The notes under the pieces are model-generated. The model was not told the DNA's origin. It did not search any database and saw nothing but the letters and a program-made list of their open reading frames with translations. Below, piece after piece: positions 1 to 64,000 of a stretch of 64,000 bases of DNA. Both the position numbers and the translations under genes were made by a program. Source of the DNA: Rebecca billardiae RCC1528 (lineage: Eukaryota; Protista; Haptophyta); contig OZ251229.1 in assembly GCA_965240325.2 (NCBI GenBank), positions 1,054,001-1,118,000 on the forward strand. The letters are read 5' to 3'. The stretch's first letter is position 1. Every line of letters starts with the position of its first letter.

Positions 1-2444
1 TCGAAGAGCGAGGCCAGCCCGGCAAACGCGTCGGGCGCGGCGGGCTGCAGCACTCGCATCACGTGCACGTACCTGTGCACCATGCGGCCGAAGTTGAGCG
101 CGGTGGCACACACGGCGGGAGGGACGCCCTCCGGCAGCGCGGGCGGCGCGCGGGAGGCCGGAGGCTCGTGCGCGCCCGAGCCCGAGCCGGGATGGTGCGC
201 CGCCGGGTGTGCGCGCTCCCATCTCGCCCACAGGCCGGTGGCGGGCGCCGGCGGGCCGCGCGCGTCGGACGGCTGCGTCGGCGCGGCCGCGTCGGCGGCG
301 CGCGCGTCGGCGGCCTCGGCAGCGGGTGGCGCCGCCTCCTCGTCGTCTAGCTCGCGCGCCGCCGCGTCCGCCTCGACCCGCGCAAGCTCGGCCTCGAGCA
401 TCAGCGCCACCGCGGCGTACGACGGCGGATAGAGCCCGCTGCCGCTCGCGCTGCCGGCGCCGTGCGCGGCCGCGAGCGCGTGGCTGCTGTCGGCAGCGGC
501 CACGCACCCCGTACCCGCCGCGCCGCCGTCGGAGCCGCCGCCGGCGCGCGCCGGCTCGCCCGCGCGCGGCCCGAAGTCGAAGAGGGCCCCGAGCGGGCTC
601 GCCGCCTGCGCGGGCAGCCGCTGCCACAGCTCGGACTCCAGCCGCACGCGCAGCTCGTCCACCCGCTCCCGGTGGAAGGCCCCGTAGAAGGACGCCGCCT
701 TGGCGCGCAGTGAGGCTCGCAACACGGTCGGCTGCTCACCCGAGAACGCGGCGCCGAGCTGCATGAAGTGCTCGACGCGCTCGAGCAGCGTGAGCATCTG
801 CTCGATCGAGAAGGTGGCTGTCGGCGCGCCCACGATCGCCACGCTCAGCTGCCGCTGCGCCTCCATCCACACCATGCCCCGCGAGATGGCCAGGCTCTTG
901 CTCAGCGCCTCGTGCGCGGAGCGCGGCAGCGCGCGAGGTGGCGCGCGTGCAAGGCCGTCAGCGGCGGCGGCCACCCGGAAGGACGGCGTCGCCGACGCCG
1001 AGGACGGGCCGTCCACCGAGCCCGATGCCGACGCGCACTCCGCCGCCGCCGCCGCCGCCTCGCCGCCCGCCTCGCCCTCCGCCTCGCCGAGCGCGCGCTG
1101 GTGGCTCGCCAACATCGCGTGGTGTGCGGTGAACAGCTCGGAGAGCGAGCGGAGCATTTGCAGCACGCAGCCGAAGACGCGGTCCTCGTGGACCATCGCG
1201 ACCACCTCCTTGAGCGAGCCCACGCTGAGCGCCCGCCGCTGCGATGGCGTCCCCGCCTCCGCCGCCGCCGCCGCTCCCGCCGCGCCGCCCGTCGCGCCGG
1301 CCGCCGCGCCGGCCGCGTCTGGAGCTGTCGGGCCGGTCCCGGCCGCGGCCGCGCCGCCGTTCGACTGCTGGGCGCCGGGCGCTGGCGCCGCGGCGGCTGC
1401 AGCGGCGGGCTGCGTCGCCGGCGCGGTGGCTCGTAGCTGGGCGCGCACGCACGAGCGCGCCGCCTCGAGCAGCGCGTCCCCCGCCGCAGCGCCGAACGTG
1501 TTCGCCGTCGCGGCCGCGAGCTCGTCCAGCGCCTCCAGCCGAGCCGCGCACTCGAGCATCGCCCGGTACGCGCGCGGCTCGTACGCGGCGCAGAGGCGGC
1601 GGCGGCAGTCGTCGACGAGGCCCTGCAGGCGCGCGCGCACGCTCTCGAGCTCGGCGATCACCGAGAGCTTGTGCAGCAGCGAGCCCTCGCCCGCCGACGC
1701 GGCGGCGACGCGGCACTTGCCGAAGAGCGCGCACGCCTCGGCGAGCGCGCCGACGGGCGGAGGCGCCTGCGTGGCCGCCTGCTCGCTCAGCTCGGCGTTG
1801 AGCAGGGCCTGCAGCCGGTTGGCGGCGTGCACCGCGTCCGTGATGCCCTCCAGCCGCGCCGCGAGCAGCCGCATCGCCGCGCGCCGACGCAGCAGCCCGA
1901 TCAGCCGGATGCCGCCGCGCGGCAACGCCTCGTCTGCCCTCCGCAGGTGGCGGCGCGCCGCCTTGCAGCGCAGTCCGGTCAGGATCAGGTCGTTGCCGAG
2001 CTCCTGCACGCGGCCCATCCCGTTGACGAACGTGCCGTAATTCGCCATCACGTTCGCCGAGAGCTGGTGCGTCACCGAGTCCAGCGCCTCGTCATACACC
2101 ACGATGCGGTCATCCACAAAGCGGTGGAACGCCGCGCCCGAGCCCGCGTCGTCGCTCGGCGGCGGCACGATCTCGCGCAGGTGGGCGACCAGGTCAAAGT
2201 CGCGGTCGAAGAAGGCGGGCGGTATTTGCGCGGTCGGGTCGTCGTCGGTGTCGGCGCCCGCCGCGGTCGCCCTCGGCGCACTCGAGCTCACACTCCCGCT
2301 GGCTGTCGCAGATGACGCTCCCTCGCCAGGCCGTGCAGGCGTGCCAGCTGCGCCGTCGAGCTCGCCGCGCGCCGTGGCACCGGCCATCCGGAGCTTCGCA
2401 TTGTCACGCGCCACCTCCAGCTCCTCCCCCAGCCGACGAAGCAT
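1..2444 (-). CDS. VPS50: Syndetin/VPS50 (EARP complex subunit); C-terminus runs off the left edge of the window
   Basis: Open minus-strand frame absent from the ORF track, starting at ATG 2444 (MLRRLGEELEVARDNAK...). Motifs FFDRDFD, LDSVTHQLSANVMANYGTFVNGMGRVQEL and RMVHRYVHVMRVLQP...FAGLASLF match the Vps54_N-like and middle regions of syndetin. Confidence 0.8.
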   Translation of the reverse strand, partial: MLRRLGEELEVARDNAKLRMAGATARGELDGAAGTPARPGEGASSATASGSVSSSAPRATAAGADTDDDPTAQIPPAFFDRDFDLVAHLREIVPPPSDDAGSGAAFHRFVDDRIVVYDEALDSVTHQLSANVMANYGTFVNGMGRVQELGNDLILTGLRCKAARRHLRRADEALPRGGIRLIGLLRRRAAMRLLAARLEGITDAVHAANRLQALLNAELSEQAATQAPPPVGALAEACALFGKCRVAAASAGEGSLLHKLSVIAELESVRARLQGLVDDCRRRLCAAYEPRAYRAMLECAARLEALDELAAATANTFGAAAGDALLEAARSCVRAQLRATAPATQPAAAAAAAPAPGAQQSNGGAAAAGTGPTAPDAAGAAAGATGGAAGAAAAAEAGTPSQRRALSVGSLKEVVAMVHEDRVFGCVLQMLRSLSELFTAHHAMLASHQRALGEAEGEAGGEAAAAAAECASASGSVDGPSSASATPSFRVAAAADGLARAPPRALPRSAHEALSKSLAISRGMVWMEAQRQLSVAIVGAPTATFSIEQMLTLLERVEHFMQLGAAFSGEQPTVLRASLRAKAASFYGAFHRERVDELRVRLESELWQRLPAQAASPLGALFDFGPRAGEPARAGGGSDGGAAGTGCVAAADSSHALAAAHGAGSASGSGLYPPSYAAVALMLEAELARVEADAAARELDDEEAAPPAAEAADARAADAAAPTQPSDARGPPAPATGLWARWERAHPAAHHPGSGSGAHEPPASRAPPALPEGVPPAVCATALNFGRMVHRYVHVMRVLQPAAPDAFAGLASLF

Positions 2445-2698
2445 TGCAGGCGCCCGCCACGACGTCTCGGCGCGCCGCCGCTGCTGCCCTCCTGCGGCCG
2501 TGAGCCTGCTGCCTGCAGCCGAGATCGACGCGGGCTTGGTGAGCGGCTGAGCAAGCGCCGCCGCCGCCGTCGTCGTCGAAAGCTACTATGCTTCCGGAAA
2601 ATAATTGTCCGCTCGGGGTACCTCGACCGGACTTGTGCGCTGCTTACCGTCGAGCTGTTTGCTTCGAGCTCACCCGCCTGGCGCTCCGACGCGACGCC

Positions 2699-3265
2699 AT
2701 GGACTTGCCAATTCTCGGAGGCGGGATTCGGTTCGACCCGCAGTTGCGCGGACAGCCAAGCAACCGCATCGTGCTGATTACTATCATCCTCGCCTTCGTC
2801 CTGCAACCGGGCATGCTGCTCTCTTGGGATAATGCTGTCCCATCGCTTGCACCGCACGCCGGGCGCGCCCTCCGCCACATCGCGCTCTTCCTGCTCATGC
2901 TGATCGGCGCCACCTTCGTCAGTGCGCGCTTTGAACGCACCAGCCCATCGTCCTACCCAACCGCGGTGTCCGATCAGTCCGAGGCCCAGGCGCATACGCA
3001 GAAAATGCTCAGGCGGCTCGCGGACGACGTGTACGACTTGAGGCTGCAGCTGCAGGTCCGGGATCGCCCTGCAAGCGACGGGGCTGCCAAGAAGTCTCGC
3101 TCCAAGTCGTTCGTCTCGGCCTTCAACAGCTCGGCCACGCCGTGCGGGGCGGCATCGTCCATGCCGGCTGCCTCCTCATCGGAAGCTGCGGCCTTCCACC
3201 AGCGATGCGCATCGCCGAACGTGTGCGACGCGCACACGGCCCCGGCGGCGCCCCCGCCGCAGTGA
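2699..3265 (+). CDS. Hypothetical small membrane protein with two TM helices and a short coiled segment
   Basis: ATG 2699 (MDLPILGGG...). Hydrophobic stretches IVLITIILAFVL and IALFLLMLIGATFV. Divergent from VPS50. Confidence 0.55.
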   Translation: MDLPILGGGIRFDPQLRGQPSNRIVLITIILAFVLQPGMLLSWDNAVPSLAPHAGRALRHIALFLLMLIGATFVSARFERTSPSSYPTAVSDQSEAQAHTQKMLRRLADDVYDLRLQLQVRDRPASDGAAKKSRSKSFVSAFNSSATPCGAASSMPAASSSEAAAFHQRCASPNVCDAHTAPAAPPPQ

Positions 3266-3889
3266 CGCGCCCGGAGGCACGCTTGCCGGCACTCGATCAG
3301 CCGCCCGCGGAATGTCAGGCGAATGGTCCGTCCCTTGAGCTCACGAGGTAGGCACGTGTGACCAATCGTGTCAGTGTCGGCGCCAGTGAGTGACGCCGGC
3401 AGACTGGCGCCGTGCTCGGCGGAGCGCGGTGCCGCGTGGTGCCAACTCTCAGTCTCAGGGCTCAGCCTCGCCCTCAGGATTCAAGTCACACAGACGAGGC
3501 TTGATAAATTTTGATGATCGATTTTTATCACGCGTCTGCTGCGTAGTCGCGGCAGCCTCCGATGAGTCCGGTGCACTGATCGAGTGCGAAGAGACAAGAG
3601 TCTTGAGTGGAAGAGTGCGGCCGGTTAGTCAATCTGGGACATTAATGGCGCAGCAGCTGCTATATAAATCATCATCAGCATATCAGCAGGCACCTCCGCC
3701 GCCCGAGAAATACAGTACTTTATATATATATATATAATAAGCAGCACGGTGCAAGTTGTTATTCAGCATATACGAGTTCATCATCGTATAGTCGTCCTCA
3801 CTGATTCCAGGGATTCCTAGAAGTCTTAGTCCGAATAGACGCGACTTAATCAGTCAGTTTAGAATCATAGACGTGCTCCTACTGCAGAC

Positions 3890-5509
3890 CTACGACTGCT
3901 CCTCGTCGTCGGAAGAGCAGGACGACGTCATTGTGTCGCTGCCACGATTGTCACTGCCAGGACCATGGGCATGATCACCGTCGCCAGTCGGCCGCAGCAG
4001 CGCGGCTGAACCAGCCATCGGGTCCACGCCGCAGGCGGCTGGCGGCTCCGCGGCGGTCACTGCGGGTGGCGGCATCGGGTCACTTGCCGGGAGGCCGCTC
4101 GGCTGCGAACCCGACCCATTGGTGGATGCGCCAGACCCGGCGGACGCAGCTGCCACCTCCAGGGCGCGCGCCGCTCGGCGCGCGTAGAAAGAGCGGTACG
4201 GGTCAGGCAGGTGCACCAGCGCCGCGGCCGCCTTCTCCGCCGCGCGCACCGCCCGCTCCGCCGCGCGCAGCTCCTTGTTCCCGTACAGGTCCTTGGCGTA
4301 CTCAGACTCGTCGAGCGCGCGCCAGAACACGTTGACGGCGACCGAGAAGTCGAGGCTGGTGACGTGGTGGAACCACAGCGCCGGGATGAAGAGCACGTCG
4401 CCGGGCACGAGGGTGCACTCGGCGCGTGTGCGCTCGGCGCGGGCGAAGCGCGGGAACGCGCGCAGGTCCGGAGCGTCGATGTCATCCACGCGCGAGGACG
4501 AGTGGTCGGTGTAAAGGCGGCCCGCCTCCGCGGGCGGCCAGAGCACGACACGCTTCCGCCCGACGGCCTGCACGAGCGCGTTGTCCATCACGTCGTAGTG
4601 CGTCCAGAGCTGCGTGCCCGCCGACGCGACGCGGAGCACGCTCGAGTGGTACGCGTGCGGCGGGTACATCACGCCCTCCGGGAGGCGCACGTCCGCCGCC
4701 AGCCGCGGGAAGAGCGAGCGCAGGTGTGACGGCTCGCGCCGGCCCGCCCGCCCCTCGGCGACCGAGCGCATGTACAGCCGCTCGCCCGAGCCAACAATGG
4801 GCGCGAGGGGCGCGGGCGCGTCGGTGTCGGCGGGCGGGGTGCTCGCCATGGCGGCCCGGGCGATCATCTCCGCCCAGCCCATCTCGACGAAGCGGAAGTT
4901 CTTGGGCGTATTTGGCCGCCGGTGGCCAGCGAGATCGATGCACTCGGTGGCGCACACGTGCACCCCGGCGGTGAGCACGCGCTCGGGGCCCTCCGCGCCG
5001 CGGAGGTACGCGGGCGTCCACGTCTGGACGCACGGCCCAACGTCGAGGCCACGCAGCACAACCGGATGCCGCTCCCCGTCGTACACGCGGCGGAACGCGG
5101 CAGCGGCCTGCTCGGGGCTGAGCCCCGCGCAATCCAACGTGGGCACACGCCCTTGCGGTGCCCAGCCGTGCCAGCCGCGATAGCGCGCGCGCGCGACGTG
5201 CGGGTCGAGGGTTGGCCCTGGTGGCTGTGCGCTCGGACTCTGCGCCTCGTGCGGTGGCGGTCGCGGCTGCTGCCGCGTGCCTTTGCGCACAGTGCGGGCA
5301 CGGCGCAACGTGAAGCCTTCCTCACGCAGCGCGTCCACCGCCTCTGCGTGCACGGGCAGGGCGATCTCAGCGGCGATGCTATCAAACTCGACGACGCGAA
5401 CACGAGTTTCGAGCCGCCCTGCGGCGTGCAGGGCTTCCTTGGTCGCCTTGGCGTCCTCCTTAGCACTCAAAACCACCCAACTGAGCACGTCACCACCGTC
5501 GGCCGCCAT
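3890..5509 (-). CDS. TYW5: tRNA wybutosine hydroxylase TYW5 (JmjC/cupin-like) with N-terminal extension
   Basis: PVVLRGLDVGPC, SSVLRVAS..QLWTHYDVMDN (HxD), GDVLFIPALWFHHV, KDLYGNKEL. Likely ATG at 5509 (MAADGGD). Confidence 0.9.
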   Translation of the reverse strand: MAADGGDVLSWVVLSAKEDAKATKEALHAAGRLETRVRVVEFDSIAAEIALPVHAEAVDALREEGFTLRRARTVRKGTRQQPRPPPHEAQSPSAQPPGPTLDPHVARARYRGWHGWAPQGRVPTLDCAGLSPEQAAAAFRRVYDGERHPVVLRGLDVGPCVQTWTPAYLRGAEGPERVLTAGVHVCATECIDLAGHRRPNTPKNFRFVEMGWAEMIARAAMASTPPADTDAPAPLAPIVGSGERLYMRSVAEGRAGRREPSHLRSLFPRLAADVRLPEGVMYPPHAYHSSVLRVASAGTQLWTHYDVMDNALVQAVGRKRVVLWPPAEAGRLYTDHSSSRVDDIDAPDLRAFPRFARAERTRAECTLVPGDVLFIPALWFHHVTSLDFSVAVNVFWRALDESEYAKDLYGNKELRAAERAVRAAEKAAAALVHLPDPYRSFYARRAARALEVAAASAGSGASTNGSGSQPSGLPASDPMPPPAVTAAEPPAACGVDPMAGSAALLRPTGDGDHAHGPGSDNRGSDTMTSSCSSDDEEQS

Positions 5510-5756
5510 CGTTTGGGTCGATCCCGTCGATCGTTCGATCGTCGTCAGCATTATTTTTTCGACCCCTTGGCCCTTGCTGGTTTTTTCTCCCAGCAAAGGT
5601 GCGCGGTTGCCGAAACTTGCCGCGAAAGCTGCGGCGCGAGCGGGCGGGTGGTTGCTCAGCAGCAGTGGTCAGCAGCAGTGGCACACTGGTGAGCAAGCAG
5701 CAAGCGCGGCAAAGCCGGCGGTGCGTTCGTGTCGCGCGCTCCCGGGCGCCGGGCCA

Positions 5757-6308
5757 ATGGGTGCCGCGCTGCGGAGGCCGCGGAAGAAGAGTACAAGTGT
5801 CAAGGTCCTCATTGCTGGGCTGGACTCCGCGGGTAAGACCACTATCCTCCACAGGCTCAAGCTTGGGCCGGCCGACGTGCACACACCCATCTCGACCATG
5901 CCGACGCTGAGCTTCAACTCGGAGCTAGTCGACTTCGAGGGAATGCAGTTCAGCCTGTGGGATGTCGGGGGACAGGACAGCCTGAGAACGTTCTGGCGGC
6001 ACCACTTCACCGGCACTCAGGCGGTTGTGTACGTCGTCGATTCGAATGACACGGATCGGATACAGCAGAGCGGGAACGAGCTCCGCGAGATGATGGCGAG
6101 CCCCGAGCTGCGCTTCGCGTGCTTGCTTGTGCTCGCCAACAAGAGTGATCTTCCATACGCGGCACGATTGGCAGATATCCGTCGGCGCATGCGGCTCGAA
6201 GAGCTCAAGGGCGTGAACTGGCACCTGGAGCAGACGAGTGCCAGGAAGGGCGATGGGCTCCTGGATGCCATGCAATGGCTGCGCCGGAACGTCAAGCCGT
6301 TGCAATGA
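5757..6308 (+). CDS. ARF/ARL-family small GTPase
   Basis: MG start at 5757; GLDSAGKT, PTLSFN, WDVGGQ, ANKSD and TSA motifs. Confidence 0.92.
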   Translation: MGAALRRPRKKSTSVKVLIAGLDSAGKTTILHRLKLGPADVHTPISTMPTLSFNSELVDFEGMQFSLWDVGGQDSLRTFWRHHFTGTQAVVYVVDSNDTDRIQQSGNELREMMASPELRFACLLVLANKSDLPYAARLADIRRRMRLEELKGVNWHLEQTSARKGDGLLDAMQWLRRNVKPLQ

Positions 6309-6942
6309 TGGCGTTGCCTATCAGCCGGCGTTCTGGCGCGGCACTGTGGCTGCAGAGCCCTGTCGCAGTGCAACACCGGACCCAGACTGCAGGCCTGACG
6401 GGCGCAGCCACTCGGTCGCCAGGCGGCCAGGCTGCTCCGCATGAATAGGAAGGGACGCGGACTCGACCAACCCGTACACAATGACGGGCAATGTCAACGG
6501 CTCCCTGATTGGTGATTTGGTGGATTGGCACCATGATGTCAGACCCTGGCCGCGGCAGCGGCCTTTGAATGGCTGAGGCTGCGGCGGAGCCCGTTTAATA
6601 ATATTAAAATAACATACTATATATATGTATGTATTAGGCTATGAAAGTATTAATTATTGTATAATAAAGCTGACAGTCTTAGCCGTCAGGCGTCAGTAGC
6701 GGGCCCGTTACTTACGGCTTACCGACCCGGGTGTCCGCGGGGTGACCGCGTTGCTGTTCCGTGTTCGCGTCGGGCAAGTTTTCGCTCCACCCTCGGCCTT
6801 TGACGCCGGTGGGTGAGTGGCACCACTGACCACAATCAGTCTGCGCGCACTTACTTCCACCGTGGGTGCTGCGTCCTGACGAGAGTAGCCAGCCTGTGCA
6901 GTGCCGCCAAATTGGCCACTGGGTCGGCCGGAGTCCGCGCGC

Positions 6943-7938
6943 TCACCGCGTGTACTCGATGCCAGGGAAGCGCTGCTCAGCAGAGGGCGCGGCTGGAATT
7001 CGCCGATTCAGCCAGCACTTCTGGCGCCTGGGGTGCGCCTGCCACGCGGCGAGCGCGGCACGGAACTCCGCAGCTCTACCCGGCACCTCAAGGTTGGAGC
7101 GATGCACGAAGAGCGTGTCGCCATACGTCGTGAGGCACCACATGAACAGGTAGCCCCGCGCGAAGAGCAGAGCTCGCAGGTCGCGCGACGGCCGCTCGAC
7201 CGTGAGCGCTGCGATCGAGTACTGGTCGAACGGGAACTCACGCAGCGCAAGGAACTCGGCGCCCTCGATGTCGAGCGACAGGTAATCGATCGAAGTGGGG
7301 GCGCGCAGCCGCGTGAAGATCGAGAGCAGCGTAGTCGTGCGGAAGGTTGTCGCCTGAGCACGCGCCTTGATGGCATTCGGATCCGTGCCATGGTTGTAGT
7401 TCTTCACGGCGCCCTTCCGCTCCGAGACGATGCCGCCGAGGCCGCCGTCGATGCCTACCCGCAGCGCGAAGGACACGTTGTCGTCCGCCTGGTCCGTGAC
7501 CACCGCAGCCGCGATCTTGCATCGGCGCTTTGCCAGCTTCCACAGGTAGAACGGATTTGCTTCGATGCAGATGCCATCCCACTGGAAGCTGCGCTCGAGG
7601 ACAAAGGTGTTCGAGATCTTCACGGCGTCGTTCGCGGCGAGGTCGACGAAAAAGCCGCCGGTGCGATTGCCGAACATCGAAGCGATCAGCATGTCCTGCC
7701 CGTCCTGCGCCGTCGACCCGCGGTGCGACGACAGCTCCTCCGTTCCGACGAAGAATTCAAGCTGCTTGAAGCCGTCGTTCCGGTTGCACGTGCGGGCAGG
7801 GATAGTCTCCGCGCCAGAGCCCACGGCTGATGCCGGCGCTACCCGCAGAGCCGGCGCGACGGCGAGCACGCCAAGGAGGACGACACACACCCGCCGCGTC
7901 CGAGTGGGCGGTGCGCCGATCGCGCATACGGCCACCAT
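6943..7938 (-). CDS. FkbM-family (Methyltransf_21) SAM-dependent methyltransferase with N-terminal signal/anchor
   Basis: GQD...GFFVDLAAND...SNTFVLERSFQWDGICIEANP; IDYLSLDIEGAE; hydrophobic N-terminus. Confidence 0.85.
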   Translation of the reverse strand: MVAVCAIGAPPTRTRRVCVVLLGVLAVAPALRVAPASAVGSGAETIPARTCNRNDGFKQLEFFVGTEELSSHRGSTAQDGQDMLIASMFGNRTGGFFVDLAANDAVKISNTFVLERSFQWDGICIEANPFYLWKLAKRRCKIAAAVVTDQADDNVSFALRVGIDGGLGGIVSERKGAVKNYNHGTDPNAIKARAQATTFRTTTLLSIFTRLRAPTSIDYLSLDIEGAEFLALREFPFDQYSIAALTVERPSRDLRALLFARGYLFMWCLTTYGDTLFVHRSNLEVPGRAAEFRAALAAWQAHPRRQKCWLNRRIPAAPSAEQRFPGIEYTR

Positions 7939-8339
7939 CTTGCAGTGGCGAGTGGTCACTCAAGTCCGGTTCCGCACGAGAATTTGTGGCAGTCCGGTTG
8001 CGCGTGCGAATATGGCGCAGCGCCAGCGGTCCTTGCTGCCCGCTTGCAGCACGGCATTAGTGGCCGTCAGTGTCACAGTGACGCGGTCCGCGACCTGGCT
8101 TCGAGCTAGGCGCTAGGGCACGGCCTCAGGATGCCTCACCTCGACGACCGGCTACATTATGCTGAACTCTGAAGGCTGGTGGCCTGCAGCAGTAAATTAA
8201 GTATTTAACTGGCCCAATGATTACTATCCCTGTCTGCTCGGCACCCATTGATTGCAGCTGACATGCCATTCGTTATTCGGCATCAGTCACATCAATCATT
8301 GGGTCAGTCCCGAGTCCACTCCGACGTCTAATGAATAGC

Positions 8340-8845
8340 TTAAGTTCGTAACTTAGGCGCTTAATTCCAGGGTGCAGAATCTAATGGCCTGTGCCGCCAT
8401 TATTTCAGACTGCCAAAATGTGATCTAGCCGGTGCGATTAACTGGCGACGGTGCAAATAGCGAGATCACCTCAGTGACAGTCAGTGGAGATCGTGATTCG
8501 TGTATCTCCCCTACTGTACTAATCGGTTGCCGATTGATCGCGTCCGAGAGTGAGACTTTGAGGCCGTACATACACTATCTCCTGACTCCTACAGTACATG
8601 GTTACCGTTACAAGCATATATACATATGTATGTATATGTATATATAGATGTGACGACTACATTTTATCGCCTGCGGGAATTAGGCGCGTGTTAGCGACAG
8701 TTAGCGTGACCCCACCCAGACCCCGGGTCATTTTACATAGGCGAATATTGACATCCCGAGGTTCAATGATTTTGTTTGAGAGCCTCGCCCTCAATCTCAA
8801 GATTGACTACGACAGAAAGTTGGCGGATTTTGGGCCACACACTCC
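8340..8845 (+). repeat. Dispersed repeat, insertion-riddled copy; homologous to 50333-50645
   Basis: Colinear shared blocks: ttaagttcgt, gcttaattccagg, gccaaaatgtgatctag, ggtgcaaatagcgagatcacct, gtatctcccctact, ggcgaatattg, gacagaaagttgg, gattttgggccac. Confidence 0.85.
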
Positions 8846-9607
8846 ACAGTCACAGTCACTCGGTGACAGTGGGGCAAGGTGCGGGGCTCTCGGCGGACCC
8901 GCCTCTTTAGAGTTAGACTTAGAGTTAGAGTTTAGACCCTCTAATAAGAGTACTGAGTAGCTTTATTAAAATCGATTAGTAACTGATTTAAGTATATTTA
9001 TGATATTTAATAATCCTATTTTTATTATATAGTAATTATAATAAACGTATAATCATAATAATAATATTTTGTTAATTATAATAATATAATAATAAGAATT
9101 ATTATTATTATTATAGTTACTGACAGTTGGGCAACAATTAACAAAGGGCATAATAGATAGGCAACGGGTAGCTAGTGACTGCGGCCGCATCTGGCGGCAG
9201 GCACGCGGACCTGCGACTGCGTGTCGCCTCAGGCGGCCCGTGCTGCCTCTCACTTCTCAGTCTCACTGCGGCTGTGCGTGACTCCACTAGTGCCAGTCTC
9301 CAGGTCTCGGACGCGGTCCGTCAGGGCAGCGCGGCCGCGTTCTGCCGTTCATGGTTGCGGTCGTGACACAAATATTCGGGAGGATGAGCACGTACGTGAA
9401 AGAGGTGCCTCAGATGGGTTGGCCAAAGCTTGGTTTCAGTGATGTGACGAGGAGTCGAGTATTGGGTTGGCGGCGATGATGCCCATGTGGTGCGACGAGC
9501 CTCGGCGTGCAGGGACGAGCTCAGGTCGCGCTGAGGGCGGATCAACGCCCTCGGTGTTCTTGCAGAGCTGGCGCGTGGGCACTGGGTGAGGCTCGCTCGT
9601 TCCCAGC

Positions 9608-11161
9608 TCACTGCCTGCGACCACCCGTGCCGCCGTCACTCAACGGCGGCGGTGGCGCGTTGGAGGGCGCGGTGCCACCGCCGCCAGTGCCGGCATCTCC
9701 TCCAGTGCCGCCGGTCCCGGCGCCCCCGCCGGTGCCGCCGCCCGCACCTCCGGCCCCACTGCCACCCGTGCCGCCGTCACCCAACGGGGGTGGTGCGCCC
9801 GAGGGGGCGGCGGCACCGCCGCCGGTGCCACCGGTACCAGTGCCGCCGCCGGTGCCGCCGGTGCCAGTGCCGCCGGTGCCGGTGCCGCCGGTGCCGCCGG
9901 TGCCGCCGGTGCCAGTGCCGCCGGTGCCAGTGCCGCCGGTGCCGCCGGTGCCGCCGGTGCCGCCGGTGCCAGTGCCGCCGGTGCCGGTGCCGCCGGTGCC
10001 GCCGGTGCCAGTGCCGCCGGTGCCAGTGCCGCCGGTGCCGCCGGTGCCGGTGCCGGCATCTCCTCCAGTGCCGCCGGTCCCGGCGCCCCCGCCGGTGCCG
10101 CCGCCCGCACCTCCGGCCCCACTGCCACCCGTGCCGCCGTCACCCAACGGGGGTGGTGCGCCCGAGGGGGCGGCGGCACCGCCGCCGGTGCCACCGGTAC
10201 CAGTGCCGCCGCCGGTGCCGCCGGTGCCAGTGCCGCCGGTGCCGGTGCCGCCGGTGCCGCCGGTGCCGCCGGTGCCAGTGCCGCCGGTGCCGGTGCCGCC
10301 GGTGCCGCCGGTGCCAGTGCCGCCGGTGCCAGTGCCGCCGGTGCCGCCGGTGCCGGTGCCGCCGGTGCCGCCGGTGCCGCCGGTGCCGCCGGTGCCAGTG
10401 CCGCCGGTGCCGGTGCCGCCGGTGCCGCCGGTGCCGCCGGTGCCGCCGGTGCCAGTGCCGCTGGTGCCGCCGGTGCCAGTGCCGCCGGTGCCGGTGCCGC
10501 CGGTGCCGCCGGTGCCAGTGCCACCGCTGGTGCCGCCACCGGTGCCGCCGCCGGTGCCGCCGCCGGTGCCGCCGCCCGCACCCCCCGCAGCGCCCCCGCC
10601 ACCCGTGCCGCCATCGTTCAACGGCGGCGGTGGCGCGTGGGAAGGCGCCGTACCAGCGGCACCGCCTGTACCACCGGCACCGCCCGCACCACCGGCACCG
10701 CCCGCACCACCGGCACCGCCCGCACCACCGCCCGTTGGGAAACCGCCCGTGGCTGGCCATCCCCAACCGCCATTGCCACTGGCCAGGGGACCGCCACCGC
10801 CACCGCCAGTGTCGCCAGCCGCGGCGTCGCAGCCTGCGGCAAAGTTGCACTGCATGCGGCAGCACGCGCACAAGCAGTGCATCTTCTCCTCGCCGAAGCC
10901 TTCGACGAATCCCTTGCGCTTGGCACAGTTCTCCTTCTTGGGGCCGCAGCGATGCCAAGCACACGTGCCGCACGCGGCGCCGTAGTTGTGGCCGTCATCT
11001 GGGACGAACTCGAAGCGCTCCGGCTCGACAGCGGCGGCGGAGTGGCGGGAGACCAGGGCGAGGGCGACGATGGCGAGCGCCGTCGCCGCACCCGCGAAGA
11101 TGGCCCAGCCCCGCGCCGGGCGCGTCTTCCCCAGCGTCGGCGAGATCTCGGCGCCGAGCAT
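9608..11161 (-). CDS. Type II membrane/secreted protein: TM anchor, small Cys-rich domain, long (GGT/GT)n Gly-Thr tail with APPPPL motifs
   Basis: TM WAIFAGAATALAIVALALV; 8-Cys segment CGTCAWHRC...CAK...CLCACCRMQC; repeats stay in frame to the stop at 9608. Confidence 0.7.
   Translation of the reverse strand: MLGAEISPTLGKTRPARGWAIFAGAATALAIVALALVSRHSAAAVEPERFEFVPDDGHNYGAACGTCAWHRCGPKKENCAKRKGFVEGFGEEKMHCLCACCRMQCNFAAGCDAAAGDTGGGGGGPLASGNGGWGWPATGGFPTGGGAGGAGGAGGAGGAGGAGGTGGAAGTAPSHAPPPPLNDGGTGGGGAAGGAGGGTGGGTGGGTGGGTSGGTGTGGTGGTGTGGTGTGGTSGTGTGGTGGTGGTGGTGTGGTGTGGTGGTGGTGGTGTGGTGGTGTGGTGTGGTGGTGTGGTGTGGTGGTGGTGTGGTGTGGTGGGTGTGGTGGGAAAPSGAPPPLGDGGTGGSGAGGAGGGTGGGAGTGGTGGDAGTGTGGTGGTGTGGTGTGGTGGTGTGGTGTGGTGGTGGTGGTGTGGTGTGGTGGTGGTGTGGTGTGGTGGGTGTGGTGGGAAAPSGAPPPLGDGGTGGSGAGGAGGGTGGGAGTGGTGGDAGTGGGGTAPSNAPPPPLSDGGTGGRRQ
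9620..10735. repeat. Coding minisatellite (gccggtgcc / gccagt units) containing a 363-bp higher-order tandem duplication
   Basis: The block cggcatctcctccagtgccgccggtcccgg occurs at 9691 and 10054. Confidence 0.9.
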
Positions 11162-11580
11162 GGTGGCGCTGGGTTCTTCGGCCTGCCCGCCGCGCGGTTT
11201 GCGGTGCGAGTCGGCCTTTGAAGATGCAGGCGTGTACGCACCCGCGACTCTCTCGCAAGTCGGTTGCAAGCGACGAGGCCCGCTGGCGCCAGCGCCGCGC
11301 GCCCGTACCCGCTGATCATAATTTCCGCGGGAGCCGCATTCATCAGTTGCCGTTCATAAGCCGATCGGTTATCTCGGCCACAATGAATTGGTTCCTACCA
11401 ATCACGGAGGGAATACTATCCGGCGCCTGCCTGAAGACGTTCTCATGAAAGTCTTCTGCGGTATGATAAAATTGCGATTCGTCGGCCCTGTGATCTCCGG
11501 CGATCTCAACGCTCCGGGTTCCCCGGAGAGCGGCACGCCGCACGCGGTCGCGGGCACGCGGGCATTTAGCAGGATCCAAC

Positions 11581-12686
11581 CAAGGGAGGTCCGGGCCGGG
11601 AGCTCCCAGCGAGCGGCCAGCGCGACATCACCTCAAGGTTTTTCCTGAGCGCCGGGCGGCAGCGGCGGCGAGGGCGGTGCTCCGCTGGCGGGGCGCGCAC
11701 GGGGCACGGCGCTGCGGGCGCGGATGTGTCCGCAGAGCCGGCGCGTGCGGACGGGCTGTTGCGGGAGAGCATCTGGCGCCCTCCTGCGCCGCGCGCATTG
11801 CGCCACGCCTCTTTCGCCTTGACTCAGGGCAGCGCGCACATGCGCGCTGCGTCAAGGCCAGCCTTGCCGCGCCGCAGCCGACCGCACGCGCGCCGTGCGC
11901 GGCGTGGTCGGGAAGGAACGGGCGCGGCTGCCGGGCGAGATGGCGACATCACGTGCGCACGCCATGTCGTCCCGCGGCGCCGCGAAAGGGCGCGATAACG
12001 GATCCGCACAGCTGTTGACGAGTGCTGATTTCTTGCCGTGCCTGAAGCCAGACCTGAGCTCGAAAAAGATGATGAAAGTGCATCAGCGCGAGGAAAGCGT
12101 CGCACCCAGCACTTCTACATGGCCACGTGGTGATGGACATTCATGTAAGAGTAGTCCGCGTGCCCGTCTGGCACTGTTCTGTGTCTCAATGATCGTCCCG
12201 ACAAGGGTCGCGACCGCGAGGCCGTGCAGACCATTTGAGACAACTCGAAGAGGCGTGCAAACGGACCGGCGACACGCTCGTCAAGGCGTGGCGGGGCGGC
12301 ATGGCGTGCGCACGTGATGTCGCCATCTCGCCCGGCAGCCACGCCCGTTCCTTCCCGACCACGCCGCGCACGGCGCGCGCGCGGTCGGCTGCGGCGCGGC
12401 AAGGCTGGCCTTGACGCGGCGCGCATGTGCGCGCTGCCCTGAGTCAAGGCGAAAGAGGCGTGGCGCAATGCGCGCGGCGCAGGAGGGCGCCAGATGCTCT
12501 CCCGCAACAGCCCGTCCGCACGCGCCGGCTCTGCGGGCACATCCGCGCCCGCAGCGCCGTGCCCCGTGCGCGCCCCGCCAGCGGAGCACCGCCCTCGCCG
12601 CCGCTGCCGCCCGGCGCTCAGGAAAAAACCTTGAGGTGATGTCGCGCTGGCCGCTCGCTGGGAGCTCCCGGCCCGGACCTCCCTTG
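11581..12686. mobile_element. Non-autonomous foldback DNA transposon: ~386-bp TIRs, CAAGG termini, 7-bp TSD ATCCAAC (P/Galileo-like)
   Basis: Arms 11581-11966 and 12300-12686 are near-perfect reverse complements. ATCCAAC lies at 11574-11580 and 12687-12693. Confidence 0.9.
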
Positions 12687-12697
12687 ATCCAACAACG

Positions 12698-13843
12698 ATG
12701 GCGGACCGCTCGAGACTGTACATGCACGTGCATGTACCGAAGACGGCGGGGACGACAGTGTCCAACATCCTGCTGGCGACTCTGTGCGTGCCAGACCCGG
12801 TCGATATCACCGGTCGAGTGCCAGATCACCAGTGGGGCGAGCACTGCGCGCACTCCTGTCCGGCAGCGCTCGTGGACACAGAGCTGTCGTGCCTGCCGCA
12901 GTCACCGTACGAGCAGCGCACGACCGCCGGTGCGGACTACATCCTCGCGAGGACGGAGCACACGTCATTCGAGCGCTCGCAAACGCGTGCGCACGCGTTG
13001 GCGCGCCGCTTCAACACGACACGCGTGACGTACATCACCACGCTCCGCTCGGGCAGCGCGCGCACCGTCTCGCACTGGTCACACTGCATCGATGACGCGC
13101 TCCAGAAGCGTTCCACGCGCTGCATCCTCGGCGGTTACCCGGTGACCACGCGCCGGACGCCAGCGTCGCTCGCCGTCTTCATGCGAGAGCGCGGCCACCG
13201 ATGGCAGCCTTGGTGCACGCGCTGCCTGCCCTACCTCTTCGGCACAGGCCAGCCGAGGCCAGCGTTTCGCCAGCTGCGCAGCAGCGGCGGTACCGGCTTC
13301 CCCGGCGCGCCGGCATGGCACGATGGCCGAGCAGCTCGGCCGAGCGGGGCTGGGTTTGCGCGCGCGGGTGGGCTCGGCAACCTCGCCCAGTGCGACCAGT
13401 GCCCCCGCGCGCTCTGGAACTACATTCGGCCTTGCAACCAGCAGGTGGGCCAGCTCGCTTCTGTGCACGCCGTCGCGCACGTGACGCGCGCACATCTCGC
13501 TCAGGCCAAGGCCGTTCTGCTCGGCCAGGACTTCGTCGTAGGGTTCACAGACTGCCTTCCTGATCTGCATGCGCATCTGACGCAGCTGCGGCGTGTCGCG
13601 CATGGGCTCCAGACGCGCGCGCGCGCCGCCCCTGTCGTCTTGCCGCACGTGGAGCACCGGACTCGCTCGGGGGTGCAGCTCGATCCCGGGCTGCGAGCGC
13701 AGCTCGACTCGTGCAATGCACTCGACAACGAGCTCTGGCTGTGGGCGCTGAATCGAAGTGCATCCGGAGACCAGCGCTTCCTCCCAAGCGAGTGCACTCG
13801 CAGGCTTTACGCGGCCCACGCGGCGCGGAACTGGAAGTTGTAG
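12698..13843 (+). CDS. Sulfotransferase family 2-like protein
   Basis: 5'-PSB-like HVHVPKTAGTTV, 3'-PB-like YITTLRSGSARTVSHW, FVVGFTD, NALDNELW. Confidence 0.75.
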   Translation: MADRSRLYMHVHVPKTAGTTVSNILLATLCVPDPVDITGRVPDHQWGEHCAHSCPAALVDTELSCLPQSPYEQRTTAGADYILARTEHTSFERSQTRAHALARRFNTTRVTYITTLRSGSARTVSHWSHCIDDALQKRSTRCILGGYPVTTRRTPASLAVFMRERGHRWQPWCTRCLPYLFGTGQPRPAFRQLRSSGGTGFPGAPAWHDGRAARPSGAGFARAGGLGNLAQCDQCPRALWNYIRPCNQQVGQLASVHAVAHVTRAHLAQAKAVLLGQDFVVGFTDCLPDLHAHLTQLRRVAHGLQTRARAAPVVLPHVEHRTRSGVQLDPGLRAQLDSCNALDNELWLWALNRSASGDQRFLPSECTRRLYAAHAARNWKL

Positions 13844-14083
13844 AGTGTCCTCTCGGACCGCCAGCTGGTGCCCAGGGGCGGCGGGGCGGCCCACGGGCCC
13901 TGGGCCGCCGCGCGTCGGGCCCGCAGCCTGAGCCTGTCTGTTAGACCTTCGCTGGGCAGCAGATCGACTGTCGACCCGGCGACCTTGGTATACATCTAGA
14001 CCGACGTCACTGCGACTACATACTGAGTTTATTCTGAGATTGTCAACGACTCGGCAAGGCCACTATTCACTAGGCCGCGCGGC

Positions 14084-14394
14084 ACCCCGCACCGGCCCGG
14101 GCGACCACATCCACTACCTGCACTACGGCATCGATCAATAACTTGAACAGCCTCTGACGACGACGTACGCGGGCAACTACATGATGACCAAGGCCGACGA
14201 CGACTGCAAAAACAGCGGCATCCCTGGGCGCCTACTACCTCAGTGACCGTGTGATCAGCATCGGTTACGACGACTCCCTCACCCGCGGCCAACGCGCTCC
14301 GACGACATCCTCCATCAACTCCATTCAGTACTTCGACAGACGAATCAGGAGAGCTGCGCCCTCGTGCCTGTGTCTTTAAATCATAGAATTAGTA
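14084..14394 (+). repeat. Dispersed repeat (decayed coding-like fragment); inverted homolog of 39392-39690
   Basis: Shared blocks: tacatgatgaccaagg, cagcggcatccctggg, gtgatcagcatcgg, cctcacccgcggccaacgcgctc, cagtacttcgacagacgaatc, cctgtgtctttaaatcatagaatt. Confidence 0.85.
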
Positions 14395-15076
14395 AGAGAG
14401 AGGAAGAGAGAGGGACCCACTGTCTGAGAGGGAGAGAGAGAGATCAGACAGTCTGAGAGATCTGACCCGGTCATTGCCCGACATCGGCGCAGTGCGCGCG
14501 AGGCGGTTCGTCGAGTCGTCGAGTGGGCCGCCCCGGCAGCGGCCAGTGAGTGCGGCAGTCGCGGTGCTGTGCACAGTGCAGCCCGCCCGCGCGGGCCGGC
14601 GGAGGATTCCGCGTCCGCGGCGTCAGTAGCCGCGGGGCCGTCCGTGACAAGGCTGACAACTGACACCCCCGCCCGTGACCCCGGCCCGGCGGCTTAGTCT
14701 GTGACTCAGACTAGTGAGTCTGACTCAGATCATCGAGTCAGACTCAGTCAGTCAGTCGATCGTAGTAGTCACTAGCTTAGTACTACTGATGTAGTATCTT
14801 AGTCAGTCTAAGACTCATGTTCTATATCATAAGCAATCAGGCACGGGCCTATACTCTAATAGAGGCCCGTGCCTAAATAAGCAGCATCGTCTGAGTTATT
14901 TATTATATATATATATATATGATATACGACGTACGTAGTGATGAGACTATGATGATGAATTCAGGCACGCGCACGCACGGTCACTCGGTCAGTAGTCACG
15001 AGATATGATGCTAGTAGGTACTTATCTATATTGACTAGTTAGATGAGACGGTGGCCAGTCCAGGCTGGCTGCTGGC

Positions 15077-15652
15077 TCATCGCAGCTGGCCCGTCGGTGT
15101 GGCCGCGGGCGTGGCAATGGGTGACGCCGGGTCGCTGACGGACTTGATTGCGTCCAGCCGCTCGCGCCACGAGGGGGAGAGGCCGGACTTGCGCGCGCCT
15201 TCTCGGATGAGGTCCAGATAGCGTCGAGAAGGGCGAAGATCGATCAGCTGCTCGATGATTCGGCCTGGTCCCTTTGCGCGGAAGGCGCACGCCCCTGTGA
15301 ACCGCCCGCTGTACGTCTCGCATGGCACGCTGACCAAGTCATAGGCGAACGGCACACCTTCGCTCGCGCAAAGACGAACAAGCTGTCCAATTGTGAGCGT
15401 GTACAGGACACCGTGACACTCGTCGATCTCGCGCCCCTTTGTCGGCTCAATGGAAGCGAACGCTGGCTCGCTGCCAGCGCCGAGCGCAGTGAACGCGAGG
15501 CGATGCTCGCGAACCAGGGCCGGCTCCCACCTGACCGGCGTGCTGCCGATGCGCGCGCGCATCACGTTCGGGTCGACGTTCGATCCGATGCCGAGGTATT
15601 TCACGGTAGGCGAGCCCAGGATCGCCAGCACGAGCGCCGTGGACGTGAGCAT
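15077..15652 (-). CDS. Gamma-glutamylcyclotransferase (GGCT/AIG2-like) protein with signal peptide
   Basis: YLGIGSN, HRLAF, HGVLYTL, SEG..Y, RPSRRYLDLIREGA; N-terminus MLTSTALVLAILG. Confidence 0.8.
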   Translation of the reverse strand: MLTSTALVLAILGSPTVKYLGIGSNVDPNVMRARIGSTPVRWEPALVREHRLAFTALGAGSEPAFASIEPTKGREIDECHGVLYTLTIGQLVRLCASEGVPFAYDLVSVPCETYSGRFTGACAFRAKGPGRIIEQLIDLRPSRRYLDLIREGARKSGLSPSWRERLDAIKSVSDPASPIATPAATPTGQLR

Positions 15653-15900
15653 GGTGATCGACGCGGACACGGGAGTAGACTGTCGGCGGAGCTTCTGGAA
15701 GACTGCTAGGGGAAGTTGCCAACGGCGAGTGCGAACCGAGACCAAACCGGAGGGGATTCCATTATTCCCACGGCTGGGAGTCCGGGGCTCCGGGCGGGAA
15801 AGCCTGAAGAGCACGATGGCGGGCATGCCACGCCGACGAGGGTGAGAACCAAGAGAAACCAACGCATCCTGTGTACGAGTACGAGTGCGAGTGTACGACC

Positions 15901-17136
15901 ATGGTCGTGTGCAAAGTCGTCTTCGTGGGCTTTGCCCTTGTCGCGCTGCTGCTTTGGGCGATGCCGTCCCCCCCACGCTCCGCGCCGAGGACGAGTCTCA
16001 CCGCCTCTCGCGCGAGGCAGCTGGCCGTCGCCGGCACACAGCGCTGGCAGCGGGGCGGGGCGGCCTCGATTGCCTCCGCTGGAGAGGGCGTTCGAGTCCA
16101 CGACTCGACACTGATGCCAGCAGCGAGCACAACCACACGGTCGAAGAGCCCGCTCTACGCCCGGGAGGCGGCGGAGTGGGCGGCGTTCGAGCGCGAGCAG
16201 CCCGCAGACAGCGTGCTGATCCAGGCGCTGCGTCCGGTGCTGGAGAGGGTCGCCAACAACCGCTCCGAGGTGATGCTGGGTATCGCGAATGACGTGATGA
16301 TGTGCACCAACCCGCGCACGTGCTGGTGGAACGGTGGCAACATCCTCGCATCGTTCATCGACGTCAACAGGCGGGTGGGCATTTCAAACTACGTCATCAT
16401 CGCCCTTGATGACGCGGTGGCCACGTACTGCCGCGAGCATGGTGCGCCGCACGTGCGCGTCGAGCTCGAGGTGCCGGGCGCGCAGAAGGGCTCGCGCGGC
16501 GCGAATATGATCAGCACACTCAAGTACGAGATGCTTGGCGACGTGCTGCTCCTTGGCTACTCGGTGCTGGTCGTCGACCTTGACGTCGCGTTCCTCCGGG
16601 ACCCGTTTGCGCACCTTCACCGCGACGCCGAGCTGGAGGGCTCGAGCGACGGTTTCACAAGGGACTGGACAGGTGGGAAGCTCGGCTCGATCAGCGACAA
16701 GAGCATGGGCTGGGGCGGCGGCGGGCTGTACGTGCAAGTATTCACGCTGAACGTCGGCTGCGTCTTCGTCCAGCCCTCGCCGCGCACAGTGGCGCTCATG
16801 CGCGGCGTCGGCGCGCGGCTCAAGAGGGCGGCGGCATGGGACCAGCAGGTATTCAACGAGGAGCTGTGGTTCCCGGCGTACAGTGAGCGCGCGTCGTATC
16901 GCGTGACCATCCGCGTGATGGACCACCTGATGTGGTGCAATTCGAAGACTTTCTTCAAGAGCGAGCGCCGGCGCTTCCTGCCCGGCAGCACTGCGACGGC
17001 ACCCATGCCGGTGATGGTGCACACCAACTACCACCCGGACAAGCACAAGCGCATGCTCTGCGTGATTGCGCGCTACCTCGACGGCCAGGTGGATGCGTGC
17101 GACGGCTTCCCGGGCGGCAGCGCCCCAGGCACGTGA
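15901..17136 (+). CDS. Nucleotide-diphospho-sugar transferase, GT77 family (RRA arabinosyltransferase-like)
   Basis: Type II anchor; LGYSVLVVDLDVAFLRDPF (DxD), WDQQVFNEELW, NSKTFFK, VHTNYHPDK. Confidence 0.85.
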   Translation: MVVCKVVFVGFALVALLLWAMPSPPRSAPRTSLTASRARQLAVAGTQRWQRGGAASIASAGEGVRVHDSTLMPAASTTTRSKSPLYAREAAEWAAFEREQPADSVLIQALRPVLERVANNRSEVMLGIANDVMMCTNPRTCWWNGGNILASFIDVNRRVGISNYVIIALDDAVATYCREHGAPHVRVELEVPGAQKGSRGANMISTLKYEMLGDVLLLGYSVLVVDLDVAFLRDPFAHLHRDAELEGSSDGFTRDWTGGKLGSISDKSMGWGGGGLYVQVFTLNVGCVFVQPSPRTVALMRGVGARLKRAAAWDQQVFNEELWFPAYSERASYRVTIRVMDHLMWCNSKTFFKSERRRFLPGSTATAPMPVMVHTNYHPDKHKRMLCVIARYLDGQVDACDGFPGGSAPGT

Positions 17137-17610
17137 CTCGTGAGCATTGCGCGTGCGCTGACATGCCCGCCGATCCGGGTCATGCCAGACATGCTGGGGG
17201 TGAATCATCATGCCCAAACAAACGCCACCGGGTCGTCGTCGGAGGGGCCCGCCTTTTGAACTGCGTACAGTATAACGTACCTAATAACTACGGCCCAGCA
17301 GCATGAGCAGGGTCCTGAGGCTGAGCCTGAGGCCTGACAGTCCGACTGTCCGAGGTGCCCCCGGACCCGGACCCGGTGTCGCCGGTCGCGGTGACGCGGA
17401 CGGGCGCCGCGGACTCCGCGGCCAGGCCCGGAACTCAGTCCAAGTGTGACTGGCGGCAAGCCCGGGTAGCAGCGTTGCCTTCGTCAGCGACGAGGCGCAC
17501 ACGCCCATGCTGATGGTCACTGGCATCACGGCATCACCGCCGCGGCCGCTACCCATGGTGGGGTCCGCTGCTGAGTGTCTGGTCCAAACTGGATACTGGA
17601 GCGCCGACCG

Positions 17611-18369
17611 TCACACGTCACCCTCAAGGTCGTCCGAGGCCGCAGCCGTGACCACATCTGGCCCGTCATGCCTCGTGTTGGCGTCGTCGTCTGCGCCATC
17701 GTCGGTCGTTCCTGCGCCCCCTCGCTCGTCGTCGTTCTCGGCATCGTCGTCGTCATCGTCGCCATCGCTACCGTCCGCGTCTGCAAGGCCCAGCTTCTCC
17801 AGCTGTGCGTCGTGAATGATCTGCAGCACGCGCTGCTGCACGTGCACCGCGCTCATCCCAACGTCAGCGCCGCCCATCACGGCGAACTGCTTGGGCTTGC
17901 GCCTCGCCCCACCCCGGTTATTTTCTGGTGCCGCATCCGAATCCGAGCGCGCGCCCGCCTCGTCCAGGCCGCCGTCCTCGTCAGCGCCCTCGTCGTCGCT
18001 CTCGTCCGCGCTCAGAAAGAGCTGCACGTTTGGCAGGCCCTGCGTGAGGATGCCCAGGTGCTTGGCGAGCTCCATCCCAGCGTTCGTGCCCACGCTGACG
18101 GTCGCGAAGCGCAGCTGGTGGGCCCATGGCCGCGACGTCAGCTCCTTCCACACCGGTCGGAACGCCTGACACGAAGAGCACTTGGGGTCGAAGAACTCGA
18201 CCAGCCATGACTCGCCGGAGCGGACGATCAGCTTGAGGAAGCGCTCCTCCGTGTCGATGCTCACAGCGGCGTGGATCGCCTGCTGGTTGACGCGGAACGA
18301 CGTGTACAAGGTGGGCACGAGCACGAACAGGGCGACCGTCGCGTACACCAGTCGCCGCCGCACACGCAT
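17611..18369 (-). CDS. Membrane-anchored thioredoxin-domain protein (CSSC) with acidic tail
   Basis: WLVEFFDPKCSSCQAFRPVW, GLPNV (cis-Pro loop), N-terminal TM. Confidence 0.8.
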   Translation of the reverse strand: MRVRRRLVYATVALFVLVPTLYTSFRVNQQAIHAAVSIDTEERFLKLIVRSGESWLVEFFDPKCSSCQAFRPVWKELTSRPWAHQLRFATVSVGTNAGMELAKHLGILTQGLPNVQLFLSADESDDEGADEDGGLDEAGARSDSDAAPENNRGGARRKPKQFAVMGGADVGMSAVHVQQRVLQIIHDAQLEKLGLADADGSDGDDDDDDAENDDERGGAGTTDDGADDDANTRHDGPDVVTAAASDDLEGDV

Positions 18370-18533
18370 CAGGACCAAACCGTCGACGCACGATGGTCGA
18401 TGTGGGCCGCCGCGCGCCAGCCGCCTTCTTGGGCACGACCTGCCAATTGCTGGCAATATATTGCGGCTTTTATAGATATGCGCGTCGTCATTTTATTTGT
18501 AACTACAGTTCCGCGGGCGGTGTTCTACGACGA

Positions 18534-20095
18534 TCACAATCCCGCTGCTGTTGGAGCGACCACGCCGCGCGGGCCGCCATGCCGCGGCAGCACGCGGTCA
18601 GCCCACGTGAACGCGTCGTCGCCGAGGAGCCCCGCGAGCTGCGCATTCGACTCCCGGTAGAAGTCATCGACGAGCGCGCGCGTCTCGTCCTTCATGCGCG
18701 GGATCTCCGTCCAGTTGCGCACGCGATTGCGGCCGTTGAGCGCGATCGGCTTGTCGAGGATCCGCGCCCAGCCGGCCTCGCTCGCGGGCTCGGGCAGGCC
18801 GACGTGGGCGAAGACGCGGCGGAGCGCCTCGCGCGTGCGCGTGGTGTAGTCCTCCGTGCGCAGCACGAGCAGCATCTCCCGCCCGAACACGCCCAGCCAC
18901 ACCCGGAAGAAGGGCGCGTACAAGCCCTTGGCGTGCTGGTCGCAGTGGTAGAACACCTGCTCAAAGCGCCGCTCGAGCGACTCGAACCGCAGCGCGCACG
19001 CGTCCACGCCGTGCGCGCCGACGCACGCGGCGAAGTGCCCGGCCATCTCGGTGTGGTACGCGTGGAAGCCGTCCGCGCTCGCGCCGAACCGCTTCTTGTA
19101 GTGCGGATAGTGCCAGAACGCCGCGTACAGGCGGTCGGCCGGGTTGCGCACGAGCGCCAGCAGCCGAGCGCGCTCGCCCTGCACCGCGCGCAGCAGGTGC
19201 GGCACCTCGAGCGGGGCGCCCGCGCGCGCCGCGAGCGCGCGGTCGAGCGCGTGCGCGGTGGGCATGTACGCCTGCATGCACGCGTTGAAGAGCGCGTCGC
19301 CGCCCGGCGCGCGCGAGCGGTTTGCGTTGCACGCCTGCCACCGCCTGCCCATCGAACTGATGTACGGCTGGTGCAGCCGCTCCGAGTGCGTCCACTGCGC
19401 CACCCGGCGCGCGCGGGCGGCGGCGCGTCAGGAGGGGGGGGTGCGCACTCCGCGGGGACGCAGCGCCGCGGCGCGCGCGCGCGGCGCGTGCGGGCGCATG
19501 CCACGTCGCGTCTGCGCGGATGAGCCGCCCTTGCGCGCACCGTGAGAGTGAGCATGCCCGCACTCCCCTCGCCCGTGATCCGCTCGGCGGGGGCCTCAGC
19601 GATGCGCGCGGCCGCCTTGGAGAAGACGCGCACGTACTCCGGCCACTTGTGGTTCTGCTCGAAGTAGAAGGAGGGCGAGCCGTGCAGCGGCGGGACGAAC
19701 AGCTCGTGCGCGCTCAGCCGTGAGAAGAGGTCAGACGCGCCGCACTGGTACGCGCCCAGCACGTGCACGAGCGGCACGCAGCGCAGCGTGCCGTCGCTCG
19801 GCGCGCGCCAGCAGGGGTTGCGGAAGCCGTCCAGGAAGTGCGCCGGCGCCGCGTCCGCCGAAGTATTGTCGAACATCTCGGGGACATACGTGGCGGCCGC
19901 CGCGCGCAGCGCCTCGCGGGTGAGCACCGGCACGCCACCTGTGTGCGGCGGCGTGGTCGTCGCGATGACGTGCCTCGGGACCGTGGAAGACGACGGGCGG
20001 AGCAGGCCGGCGGAGAGAAGGAGCACGAGACCAAGCGTGAACGGGATGCACACGAAAGGCTGCAGCACCAGCCGCGGCTCGCGTCGTTGCTGCAT
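18534..20095 (-). CDS. Carbohydrate sulfotransferase (CHST15/GalNAc4S-6ST-like); 2 exons, intron 19395-19540
   Basis: FRNPCW...LRCVP.VHVLGAYQCGASDLFSRL, LVRNPADRLYAAFW, GLYAPF..VWL..F, LVLRTEDY, DFYRESNAQLAGLLGD. The GT-AG intron joins LTLT|WTHS. Confidence 0.85.
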
Positions 20096-20166
20096 CGCGT
20101 CACGCCCTCGCGGGCACCAGCAAAGACGATGGCGGTCGGTCCGCCCCCCGGCCCGGACTCTACACG

Positions 20167-23100
20167 GAGGCCACTCCACCGAAATCAGCCGGCGGGTGGG
20201 CATGTCGGTAGCGCCTCCGGGTGGGGTTACCCCACCCGAGCGCGCACCTCGGGTGGGGTCAGTGGGCGCTGACGGCGACGCGCGCCGCGGGCGTCGCTCG
20301 ACGCGCACCGCGGGCGTTTTTCGAGTCCGCGTGGCCCGCGCGCGCGTCCTGCGGGTGAGCCCAGCCACTCTGCCCTCGCGCGCCGCTGGCTGCGCGCCTC
20401 TCCGCCTCTCACGCCGCTCGCCAATGGCCCGCGACTGCGCGTCGGCACGCTTGGCCGCCTCGGCCGACCGCGAGCGCGCACAGGCGGGCACAAGGAAGGC
20501 TGACGATGATTTGCGGGCGCGTTGTGCGCGGACCATGCGTATACGCTCCGCCCAGCCGCACGCGTCGGTCGCGCACGCCGACCAAGGCGAGCTCGAGCGC
20601 GTGCGCAAGCTGCCGCTCGCCCAGTTTTGGACACATGATGGTGCCAGCGACTCGAGCGCGCCCAAGCGCCGGTAGAGTGCGCGCCGCGCTCCCGCGAGGA
20701 GCAGCGCGGTCGCAGATCACCCGTGCGCCTGCGCCCTGCGCCCTGCGCGATCCGCGCCCTCGCCTGCGCCAGACGCGCGAGGCAGCGGCGCGTCGCACGT
20801 GCGCCGCGCGAGCGCGGCGCACGCCTGCAGCCTGCATGCAGCGGCCGCAGCTGGTATGATGAGCCTCAGCTGCGTGTTTGCCTGCGCGAGGATGAGGAGG
20901 GCGCGCAGGGCGTGCGCTTGAACGGACAGGCTGTGTACCAGCGCGGCGGTGCACCTAAGCCTCCTGATCCTCGCGCGCGTATCGTCCCTGGACAGCACAT
21001 CAGCAGAATCGTCACGTCAGACTCGAGTCCACTGCGTCGCTGTCGCCAGGTTACAGGTTGCGCAACCAGTCGCCACACGACACGACCATCATCTCCGGCT
21101 GCCATGACGAGGACGCGTACAGCCCGGTACTGACGCGTGCATGCAGCGCGATGCGTACTCACCTCGAATGGACTCGCTTCGTGCGCCGTCCGCAATCAAC
21201 GCCAGCGATAGCCGAAGGAGTGCTGCTCTGCATAGCATCGATGCAGACGCAAGCGCGGGCGAGGAGCGACTTGGGCGCTAGGCAGCAACGACTGCGTGCT
21301 GATTGATCGACTCGTGCTGCGACGACAACTCAGTGGCAAAGGCCCTCACAGTAAAGTTGTAGCATACGCCGTGACGATGTCTCAGCGTGGAGCACGGGGC
21401 TTGACGTACGACGCCTCTGAGCAGCTTTCTGTCGTGGTCGTGAATGAACCGCATTCGGTGCGGGCCGCTCGGCGCATGCCGGCGCTGCGGACCGGCCGCG
21501 GCCGCGCGGCCGCCTGATCAGGGATCGGTAGGCGGGCCCGGCGGCGCCCGCCCGCTGACCGCGGCGAGACTCTGGCTGAGACCGACTTCGATGGCCGCGG
21601 TGGCTCGCGGCGCCGCGCGCGCGCGGCCCACTTGGCCGGCTGCCGCCGCGGCTTGCGGTCGCGAGCAAGTCACCCGGGCTGCGCTGGCCGCCGCACTTCA
21701 ACAGTAGCAGCGGCCGCCACGGTGGCTGGCCGCCTGACGGCCGCCGCTCGCAGGCCGCAGGCCGCGCAGCCTCGTGGCAGTCTGCGCTCACATGACGGCA
21801 GACTGGCCATCGGCGCCCCTCGGCGGCCGCGAGCAGCCCCTTCATCTTCGGTTGACGGCGTGTTGGCGGCCGAGTGTTGTCGCGGGCGGCCGCAGTCGTG
21901 TCAACTCATCGTCGCCTCTACCGCAGCGGCTTTGTCGTCCGAGTCAGTGCCAGGCTGCCGTCTTGGACGCCTTGGATGCCACTGCGGTTGCCTTGACGAA
22001 CGCGTGCAGTCGTTGCGTCTGAAGTGTCTTTGAGAGAGCCGATGGCCAAGCCGGGCGAACGCGCCGCCGCGGAGCCATCGGCGGTACCTACCACACTGCC
22101 ATCGACACGCCGATGCGCAGTCGCCACGCCGGCGCCACGCAGTCCTGCGCCAAGCCCCAGCTGCTGCTGTCAGGGCTCGGGAACACAGCGCAGCTGGCAT
22201 CACTCTGCGCGCACAGCCATCTTGCGTGCTGCCCAGCTAGGCAAGTGGCACAGCACGTGGCAGATCCGGGCGTGGCGTGCTTATGAGGCGGCGCTGTGTG
22301 ACATTGTGCTCGCGCTGTGAACGGCGCTGTCGACAGCGCAGGCGGCCACGATCTTGGTGCAACAAGGTGTGGCCGCGATGCGTGGGAACAGTACTGTCGA
22401 AAGTAGCGTATCTGCCAATCGTCAAGCTACAATGCCCGCGTCTGGTATGCTCTTGGTCACGCGAGCATGCTGTCCCCTTGTCTCAGCATGTGCCTCAGAC
22501 TAACTAGCACCGTTGTCTAATGGCATCGATATGGCTGTGGCTGCTACTCGTGCGTAGGCTACAGGTAGCAAGGCGTGCGCCGCGCTCGCGCGGCGCACGT
22601 GCGACGCGCCGCTGCCTCGCGCGTCTGGCGCAGGCGAGGGCGCGGATCGCGCAGGGCGCAGGGCGCAGGCGCACGGGTGATCTGCGACCGCGCTGCGCGC
22701 ACTCTACCGGCGCTTGGGCGCGCTCGAGTCGCTGGCACCATCATGTGTCCAAAACTGGGCGAGCGGCAGCTTGCGCACGCGCTCGAGCTCGCCTTGGTCG
22801 GCGTGCGCGACCGACGCGTGCGGCTGGGCGGAGCGTATACGCATGGTCCGCGCACAACGCGCCCGCAAATCATCGTCAGCCTTCCTTGTGCCCGCCTGTG
22901 CGCGCTCGCGGTCGGCCGAGGCGGCCAAGCGTGCCGACGCGCAGTCGCGGGCCATTGGCGAGCGGCGTGAGAGGCGGAGAGGCGCGCAGCCAGCGGCGCG
23001 CGAGGGCAGAGTGGCTGGGCTCACCCGCAGGACGCGCGCGCGGGCCACGCGGACTCGAAAAACGCCCGCGGTGCGCGTCGAGCGACGCCCGCGGCGCGCG

Positions 23101-23212
23101 TCGCCGTCAGCGCCCACTGACCCCACCCGAGGTGCGCGCTCGGGTGGGGTAACCCCACCCGGAGGCGCTACCGACATGCCCACCCGCCGGCTGATTTCGG
23201 TGGAGTGGCCTC
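20167..23212. mobile_element. Non-autonomous DNA transposon: ~650-bp TIRs, GAGGCC termini, 5-bp TSD ACACG
   Basis: Arms 20167-20826 and 22571-23212 are reverse complements apart from one ~18-nt indel. ACACG lies at 20162-20166 and 23213-23217. Confidence 0.9.
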
Positions 23213-23287
23213 ACACGGGTAGGACAGTGGACGTGAAACGCGGTGGAATCTGCCGGCTCTTCATTTCCGTCTGGACTTCTTGGCGCG

Positions 23288-24183
23288 ATGTCGCCCGTGC
23301 TCGCCCTTGTGCTCGCGCTGCCCGCGATGCCGCTCGCGGCACGCGTCCACACCCGCGTGCACCTCAGCCGGGCCGCCGTGCGGATGATTGATGAGGACAC
23401 GCCGACCAGCTACGCCGACTACATGAAGAAGAAGCAGGGCTCGGAGTTGAGTGAGAAGCTCGAGAAGGGCGAGGTCGTGTTCGACGCAAACTCGGACTGG
23501 CAGCGCACGGAGGGCGAGGGCGGCAAGAGCACGATGAGCCAGGGCTTCGCGTCGACGGACACGCCCGACTTCCTTCCCGAGGAGGGCGACCCGCGCGCCG
23601 ACATCGACTTCCAGCAGGGCATGATGGGCTCGCAGAAGGCGAAGCAGGAGCACGACCACGACCCGGGAGTGAGCGCCGCGCTCGAGGTGAACCCAGAGGT
23701 TGTAGCGGGCGTGGAGATCGACGGCAACCGCCGCGTCGAGTTCGTCGTGCCAGAGGAGCGCTGGCCGGGCGACCCCGCGGCACAGCTGGCGGCTGAGTTC
23801 GATCTCGGGTGCGCGCGGACGCGCGCCGGCCTGGCGGCGAGGCTGCGCCGCCGCCCGTGCCAACGCCCCGCGCCCACCCACCCCGGCGCTGCGACGGCAG
23901 GCCAACAAGCCACATCGGCAAGCACTTTCAGTTCGACGTTGAGCCCGTGTGCATGACCTTTGAGGACTACTACGCTGGCTGGACGGCTGGGAGCGACCCG
24001 GCGTTCAAGGTCGAGCCACCGTTCGGCCGGATGGATAAGAAGGGCGGCGCAGTCAGCACTTTCACCGTGCACTGCGAGCCCAGCGGCCCGGAGCGCGACA
24101 TCGAGGGGTACATGTGCATCATCCTGCCCGACGACGGTGAGCAGTGGACCTTCAAGTTCACTGCGCACTGCACGGGCTCATAG
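23288..24183 (+). CDS. Hypothetical, probably plastid-targeted protein (signal + transit peptide) with a beta-rich C-terminal domain; intron 23809-23900
   Basis: MSPVLALVLALPA...LSRAAVRM looks like a bipartite leader. Splicing gives DLGPTSHIGKHF...MTFEDYYAGWT..SDPAF.V.P..GRMDKKGG. Confidence 0.75.
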
Positions 24184-25028
24184 GAGGCGGCGAGGAAGGG
24201 AGGTTTCTTAATTGGCGCGGCTTATTGCGTGCATTGCTGTGGGGATGACTCTTCGTCTCGCGGCGAGACTCCACGCCCCTGCCGGCCATTCCGGGGAGAC
24301 GCGACCGGCGGGCGCTGCATTGCCGACCGAGAAGTTCATGGAATCGATGGTGCAACTGGCCCGGCCTGGGCCGAGCCGGTGCGGCGCACTCTCAGCCGGG
24401 ACTGGGCACTTGGGAGTGACCCGCGGGCCACTGGCTAACCGTGCCAGACTGTCACAATGGACTTCACTCGGAGTTCAATTGATTAGCACTCCGCTCAGCG
24501 GCTCCGAGACCGGCTGCCTGGCTGCGTCAGCACGGACGGCGTACGGTCAGTCGGACGCCGGGACGGCGACTCAGCCCCGGCAGCGGCCCGCCGGCGCGGG
24601 TCCGGGCCGCGCGGGCCGCGTTGCAGCAGTCAAGAATTTCGGGCCGCACTCGGTCACTGTCTATCTGAGTATCATCTCTATGAGTATGTTACAAACCGTA
24701 CTAACTAGTCGAAGTGACGGTAACTATACCGAGTACACTGGCACTAACACTATGATAGGCACAGTTAGCTTTGAAGTGAGACCGTGTGAGTTATAATTCC
24801 GCCATCGGCCCGACTCCAGCGAGATTCATTTACCACCGCGGTGGCGCGCGCGCGTCGACGCCAGACGTGAGACGGTGCGTCGAGCTAATTCCGCTCGGCG
24901 ATGGAGTGATGGGCGACTACGAGGGGGGGGACGACGGCGAGGAGCGCTGATCCTGGTGTTTGTCTCTGCTGCTCGATCTGCTGCTACAGCTTGCTGACTC
25001 TGACGCCTGCCCGTTGCATACCACGTCG

Positions 25029-25032
<4 letters not shown>

Positions 25033-25073
<41 letters not shown>

Positions 25074-25125
25074 TAATGCATATTACATTATAATTATAAT
25101 ATAATTATATTATAAAATAATGTAC
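25033..25125. repeat. (TA)n microsatellite followed by an AT-rich tract
   Basis: Read directly from the sequence. Confidence 0.9.
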
Positions 25126-25703
25126 TGCTACATTGATAATTTGGCGGCTCTAACTCCGGGACCGTGTCTTTGCGCGACTTGGCCGCTGGGAGGCGCGTCG
25201 TCATGCATTGAACGTCACACATGTCTCACATCATAGCAGCTGCCCAAAGCCAAGACTCATGCACATCTCGCTTCCGGGCCGCGTGCGGCGTGCCGGGCGT
25301 GAGGGCGGCGCTTGATGTCACGTTCGGCTGGCTGCTGTTTGTCAGACGCGCCGTCACTGGGAGTGGACGCGAGAGTGGCGCAGCGGCCAGGATGAGATCG
25401 CGTGGTACAGTCGTCGTCGAGAGCGCCCAGTCTCCCAACATGATGCGCCGAGCGACGAGCTTGCATGCTCGACGTCAGCTCACTTGTCGTGGAGTAGGAC
25501 GGCACCGTGCTGGTGATCGCTGCCCAAACCGTCACCGCGCGAGCCGCGCGGCGGTAGGCATGGACGACGATACATCGTGCGAAGCACGTTCACGCCAAAG
25601 GCGCCTCGCCCGGCCTCGAGCGGTTCGCTGACACGCCGGACGGCGCTTGCGTGCTCGTGAACAGGCGCTCGCATATTGAAGTGAACGAGCGCTCGAACGG
25701 AAA

Positions 25704-25823
25704 TTACTTGGAGCGCTGGCGCATCTTCCTCCTGCGGCGCATGAGGCGGCGCGTGCGCTTCTTCTTCCACTTCCACCGCATGGCCGCGGTGGCCTTTTTC
25801 CATGGGTTGGACTTGTGCCCCAT
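25704..25823 (-). CDS. RPL41: Ribosomal protein eL41 (39-aa form with N-terminal extension); probable 5'UTR intron 25834-26046
   Basis: Translates to MGHKSNPWKKATAAMRWKWKKKRTRRLMRRRRKMRQRSK*. Good start context gccgccATGG; upstream GTGAGT donor and CTGACgcgCAG acceptor. Confidence 0.95.
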   Translation of the reverse strand: MGHKSNPWKKATAAMRWKWKKKRTRRLMRRRRKMRQRSK

Positions 25824-26190
25824 GGCGGCGGACCTGCGCGTCAGCGATCAGCGCCAGTAGGGCGGGAGGGCGCGCCGTCAGATCATGCGCGGCGGTGACT
25901 TCGGGGGGAGGAGGCTGCGCGAGGGCGGCATCCTCAGGGTGTGAGGCACGGGTCGATGCCGTTGCGCGCCCACGAGGCTGGCTGTGCTGCCCATCCGCAC
26001 CACCCCCAGAGGCCGCAGCGCCGCCCCGCGCGTGCGCCCGACTCACCTCGCTGCAGCTGCGAGCCGAGCGTGGGCCACGCGCCACGATGGGCGGTCCGGA
26101 TACAAATGGGCGTCCGGTCTGGGCGCCACCCGTCCACTTTGGCCACGATGGGGGTACGGTTCCTGACGAGCGGCGGGAAACTCCGGACGC

Positions 26191-27384
26191 ATGGCGGCGG
26201 ACGACCCGGGCGCCTCGCATGGCGCCGCGAGCCCGACGCCGGTGACTGTGATCACGGGCTTCCTCGGCTCGGGCAAGTCGACGCTGCTGAAGCACGTGCT
26301 CACTGAGCGCCACGGCCGCCGGATCGCCGTGATCCAGAACGAGCTCGCCGCGGGCGAGGCCATGGCCGAGCAGATCAGCACCGTCAGCGAGACAGGCGAC
26401 CGGTTCGACGAGTGGGTCGAGCTGCCGAACGGCTGCCTGTGCTGCTCGGTGCGCGACAAGCTGACCGTTGCGCTCGAGTCGCTCATGGAGCGCCGTGGCC
26501 AGTTCGACTACATCCTCATCGAGACCACGGGCGTCGCCAACCCGGGCGCGCTCGCGTCGACGTTCTGGCTCGACGAGGAGCTCGAGTCGTCGCTCATGAT
26601 CGACGGGATCGTGACGATGGTGGACGCGGCGAACGTGCTGCGCCACGTGTCAGCGGAGGACCCGCTCGCCGACGCGAACGAGGCGGTCCAGCAGATCGCC
26701 TACGCCGACCGCATCGTGCTCAACAAGCTCGACCTCCTGGCCGAGCAGCCGGAGCGCGTGCACGAGGTTGAGGCCGCGGTGCGCGCCATCAACGGGCTCG
26801 CCCCGATCGTGCGCGCGGAGCATGCGCGGGTGGACCTCGACCTCGTGCTGCACACCGGCTCGTTCGACACGTCGCGCGTGCGCGACGTCGCGCGCTCGCT
26901 TGCCGCCGTCACCGGCGCCGGCGGCGCGCGCGCGCGCGGGCGCGGCCTCGCAGATGCCGAGCAGTGCGTCCCGTGCGCCGACGCCCCGGCGGCGGCGGGC
27001 CCGCCGCCCGCGGCGCACTCGATTCGCGTGGAGACGTGCACGCTGCGCGAGGAGCGGCCCCTCGACCTGGAGCTCGTGAAGCGCTGGCTGTGCGACCTGC
27101 TGTGGGAGCGGCCGGACTCCACGGTCTACCGCATGAAGGGCGTGCTGCACTGCGCGGGAGAGCCCGCGCCGTTTGTGCTGCAGGCGGTGCACGAGCTGTG
27201 GGACCTCAAGCCGTGCGCACCGGCGGAGGTGGCGGCGCTGCGGCTGGGTGGGGGGGTCGAGGCGGGCGCGGACGGCGCGGGCGGTGTGGCGCCGTGGAGC
27301 CAGGTCGTTGTCATCGCGAGCAGCCTCTCCGCCGACACGCTACGACAGGAGCTCAGCGCCTGCGTTGCCGGCGGGCCGGCCTGA
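26191..27384 (+). CDS. COG0523/CobW-family Zn-regulated GTPase metallochaperone (ZNG1/CBWD-like)
   Basis: [38 protein letters not shown], CobW_C-like YRMKGVL. Confidence 0.92.
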
Positions 27385-27759
27385 TGCGCTTGGACTCCGT
27401 GCATCATGTCTTCATGAGGGCGACCGGCGAGTCGGCGACCGGACGGGCGGAGCCGGGTTGTTTACTTGTTTGGGCTTCCCGGACCCGACCAAGATAGTGA
27501 AGACTGTTTCAACGGCGTGATGAGTACTTTGGGATCGACGTAGGCGAAAAAATTGGGGCGATTTCGACCTCCGAATACGAACAACACGAGCTTGATTAAC
27601 GTCAAGATAGCTCGCTGATTGTTGGCGGGGTAGGAGCTGCGTCGCACTGATTCGTCTCGCGAAAGTTGCGCTGGTCTGTCTGGGCGGCCTTTTGCTGCCC
27701 CCCCGCTAGTGCTCGCCGACTCGCCCGCCCGCACGGCGGCGGCCCAGCGTGCGGCCGCC

Positions 27760-30700
27760 ATGACGGGCACGACAAAGGAGCAGGCAAAGGATATGCACGA
27801 CCTGTCCAAGATGTCCTCGCTCAACGAAGACTCGGTCGTCACCGTGCTCAAGGCACGTCTGATGACGCACGAGCTGATATACACGCGCGTGCATCGGCTG
27901 CTCGTGGCGGTCAACCCGCTCAAGGACATCCCTGGGCTGTACACGGAGGAGCGCATGCGGCTGTACACGGAGGATCAGAACGCTGAGCCCCCCCACGCCT
28001 ACGAGGTCGCGGCTAGCGCGTACCGCCGCATGCTTGACGGCACCGACCAGGCAGTCGTCATCACGGGCGAGTCGGGCGCCGGCAAGACGGAGACGTTCAA
28101 GAAGATGATCCAGTACCTGTCGTGGCGCGCGCCGACCTCGCCGATGGACGAGGGCTCGTCGGTGGCCAGCTTCGAGCAGCTGCTCATCAAGACGGTGCCC
28201 GCCCTCGAGTCGTTTGGCAACGCGGCGACCGCGCTCAACCACAACTCGTCACGGTACGGCAAGTTTGTCTCGCTGTACTACACGCGGCAGGGCCGGCTCG
28301 CCGGCGTGGTGCTCAAGTCGTACCTGCTCGAGAAGACGCGCGTCTGCGCCGCCGGCGGCGAGCGCACCTTCCACTCCTTCTACGAGCTCGTCTGCGGCGC
28401 GCCGGGCGACATGCGGCACCAGCTCAAGCTCGAGGCGCTGCCGCCGTCGACGCGGTACATCGTCAACCTCGGCCAGTACAACGCGCAGCACACGGCGCGG
28501 AAGCGCTCGGCGTCGATGCGCCGCGGCAGCTCCTCGACGCTGCTCGACCAGCTCCGCTCGCGCCGCGGCTCCAACGTCGCGGCGAGCAGCCCCGTCGGCC
28601 AGGGCCCCATGCCCGGCCGGCGCGGCTCGCGCGTGCCCAGCCTCGCGGACATCAGCTCGGCGTTCCGACGCGGCGGCGGCAAGAAGGAGGACGCGCCGCT
28701 GGCGCCGCAGCCGTACGACAAGCGGAACGACGGCGAGGAGTTCAAGGACACGCGCAAGGCGATCGCCGCGTGCGGCGTCGACGAGGCCGACGAGGACGCC
28801 GTCTGGATGTGCGTCGGCGCGCTGCTGCACCTCGGCGCGGTCGACTTTGTCGCGGCCGACAAGGACGGCGCCGCCGCCAAGGAGTCGGACACCGACCCCG
28901 AGGCGGAGCGCTCGACGCTGACGCCGGCGTGCCAGTCGTCGCTCTCGTACGCGGCGGACCTGCTCGGCGTGGACTCGACCGCCCTCGCCAACGCGCTCAC
29001 CACGCGCAAGATCAAGGCGGGCGCGGAGTGGGTGACCGCGCACAACTCGCCCAAGGCGAGCCGGCAGGTGACGGACGCGCTCGCCAAGGCCATCTACGCG
29101 CGCGTGTTTGCGTGGCTCTTCGAGGTGACGAACTGGGCGCTGGGCGGGACGGACGCGACGGCGCAGGCGGCGATGGCGGACGACGACGACAAGGAGCACC
29201 GCCACGACGACGACGGCGAGGGCAAGGCGCAGACCCTCATCGGCCTGCTCGACATGTTCGGGTTTGAGGCGTTCCAGCACAACTCGCTCGAGCAGCTGTG
29301 CATCAACGTCGCCAACGAGCGGCTGCAGGTGCACTTCACGCGCACGATGTTCGAGACGGTGCAGCGCGAGGCGATGGAGGAGGGGATCGACTTCAAGGAG
29401 ACCGACTTCTCCGCCGTCGACCCCGGGCCCACCCTCGACCTCCTCTCCACCAAGGGCACCGGCGTGATGCCGATGATCTCGGAGGAGTGCTACGTGCCGC
29501 GCGGCACGGACCAGACGCTGCTGCAGAAGCTCGCCGAGAAGCACAAGGGCCACGAGCGCTTCTCGCTGCCGCGGCAGGGCGGGCGGTTCGGCATCGCGCA
29601 CTACGCGGGGATCGTGCAGTACGAGACCGACGGCATGCTCGACAAGAACCGCGACCCGCTCCCGCAGGACGCCGCCGTGCTGCTCTCGACGTCGGGCGTG
29701 CCGTTTGTGGGCGCCATGTTCACCGCGCGCACGGGCGCGACTGGCACGGTGGGCAAGGCGCGCACGCGCGCGGGCGTGCTGCCCGCGTTCGACGCGCAGC
29801 TGCGCGACCTGAGCGCGATCCTCGAGGCGGCCGAGTCGCGCTTCGTCCGCTGCATCAAGCCCAACATGAAGCAGGAGCCCGGCCTGTACGACGTGCCCGT
29901 CGTCGTCAAGCAGCTACGCTCGTCCGCAGTCGTCGCCGCGATCGAGACGGTCGCCGCTGGCTTCCCTGACCGCGTGCCGCACGCCGAGCTGGTGCGGCGG
30001 TACACGTCGGTCGCGCCGAAGGAGGCGTTCCACGACGACGAGCGCCCGCCGGACAACGGCAAGGGCGTCGAGCAGGTCCTCGGCGCGCTCGGCGTGCGCC
30101 GCGACCTCTACGCCGTCGGCAAGACGAAGACCTTTCTGCGCGCGGGTGTCACGCAGTACCTCGAGCGCGCGCGCGACGCCAAGCTGATCGCGGCCGCGCA
30201 GCGGATCGCGGCGCGGCACCGCGGGCGACACGCGCGCTTCGTCTTCCAGGGCATGCTGATCGAGAAGCGCGCGAAGGAGGCCGCCGAGGCCGCCAAGGCC
30301 GCCGAGAAGAAGCGGCGGCAGTCGCTCGTCGCCTCACAGGCCATCCAGGAGGCACAGCTGGCGGGCGGGGCCCCGCAGACGGGTGTCAACCTCTCCGAGC
30401 TGTCGATGCGCGCGCTGCAGGAGCACGAGTCGGCGCAGAAGGAGCACGAGGAGGCGATCGAGCGGTACAGGCAAGCGGAGGAGGCGCGGCTCGCGCGCGA
30501 GGAGGAGCTCGCCAACGACCCGCGCGCGCAGCGGCTCGCCAAGCTGCGCCGCGCCGCCGCCGCGAGCCGCGGCGGCGGCGGCGCCGACGGCCGGCGCCGG
30601 CCGCCGACCGCGCCGGGCATGGCGTTCACCTTCGGCGGCGCGCTGGGCGGCGACCAGAGCGACACGCTCTTCGGCCGGTCGATCCCGTTCGAGTCCGCCG

Positions 30701-31716
30701 AGGTCGCGCTCAAGCTCGCCACCGAGCTCGGGTACACCGTCGCCGAGCTCGAGTACGGCCGCTACCTCGGGCTGCAGATCACGGACGCGGACTCGCCCGA
30801 CGCTGGCCTGCTCTACATTGCGCGCGAGGGGCTGGCGGCGGACCTGCCGGACGGGTGGGAGGAGCACCTCGACCCGGAGGGGCGCGTGTACTACGCGAAC
30901 CACCAGACGGGCGCGCTCTCGCGCGCGCACCCCACCGACGAGGTGTACCGCCAGCAGATCCACGACGCGCGGTACGGCAAGGGCTCCTACCTGTCGCTCT
31001 CGCTGTCCATGGTCACCTCCACCTACATCGTGGACGCGCTCGGCCAGCTGCGCCCGTCGCAGATGAAGCGCGCCGCGGCGGCGTTCGAGAAGTACGACCG
31101 CGAGCGCGTCGGGCTGATCTCGTTCGACGACTTCGCCGCCGCGGTGCACGAGCACGCCACGAAGACGGGGCGCGCCGAGCCGGTCGCGCTGCCAAAGGTC
31201 CGCGCCATGTTCACGACCGCCGACCTCACGCACTCGGGCTCGATCGACCTCAACGAGTTCGTGCACATGCAGAAGCTGCGGCAGGAGCGGATCTCGAAGC
31301 GGAAGGAGGAGCGCGAGGCGAAGAAGAAGGCGGAGGAGGAGGCCGCGCCCGGCCAGGACGAGCTGGGCGAGGCGACGTGGGACGCGGGCGGCGGCAAGGC
31401 GAGCAAGTCCAAAAACCGGCTGCTCGCCGCCGCGGCCAAGGCGTCGATGCTCGTGGGGCGCTCGTCGTCCTTCATCGGCGAGCGGGAGGGGATGGGCGCC
31501 GCGCCCGCGGCCGACGACGCGCAGAAGCCGAACGGCGACAGCGCGCGCCGCAGCGTCGAGGGCGCCAACGGCAAGGCGCCCTCGCCCAACAAGCCAGCCG
31601 CGGCCGCGGGGGCTCCGATCGTCAGCGATGACGAGGACGGCGGCGGGGGCGGCGGCTGCTGCGCGCCCAAGAAAAAGCCAAAGAAGCAGGCATCGACGGG
31701 GGCGCTGCGCGTATGA
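27760..31716 (+). CDS. Unconventional myosin: motor, IQ, coiled coil, CEP164-like WW module, EF-hand pair, Cys-Cys/basic C-terminus
   Basis: LVAVNP, GESGAGKT, ESFGNA.T..NHNSSRYGK, LLDMFGFE, EQLCIN..NE.LQ, FVRCIKPN, GKTKTFLR; WW LPDGWEE...GRVYYAN; EF loops DRERVGLISFDDF and DLTHSGSIDLNEF. Confidence 0.93.
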   Translation: MTGTTKEQAKDMHDLSKMSSLNEDSVVTVLKARLMTHELIYTRVHRLLVAVNPLKDIPGLYTEERMRLYTEDQNAEPPHAYEVAASAYRRMLDGTDQAVVITGESGAGKTETFKKMIQYLSWRAPTSPMDEGSSVASFEQLLIKTVPALESFGNAATALNHNSSRYGKFVSLYYTRQGRLAGVVLKSYLLEKTRVCAAGGERTFHSFYELVCGAPGDMRHQLKLEALPPSTRYIVNLGQYNAQHTARKRSASMRRGSSSTLLDQLRSRRGSNVAASSPVGQGPMPGRRGSRVPSLADISSAFRRGGGKKEDAPLAPQPYDKRNDGEEFKDTRKAIAACGVDEADEDAVWMCVGALLHLGAVDFVAADKDGAAAKESDTDPEAERSTLTPACQSSLSYAADLLGVDSTALANALTTRKIKAGAEWVTAHNSPKASRQVTDALAKAIYARVFAWLFEVTNWALGGTDATAQAAMADDDDKEHRHDDDGEGKAQTLIGLLDMFGFEAFQHNSLEQLCINVANERLQVHFTRTMFETVQREAMEEGIDFKETDFSAVDPGPTLDLLSTKGTGVMPMISEECYVPRGTDQTLLQKLAEKHKGHERFSLPRQGGRFGIAHYAGIVQYETDGMLDKNRDPLPQDAAVLLSTSGVPFVGAMFTARTGATGTVGKARTRAGVLPAFDAQLRDLSAILEAAESRFVRCIKPNMKQEPGLYDVPVVVKQLRSSAVVAAIETVAAGFPDRVPHAELVRRYTSVAPKEAFHDDERPPDNGKGVEQVLGALGVRRDLYAVGKTKTFLRAGVTQYLERARDAKLIAAAQRIAARHRGRHARFVFQGMLIEKRAKEAAEAAKAAEKKRRQSLVASQAIQEAQLAGGAPQTGVNLSELSMRALQEHESAQKEHEEAIERYRQAEEARLAREEELANDPRAQRLAKLRRAAAASRGGGGADGRRRPPTAPGMAFTFGGALGGDQSDTLFGRSIPFESAEVALKLATELGYTVAELEYGRYLGLQITDADSPDAGLLYIAREGLAADLPDGWEEHLDPEGRVYYANHQTGALSRAHPTDEVYRQQIHDARYGKGSYLSLSLSMVTSTYIVDALGQLRPSQMKRAAAAFEKYDRERVGLISFDDFAAAVHEHATKTGRAEPVALPKVRAMFTTADLTHSGSIDLNEFVHMQKLRQERISKRKEEREAKKKAEEEAAPGQDELGEATWDAGGGKASKSKNRLLAAAAKASMLVGRSSSFIGEREGMGAAPAADDAQKPNGDSARRSVEGANGKAPSPNKPAAAAGAPIVSDDEDGGGGGGCCAPKKKPKKQASTGALRV

Positions 31717-32572
31717 GCGGGCCGGAGCTCGAGTGCCGCCGCGCCACACGGCGTGCGCTCGCGCTCCGCGCCCGCACCCGAACGAACGGACTCGGTCGTC
31801 GCCCCGCACACCGGGGCGGCAGCGGCGAGTGCCGCGCTATGTATGCAGACATGTGCGCTGCTGGCGCGCCGTCCCTGCGCTGCAGGGGCGGTTCGCGAGC
31901 AGCCATTCACGAGGCTCCTTGCGCTCGGTCGAGGGACCATCCACCAGCAGCCGATCACGAGCATTGTTGAGCTCAGCCGAATCATGGCGACTCCTCCGTC
32001 TGTCGACTCGGCAGCCTGACGCGGCACTGCGGCAGGTTTCCGCACGCACCACGCGGCGCTCGCCGTGCGTGGCATGCGGCTATGCGAGTCGTGTCCATAT
32101 TTCATTCAGAATCAAATAATCAGTCGTCGTCGTCGTCATTATCCATCAATTCCGCAAACGGGCCCGATGCAGTGTGGCACAGGAAGTGGCCCCGGAACCG
32201 GTACTCCCGCACTCACTCTCCGCCGCCGCGACCCGAGCCACTAGCCACTAAGCCAGGCCCGGCGAGGCCCGGCGCGCCCAATTATTGCTGGCATGAATTA
32301 TTCTACTGCTGATTTCAGACTTCGGCCGGAATAATGAATAATAGTATATAAGATCGGCTACAGTACGCCGATCTTCGGGTAGTAAACAACGAAGTTGAGG
32401 GCGCACGGCCCTGGTAGTTGTGAGTCTAGTAGACAAGTAGTTGCATGTCGTGCGCATTCTTCACCGCCGAATCACGATGCGCGCGCCCCGGGCGCGTCGC
32501 CGTGCAGGAGGCGCGGGCGCGAGTAATCGACGCGATCGACGGCCTCGGGGGGCTGCGCCGTGTCGCGGCTCT

Positions 32573-34250
32573 TCATTCAGTCTTCACGCAGCCGGCGTGC
32601 CCCTCGAGCGCGTGCACGCACTCTGACTCGGCGGTGTCCCACGCCCACAGTCGCACGACCGCGTCGCTGTCGTCGCCCGCGCTCGCCGCGACGCGCCCGT
32701 CGGCCGAGAGTGCGACCGCCTCCACCCAGCCGGCGTGCGCTAGCAGCACAGCCTCGCACGGCCCGCGCGCGGCGAGCAGGGGCGCTCGCGCGCAGTGCTC
32801 GCGCCCGCGCGCCCAGCTGGCGCGGGCGGCCGGGTGCGCGGCGCGCGGCGCGCGCCGCGCCCACGCGGACTCGTGCGGCGCCGAGCCAACCGGCTGCTCG
32901 AGGCACAGCGCGAGGCAGCGGCCCGGCGCCGTGGCGGCGGCGGAGGCGCTCAGCCGCGCGAGCTGCAGCCAGTCCGCGACGCGCGCGCGCAGCGCCGCAG
33001 CCTCCGCGCGCGCGGCCGCGCCCGGCTCGCCGCCGCCGCCGCCGCGCGCGTCGGCGTCGGCGAGCGCCGCGGCCGTGTCCGCGAGGTCGCGCACGTACTC
33101 GGTCTCGAGGCCGTGCCGCGCGCGCGCCTCCCACCCGTCCGCGCCCGCGTCGGTGAGCTCGCGCGCCGCGTCGGCCGCGCGCCCGGCCGCGAGCAGCGCT
33201 TGCACTAGCTCCTCGCACCGGCGCACATTGAGCACGGCGGCGTCGCGGCCGGCGAAGGCCGAGGCGCGCGGCAGAGAGGAGCAGGGGCTGCGGCGCGATG
33301 CGCCGCCGCCCGTCCTCGCCGCCGGTGGCCTTCGGGTGGCGCAGCGGTTTGGCGGCCTCGCCCGCCCACGTGCCAGCCCAGAAATCTGCGAGCGCGTGCG
33401 CGTCGGCCGCGCGGGCGTACCGTGCCGCCGCCGCCTCGGCCACCTGATGAGGCGGTGGTACCAGCGCAAACAAAGGGCCGTCGCCGCCGGCGGCGAGCAG
33501 CGAGCCGAGCGCGTCGCGCACGGCGAGCCACACGGGCAGCCGCACCACCGCCGGCACCCAGAACTCGAACACGGACGCCAGCACGTCCTCGTGCAGAGAG
33601 AGCGAGCCTCCTCCAGCTCGGCACTCGAGAGGCCGCGGCGCGACGCGCAGATGGCGCCGCACGCGCGCCGCACGAGCATCGCGCCGTGCAGCCGCTCGAC
33701 GCGCTCGAAGGTGGCGGCGACGGCGGCGCGCGCGTCGGCGGGCAGGTGCGCGGGCGGCGGCTCGCCCGAGCGCCACTCCGCCGCCGCGTCGGCGAGCAGC
33801 ACGGCGTGCAGCGCGCTCGGCGCCTCTCCGAGTGCCGAGCGCACCGCCTCGGCCTGCCGCGCGTCGAGCGTGCGCCCCGCCGCGCCGAGCCGGCCTCGCA
33901 CCACCGCCTCCGCGTCCGCCGCCGAGAGCCCGCCGAGCTGCAGCGCGGGCACGCCCAGCTGCGCGAGCCGCGTCGCGCACCCGTAACGGTAGCCGCCAGC
34001 GTCACCGCCAGCGTCACCGCCAGCGTCAGCGCCCGAGTCGATCTGCGCCAAAAAGGACAGAGTCAAGAAGCGTGTCGAGCGGCGCGGTGGAGACTCGCCG
34101 TGGAGAGCAGCGCGGAGTAGCGCACGCGCTCGCCGCCCTCAAGCACCGCCTCGTGCTCGTGCGCCGCGAACGAGCGGCTCGCGCCGCCGTCCTCGCTGGA
34201 GCCCGACGTGACGACGCGGCTCCGCGGTCTGCGCGCGCAGCCGCGCAAGC
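32573..34250 (-). pseudogene. Frameshifted, truncated NACHT-associated/WD40 (NWD1/TEP1-like) gene remnant
   Basis: ATFERVERLHG, GLSSAELEE, SLHEDVL..VFEFWVPAVVRLP.W, RRIAPQPL, NVRRCEEL, and a WD40 repeat (HAGWVEAVALSADGR...VRLW...LEGHAGCV) are split over two frames. It stops after about one WD repeat. Confidence 0.7.
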
Positions 34251-36234
34251 ACCTGGGTATTTTTCGACCACTCTTGTCCCTAAGTGCGGCAGCTCAAAAA
34301 TGGCGTTTCGCTTCAAAGAATAATCGAATATACCAGCACCCTATGGGGGTTGAAAGAGATCGTACCTGTGCATCAAATACAAGAATTGATTGCCACCCGC
34401 ATTGACGTCGCGCATCCGAGTAAGCTAGAGTGACCAAGAGTATATCACTCAATATCAGCGTGGCGGGAACGCCGGTTCGGGCTACCCGCGCAATGACATC
34501 TCGCGTGTATGAATCAAGGGTAGTAATCAAGGGGCTTAAACCCGCCACTGAGAAGCTGACGGTTCATGACTTCATAATATGCCGGCATAATACTTTAATT
34601 CAAGCGACATAAAAGCCGACCCAACTTCTCTTTTCTATGGTTGGCGAGCTGTTTCAGGCTCTTACAATTCAGGCTTCTTACTATGACGGAATGTTCGAAC
34701 ACACGGCTGGTGTTATGTGCTATTCCACCTTGCATTCCCAGGGGGCTAAGTGTTACTATCGTTAAAATTAGCATCTCCTACAAACGCAATCATTGGCAGC
34801 GATATCCATGCTCATACGCTAGGCCACCTACCGAAAAAACCCCAAAAATCCTGCGCGCATCCTCTTTTTGATTTTGCGGAGCACCTGCGCCGCCCCCCCC
34901 GGCTTTCGCTCACGCTCAGACCTTTCGGGGGGGGCCGTGCGCCATAATATGATGGATATATTCGATGAGCTTTATAAAATAGAGACTCTATGACAGGCGG
35001 GTAGTTAAAGTTTGTCCAGTTTTATGCACTTGTATCATTTATCTAATGCGCGCCAGGCAGTCGAGGCAGTAGTGCTGCCCTGCCCGGACCAGGCCGCCTC
35101 CCAATTACCAATAGCTTACTAATATTGCGGTTCGTGTGTAATTATTACCCCCCCCCCCCCCCCCCTTACGGGCCTTCGACCCAGCTTTCAGCACGCCCCG
35201 GGACCGATCCGGACACCCCTACACATGTGCGAAAATTCAAAATGCCGCCCGGGCTGGGTAATTCACTATAACTAATTACAGAGAATAAGAGAGAGTAAAC
35301 CTCAACCCATTCCCCAAAGGACTTGGAGGCTGTGGCTGATAATCCAACTGCTGGTCTTGTCGTCCAAGGGATCGCCTGAGGTGGGCTGGTAGGCGGTAGC
35401 TAGTGCAGATCACCAGGGCGGGCGGCGATCCCGTCGATTTGCAATTGCATCTGAAGATGCAACGCTACAGTGTCAGTGACCGGACTTAGGCGGTGATGGA
35501 CTGGAGAGCTGGAGCCTACGTCAGTACTGTATTGGGGGTACCGTACCTACTACCTAAGTATTAGGGCGTCGTCGTTGTACCGAGGAACTGCGTTCAGGCG
35601 GTCATTATACGGAACGGCGGAGGCCAGGAGCGTGTTGGCTCTGATGATGCATGCTGCGCCTGCTGGCTGTCATCAGGCTGACAAGCTGCGCTGTCAGAAT
35701 GCCGCACTGCTCCGAAGGCGATTCATTCATCGATTGATTATGAGCAGCGCTCGGACGCGGAGCCACCGCACCGATAAGCACGCGGGCTCGGGAGTCGCGA
35801 GCAGAGGATCGCTACTGACTCCGATAACTGCTGCATAGCAGACTCCGACAGACTGTCCGCGCGGTCCATCGAGTCGTGGGGTGTTAGATCGAAGTCGTGA
35901 GTAGCAGTCACTGCCCATCATGAATCATGTAATCTGACGGACTGGCACAGCCAGCTCTCTTACTCATCACAGGTGGCCCGGACCCCGGCGCGGCCACTCA
36001 CCACTGCTTATGAGTTCGCACTCATCAGGTGGCCCGGACCCCGGCGCGACCCTTGGCTACTGTATCGAAGATGCTTGCAGCGAGTCAGTGCCGGACCGGG
36101 GATGCCCGACGCTGGCTCATGTTACACCGCCCTGTCACTCCGGCGCCTGGGTGGGCGGCGGTCAGCAATCTCAAAGATCGATCGGCAGTGAAGAGGCCGA
36201 GGCGGCGAGCAGCGCTGCCCATGTGTTCTGCGAT

Positions 36235-37032
36235 TCAAAAGGGCCCGTCAAGATCGTCCTCTTCCGCGTCATCATGAGCTGGTGATGGCGGCTGCGACGC
36301 GCGCCGCTTGGCCTCATCGGCGATGTCGACCTTCTTGATCAGAGCATCGAGCTCGGCGCGCATGGCAGCGACGACGGCACGCATCAGCGCGGCACCTCGA
36401 ATGTGCCGTTTCGTCGCGTTCTTGAAGTGGCCTTTGCATTTCCCGTCGAGCTCACGAGACGCGGCCTCCGGCAAGCGCTTGAGCAGATGCTGAGGCAGAC
36501 GCCCGCGGATGTCGGCAAGCATGACTGCGCTCGAGTTCCACGAGTGCTGCGAGAGCCGATCGAGAAGTTCAGAGTCGGGGAGCGAGTCGTAGACGTACGA
36601 TAGCTTGTTCACCTGGCTTCGCGCGGACTCGACGAGGCCTTCGAAGATGGCATCTTCCTTGCCGTGAGCGGCGGCTTCAGCCTTCTCGAGACGGATCTGG
36701 CGGGAACCCTTGTTGACAAACGTGCGCAACCCCTGTTCCATCGACTGAAGGTCGACATCGCCCGGCTCGACGGCCAGGTCATCCACCAGCGCCTTTGCAA
36801 CTTTGCGGGCGACGCGGTGCTCGCGCCTGAAGGTGTTGTGCACGTTTGTGATTGGCGCGAGGGCCAGCGCGTCGGGCGCGCTCTCGAGGCACTCGGTGAA
36901 CGAGAGCTCATTCACGGTCGGGGCGAGGGCAGGAAGAGCGCACGAAACGGAGCGCCATGGGTTGTCGAGGATCTGCGATTCATCGTTCAAGTCCTGCTCG
37001 TCGTGGTCGGATGAGTCCCGCGCCGTCGCCAT
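36235..37032 (-). CDS. Hypothetical protein (~265 aa, helical)
   Basis: Long ORF with protein-like composition from MATARDSSD; divergent from the Fuzzy gene. Confidence 0.6.
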   Translation of the reverse strand: MATARDSSDHDEQDLNDESQILDNPWRSVSCALPALAPTVNELSFTECLESAPDALALAPITNVHNTFRREHRVARKVAKALVDDLAVEPGDVDLQSMEQGLRTFVNKGSRQIRLEKAEAAAHGKEDAIFEGLVESARSQVNKLSYVYDSLPDSELLDRLSQHSWNSSAVMLADIRGRLPQHLLKRLPEAASRELDGKCKGHFKNATKRHIRGAALMRAVVAAMRAELDALIKKVDIADEAKRRASQPPSPAHDDAEEDDLDGPF

Positions 37033-37256
37033 CGTCGAACTGCAGCAGCTGCGCGCGGCGGACGGCGATGCGGCCGAGTCGATCCTGACAAGCTCCGCTG
37101 GGCGCTTCGCGCGCTGGCTGGGCGCGCTCGTCTCTCGAGTCCTTCCCCAACGGCAAGCCTGCCAGAATAAGTCCGGACGACCATGCATTCCGGGTTTTCA
37201 AGTTGGCGAGGAGGCCCGCCGCGACGTTGCCGTTTGTCATCGCGGCGCGCGCGCTG

Positions 37257-38747
37257 ATGGACCACGAGGTCCCCGACGACGCTCGTCGCCTCTTCGTCGC
37301 GATCGATGGGCATGGTATGCCTTTGCTCGTGCGAGCGCTGGGCGTGCGACCGCCCTCCTTCTCCGCCCTCGGGCTGCTCGGCGCAGTGCGCGTTTCCAGC
37401 GATCGGGCGCGCAAGTCGGTGCGCACACTCGCAAGCGCATCGCACGCAGTGTCGTTTGGCGCCTTTGGACGGCTGCTGTGCGTGCTTGCGCTCGACGAGC
37501 TGGACGAGCCCGAGCGTCTCCCGAGCCACTGGCTCCAGACGCTCCACGACGCCATCGTGCTCCGCGTCGGCATCCAAGCCCTCTCGCGCGACGACGCGCC
37601 GCCTGATGAGTTGAAGCGACAGCTGCAGCACGCGGTGAGCTTTGTGGACGCCACGCTGCGCGCGCTGCACCCGAGCCCGGGATCCGCGCTGGCGCAGACG
37701 CGCGTGCACTCGCTGCTCGACACCGCCCCGCTCTTCGGCGACGCGCTGCGCGCGTGTGCGCGCGGGCTCATGCAGTGCGCAGCGGCCGTCGACTCGCGCC
37801 ACGCATGGCTCGCAGCTCACGGGCGCGTGTGCACGGCGACGCGCGACTGGTGGGCGCTGCCCGCGCGCGACCGCGCCGCGCTGCTCCTCTTCGTGCGCTC
37901 GCTGCCCTCCGCGTCGGCGCGGGACTGCCCCGTGTACCTGCCGCTCACCTCGCCCGCGTCGCCGCTGCGACTGCTCACCGTGGTCGTGCGAGCTGGGCTG
38001 GAGGCGTGTGTCCTGGTGGGGCCGGCAGCGGCCCTGTCGCTCGCGGTGCGCGAGGTGGCGCGCGCGTTCGGCGCGGAGGGTGGTGCGGCTGGCGCTGGCA
38101 CGCCGCCCGCGCCGCGCATCGAGGCCGACGCCGTCACCACGCCGCCACTCGCCGCGCCGCGTGCGCCACCGGTCGCGGCGCGCGCGCACAGCGGCCTGAG
38201 CGACACGGAGCTGCTGCAGCGCGGCGCTGCGACCGAGCTGCCAGCATTGCCGTCCGAGCTACTCGGCCTGCTGATTGCCAGCTCGCGCTCGAGCGCCGTG
38301 TGGGAGTACGTGCCTCCGCACTCCTCCGCGCGTGCCGTGGACGCCGCTGCGCCGGCCGTCGATCCAGACGCGCGGCGTGCGCAGCGCGGCGCCACCCTGC
38401 GCGCGTTCGCGCTGGCAAGCCCACCGACGAGCAACGTGCTGCTTCCGCCGCTCGGCGGCGGTGCTGGCGCGCCGCTAACCGCGTCACGGCAGACGGCGGC
38501 GTACGAGAGGCACGCCCACTGGCTGCTGGTGAGTGCCACGGCGCGTCGCGCGTCGCTCACGCCGGGCGCTCGCGCCGGTGCGGGTGCAGAGCCCGGCGGC
38601 GCCGAAGGTGACGATGAGATCGCCATCGCGCTCATGCTCGCACCCAGCATGCCCACGCATCGCGTGCTCGCGCTCGCTCGCGAGCTGCTTCGCACGTTGC
38701 TGCCGCACTTTGACCGCGTGCTCAAGCCGTGCGAGGACGTGCGATAG
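37257..38747 (+). CDS. FUZ: Fuzzy (CPLANE subunit, longin domains)
   Basis: GMPLLVR...PSFSALGLLGAV, DELKRQL....FVD, HGRVCTATRDWWAL, ARDCPVYLP..SP..PLRLLT...LEACVLVGP match Fuzzy longin domains 1 and 2. Confidence 0.85.
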   Translation: MDHEVPDDARRLFVAIDGHGMPLLVRALGVRPPSFSALGLLGAVRVSSDRARKSVRTLASASHAVSFGAFGRLLCVLALDELDEPERLPSHWLQTLHDAIVLRVGIQALSRDDAPPDELKRQLQHAVSFVDATLRALHPSPGSALAQTRVHSLLDTAPLFGDALRACARGLMQCAAAVDSRHAWLAAHGRVCTATRDWWALPARDRAALLLFVRSLPSASARDCPVYLPLTSPASPLRLLTVVVRAGLEACVLVGPAAALSLAVREVARAFGAEGGAAGAGTPPAPRIEADAVTTPPLAAPRAPPVAARAHSGLSDTELLQRGAATELPALPSELLGLLIASSRSSAVWEYVPPHSSARAVDAAAPAVDPDARRAQRGATLRAFALASPPTSNVLLPPLGGGAGAPLTASRQTAAYERHAHWLLVSATARRASLTPGARAGAGAEPGGAEGDDEIAIALMLAPSMPTHRVLALARELLRTLLPHFDRVLKPCEDVR

Positions 38748-39391
38748 CATTGCGACGTGTACATCATCGACTTCGGATTACAGTACAGTATCCGGAAAAT
38801 CGCCCGATCGCCGCGCCTGACGCGGACGGCGCCCCGGCGGCCCGGCCCCGGCCCGGCCCGGGCCCGCCCCGGCGGCAAACAGCACGTCGTTGTATCGGAT
38901 CTGATTGATGATGATGACGGTTTAGGTTATCAGTGACCGCATTCACTATACTGATGAGTTATGATGACTATGAGTATAGTGTATGCGTTTGACCGATGAC
39001 GATGTAACACTCAGTGGTCCCCTGGATCATGGCGGAGGCTTTTCCGTGTCTGATTGGCGACGACCGGTGCTTATTAGAAGGCCTCAGCCGATAATGGACA
39101 CGCGGCCGGCTGGCGGGCCGCGGGAACGGAGCTTACGGAGCAGTCGATCTGACGATCACGAATCACGATGACTGCCGAATCACGGAAGTCGGAATCGTCC
39201 GAGTCACGAGTGAATTAGTCTGAAGATCACTGATCAGGAGACAGGATCAACTGCTACGACTAGCCATATTGAAGTCGATTGATCAGACAGTAGAGACGTC
39301 CTAAGACGAGTAGACGACTGTGCGCTAAAGACTAGAGTCTAGATGATGCGGTGCCAACAAAGGAAGTGCCATTGAAGTGATCGCCTACCAG

Positions 39392-39815
39392 TACCAATTC
39401 TATGATTTAAAGACACAGGCTGCACGAGGGCGCAGCTCTCCTGCGATTCGTCTGTCGAAGTACTGATTGGAGACAGAGGGTGTGAGCGCGTTGGCCGCGG
39501 GTGAGGACCTAGTCGTCGCCGATGCTGATCACAGAGGCAGTAGGTGCCCAGGGATGCCGCTGAAGTATTTGCAGTCGTCGCCAGCCCTTGGTCATCATGT
39601 ACTTGTACGCGTCGACGTTCCGAGGCCGTGTTCGAGTTGCGGATGCAGTGGTGCAGATAGTGGATGGGGTCGCCCTGGCCGGTGTGCGCGGCCTTGGTCT
39701 TGCCGAGTTGCGGAAGTAGTCGCCCTTGCCGTTGAGGAAGTCGTCGCCCTGGCCGTTGATGAGGAAGTCGTCGCCCTGGCCGTTGAGGAAGTCGTCGCCC
39801 TGGCCGCTGAGGATG
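39392..39815 (-). repeat. Dispersed repeat (homolog of 14084-14394) plus a 24-bp tandem repeat (~4 units, NGQGDDFL) at 39715-39815
   Basis: Reverse-complement identity blocks with the 14 kb copy; aggaagtcgtcgccctggccg is repeated. Confidence 0.8.
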
Positions 39816-40051
39816 CCTGCGCTGCCCAACCGGGCACGTCTGGCGCGCCAGCGCCGCGCGCGGCTCTACGCCAGCGACGGCGGCACGGTGTGGCGTGTCC
39901 TGTCAGTGGCAATTACGGGCACGCGCTTGTACTGCGAGAAGCCCCATCGGCCATCGCTCCACCGTCCACACGGGCAGCCATCGTGCCACATCCCGAAAAA
40001 GCACGGCCGATGAAACGGTAACAGCGGTGAACTGCTTTGAGAACCGCTCCC

Positions 40052-42810
40052 ATGGCGCTGGGGGCAGCGGCGCCCGCTGCTGAAGAGGGCGGGGAGGCGG
40101 CGATGGAGGAGGCCGAGGAGGAGGTTGAGGTGGGCGAGGAGCTTGGTGAGGAGCTGGGCGAGGAGGCAGGCGACGTGGCCGACGACGCCGCCCGCGCGCA
40201 CGCGGCGCTAGCCGACGCGTCGGCCGCAGCGCCCGCCCGGCCTCCAAAGCTCGTGCACCAGCGGTACCGCCGGCTGCGCATCGACCTGCTGGCGTGCAAG
40301 TACGACGCCGTGTGGCGCGCGGCGCGCGAGATGGGTTGGACGCCGCTCGAGCCCGACGAGGCCGACTCGGACGAGTGGCACGTCTTCTGGACCGACAATT
40401 CCGTCTCGCAGGAGCGCGTGATGCGGATGCGGCCGATGCAGCGGATCAACCACTTCCCGGGGATGCTCGAGCTGGCGCGGAAGGCGGGCACCGCGCGCAA
40501 CCTGAACCGGATGCTCAAGGCGTTCCCGCACGAGTACAAGATCTTCCCCGCCACGTGGATGCTCCCCGCCGACCTCGTCGACTTCAAGGCGCAGTTCAAC
40601 GGGCGCAAGAACAAGACGTTCATCGTCAAGCCGTCGCGCGGCTGCCAGGGCAAGGACATCCTGCTCACGCGCTCGATGGAGGGGATCAACCTGCACGAGA
40701 ACTACATCGCGCAGCGCTACCTCCACCGCCCGTACCTCCTCGACGGCTTCAAGTTCGACCTGCGCCTGTACGTGCTGATCACGTGCGTGGAGCCGTTGCG
40801 CGTGTACGTGTACCGCGAGGGCATGGTGCGGCTGTGCACGCACAAGTACGGGCCGGTGAAGGCGAACAACCTGGAGGACCAGTGCATGCACCTGACGAAC
40901 TACGCGATCAACAAGCAGGACGAGGGGTACACCCCCGCCGCCTCCGAGGCCGACGAGCGCGCGCACAAGCGGCTGCTCTCGACCGTGCTCGAGCGGCTCG
41001 AGGGGTGCGGGGAGAACACGGCCGCGCTCTCGTACGCGATCGACGACGTGATCGTCAAGTCGATCATCGCGGTGCAGCCGCACCTCGAGCGCACGTACTA
41101 CTCGTGCCAGCAGCGCACGGTGCGCGCGCGCGCGCGCGCCGCCCGTCGCGCCCGTGCCCGCGACCGCCGCGCGTCGGAGCGCCACGCCGGCAAGCGCGCG
41201 CCAAGCGCCCGCGCGCGCTCGTCCGCTGACGCTGTTGGCGCGTGCGCGCGCGTGCGAACACCGCGCGGCGCGGCGCGGCGCAGGAGGACGCCGGCTCGTC
41301 GTGCTTCGAGCTCCTCGGCGTGGACGTGCTCCTCGACCACCGGCTCAAGCCGTACCTGCTCGAGGTCAACCACTCGCCCTCGTTCGCCGTGGACACGCCA
41401 CTGGACGACGCGCTCAAGTCGAGCGTGCTCTCGGACACGATGGCCATGGCCTCCTTCTCGCGCGACGAGGTGCGGCTGCTGCGCCGGCTGGGCAAGGGGC
41501 GCGTGGAGCCGGCGGCGCTGCAGAGGCTGCGCCAGATGCGCGCGGCGTACGAGGACGAGCGCGTCGGCCGGACCAACTTCGCGCGCGTCTACCCTGACGG
41601 CCCCTCGCCGCCGCCGGGCGTCGAGCCACCCCGCTACGACGAATATCTGCGGGTGGCGCGCGAGCTGCACGCGGTGAGCGCGCTTGCGGGCACGCGGCGC
41701 GCGTCGGTCGCACAGCCGGAGGGCGCGGGCGCGGCCGAGAAGCTGCCGCAGCCCCAGCCGCCCGGCGCGGCGGCGCGCGCGCCCGGCGCAGCGGGCGCCG
41801 CCGTCCCGGCTGTGCGCCGCTGCACGCCCCCGGACAGCAGCGCGCAGGGCAGGGGCGTGCCCGTGCGGAGGCCGTCGGCGCCCACGCTGCCACCGGCGAG
41901 TGGCGGGAGCGCGGGGCCGCTCTCGGCGCGGGCGGCCGCGGGGCGCGCGGTGGCCGTTGGCGGCGGCGTGGGCAGCGGCTCGCACGGCGCGCCGTCGCGG
42001 ACCTCGGCAGCGGCGGCGGGCGGCAGCGGCGGCGGCGCCGGCACAGCGCGCACGTGCTCTGCGCCGCCCACGCGGCCGCGGCCGGCGCGCGAGCCAATGC
42101 CTGTGAGGCCTCAGGGGGTGACGCAGGGCTTGGGCACGCCTCCCGCGCCCCAGCTGCCCCAGCCGAGAGCACGGCCGGCTCCCGGCACCAGCGCCTCGTC
42201 GGCGGCAGGCGCACTCGCCACGCAGCAGATGGCGTCGGCAGCCGCGGCCACGGCCGCCGCCGCAGCAATCGCGAGCAGCATGGCTGCCTCCCACGGGCCC
42301 GTGCGCTCAGGCAGCGCCTCGTGGCGCGTCGGGCTGCCGTCGCCCCCGCCGCCCGCGGCGCCGGCGGCCGCGCCGGTCCCGGCGAACGCGGGCCTCGGCC
42401 CGCACGGCGTGGTCGGTCGGTCGCTGCGCGCGCCGGGGCTGCCAACGCGGCGCACCGCGACCGCGCTGAGTGCCGCCGCGCAGCTGCTCGCTGCAAACGA
42501 TGGCGGCGGCGGCAGCAGCAGGCCGGGTGGCGTGGTCGACGCGCAATCGCCGGAGCGGGTCGCCGCGGTCACCGCGTTCGCGCGCGCCCTGTGTCGAGCC
42601 GAGCGGGTCGCAAGCTGCGAGCTGGCCCAGCGCAGCGGCCTCAGCGGCCTGGACCGCAGCGCCGGCGGTGCGAATCCGTCGCTCGCAACTCCAGCGGGCG
42701 CAGCCGGCGCGAGCCCGGCCGGAGGAGCTGGCAGCGGCGCCATGCGCTCGCGCCTGGCCGCGGCAGCGAGCGAATCGGTCGTGGCACCACCGGCACCGGG
42801 CGCGCAATGA
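40052..42810 (+). CDS. Tubulin polyglutamylase (TTLL6/7/13-like); intron 41120-41283
   Basis: WTD, QRINHFPGM, FIVKP...CQGKDI, KFDLRLYVL, HLTNYAINK, CFELLGVDVLLD..LKPYLLEVNHSPSF. Confidence 0.92.
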
Positions 42811-43245
42811 TCCGGTGGGCGCCCTATACTTCTGGGCACCCGCCCCGCAGCGTCCGCAGCACTCGGGACCGTGCGTCCGTGGCACCGCAGCTGTCTTGAC
42901 GACCAGCTGTCTTGACGCCGGCTGCCAGCTAACCGATCATCTCTCTCTCTCTCTCTCTCTCTCTCCTGTAGCAGCTTATTATTAATTATATATATATTAT
43001 ATATGCGTACGTTATTATTATTGTTGCTGTCTAGCGGGTACTCGACCGAGCCCGAGGTCGTCCGAGTAACTTTCGGACCGTGAACTTTGTCTTTGTCGGA
43101 GCAGTCTGAGTCGTGACGCGCGGAACGCCATCAACGCTTACGCGGTCGCGGCCGCGGGGTTACGGCGGGGCCCCGGCCAACGCGGGTGGATGATGCTATG
43201 TCGATGATATGTCTGATATACGTACGACTATATCATCGCAGCGCG

Positions 43246-44820
43246 TCAAACAAAGTCGGGGCGCGCGGCGAGGCACGTCTTGTTTCTCTGGACGCGCAGC
43301 GCGTGGCCATCACGGCCGAGCGCCTGGCGGAAGAGGCAGCAGCCCGGCCGCACCACGCGAGCCGGGGTTGCCGCCACGCTGGCATTAGCGCCGCCGCCGC
43401 CACCGCTTGCCGTGTGGACAGGTGCAGGCCGCAGGCGCCGTCGCCTGCGTCGAGCCTTGGGCTGCGCAGCAGGCGGCGTGCGCGGCGCGGGGCGGCTGCG
43501 CCGAAGTGCAAACGGCAGCCCACAGCCAGCGGACGGCCGCCGACGCGCCGTGCCCGCCTCCACCGCAGCACGCACCGCCGCCGGCAGGGCCGCGAGCGAC
43601 GCGTCGAGCGCGCGCGTGGCGTGCGCGTGCAACACGCGGTCGGCGCGTGTCGCGCCCAGCGCGGCGATGCGCTCGTCGACCGTCCACGCGCTCGTGCGCT
43701 CGCGGGACTGCTCGACGAGCCGCGTGCAGTACTTGGCGCGCGAGCCGGCGCACGCCTTCAGCATCGAGAAGTGCGCGGGCTTCACGTTGATCGGGCACTC
43801 GGCAATCCCGGCGCGCGCGCAGAGCACGCCGAGGGTGTGGCCCAGTCGCTCCGTCACGCCGAGCACGTCGTACGGCGCGAGGAGCGCCTGGAGCGCGCGG
43901 GTCTGGGCGGCGCTCACGCCCCGCGGGGCGAGCGGGGCGAGGCTTGCGAGGGGCTCCGTGCGCTCAATCTCCGCCCGCGCCAGCCCGCCCAGCGGATCGC
44001 TCGGCGCGTCCGACCAAGGCCTGCACAGCCGTGCCCAGCCACCCCGAGCGCTGTGCGCAGCCATCATGCCCTCCGCCGTGAGCGTCGTGCCGGCACGGTC
44101 GGCAGGGAGCGAGGCGGCCGCCCACGCATGGTGCGCGAGGTTGATGCCCGCGTCCGCGCGGGACGCCGCCCACGACGCCTCCGCGCGCCCCTCGAGCCCC
44201 GAGAGCGTCGCCAGCTCCACACACTGCGTCTCCGCACGAGTGGCGATCCAGCTCAGCAGCGACGTGTTGCCACGGCGCACGAGCTCCTTGTCCGCGGCTG
44301 GGAGGACCCACTCGGACTGAAGCCAGGCGAGTGGGTTGCGGATGACAACTACCAGCACCGCACGCGCCACCGCCGCGCCCTTCCCCAACGCAGCCGTCGC
44401 GCCGCGCGCATACAGCGCGTGGCGGGCGAACTGCGCGCTGTCATCCGGAGGGACGTGGTATTCCATGGCGAGGTGGAAGGGCTCGCCGCCGCGCGCGCAG
44501 CGGTCGAAGGCGCCAATCGCGAGCTGGCGCACACCCTTGCTCGCGTAGAAAACGCAGCGCGGCGGCGTCGCCGACAGCCGCTCCTGCCGCGCGACGTGCA
44601 CCCACGCGGCACCGCTGCGCACGCTCAGCCGCTCAAATGCCACGCGCACGGTGGTGCCGCCTGCCTTCGTCACGTGCCGCCAGAGCACGAGCGTGCAACG
44701 TGCTGGCTGCACGGGCAGCGCGATGAACTCGTTCGCGCAGTGCGGCGCCGGCTCAGGGCCTGCCCGTGCGGCGAGCAGCCACGGCAGCAGCCATGCTGCT
44801 CGGCGCGGGTAATCCGACAT
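43246..44820 (-). CDS. Secreted/membrane sulfotransferase-like protein
   Basis: Signal peptide; LWRHVTKAGGTTV, VIRNPLAWLQSEW, YDVLGVTERL, ADRVLH. Confidence 0.7.
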   Translation of the reverse strand: MSDYPRRAAWLLPWLLAARAGPEPAPHCANEFIALPVQPARCTLVLWRHVTKAGGTTVRVAFERLSVRSGAAWVHVARQERLSATPPRCVFYASKGVRQLAIGAFDRCARGGEPFHLAMEYHVPPDDSAQFARHALYARGATAALGKGAAVARAVLVVVIRNPLAWLQSEWVLPAADKELVRRGNTSLLSWIATRAETQCVELATLSGLEGRAEASWAASRADAGINLAHHAWAAASLPADRAGTTLTAEGMMAAHSARGGWARLCRPWSDAPSDPLGGLARAEIERTEPLASLAPLAPRGVSAAQTRALQALLAPYDVLGVTERLGHTLGVLCARAGIAECPINVKPAHFSMLKACAGSRAKYCTRLVEQSRERTSAWTVDERIAALGATRADRVLHAHATRALDASLAALPAAVRAAVEAGTARRRPSAGCGLPFALRRSRPAPRTPPAAQPKARRRRRRLRPAPVHTASGGGGGANASVAATPARVVRPGCCLFRQALGRDGHALRVQRNKTCLAARPDFV

Positions 44821-45130
44821 CGCCAGGCACCATCAGACTCTCTGGCCTGATGCAGATGCGTATTGACAAACTGAGTATTATACAAAGTAAAGTCAGTAAC
44901 AAATACATAGTACCAAACACCTTCATCAGGTACCTCCTGAAGAACTCCTAAACAAGTCCTCTTGTGAGTACCACCGGACTCGTGCGAAGATTCCCTGGGG
45001 AAATTCTTGCAGATCCCATCAGGACTGATGCGCACGCGTGACGATTGACGAAGCTGCTCGGCAGTCGGACTTTGGTTTCAGGTACTCACTCAGCAAGGGG
45101 GCCTCATCGAGAGCTCCCCGCACAGTCGAG

Positions 45131-47872
45131 ATGCCTCAGGCCAGGGTGAATCCTGAGATGGGGGACGCAATGCCCCGGCGGCTGTCTATGCGCACGATGT
45201 CTCCGGTGGGCGACCTGGAGTCAGACATCAGCCTGATCTCTGACAAGCTGCTGCACGCACCGCCGCGCGCGCTGAACGGTCGTGCGTGGAGCACGCTTGG
45301 CAACCCGCAGCTTGAGGCTGCTTACCGCGCTGAGTACCTGAAGCCGTGCATCGAGCGGAGCATCATGCGGTGCGCGCTCGTGGTTGCGCCCACCACGCTC
45401 ATCTTGTTCATCCTCGACATGCTCAACTACGACTTTAGCTTTCGATTCCATGCTCTCCTCTCCCTCTCGACGTTACTGCTGGTGTCTGTGAGCGCGGCCG
45501 TGGCGATGGCCGCGCGCCGCTGGGCGCTCAAGTACGAGGTGTGCGAGGCGGTGGTCACCGCCGTACTATGCGTGCTGTACGTGATCCCGTTGGCGCCGCT
45601 CGTGCCCACGGAGCAGACCGAGATCACGCCGAGCGCCAAGACGATCCAGCTGCTCACGGTGCGCTTCGCGCTCTTCGTCTTCTTCCCGTCGGTCTTCCTG
45701 CCCGTCCGGCCGAGGCGGTTCGCCGTGGCGACGTGCCTCGGCGCGGCCAGCGTCGTCGTGCAGGAGCTCGTCATCGCGCCCGGCACCGACCTCGAGATTG
45801 CGCGCACCGCGTTTGCGCTCGTGCTGATGCTCGTGCTCGCGACGATGATGCGCGCACACGTCTTCGACCTGCACCGCTCGGAGTGGATCTTCCTGCGCGA
45901 GGTGCGCAGCGTGGTGCACGAGCGCACGTCGCAGCAGTCGATGCGCACGCAGCAGGAGCTCGAGCTCGCGAAGGTGCAGGCGGCCAAGCAGGCGCGCTCG
46001 AAGCTGATCCGGCTCGCGATGCACAACCTGCGCAGCCCGCTGATGAGCGTGCACTCGCTCGCAGACGCGCTCGACAAGCTCGAGCCCGCGACGCCGGTCG
46101 CCGACGAGCGCGTGCGCGACATGCTCGCCTCGCTGGTCTCGCTGACGGAGCGCATGGAGTCGATCACCAGCGACATGCTCGACTTCGAGTCGATCGACGA
46201 CGGCCGCGTCACGCTCGCGCGGGAGCCGTTCGCCCTCAACGAGCTGCTGCTCGGCTGCTACGACACGTTTGCAGGGCTCGCGGCGTCGAGGCGGATCTCG
46301 CTCGAGCTGGCGGACACGCCCGCGGAGCTCGGCTGGCCGCGCCGTTTCCTGGGCGACGTGACCCGGCTGCAGCAGGTGCTCAACAACGGGCTCTCCAACG
46401 CGCTCAAGTTCACGCCGGAGGGCGGGGGCAGCGTGCGCGTCTCGATCGAGCTCAACCAGCGGCCGACGGTAGACGACGGCTGGTGGCGCATCCTCGTCAC
46501 GATCGTCGACCAGGGGCGAGGCATCGAGCCGGACGAGCTGCGCGTGCTGCAGGACGGCGAGACCTTCGCGCAGGTCGGTGCCGGCCAGCTGCAGGGCAAC
46601 GGCGGCACCGGGCTCGGCCTCTCGATCTCGCGCGAGATCCTCAAGCTGCACGGCGGCTCTGAGCTGCGCGTCGCCTCGGAGGGCGAGGGGAAGGGCGCGA
46701 CGTTTGAGGCGGCGCTTTGGCTGCAGGGCGCGCCGCCGGCGGCCTCGTCCTCGCTCGCGCCGCAGCACAAGCAGCGCCACCCCTCCGACCCGCCCAGCGC
46801 CACGGGCGCCACGCCGTCGTCCAACCCGCTGCATCACGTGCTGGACGCGCTCGCCAGTCGCTCACGGAACCGCACGCCGCAGCGGTCGCGCGCCGGTTCT
46901 GGCAACGGCTCGCGCGCCGGCTCGACGCGGAACTCTTCGAGAATCCTCTCGAGGGTGACGACGCCGTTCCGCTCGGGCTCATCGGCCGCGTCGGAGGTGG
47001 GCGAGATGCACTCCTTCTTCGGTGGCCTCGGCAGGCGCACTCGCGGCGGCGCGCGGCTGCGTGCGCAGTCTGAAGGCTACGTGATGGCACAGGGCTTTCC
47101 GCTGCTCGCGACGGGCAAGCCGGCCGAGACACGCGACGAGCGCTTGCGCTCCGAGGACGTCGCCGAGCGCAGCGACGACGGGAGCACAGACGGGCGCACG
47201 CCCAGCGAGGTCCAAGCCTCCTCGCAGCCGATTCCTGCGCGGCAGTTCGCGCCCGCGGCCGACGGCGGCATCAGCGATGATGAGGACGTGCTGCCTCCGC
47301 CGAGGCGGCGCTTCCACAGCGACATGGGTGGCGTGGGCATCGTACCGCCGCCGCAGACGATGCTCCGCTTCCCGCCCGGCTTCTGCTGCCTGCACGTCGA
47401 CGACGACAAGTTCGTGCAGATGACGCTGCCGCTCTCCACGTTTGCGCTGATCGGCGCGGCGTACGAGCAGGCGGACAACGGCGAGGAGGCGCTGCGGATG
47501 GCGGCGGAGAAGGAGTACGCGTTCATACTGATGGACAACCAGGTGTGCCCGCTGCGCATGCGCGTTCACGCGCGCGCCGCGCGCCCCGGGCCGCGCGCCG
47601 CTGACGCATCTCCTCGCCGCGCGCCGCGCCCGCAGATGCCGGTGATGAACGGCACGGAGGCGACCCGAGAGCTGCGCGCGCGCGGCTTCAAGGGCCCGAT
47701 CATCGGCATCACCGGAGACCCGCCAGGCTGCGACGACCGCGTCGCGTTCGAGCAGGCCGGGCTCAACATGTGCGTCGACAAGAGCACGGAGGGGAAGGAC
47801 GCCGTCCTCGCCGAGCTCCGCAAGTTTGCGCTGCCGAGCAGTCGACGGAACACTGGTTCCGAGCCGGCCTAG
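45131..47872 (+). CDS. Membrane-bound hybrid histidine kinase (~6 TM, HisKA, HATPase, receiver); in-frame 93-nt intron 47543-47635
   Basis: MHNLRSPL, QVLNNGLSNALKFT, DQGRGI, GTGLGLSISR; receiver LHVDDD...ILMDNQ|MPVMNG. Confidence 0.9.
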   Translation: MPQARVNPEMGDAMPRRLSMRTMSPVGDLESDISLISDKLLHAPPRALNGRAWSTLGNPQLEAAYRAEYLKPCIERSIMRCALVVAPTTLILFILDMLNYDFSFRFHALLSLSTLLLVSVSAAVAMAARRWALKYEVCEAVVTAVLCVLYVIPLAPLVPTEQTEITPSAKTIQLLTVRFALFVFFPSVFLPVRPRRFAVATCLGAASVVVQELVIAPGTDLEIARTAFALVLMLVLATMMRAHVFDLHRSEWIFLREVRSVVHERTSQQSMRTQQELELAKVQAAKQARSKLIRLAMHNLRSPLMSVHSLADALDKLEPATPVADERVRDMLASLVSLTERMESITSDMLDFESIDDGRVTLAREPFALNELLLGCYDTFAGLAASRRISLELADTPAELGWPRRFLGDVTRLQQVLNNGLSNALKFTPEGGGSVRVSIELNQRPTVDDGWWRILVTIVDQGRGIEPDELRVLQDGETFAQVGAGQLQGNGGTGLGLSISREILKLHGGSELRVASEGEGKGATFEAALWLQGAPPAASSSLAPQHKQRHPSDPPSATGATPSSNPLHHVLDALASRSRNRTPQRSRAGSGNGSRAGSTRNSSRILSRVTTPFRSGSSAASEVGEMHSFFGGLGRRTRGGARLRAQSEGYVMAQGFPLLATGKPAETRDERLRSEDVAERSDDGSTDGRTPSEVQASSQPIPARQFAPAADGGISDDEDVLPPPRRRFHSDMGGVGIVPPPQTMLRFPPGFCCLHVDDDKFVQMTLPLSTFALIGAAYEQADNGEEALRMAAEKEYAFILMDNQVCPLRMRVHARAARPGPRAADASPRRAPRPQMPVMNGTEATRELRARGFKGPIIGITGDPPGCDDRVAFEQAGLNMCVDKSTEGKDAVLAELRKFALPSSRRNTGSEPA

Positions 47873-48039
47873 CTTAGTCGGGCCAGTCGGGCAGCAGTGC
47901 CTAGCAGCGCGCAGCTAGCCACTAGAATCCAGCAGCCTAATAAAGACCTGGCGCCCGTCATCTGGTGACCTGGTGGCTGGTGGCGGCTGGCGGCGACTCA
48001 ACGTATCATTACTACATCATCATCATTATATATATATAT

Positions 48040-50012
48040 GTGTAAACTTTTCTGAGGATAGCGCACCAGCAAAATCCCTTGACCGCCATCCGGATTTTAC
48101 GGAGGCCGCGTTTGGACGCAGAAACGCGCGATGGCGAGGCCCGCCCTCGCACCACCGCTCTCGCGAGATCGCGACCGTGCGACCTGCGGCGTTGCGCTCG
48201 ACGCGCTCTTTCTGCTCGGAGGCCGCGAGGACTCCCAGGTGCGCCAGCTCGCGAGCGCGCACCTTCCTCCTCGCCGCGCTCGCCGAGCACGAGCCGATCT
48301 GCAGCAGATGTGCAAGGAGCCGCATGTGGCCTTCCTCGCGCGCGCGGCACGGCTACACACGAAAATCGTTAGAGGGCACTTCTCCGCGCATTCTACATTT
48401 TGGGGAAAGAACGCCTGAACTGCACAAAAAGTGCCCTCTAACGCTTCCGCTCCTCGCCGTTGCGTGCACGCGCAAAGGAGCACTGCAAAGGGTGCGACTG
48501 GGAGCATTCCTTCTCCCGGGCGGCCACCACGGCCTCGGAGGTGGTGAGGAACGCGTCGGCGACCACGGCGTGGACCACCTCCGTCGCGCCGGACACTCCG
48601 GGCGCCCCTCGCCGGACTCCATCCTCGCTGCGCGCTGACCGTTTGCCGAGCGGGCTGCCCCGCCGCCTGCCCGGCGTGTGCCCGCGTGGTGACACAAGAT
48701 GGTCGAAGGCGTGGCAGCGCGGTGGTGCGTGCGATCGGGGGACCCCACCTGAGCTACGACACGGGCGCGCGCGCTCATCCGTGCTCATCACGGTGGTGCA
48801 CGCGCGCGTCGCGCGCTGACGCTCGTCGGCTGTCGCGCGCTGACGGCTGGGCTGCTTTGGGGTGTCGGCGGCGGCCACAGCTCGCTGGTACGGGCGCGAT
48901 GGTGGCTGCGAGTGGTACGCGGCGTTGCACCAGGTCCATGTGCGTCACGCACGACGCTCGGCCGGCTCGCCCTCGGACCATTGGCTGAGCCCTACTCGCC
49001 GCGCGCACTGCGCGCGGCAGCCGCTCCGCAGCTGCTCCGGGCACGAAGCGCGCCCCGCGCGCTGCACGTGGGCGCGACGAGGTGGTGCAGCGAGCATGCG
49101 CGAGAGTGTGCGCGTGATGGGCACCACAATGACGATACTTGCCATGCACATCTGCCTCTCGCCACGCCTTCGTCACGATAGCTGCGACTGCTGCCCGGAG
49201 GTGCGCTCGAGCGCTCGCGCGCGTTTGAATCTGGGCTCGGCGGCGATCGCGTGGACGAGGGGCAGCGCGGTGCACGGTGGCGGAGCGCGTGCGGAGCGCA
49301 GCCTACACCTCCTACACGCTCCATCCAGACACATCGCGCATGCTCGCGCGGCCTCCTCGGTCCATCACGTGCGCGTGCGCGCGCGAGCAGGTGTGCATTC
49401 GCCGGGCGCGTTCACGGCGCGCCGCGTTGGCGCGCGCGCACCGATACCCGTGCGCAGCTCGACGAGCGAGCGCGGTGTGTTTCGATGCGTATGGGGAGGC
49501 TCGAATTTACGCGCGCGCACGCGCCGGCCCTCGCCGCCCCTTCGCTCGCCCACGCCTCATCTGCGCGCTCGGCGTTTGCAGGCAGCTGCGCATTCTTTCC
49601 GACACGTGCGCAAACGAGCAGATGGCGCTGGGCGAGGTCGATTGGTGCGTCAGATATTCGGCAACGACCAGGCCCGCTTGTGTGCCGCCGCTCGTGCTAC
49701 TCTCGACGACCACCTCTGGCTCGGTCGCGCGCACGAGGCTGCTCGCGGCCGAATCGTGCCGTGTACCGTCAAGCTGTACCGTGCGCAGCGAGGCGCACTC
49801 AGACGTCGGCATGGGCTCGCATGCGAGGGCCCGGCAGTGCGACGCGTCGATGGAGCATGCTCCGGATACGCTTCGGCGCACTTCCCGACGCGCACGAGCC
49901 GCTCGAAGGCGCGGAAGGGCGCCCAAACGGGGCAACCGCCATTTTGCGCCACTTCGGCCCGGATGGCGGTCAAGGGAAATTGCTGGTGCGCTATCCTCAG
50001 AAAAGTTTAATC
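48040..50012. mobile_element. Non-autonomous TIR element (~50-bp TIRs) inserted in a (TA)n tract
   Basis: taaacttttctgaggatagcgcaccagcaa..tcccttgaccgccatcc starts at 48043, and its reverse complement ends at 50009. TA runs flank both ends. Confidence 0.85.
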
Positions 50013-50142
50013 ATATATATATCCATCACTATTTTTAAAATTATATTGCGTAACTCAAACTGGCGCTGATGTCCGTAGAGACCGTCAGCCTGTGTCCGTG
50101 TGAGTACTCACCGCAGTGTAGTCATCGCGGATATTATTCAGA

Positions 50143-50254
<112 letters not shown>

Positions 50255-50332
50255 GTTACGCTCCCGAGTGACGCAATCTCCTGAAATCACGAAATATGAA
50301 ATATCTCCTCGGTTTGTAACTGTTTGAGTCCG

Positions 50333-50645
50333 TTTAAGTTCGTTTAGGCTTAATTCCAGGCTGTAGAATCCGCCTGTGCCAATTTCAGACTCGGCCAAAA
50401 TGTGATCTAGACGGTGCGATTCTGGTGCAAATAGCGAGATCACCTTGGAGATCGTGTATCTCCCCTACTAATGTTGCCGAGATCGCGTCGAGATTGAGGT
50501 CGTATATCTCCAGTAATCAGTATGTGCTGACATTTTTTCGCAAAACTTGTCAGCGTGACCCCAGGTCATTCCAGGCGAATATTGGCATCCCGAAGTTTGA
50601 GAGCCTCATCTCAAGACGACAGAAAGTTGGATTTTGGGCCACGCA
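50333..50645 (+). repeat. Dispersed repeat, less degraded copy of 8340-8845 (probable transposon fragment)
   Basis: Colinear identity blocks with 8340-8845. Confidence 0.85.
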
Positions 50646-50749
50646 CCCCCCAGTGGGGCTCTGAGCCTCTAGGATGAGACGACTCGATACTGTAGTCGAT
50701 GACAGCATCAGCAAGCGCGCGCGCGCATCGTACGTCGTCGCGCGTATAC

Positions 50750-50752
<3 letters not shown>

Positions 50753-50813
<61 letters not shown>
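50753..50813. repeat. (GA)n microsatellite
   Basis: Read directly from the sequence. Confidence 0.95.
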
Positions 50814-50815
<2 letters not shown>

Positions 50816-50916
50816 ATATATATACATATCCGATGATCATCGGCGACGAGTGTCACGGCATCCGAGCCGATCAGGCAGCACTGCGTCACACGCCCACGGC
50901 GGTTACTAGATATGAG

Positions 50917-52859
50917 TAGCCTGGTCCATCCCGATTTTCGCCAGTGAAAAAGCCTTTTCGGATTTTGGGCGCCTCATTTCTCCCGATTTTTCTCGTCGCT
51001 CGTCGCGCTCGTCAAAAATCGCCACCGGCCGTCCGACGGCTCGCCGCGACGAAGGTGGGAAGGGGCTCGAGAGCCTCGACTGGACGACTGCGCCGCCTCA
51101 TGTCAGGTGTAGTGCTGGACACATCGTTCGGGTGCCCCGGTGGTGTGCGTGCACACCTTGAGCGACATGTCTGCGTTGCTTCCGCCGCCCGCGGTCCGTC
51201 GCCAGGTCGACTTCTCGCCCGACGGCGCGCGTCGAACGCTCAGCTGCTGGGTTGCGCCGCGCCTTCGAGCCGGGCCAGTTTGGGCCAGATGCGGGCCACG
51301 CGACCGCTCGTGTCGGCCTAAGCCTACCCCTAGCGTGCACTCGATGCCTTCACCAACGTTGGGCGCGCTGCGCATCGCCAACGCTTCATCCGGCCAGTCC
51401 CGTCACGTTTGCGCATGGGTCGCCCAGGGCGGCGGCAGTCGATTTGTGCTGCTCGTGGAGCTGTATGACGGGCTGGGGGCGATCAGGATGGCTCGCCTTG
51501 CGGGGCTGGGTATATACAGTTACATTGTAGTGGCTGCCGGCTGACTCCAATCCCCTGGGTGCTGCTTTACCGTCATGGCCTTTGCTGCGAGCACAAGGTC
51601 GAGGATCGTACCGTGGTCTGCGAGGCAGAGTCGACGGAGTCGTCGCTTGGAGATGGTTGAGAGCGCGCATACGTCTTCCTTGGTGTCGTGCGGCTACTTC
51701 AGCACGCAAGGCGCGCGCTCTGGCACGTGTTTGGTGTCCATGGGTGGCACATTGTGCCATTCGGGTGGCTCGGAAGCACGTGCTCGGGTGTCTTTCCCGT
51801 TTACGCGCGGTGGGCCAAGTCACCACGCACGGCCAGAGCATGTCATGGCACGCAGAGGGTGCCCATGAACGATCCCCACCCCGGTGGTGGCCGTAGGCGC
51901 ACTCGAAGCGGTCGCATCGTCACCCGCGGATCACATCAGTCCGCCGTTGAGGCTGTCGGGCGAGCAAAGACGTGCGATCTGACCCTTGGACGGGCAGCTA
52001 GAATCGCGATTATGCCTCATCTAAGGACGCACATGTCGTCGTTGTAGGCAGTACTGATGCCCCAAGTGAAAGGGCGGGCGTGGCACGCGACTTGACAGCT
52101 TGAATGACTCGATGCACGCCGCCATGGACACGCGATCCGGATCCATTGCGAACCTGCCGTGTGGCTCACGGCGGCGCGCGTTGTGCCGCAGATCGGCCAG
52201 TTGCCACGCAGGAGATGGTCTCCAGACCAGGTCCAGCACCTGACCGACTGCCGCAGGCCTGGCCGGGTGGGAGTCCGGCCCTCTTCTTGTCTGCAGGAGT
52301 GCGCGGAAGGCCAGGCGGAGCCTCGTCCGACCACTGCACCCCGAGCGCCGCACTAATCGTGCAGCCTGGTCCCGACAGCTACCCGCCTATGGCGAATATG
52401 TAACGACATAGTGGCATTGTAACTATACAGGTCCAGAACTCATACTTATGCGGGTACATTGCCCATAATATGCGGGTATAAATGGGTAATATAGTCGATC
52501 TTGCAGTAGTTGAGTACGGCCACTTGCGCACAGACCACAGCCCATCCTAATGGCCTGTACCAGGGTTCATGCTCGCCTCGACGTACGCCAATAAGTAAGT
52601 TCGTGCGTTTGGGCTCATTTCGGCTAAGTACTTACCCACATTCAGACTGACGATTCTCTATGTGTCCGTAGTTGTCCGCGGCGCGCGCGCGCACGCTCAC
52701 GACGGGCCACGGATGCGATATTTTTAGGCCGAAACTTTTGCTGCGCCCGGGCTGGGCCCATTTGTTACGCTGTTTCCGGGTGTGAGCGCGTGCCTAGGGG
52801 CCCGCGTTCATTTGGCGATAAAATCCCCGAAAGTGCTCCAGTGCGTTTGGACCAGGCTA
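50917..52859. mobile_element. Non-autonomous TIR element with TAG...CTA termini (12-bp TIR TAGCCTGGTCCA) and ATATGAG TSD; Academ-like termini
   Basis: TAGCCTGGTCCA at 50917 and TGGACCAGGCTA ending at 52859. ATATGAG at 50910-50916 and 52860-52866. Confidence 0.8.
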
Positions 52860-53088
52860 ATATGAGTGACTACAGTACGTCAGTATACATCTGTCATCTC
52901 ACGACTGGGGTAGTGGTTCGTTACGACGACTCCGGCCGCACCTGTGACGACCGCCTTCTAGGATCGACCCCCGTCACTCACAGGTCACACTGGTCTACGC
53001 GACAGTGCTGCTGCGGACGCCGACGCGCTGGCGCGCGACGGCCGCTGCTCCCGCCGGCGCGCGACACGCCACCGCCTGCCACCGTCGT

Positions 53089-55577
<2,489 letters not shown>

Positions 55578-55840
55578 CCGCGTCCCACACGATACTTCGA
55601 GGGCGGCGACACGTGCAGGCGCTGGCAGCGCTCGCGCGTCTCCCCGGTCGCAGTATTCAGACTGCGCGCGACCGAGAGAAGCTTAGAGAACTTTACCCGC
55701 AACGGCGTCTGGACCGTGGCTTTTGTTATTTCGTCAGAAATGAGAAAATGGCGATGGCGGCCGCGCAGCCTGCGAGATACTCGACACTGACTCTCGCCCA
55801 GGCCTCCGGGCGCGCGGGCCCGGTCATCCGTGCAGCAGCG

Positions 55841-58800
55841 TCAGCTCGAGAGGCCCTGCCTGCCCGTCCACGCCTTCGACTGGCCGTGCCACTTGAGCCC
55901 CGGACGCGGCACACGGCGCTTGTGCGCCCAGCCGCGTGTGCTCGCGATGTGCTCGCACTCGCGAGCGCGCTGGCCGGCGGGCCCCTTGCGGCGGTAGATG
56001 ACGACCCGCGGCGACACTTGCCTCGCGTCGATATTGCCCCCCGCCCGCGCCGCGCCGGGCACGTAGAACCTGTCGCCGATCGCCGCCTCCACGTCGATCG
56101 CGACCTGCTCGTAGCCGTCCGGGTCCCACGCCGTTGGCGTTCGCTCATGCCGGCCGATCGAGTCGGGCACGATGAGGGCGATCAGGCGCGCGCGGCAGCA
56201 GTACGCGGCATGCTCCACGAAGTGCCGCGCCTTGGCGTTTTTCTGCGGGCAGCGCGCGCGCGGCCGGCGGCACCGCGGTCGGAGCGCGCGAGGTCAGCGG
56301 CGGGCGACGCGCGCGGCGCGGCGGCGCGGGCCGCGGGCGCCGCCGCCGCAGACGCACGTTGCCAAAGGGCGGGTTGAGGCCGATGACGAGCTCGCCCGGC
56401 GGGAGGCTTTGCGGCTCGACGGCGAGCCAGTTCTCCTTCTGCATGAAGGGCGTGCCGGACTCGTTGCAGTCCAGGCACAGCTCCGCCTCGCGCGGCCTGC
56501 TGCCGAGCGGGTGCGGCAGGATGTCAATCGAGCGGAACCGGAGGCCGAGCATCGGCGCAAACTCGTTGTTCCCGGCGCAGAAGTCGACGTACGTGTCGGT
56601 CTCCGGGTTGAGGTACGGCAAGAGCATGCTCGCGACCCTCGTGAGCAGCCCCGTCTTGGTGAAGTGCCGGCCTGCCAGATGCGCGCGCGGCGTGACACCG
56701 CGCGCACCGCGGCGCGCGCGCGCGCGTCCGCGTGAGCGCAGCGCTGGGCGCGCGCGCGCGCGCCGCGCGAGGCGACACGTGCAGCGGTGCGGCGCGGCGG
56801 CTGGGCACGCACTGTAGGTCGTGTGCTTCTTGGTGTACGTCGTGAGCCCGGACAGCCAGATCCACAGCTTCGACTCGTGCTTCTTCAGCGCGAGCAGCGT
56901 CTGCATGTACGAGGTGCCCGCGAGCCGCGCCTGCAGCAAGCGCTCGACCTCGCGGCCCTTGTGGTAGGTGCCGCCCACGTTGAGGGTGCCGTGCGAGTTG
57001 ACGAGCGCGAGGGACTCCATCTCCACCGCGCTGCCGCGCTCGATCACGTCCTTCGCGCGCTCCTGCCCCACCGCCAGCGCCATCGCCACGCGCGCAGGCA
57101 GCTGCCGCTCCGGCAGCGGGATGCGACACACGTCGCTGCCGAGCGGCCGGCCGCCGTAGCTCACGAGCCCGGCCGCGGGCGCGCGCTCCGCCTGCGCCTG
57201 GCTGAACGCGTGAGGCGAGCGCAGGTGCGGCGGGACGGCGTCGCGTGCGGGCTCGCGGCCGGTCGCGTCGACGCGGACGAGCACGGCCTCGCGCGGCAGC
57301 GCACGCGCCGGCGCCACGCCCGTCGCGAGGCCCGACGGCACGCGGCTGAGCGCGACAGGCGGCGGCTCGGGCTGCGCCTGCGCCGCACTCTTGGCCGCCG
57401 CCGCCTTCTTTGGGATCTTGAAGCGCGTCTTGTCCTCCGCGCGCCCCTTGGCGGCGAGGACGTCCAGCGGCGGCGGCGCGCGGTGCGATTGGCTCGCCTC
57501 GCCCCCGGCGCCACCCGCGCACGGCGGCGGGGCAGCCGCGCCCTTGTCCGGGGCGGGCTTGGCGGTGGCCGCGCTCGGCTGGGTCGGCTTGGCGGCGGGC
57601 GGCGACTTGGCTCGCGGCCGCGCTGCGCCGGGGGACGGGCCTGCGCCCTCCGGCCTCGGCGAGTGCGGCTTGGCGCCCGACGAGCCCTCCCGAGCCACGC
57701 CGGCGTCCCGCGCGACGCCGGGCCGCGCCGCGGCCGCCGCCTTGGCCCGCGCCCGCTGCTGCTCCGGCGGCGGCTGCTTTGGCGGCGCGGAAGGGCCGCG
57801 CCGCTGCCCGTCTCGGAACTGCTGCACGCGCGCCATGATTGGCTGCTCGTCGCTGTCGCTCGAGGCGGCGGCGTCGTGCTCCGCGCCCTCCTCCGCCGCG
57901 TCCTCGTCCCCCTCGTCGCCGTCGTCGTCCGCGCTGCTCTCCGCGCTGCTCTCCGCCGAGAAGTCGCTCGTGCCGCCGCCGTCGTCGCTGCCCTCGTCGC
58001 TGGCGGACGTGCTGCCGAGCTCCGGGGCGCTCGACGCCGGGCGCGCGGCCGCGGGCTTGGCGGCCGGCTTGGGCGGCTTCACGCGCATGGCGCCGGGGGC
58101 GGCTCCGCCGCGCCTGCCGCGCGGGGTCTCGATCAGGATGCGGGCGAGCCGGCGCGTCGCCTGCTCCACACCCTCGGCGAGCAGCTCCTGCACGACGTGC
58201 GGCAGGCTGTCCACGCTGTGAGGCTTGTAGTACCCGCCCGCACCGCCGTCCGAGCCGCCGCCGCCGCCGCCGTAGTCGTCGTCCGAGTCCGAGTCCGAGT
58301 CGCCGCCGCCGCCTCCGGTGAGCGCGGCGCTGAGCGCGTCGATGGGCGAGTCGTAGACGAAGACGGGCTCGCCGTGCTCCGCCTCCGCCTCGCGCACCAC
58401 GCGCGCCGCGCGCTCGCGCTCAGGGCAGAAGAGCGCGCGGCACGGCTGCTGGATGCAGTCGGCGCGCATCGTCTCGTGCAGCGGCGTCGTGAACACGACT
58501 CGGGCCGGGTCGCAGCTCCACTGCTGCGCGATCGCGGTGGGGAGCGCGGCGGTGCCGGCGACGGCGTCGCTCGGGCGGAGCAGCCAGTTCAGCTTCACCC
58601 ACGTGTCCTCCGCCCGCGCAAACTTGGTGCCGTACTTGTAGATCTCGCAGATGAAGGCCGGGTACACGTTGAGGTCATGCGCCATCGCCAGCACCGACAT
58701 GCCGCGCGCGTACACGCGCGAGCCGTCGCTCATCCCGCCAAAGAAGGTGACGCCCTCGGTGTGGTCGCGCCCGATCTGCTCGATGACCTGGAAGGACTTG

Positions 58801-60959
58801 GCCGAGCTCAGCGCGTCGTCCAGCTGCTCGCACGCCTGCTCGAACGCCTCGAGCGTGTAGTCCGCGCGCACCTGCTCGAGCTGTGAGCGCCACCTGCTGA
58901 GCGCAAACGACTTGGCGCCGGCGAGCGCGGACGGCTTGACCATCTCGGACCATCGCACGAGCAGCCGGCGCATCGCGTCCCACGAGCCGGCCTGGTCGAC
59001 CTCCTTCCGCCACGGCACCACCGTGTCCTTCGCCTCTTCCTTCACGAGCTCCCACGTCGTCGTCACCTCCACCCGCCGCAGCCGCTCGCGCGCCGCCTTG
59101 AGCTCGTCCTGCAGCCGCTTGGACACGGAGCGCGAGGACACGGGCACGCGCTCCCCGTGCACGAGCTGCGTGGTCGAGCGCTGCACGGCGCGCGCGCGCG
59201 GCCTCGGGGGCGCGGCGTCGCGCAGCCCGGCGGCGCGGTGCCGCTCGAGCTCGTCACGCGCGGCCGCCGTCGTGCGTCTTCTGCTCGACAGCGGCAGCGA
59301 CGGGTCGAGCGCGCGCCACTTGGAGTAGGCGCTAGGGTTGATGCTCAGCTTTGAGGCGAAGTCGCACAGCTTGAGGCCGAGCGAGAGGCGGAGCGCCTCG
59401 GCGCTGTCCACGACCGCGCGCGTCTCCTCGTCGAGCTCGGCGTGGGCGGCGGGCTTGGGCGGCGGGGCGAGCGGTTGCCCGCCCGCGCGCGCTGCGGGCG
59501 CCATCGCCGCGGGCGCGACACTCGCGTCCGCGCCGCCCGCTGCGGGGCCGCGGACGCCCCCGGCCGGCTCGGCGACAGCCTCTGCGGCGCTCACGTCTCG
59601 ATCCGTCGGCTCCGCGCCAACGTCGCCGTCGTCGGCATCCATCGGATCCAACGCGCCACTCGCGCCGCCGGCCCCGTGGGCCGCGCCCGCCGCGCCGCCA
59701 CCCTGCGCGGCTGCGCCCTCCGCGCGTGTGCCGCCCGCGTCTGCCGCGCAAGCCGCGCCGCGCGCCTCGTGGGGCAGAGGCGCGGCGGCGCTGTCGCCTG
59801 TCGGCGCGGCCGGAGCGCCCCCGGCGCTGAGGTCCGCAGCGCCGCTCTCAGCGCCGCGAGCGGGCGCGGCGCACTGGGCGGGGGGAGCAAGCGGCTCGGG
59901 CGCGGCCGACTGCGCCCCCTGCGCTGCCGCTGCGGCCGTGCGCGCGGGCACCGCCTGGGCCGCACCCGCCACCACGGGCGCCGGCTGCGAGTTGGGTGCG
60001 AGGAGGGAGGGGACACAGGCTGAGAGCGCCGCCCGAGCCTCAGGCGGCGCGCTGCTGCTGCTCCCCGCTTGCAACGTCGGCGCCGATGGCGTCACTGGGG
60101 ACAGGCGCGGCTGCGCCAGCGGCTGCGCATGCCGAGCATCGAGCGGCTGCGCTCGGCCCACCTCCCTGCTGGGCGTGGGCAGGGGTCGGAAAGACGCGGG
60201 TGCACCCGAGCCGGGCGCCACCGCGTCGCTCGGCGCGGACGCCGGCGCACACGCGGCACAGGCACGGTTGTGCCGAGTCAGCGCTGCGGCGGGCGGTGCG
60301 GCTGCGGCTGCGGGCGCGGGCGCGGCAAGGGCACCGTCCACCGCCACCGGTACAGCCTGCGCTCCCGGCGCGCGCTCAGAGCCGAGCGGCGCGGCGGCCT
60401 CGGCGGCAGGCGGCGCGAGGCCGCCCGCTCCATGCCGCCTCAGCACGACGGTGCGCGCTGGCGACAGGCGTGAGTGCGCAAGCGTGGGTGCAGCCCCCTC
60501 GCCCAGCGGCCGGGAGGCGCCCACCACGGTTGGTGCCGCCAGAACGGCGCCAGAGGCTGCGCCCGGATCCACCCCAATCGCCAAAGGCTCGGCCAGTGCC
60601 AAGGCTGGCGCGCTGGCGCGGTTGTCCCACACCGCCTCTGCTTTGGCATCGGCGACCGCAGCGCCCGCCGCAGCGTGCATCGCGGCCGCAGGCGACGCGA
60701 GTAGAGGCGCAGCGGTAGGCGCCGAGGCGGTGCCCTGGCTCAGGTCGATGCCGGCGCTGTCCGTTACTGGCGCGTCGGCAGCCGCCACCGGGTCCTGCAG
60801 GCCGCTCGCTCGAGCTGCGTCCGTGCCATCCTGCGATGGAGCCGGCACGCGGAGCAGCGCGAGCTCGCGTCCTGGTTGGCCAGCCCTCTGGGCGGCGCGC
60901 AGCAGTGCGTGGATGGCGAGCTCCATGTGGGCGCCTGGCGCGGCCGATCCTGACGCCAT
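55841..60959 (-). CDS. Large chromatin protein: HTH, WSD/WHIM-like helices, BAH domain, C-terminal EDM2/DM2-type Rossmann methyltransferase-like domain; introns 56672-56812 and 56243-56357
   Basis: Spliced C-terminus reads TTYSRHFTK...YVDFCAGNNEF...ELVIGLNPPFGNKNAKARHFVEHA...LIALIVP. BAH-like YPAFICEIY...WVKLNWLLRPSD...RADCIQQPC. HTH-like LRLSLGLKLCDFASKLSINPSAYSKW. Confidence 0.85.
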
Positions 60960-61072
60960 CGCGAGCGGCCCTCGCACGCGAGCGCGGCGCGCCAATGCCA
61001 AGCGGCGGGCGTCAGCGGTGCCGCGCTTTCGTGAGGGCGGCAGTGCGGCACCAGCCCGAGCGGGAGCGCACG

Positions 61073-61769
61073 ATGGCGGCGAACGACGCGCAGCCGAGTG
61101 ATAGAGTCTTGTGGGTCGGGGATCTCGATCCCCGGGTCCAAGAAGACGAGCTCTTGGTGTGCGCATGGCGACTTGATCCACCTCTGTGCGCTCGCGCTGA
61201 TACCTCGGGTCACCACCCCACGCACCCCCCGCCCCGCGCGCGTCCACTCGGGTGCGCGCCCGCAGGCCGCGTTCAAGCAGTTTGGAGATGTGGAGAAGGC
61301 TGTCCTTGACAGCTGTCCCATCACGGGGCAGTCGCGAGGGTGGGGCTTCATTCAGTACGCCGATCCTCGCGTGGCGGCCCACGTGTATCACGTGATGTCC
61401 GAGAATCTCTTCATGCTCTCCTACCCTCCGCGGCCAGTGCGCGTGCGCTTTGCCGAGTTGGGGTACAGGCGAGACCCGACGCCACTGTACGAGCAAGTGG
61501 TCAGGGAGCCGACGACGGCGCACTGGGCAGCACCGAACACGCTGCAGTGGACCCAGGCGCTCGAGCTGCGCGAGCTCGCCCTTACTCAAGAGTCCGAGAG
61601 CGCCGCGGTCAAGCTGCTACACAAAGAGGAGCGGGCTAAGATGCACCAGCGGCATGTCGAGCAGGTGAAGGCGGACCAGGGCTTGCTCGCCCAGATCCAC
61701 AGAAATCAGAGGGAAGAGACGACTGCTGGACGGCAAGACTACACGGTCAGCAATATCGATGATGCCTGA
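61073..61769 (+). CDS. RRM + NOPS-like + coiled-coil protein (AIPP1/EDM3- or DBHS-like); intron 61157-61265
   Basis: RNP2 LWVGDL, RNP1 RGWGFIQY, then FMLSYPPRPVRVRFAE, HWAAPNTLQWTQALELRELA and a charged helix. Confidence 0.85.
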
Positions 61770-61975
61770 GGCGCGCGAACTGCGCTCACTCCGACGGACA
61801 GACTGCTGGTGGGCAGTCACTGCCTTATTCCGATGCCGGTCCGCCGCCGCACGCCGGTCGCCAAGGCCCAAGCTACTGTAGTTTGCCTGTTTGGCGGGCT
61901 GACCGGCCTGACCGGCGCCTGCAGAGCAGCCAGAAGCCGGGCAAAAGGTGAAGATGCTGACAGATCCAGATGCTG

Positions 61976-61979
<4 letters not shown>

Positions 61980-62050
<71 letters not shown>

Positions 62051-62058
62051 CATACACA
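61980..62058. repeat. (TA)n/(TACA)n microsatellite
   Basis: Read directly from the sequence. Confidence 0.95.
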
Positions 62059-62192
62059 TGACGAGGTTGATGATGCATAACAACGGCGTATAGCAGTTTA
62101 TCTCACGAGAGTTCTGCTCAGGCTCGTCGTCCGCCGGAATATAATGATCGTGATCGTGGCCCGTGACGTCTCGGCGTGTGCGCTGAGATCAA

Positions 62193-63056
62193 TCACATGC
62201 CCATGATGAGATGGCGCGTGAAGAAAGAGATGGTGTCTTTCCACGCCGCTTCGGCCGTCGCTTCGTCGTAAGGTGGAACGCCAAGCTTTGCCTGCCGTTC
62301 CTCGAAAGACTCGAACGGCGCTGGGCTGTCGTTCATGAACGCGTGCCCCACCTTGGGGTGCACCGTGACAATTGCACGCGTGTTGCCTGCTTCCTTCAGC
62401 ACTGCCTCCAGCTTGCGCGCAGTCTCCGGGTCGGAGAAGCCGGCCATCGCGTCGGCCTCGCCAAAGTGGCCACGGACGGGCTTGGCAGAGAGCTGTTCTG
62501 GCTTGAACAGGTCGAAGTTGACGCCGTAGAAGGCCGCGGCGCACGCAATGTCGGCGCTCGCCGCCGCGCCACCAAGCGAAAGGGCGCCGCCCATGCAGAA
62601 GCCGATGATGCCGACCTTTGAGCAGCCCTCTTGCTTGAGGAACGCGGCGGCGTGGCCAATCTCAGCGACGGCCGCGGGGAAGTCCAGCGTGTCCATCAAG
62701 TGGCTCGCCTCCTCCGCGTCCACGCCCACCTTGCCCTTGTACAGGTCTGGCACGAGCACGCGAAAGCCTCTCATTGCCAGCCGCCCGGCGTGCTCACACA
62801 CCTGCGGCGTGACTCCCCACCACTCTTGCACGACGATGACGGCCGGCGCACCCTTCTGCCCGGCGACGTAGCCCGGGATGTCCCTGCCGGGACCGAAGCT
62901 CACCTTGTCCATGTTCTTGCCTGCCGCCTTGGACGCGGCAAACATGAAGCGAGCGTCGCCACGGCGAGTGCCACCACACGCGCTCGGGGGACACCTGGCG
63001 GCGAGGAAGCGCGCGGCGGATGGCGGAGGCGCACACCGGCGTGCAAGGGTAGACAT
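62193..63056 (-). CDS. Dienelactone hydrolase (carboxymethylenebutenolidase) family, with probable organellar presequence
   Basis: VVQEWWG, VPDLY, GFCMGG, HFGEAD, GHAFMN; Arg/Ala-rich N-terminus. Confidence 0.9.
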   Translation of the reverse strand: MSTLARRCAPPPSAARFLAARCPPSACGGTRRGDARFMFAASKAAGKNMDKVSFGPGRDIPGYVAGQKGAPAVIVVQEWWGVTPQVCEHAGRLAMRGFRVLVPDLYKGKVGVDAEEASHLMDTLDFPAAVAEIGHAAAFLKQEGCSKVGIIGFCMGGALSLGGAAASADIACAAAFYGVNFDLFKPEQLSAKPVRGHFGEADAMAGFSDPETARKLEAVLKEAGNTRAIVTVHPKVGHAFMNDSPAPFESFEERQAKLGVPPYDEATAEAAWKDTISFFTRHLIMGM

Positions 63057-63837
63057 GCTACGTGGCAGACCAAAGCGCCGGCTGGCTGTCGTCTGGCAAC
63101 GAGCTGGTGCAACTGCAGCGCGTGATTGCTCGCGGCCGTCCCAGGCCGGCGAACAGCCAGGGGTGTTCCCCCCAAGGAGTCTTAAAAACCTTAAAGACTC
63201 CTTGTTCCCCCAACCTCCGCTGTGCAGGAGCTCTGGGGACAATCCCGGACACAGGGATGGTTTTCACTTTTCAGTTTCACCGAGACGTCGTGGCAAGGGC
63301 CGTGCATGATTGTGCTCCCTCTCTCCCCTGGCATCAGGCATGTGGCTCGTTCGGCCTGTCGGACAGTCGGTGTAGGCTGTATGTAGTGGCCGCGCCGAGC
63401 CGTACGACCCGCCACAGGCTGCAATGCCATTGTCAGCGTAAGTCATTCGTGATATAGATTGCGCGCCGCGACTGATGGCGGCATCCGCCAAATGTCGGGG
63501 CCCGGTGCCGGCCCCGGCGGGGCTGGGGGCGATTCCGCGGCCGACTCGTGTCCGTGACTCGTCCGACTCAGACTCACAGACTAGGTCTAGTGCCGCCAGA
63601 TCGGCGCAGCCGACGCGTGGGGCTATCGAGGTTCGAGAGCGGCCTGGGCGCGCACGTGCCCAGCGATGTGCGCCCCTCGCCAGCAGCGCCACTCCGCGCT
63701 CGAGGTGGCGGTTGCGGGCGGTGGCAGCGCGGCTGTGACCGCCGTGACCGCCGCGGCCCCCGCCAAGCGCGCGGGGTGGGATCGGCCCCCGCCAAGCGCG
63801 CGGGGTGGGATTCGGCTGAGCGCGCTCGGCAAGGTCG

Positions 63838-63915
63838 CTACTCGGCAAAATCGTCGGCCAGCTCCTTGTCGAGCTCGGCCTCGAGGGCGGCGGCATCGTC
63901 CGTAGAGAGGTTCGC
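63838..63915 (-). CDS. Last exon of a gene that continues beyond the window (ANLSTDDAAALEAELDKELADDFAE*)
   Basis: CGCAG acceptor at 63916, a GC-rich intron running to the window edge, and a TAG stop at 63838. Confidence 0.6.
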   Translation of the reverse strand, partial: ANLSTDDAAALEAELDKELADDFAE

Positions 63916-64000
63916 CTGCGGTGCGCGCGGCGAGCGCGCGCGCGCGCCGTGCCGGTGAGAGCGCGCCGGGCGAGGAGCGCGCAGGGCGCGCGCGCTACGA

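Follow-up and report, generated by a model that had tools for sequence, protein, structure and literature searches.

An EDM2-type methyltransferase-like protein and a candidate one-RRM DBHS paralogue encoded head to head in a haptophyte alga

Do two divergent genes of the haptophyte Rebecca billardiae RCC1528 represent a plant-like chromatin and RNA-processing system outside the plants, or are they neighbors by chance? The question was raised by an earlier note on a 64,000-nt stretch of contig OZ251229.1 (hereafter the window). It described a large minus-strand gene whose product combines a BAH-like domain with an EDM2-like C-terminal domain, and a small plus-strand gene for an RRM protein. 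Together they were proposed to be a two-gene version of the Arabidopsis ASI1-AIPP1-EDM2 (AAE) complex. An RRM gene beside an EDM2-type gene is uncommon a priori.

Results

Gene structures

The two genes proved to be real, with clean splicing in each. The two start codons that had been claimed, at 60959 on the minus strand and 61073 on the plus strand, were seen exactly there, 113 bp apart. The introns, of the form GTGCGT/GTGTGC...CAG, are all in correct phase (Table 1). The large gene has three exons, the first running from 60959 to 56813, and would encode 1620 aa with 60959 as its start. Two exons make up the RRM gene, which encodes 195 aa plus a stop codon. Intron 1 of the large gene is in frame, and the automatic gene call P0002 reads through it. 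Within exon 1, the part between 56813 and 59642 encodes an HTH-like stretch and a helical region as well as the BAH-like region. Acidic linkers and Ala/Pro-rich linkers also lie there, and so does the helical segment that leads into the methyltransferase domain. Searches for homologues by word index, made with RRM exon 2, the exon 1 tail and exon 2 of the large gene, returned nothing beyond the window's own ORFs.

Table 1. Features of the two divergent genes, in window coordinates
Feature	Position	Strand	Content
Large gene exon 3	55841..56242	-	Second half of methyltransferase-like domain (HFVEHAAYCC, RLIALIVP, FYVPG), basic tail, stop; splice phase checked
Large gene intron 2	56243..56357	-	GTGCGT...CCGCAG, phase 0; relatives uninterrupted at this point
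Large gene exon 2	56358..56671	-	RHFTK, motif-I-like VDFCAGNNEF, SIDI, motif IV VIGLNPPFGN
Large gene intron 1	56672..56812	-	GTGCGT...GGCAG, phase 1, 141 nt
Large gene exon 1, part with strong coding signature	56813..59642	-	GC3 0.92-1.00
BAH-like region	58404..58709	-	Residues 751-852 counted from ATG 60959; Pfam BAH below cut-off
Doubtful N-terminal ORF extension	59643..60959	-	GC3 0.72-0.84; 32% Ala
Inter-ATG interval	60960..61072	.	113 bp
RRM gene exon 1	61073..61156	+	Start codon and RNP2 strand (LWVGDL); aligns with first RRM2 strand of relatives
RRM gene intron	61157..61265	+	GTGTGC...CCGCAG
RRM gene exon 2	61266..61769	+	Rest of RRM (RNP1 RGWGFIQY), FMLSYPPRPVRVRFAE, NOPS-like HWAAPNTLQWTQALELREL, helical/coiled-coil tail, stop

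The 113-bp interval had been interpreted as a shared promoter. The interval exists, but its role as a promoter depends on a start codon that is doubtful by codon statistics. The GC3 of the large gene was 0.92-1.00 from about position 59600 down to the stop codon and 0.72-0.84 over 59650-60959. When all frames on both strands of 59650-60959 were surveyed, the best third-position bias was 0.76-0.96, compared with 0.90-1.00 further down. In translation, that stretch is 32% Ala, with 12% Pro and 11% Gly. The codon signature of the gene is missing from the large ORF over its first ~440-485 codons. Because of the drop in GC3, the lack of a comparable frame bias and the Ala-rich translation, ATG 60959 is doubtful as the true start. 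The segment 59643-60959 would be either a disordered head or else untranslated or promoter DNA. At this GC content every frame stays open across it. The in-frame ATGs at 59642 and 59504 are likelier start candidates and would give a protein of about 1135-1180 aa, and therefore the true gap between the two genes is probably ~1.4-1.6 kb.

The C-terminal domain of the large protein

The description of this domain as EDM2-type seems to be largely right. The motifs that had been quoted for it (RHFTK, VDFCAGNNEF, GLNPPFG and LIALIVP) were all found in the spliced protein. A class-I, NPPF methyltransferase-like domain of this type is suggested by a precomputed Pfam hit, by conservation within a family, by the predicted shape of a homologue and by the PHD architecture of a relative, L025. 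The Pfam hit (PF26055, Mtase_EDM2) lay on the window ORF P0002 and was marked weak. An hmmscan of the ORF, the exons and four homologues including the PHD-bearing L025 gave no PF26055 row; the model may be missing or the match may be below the filter. Because hmmscan never gave Mtase_EDM2, the sequence-level tie to plant EDM2 consists of the one precomputed weak hit, together with structure and architecture. Searching PDB sequences with the large gene's exon 2 yielded no meaningful match, and the Iyer/Aravind survey of adenine methyltransferases in eukaryotes makes no mention of EDM2.

The domain belongs to a protist family with 36-49% identity. Exon 2 matched 16 metagenomic loci (E = 5e-17 to 6e-6), and relatives were matched by tblastn across residues 1487-1620 (exon 3). 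Contiguous homologues were found at eight metagenomic loci (L011-L017, 1e-31 to 5e-36; L025, 6e-19; L024, 4e-9). In the family alignment, exons 2 and 3 were 49% and 39% identical, respectively, to homologue L015. The blocks RHFT, DFxCGxN, VIGLNPPFG, LIxLIxP and FYxPG are conserved in the family and span both window exons. NPPFG and the Gly of the cofactor loop are nearly invariant, and the acidic residue after strand 2 is conserved. The loop itself, DFxxG(x)N, reads DFCAGNN in the window protein and DFACGxN in most of its kin.

The structure was modelled with AF2 on L015, whose domain is 37-49% identical to that of the window protein, and not on the window protein itself. The core of the model had a pLDDT of 80-96. 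In an ESM-Atlas shape search the top three matches were plant EDM2 clusters, each with PF26055 in 100% of its members; the TM scores by query were moderate (0.52, 0.52 and 0.46), with 179-219 residues aligned. The top two matches cover much of the helical lead-in, which is mostly missing from the matches to generic methyltransferases. Among PDB structures, the Foldseek neighbors were the RNA methyltransferases KsgA, Erm, HEN1 and MnmM. KsgA/Erm and HEN1 are the closest solved folds (E = 5e-6 to 1e-4), but they are only 12-17% identical, have neither the RHFT helical lead-in nor the chromatin modules, and have well-defined substrates of their own. KsgA and Erm, but not HEN1, use a comparable motif IV to act on adenine N6.

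Comparatively, Arabidopsis EDM2/ELP1 has in common with the window protein the C-terminal class-I methyltransferase-like domain, the RHFT lead-in and the NPPFG motif IV, and both are large nuclear proteins of the chromatin type in which the linkers are long and disordered. However, EDM2/ELP1 is a plant protein with NSD-type PHD fingers, whereas the window protein comes from a non-plant alga, shows a weak BAH-like region instead of PHD fingers and gave no sign of ASI1 or AIPP1 partners.

It is also possible, though somewhat unlikely, that the domain has no catalytic activity here and works purely in binding or as a scaffold. Its motif I is indeed atypical, with DFCAGNN in place of the usual GxGxG loop, and the plant domain has been described only as methyltransferase-like, with no activity reported (PMC7529245, PMC3632883). 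However, distant protist members have kept NPPF, the Gly of the cofactor loop and the acidic residue that follows strand 2, which is the pattern expected from purifying selection on an active site. In addition, the closest solved folds are those of active RNA methyltransferases.

The region ahead of the domain

A BAH reader may well be present in the large protein, but its assignment is weak. The BAH domain that had been claimed gained a Pfam match and a language-model lead, but the match lay below the cut-off and the fold prediction failed. Residues 751-852 matched 90 of the 121 positions of Pfam BAH (PF01426) with an E value of 0.014; the score was 15.7 bits, where the cut-off is 30.8. In the ESM-Atlas feature search with this region, the best matches were all BAH clusters (score 0.89). 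A PDB sequence search with the same region gave no match, and the single-sequence AF2 model of residues 505-905, from the HTH-like region to the BAH, was unusable at a pLDDT of 38.

Pfam revealed no match to a PHD family in the 1382-aa exon 1. The relative L025 has PHD, PHD_NSD and PHDvar_NSD ahead of the domain, as in the EDM2 clusters. No common reader region was found by BLASTP and phmmer between the N-terminal 800 residues and the L015 protein, and ten upstream ORF pieces of L022 had no Pfam match.

The small protein

From sequence comparisons, the plus-strand gene seems largely to be what its layout suggests, a fast-evolving member of the DBHS family with an RRM2, a NOPS-like motif and a coiled coil, and without RRM1. 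The DBHS-like layout that had been read from the sequence was borne out by PDB, HMMER and profile matches. The protein contains FML..PRPVRVRFAE followed by HWAAP and has a Pfam RRM_1 hit (1.6e-5). When exon 2 was compared with the PDB by phmmer, the RRM2 domains of PSPC1, SFPQ and NONO ranked first. An exhaustive HMMER search returned 19 hits at 1e-10 or better, mostly over the RRM, the NOPS and the coil. Most of them start at residue ~100-150 of proteins of 320-440 aa, and the matched kin, named PSPC1 or NONO (from Chrysochromulina and metagenomes), carry two RRM_1 hits and a NOPS. A family profile matched DBHS structures at 1e-39 (PSPC1/SFPQ/NONO, positions 1-169), and other RRM proteins at 3e-22 or weaker. 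The single RRM of the window protein aligns to RRM2.

The window protein drew no Pfam NOPS hit. Every column of its HWAAPNTLQWTQALELREL (61521-61577), however, can be aligned with HFAQPGTLEFDFALKWREL from kin in which NOPS is hit. The nearly invariant Trp of NOPS is Leu in the window protein. In the tree, the protein had a branch length of 2.2 and fell outside the haptophyte DBHS clade.

Discussion

Linkage of the two genes

Linkage of the pair in relatives had been named as a test of the proposal, and we found it at none of the informative loci, whether these were approached from the DBHS side or from the methyltransferase side. The DBHS loci of relatives L002-L010 had no EDM2-type gene, and the EDM2-type loci with upstream DNA (L018-L020, L022, L023 and L025) had no DBHS or RRM gene. 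These relatives are all distant (30-44% identity), and therefore an ancestral linkage might have been lost. The codon usage also differs between the genes, with a GC3 of 0.77 in the RRM gene versus 0.92-1.0 in the large gene. The adjacency is most likely due to chance, and the two-gene AAE module is unsupported. Taken as a whole, the locus probably comprises two independent nuclear genes of a high-GC alga that came to lie head to head by chance, with the families as assigned above.

It seems very unlikely that the pair is instead a compact analogue of ASI1-AIPP1-EDM2, with a shared promoter, in which the BAH-EDM2-type protein would recruit the RRM protein to nascent RNA and polyadenylation or termination over heterochromatin would be controlled. 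The same kinds of modules (BAH, RRM and EDM2-type domain) do occur within one neighborhood here. The EDM2-type domain and the probable BAH are in one protein, and a divergent gene for an RNA-binding protein with a dimerisation or scaffold core lies immediately upstream. DBHS proteins couple transcription to RNA processing, and a fast-evolving paralogue is compatible with a new partner. However, this reading meets the missing linkage on both sides, the doubtful ATG on which the 113-bp promoter hangs and the difference in GC3. Moreover, nothing found here ties the small protein to AIPP1, whose counterpart it had been proposed to be. Its demonstrable kin are NONO/PSPC1-like proteins with two RRMs, from haptophytes and other protists, and there was no land-plant record among the 30 hit clusters looked up, of 128 hits. 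No paper that puts AIPP1 and NOPS together was found; AIPP1 is called just an RRM protein in the literature covered by the search. The architectures differ as well. In the plant complex BAH is fused to an RRM, whereas in the window it is fused to the methyltransferase-like domain, without PHD, and the window RRM protein is DBHS-type. The BAH analogy is also loose, because the BAH of ASI1 is reported to bind SUVH6 and not to be a generic reader (PMC9910501).

Similarly, it is very unlikely indeed that the one-RRM DBHS paralogue is a recruited RNA-binding partner of the adjacent BAH and EDM2-type protein in a non-plant, AAE-like module. If this were true, nascent transcripts would be acted on jointly by a reader of chromatin, by a putative adenine methyltransferase and by an RNA scaffold that is dimeric. 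Such a two-gene module would be interesting, but it is not backed by the evidence here.

The idea that the one-RRM architecture is an artefact, with an ordinary two-RRM DBHS orthologue whose RRM1 exon was missed or fell in an assembly gap, is extremely improbable: all named close kin have two RRMs and fragmentation is common, as automatic calls in metagenomic relatives split the two RRMs into two ORFs, but tblastn with 15 DBHS proteins and an RRM1 HMM with filters off found just the known RRM in 52000-64000 (no RRM1 over ~10 kb upstream or downstream to the window end), exon 1 provides the ATG and the first strand of that same RRM, the sequence recurs unchanged in an independent Logan contig, and the protein lies on a long branch outside the haptophyte DBHS clade.

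Possible functions and implications

If the two genes are independent, as we favor, the first would encode a large chromatin-type protein with a probable BAH reader, long disordered linkers and an EDM2-type C-terminal domain. This protein might be tethered to marked chromatin and might transfer methyl to an exocyclic amino group, with adenine N6 in nascent RNA or in DNA as the likeliest target. Alternatively, its domain could be a nucleic-acid-binding or SAM-binding module, as plant EDM2 may be. The second gene would encode a fast-evolving DBHS paralogue that lost RRM1, in which RRM2, a degenerate NOPS and the coiled coil make up the DBHS dimerisation core. It might form homodimers, or its partner could be a canonical two-RRM DBHS protein from another locus of the genome, and it may act in nuclear RNA handling.

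The EDM2 methyltransferase-like domain has so far been discussed as a plant feature without demonstrated activity. It is now seen in a haptophyte alga and among sequences from marine protists, with the NPPF site conserved. The reader modules ahead of it vary: they are BAH-like here and NSD-type PHD in one relative, and none was confidently recognised in another. If this holds, the domain would be an enzyme module that is old among eukaryotes and linked to chromatin, and its substrate could be sought in the simpler systems that protists may provide.

That the family of paraspeckle proteins extends beyond animals is shown by the one-RRM DBHS paralogue, as well as by the many DBHS proteins of protists. 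In comparison with NONO, PSPC1 and SFPQ, the RRM2, the FLL..PRPV linker, the HF/W-A-x-P..L(E/Q)(F/W) core of NOPS and the helical region that follows all align. Those proteins are built as RRM1-RRM2-NOPS-coiled coil, whereas the window protein is without RRM1, is only 195 aa long and sits on a very long branch. The vertebrate RRM2 is without the canonical RNP aromatics, whereas the RRM of the window protein keeps them.

Gene structures and the start of the large gene

Two eukaryotic genes lie in opposite orientations in this region, whose G+C content is 68%. Removal of the two introns of the large gene (donors GTGCGT, acceptors CAG) results in in-phase joins of TTYS to RHFTK and of NPPFGN to KNAKARHF. 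The earlier note had claimed ATGs at 60959 (minus) and 61073 (plus), 113 bp apart. Both were present at those positions, and every motif string that it quoted was found in the sequence.

Features of the two genes and their flanking genes
Feature	Position	Strand	Basis or remark
Large gene, exon 1	60959-56813	minus	ORF and splice-phase reading
Large gene, exon 2	56671-56358	minus	ORF and splice-phase reading
Large gene, exon 3	56242-55841	minus	ORF and splice-phase reading
RRM gene, exon 1	ATG 61073, 28 codons	plus	donor GTGTGC at exon end
RRM gene, intron	109 nt	plus	GTGTGC donor
RRM gene, exon 2	61266 to stop 61769	plus	gene total 195 residues
Flanking gene, DnaK-type (mitochondrial) HSP70-like	53000-55268	minus	looks like
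Flanking gene, dienelactone-hydrolase-like enzyme	62193-63242	minus	looks like

The head-to-head layout also stood, but codon statistics make a coding-to-coding gap of ~1.4-1.6 kb more likely than one of 113 bp. In the large gene, GC3 is 0.92-1.00 in each 150-nt window from ~59600 down to the intron, but merely 0.72-0.84 between 59650 and 60959. No comparable third-position bias was found in 59650-60959 in any frame of either strand (best 0.76-0.96, versus 0.90-1.00 further down), and the translated ORF head consists of 32% Ala, 12% Pro and 11% Gly. Because all six frames are open at such a G+C content (the mechanical ORF even extends into the RRM gene), the open frame there is no evidence of coding. 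The ATG at 60959 is doubtful as the start of the large gene; translation would more plausibly begin in the same frame at 59642 or 59504.

The EDM2-type domain of the large protein

Pfam scans of the large-gene exons and of its automatic ORF, P0002 (intron 1 read through), reported no methyltransferase family, and a PDB sequence search with the methyltransferase-domain exon gave no match. In the precomputed annotation, PF26055 (Mtase_EDM2) was placed on P0002 and flagged as weak. This family is listed there and in the ESM-Atlas tables, but was absent from every hmmscan result with the Pfam copy used. As hmmscan was silent even on a protein of EDM2 architecture, the negative Pfam results for Mtase_EDM2 are not trustworthy.

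A metagenome scan with exon 2 of the large gene matched 16 loci. The domain is intronless in eight of them, with 30-38% identity across 129-325 residues. E-values against the window domain were 1e-31 to 5e-36 for L011-L017, 6e-19 for L025 and 4e-9 for L024. In the family alignment, the two window exons were 49% and 39% identical to L015, and the blocks YTT(Y/F)SRHFT, DTF(I/V)DFxCGxN, FD, VIGLNPPFG, EFVEHA, RxIxLIxP and FYxPG were kept.

The AlphaFold model of the homologue L015 had a Rossmann-type core of high confidence (pLDDT 80-96). Its three best shape matches in the ESM-Atlas were plant clusters (ENHANCED DOWNY MILDEW 2, PHD-type zinc finger and DM2-domain protein), with 179-219 residues aligned and PF26055 in 100% of the members of each. 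The top two cover much of the helical lead-in, whereas generic methyltransferase matches mostly lack it. Among solved structures, KsgA, Erm, HEN1 and MnmM, all RNA methyltransferases, came nearest in fold (12-17% identity). In addition, the relative L025 (8696-10609, on a probably algal contig of 68% G+C) has PHD, PHD_NSD and PHDvar_NSD ahead of the domain, which is the family combination of the plant EDM2 clusters and the full EDM2 architecture. From the conserved blocks, the shape matches and this PHD-bearing relative, we conclude that the window protein carries an EDM2-type methyltransferase-like domain, as had been proposed, with the fold tested on L015 and the Pfam match not reproduced by hmmscan.

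The proposed BAH domain fared less well. Pfam BAH matched residues 751-852 (counted from ATG 60959) at E 0.014, with 15.7 bits against a cut-off of 30.8. In a language-model feature search with residues 690-900, all of the best named matches were BAH clusters; the top score of 0.89 is a lead only, by the search's own calibration. A PDB sequence search with this region found no match, and its single-sequence fold was unusable (pLDDT 38). A BAH domain is therefore probable, short of established. The scans of the large protein gave no PHD finger, and the HTH_Tnp_1 and ARM_CPL3 rows (E 0.1-0.4) were too weak to count as evidence.

L015 (1-3606, 67% G+C) encodes at least 1202 amino acids, with the EDM2-type domain at the C-terminus. 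Its N-terminal part is different, with a weak UBA match and, by eye, a Tudor-like and a BAH-like stretch. BLASTP and phmmer with the N-terminal 800 residues of the window protein detected no similarity to L015 there, so the reader modules appear to have been exchanged among members of the family. Outside plants, the large protein adds a new architectural variant to the EDM2-type family, most likely one tethered to chromatin. In the alignment, distant protist members share the NPPF site, the glycine of the cofactor loop and the acidic residue of strand 2, which favours a working amino-methyltransferase. Adenine N6 of RNA or DNA would be the obvious candidate substrate. Papers on plant EDM2 (PMC7529245, PMC3632883) report no enzymatic activity for it.

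The small protein as an aberrant DBHS-family member

Exon 2 of the RRM gene matched Pfam RRM_1 at 1.6e-5, and its best PDB matches were RRM2 of PSPC1, SFPQ and NONO. These alignments pass through FLLTTTPRPV, and that of NONO extends to query residue 127. HMMER, run exhaustively against 1.84 billion representatives, found 128 matches, 19 of them at 1e-10 or better. Most of the best ones covered query residues 1-130 or more, starting at ~100-150 in proteins of 320-440 amino acids that have two RRM_1 domains followed by NOPS. Named matches included "paraspeckle component 1" (Chrysochromulina tobinii) and "non-POU domain-containing octamer-binding protein" (metagenomes); those without a name came from Phaeocystis, Cyanoptyche, Mesostigma, Chlorokybus, Hemimastix, Hanusia, Rhodelphis, Blastocystis and Nematostella. 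Short "one-RRM" matches turned out to be pieces of two-RRM genes. A profile of the window protein and 13 relatives scored 1e-39 against DBHS crystal structures across RRM2, NOPS and coiled coil, versus 3e-22 or weaker against other RRM proteins. On these PDB, HMMER and profile matches, the small protein is a member of the DBHS family, and its suggested likeness to these proteins over RRM2, a NOPS-like motif and the coiled coil was supported.

It is an aberrant member. No RRM1 was found between 52000 and 64000 (the window's end) by tblastn with 15 DBHS proteins or by an unfiltered RRM1 HMM. Pfam did not report NOPS for it, and the NOPS Trp, nearly invariant in its kin, is Leu. Its branch in the maximum-likelihood tree is 2.2 substitutions per site long and does not fall within the clade that contains the Chrysochromulina and Phaeocystis proteins. 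These features indicate that it is a truncated DBHS paralogue. Proteins of the RRM1-RRM2-NOPS-coil type were matched in haptophytes, glaucophytes, streptophyte algae, cryptophytes, Hemimastix, Rhodelphis and Blastocystis; by these matches, the DBHS family is widespread in protists and not confined to animals.

The RRM2-NOPS-coiled coil of DBHS proteins forms an obligate dimer, and exactly this part is retained. RNP1 (RGWGFIQY) and RNP2 (LWVGDL) keep the canonical aromatics. The small protein probably binds RNA in dimeric form, either with itself or with a canonical DBHS protein from another locus.

The earlier note likened it to AIPP1/EDM3, for which it proposed this layout too. AIPP1 has been described simply as an RRM protein bridging ASI1 and EDM2 (PMC7472560, PMC10852260, PMC9910501, PMC9292364), and our literature search found no publication linking it with NOPS. 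There were no land-plant records among the 30 hit clusters looked up from the 128 HMMER matches. The streptophyte-algal matches (438-495 amino acids) began near residue 110, like the two-RRM kin.

Linkage of the two genes

The large protein was unmatched near the DBHS genes of five metagenomic contigs from a single lineage (L002-L006) and of four Chrysochromulina-parva-like contigs (L007-L010). The upstream neighbour in the latter is a different gene of 1835 amino acids. On the methyltransferase side, neither the window RRM protein nor the 15 DBHS proteins matched (E 0.01) at the loci with DNA upstream of the gene (L018-L020, L022 and L023, one lineage of 50% G+C, and L025). The remaining EDM2-type loci were uninformative, being short, running off the 5′ end or beginning inside the gene. 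The adjacency is thus unconserved in every lineage examined, all of them distant. The idea that the pair is a counterpart of the plant ASI1-AIPP1-EDM2 complex failed this test, the single one run on it, and we consider it very improbable that the two proteins work jointly as such a module. The earlier observation is partly confirmed, and its domain identifications hold.

The 1835-aa gene is Pfam-less and lies 5′ of a canonical DBHS gene on the same strand (L007:746-6253, L008:2426-7933), an order also found in one further Chrysochromulina-parva-like place. Exon 2 of the RRM gene has a GC3 of 0.77 (overall G+C 0.61-0.69), versus 0.92-1.0 in the neighbouring large gene (56813-59600); low expression, rapid evolution or another origin may account for this weak bias. 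For the two flanking genes, no connection with RNA processing or chromatin is obvious. About 210 bp past the RRM-gene stop, in otherwise very G+C-rich surroundings, there is a perfect (AT)n microsatellite of ~70 bp (61978-62046).
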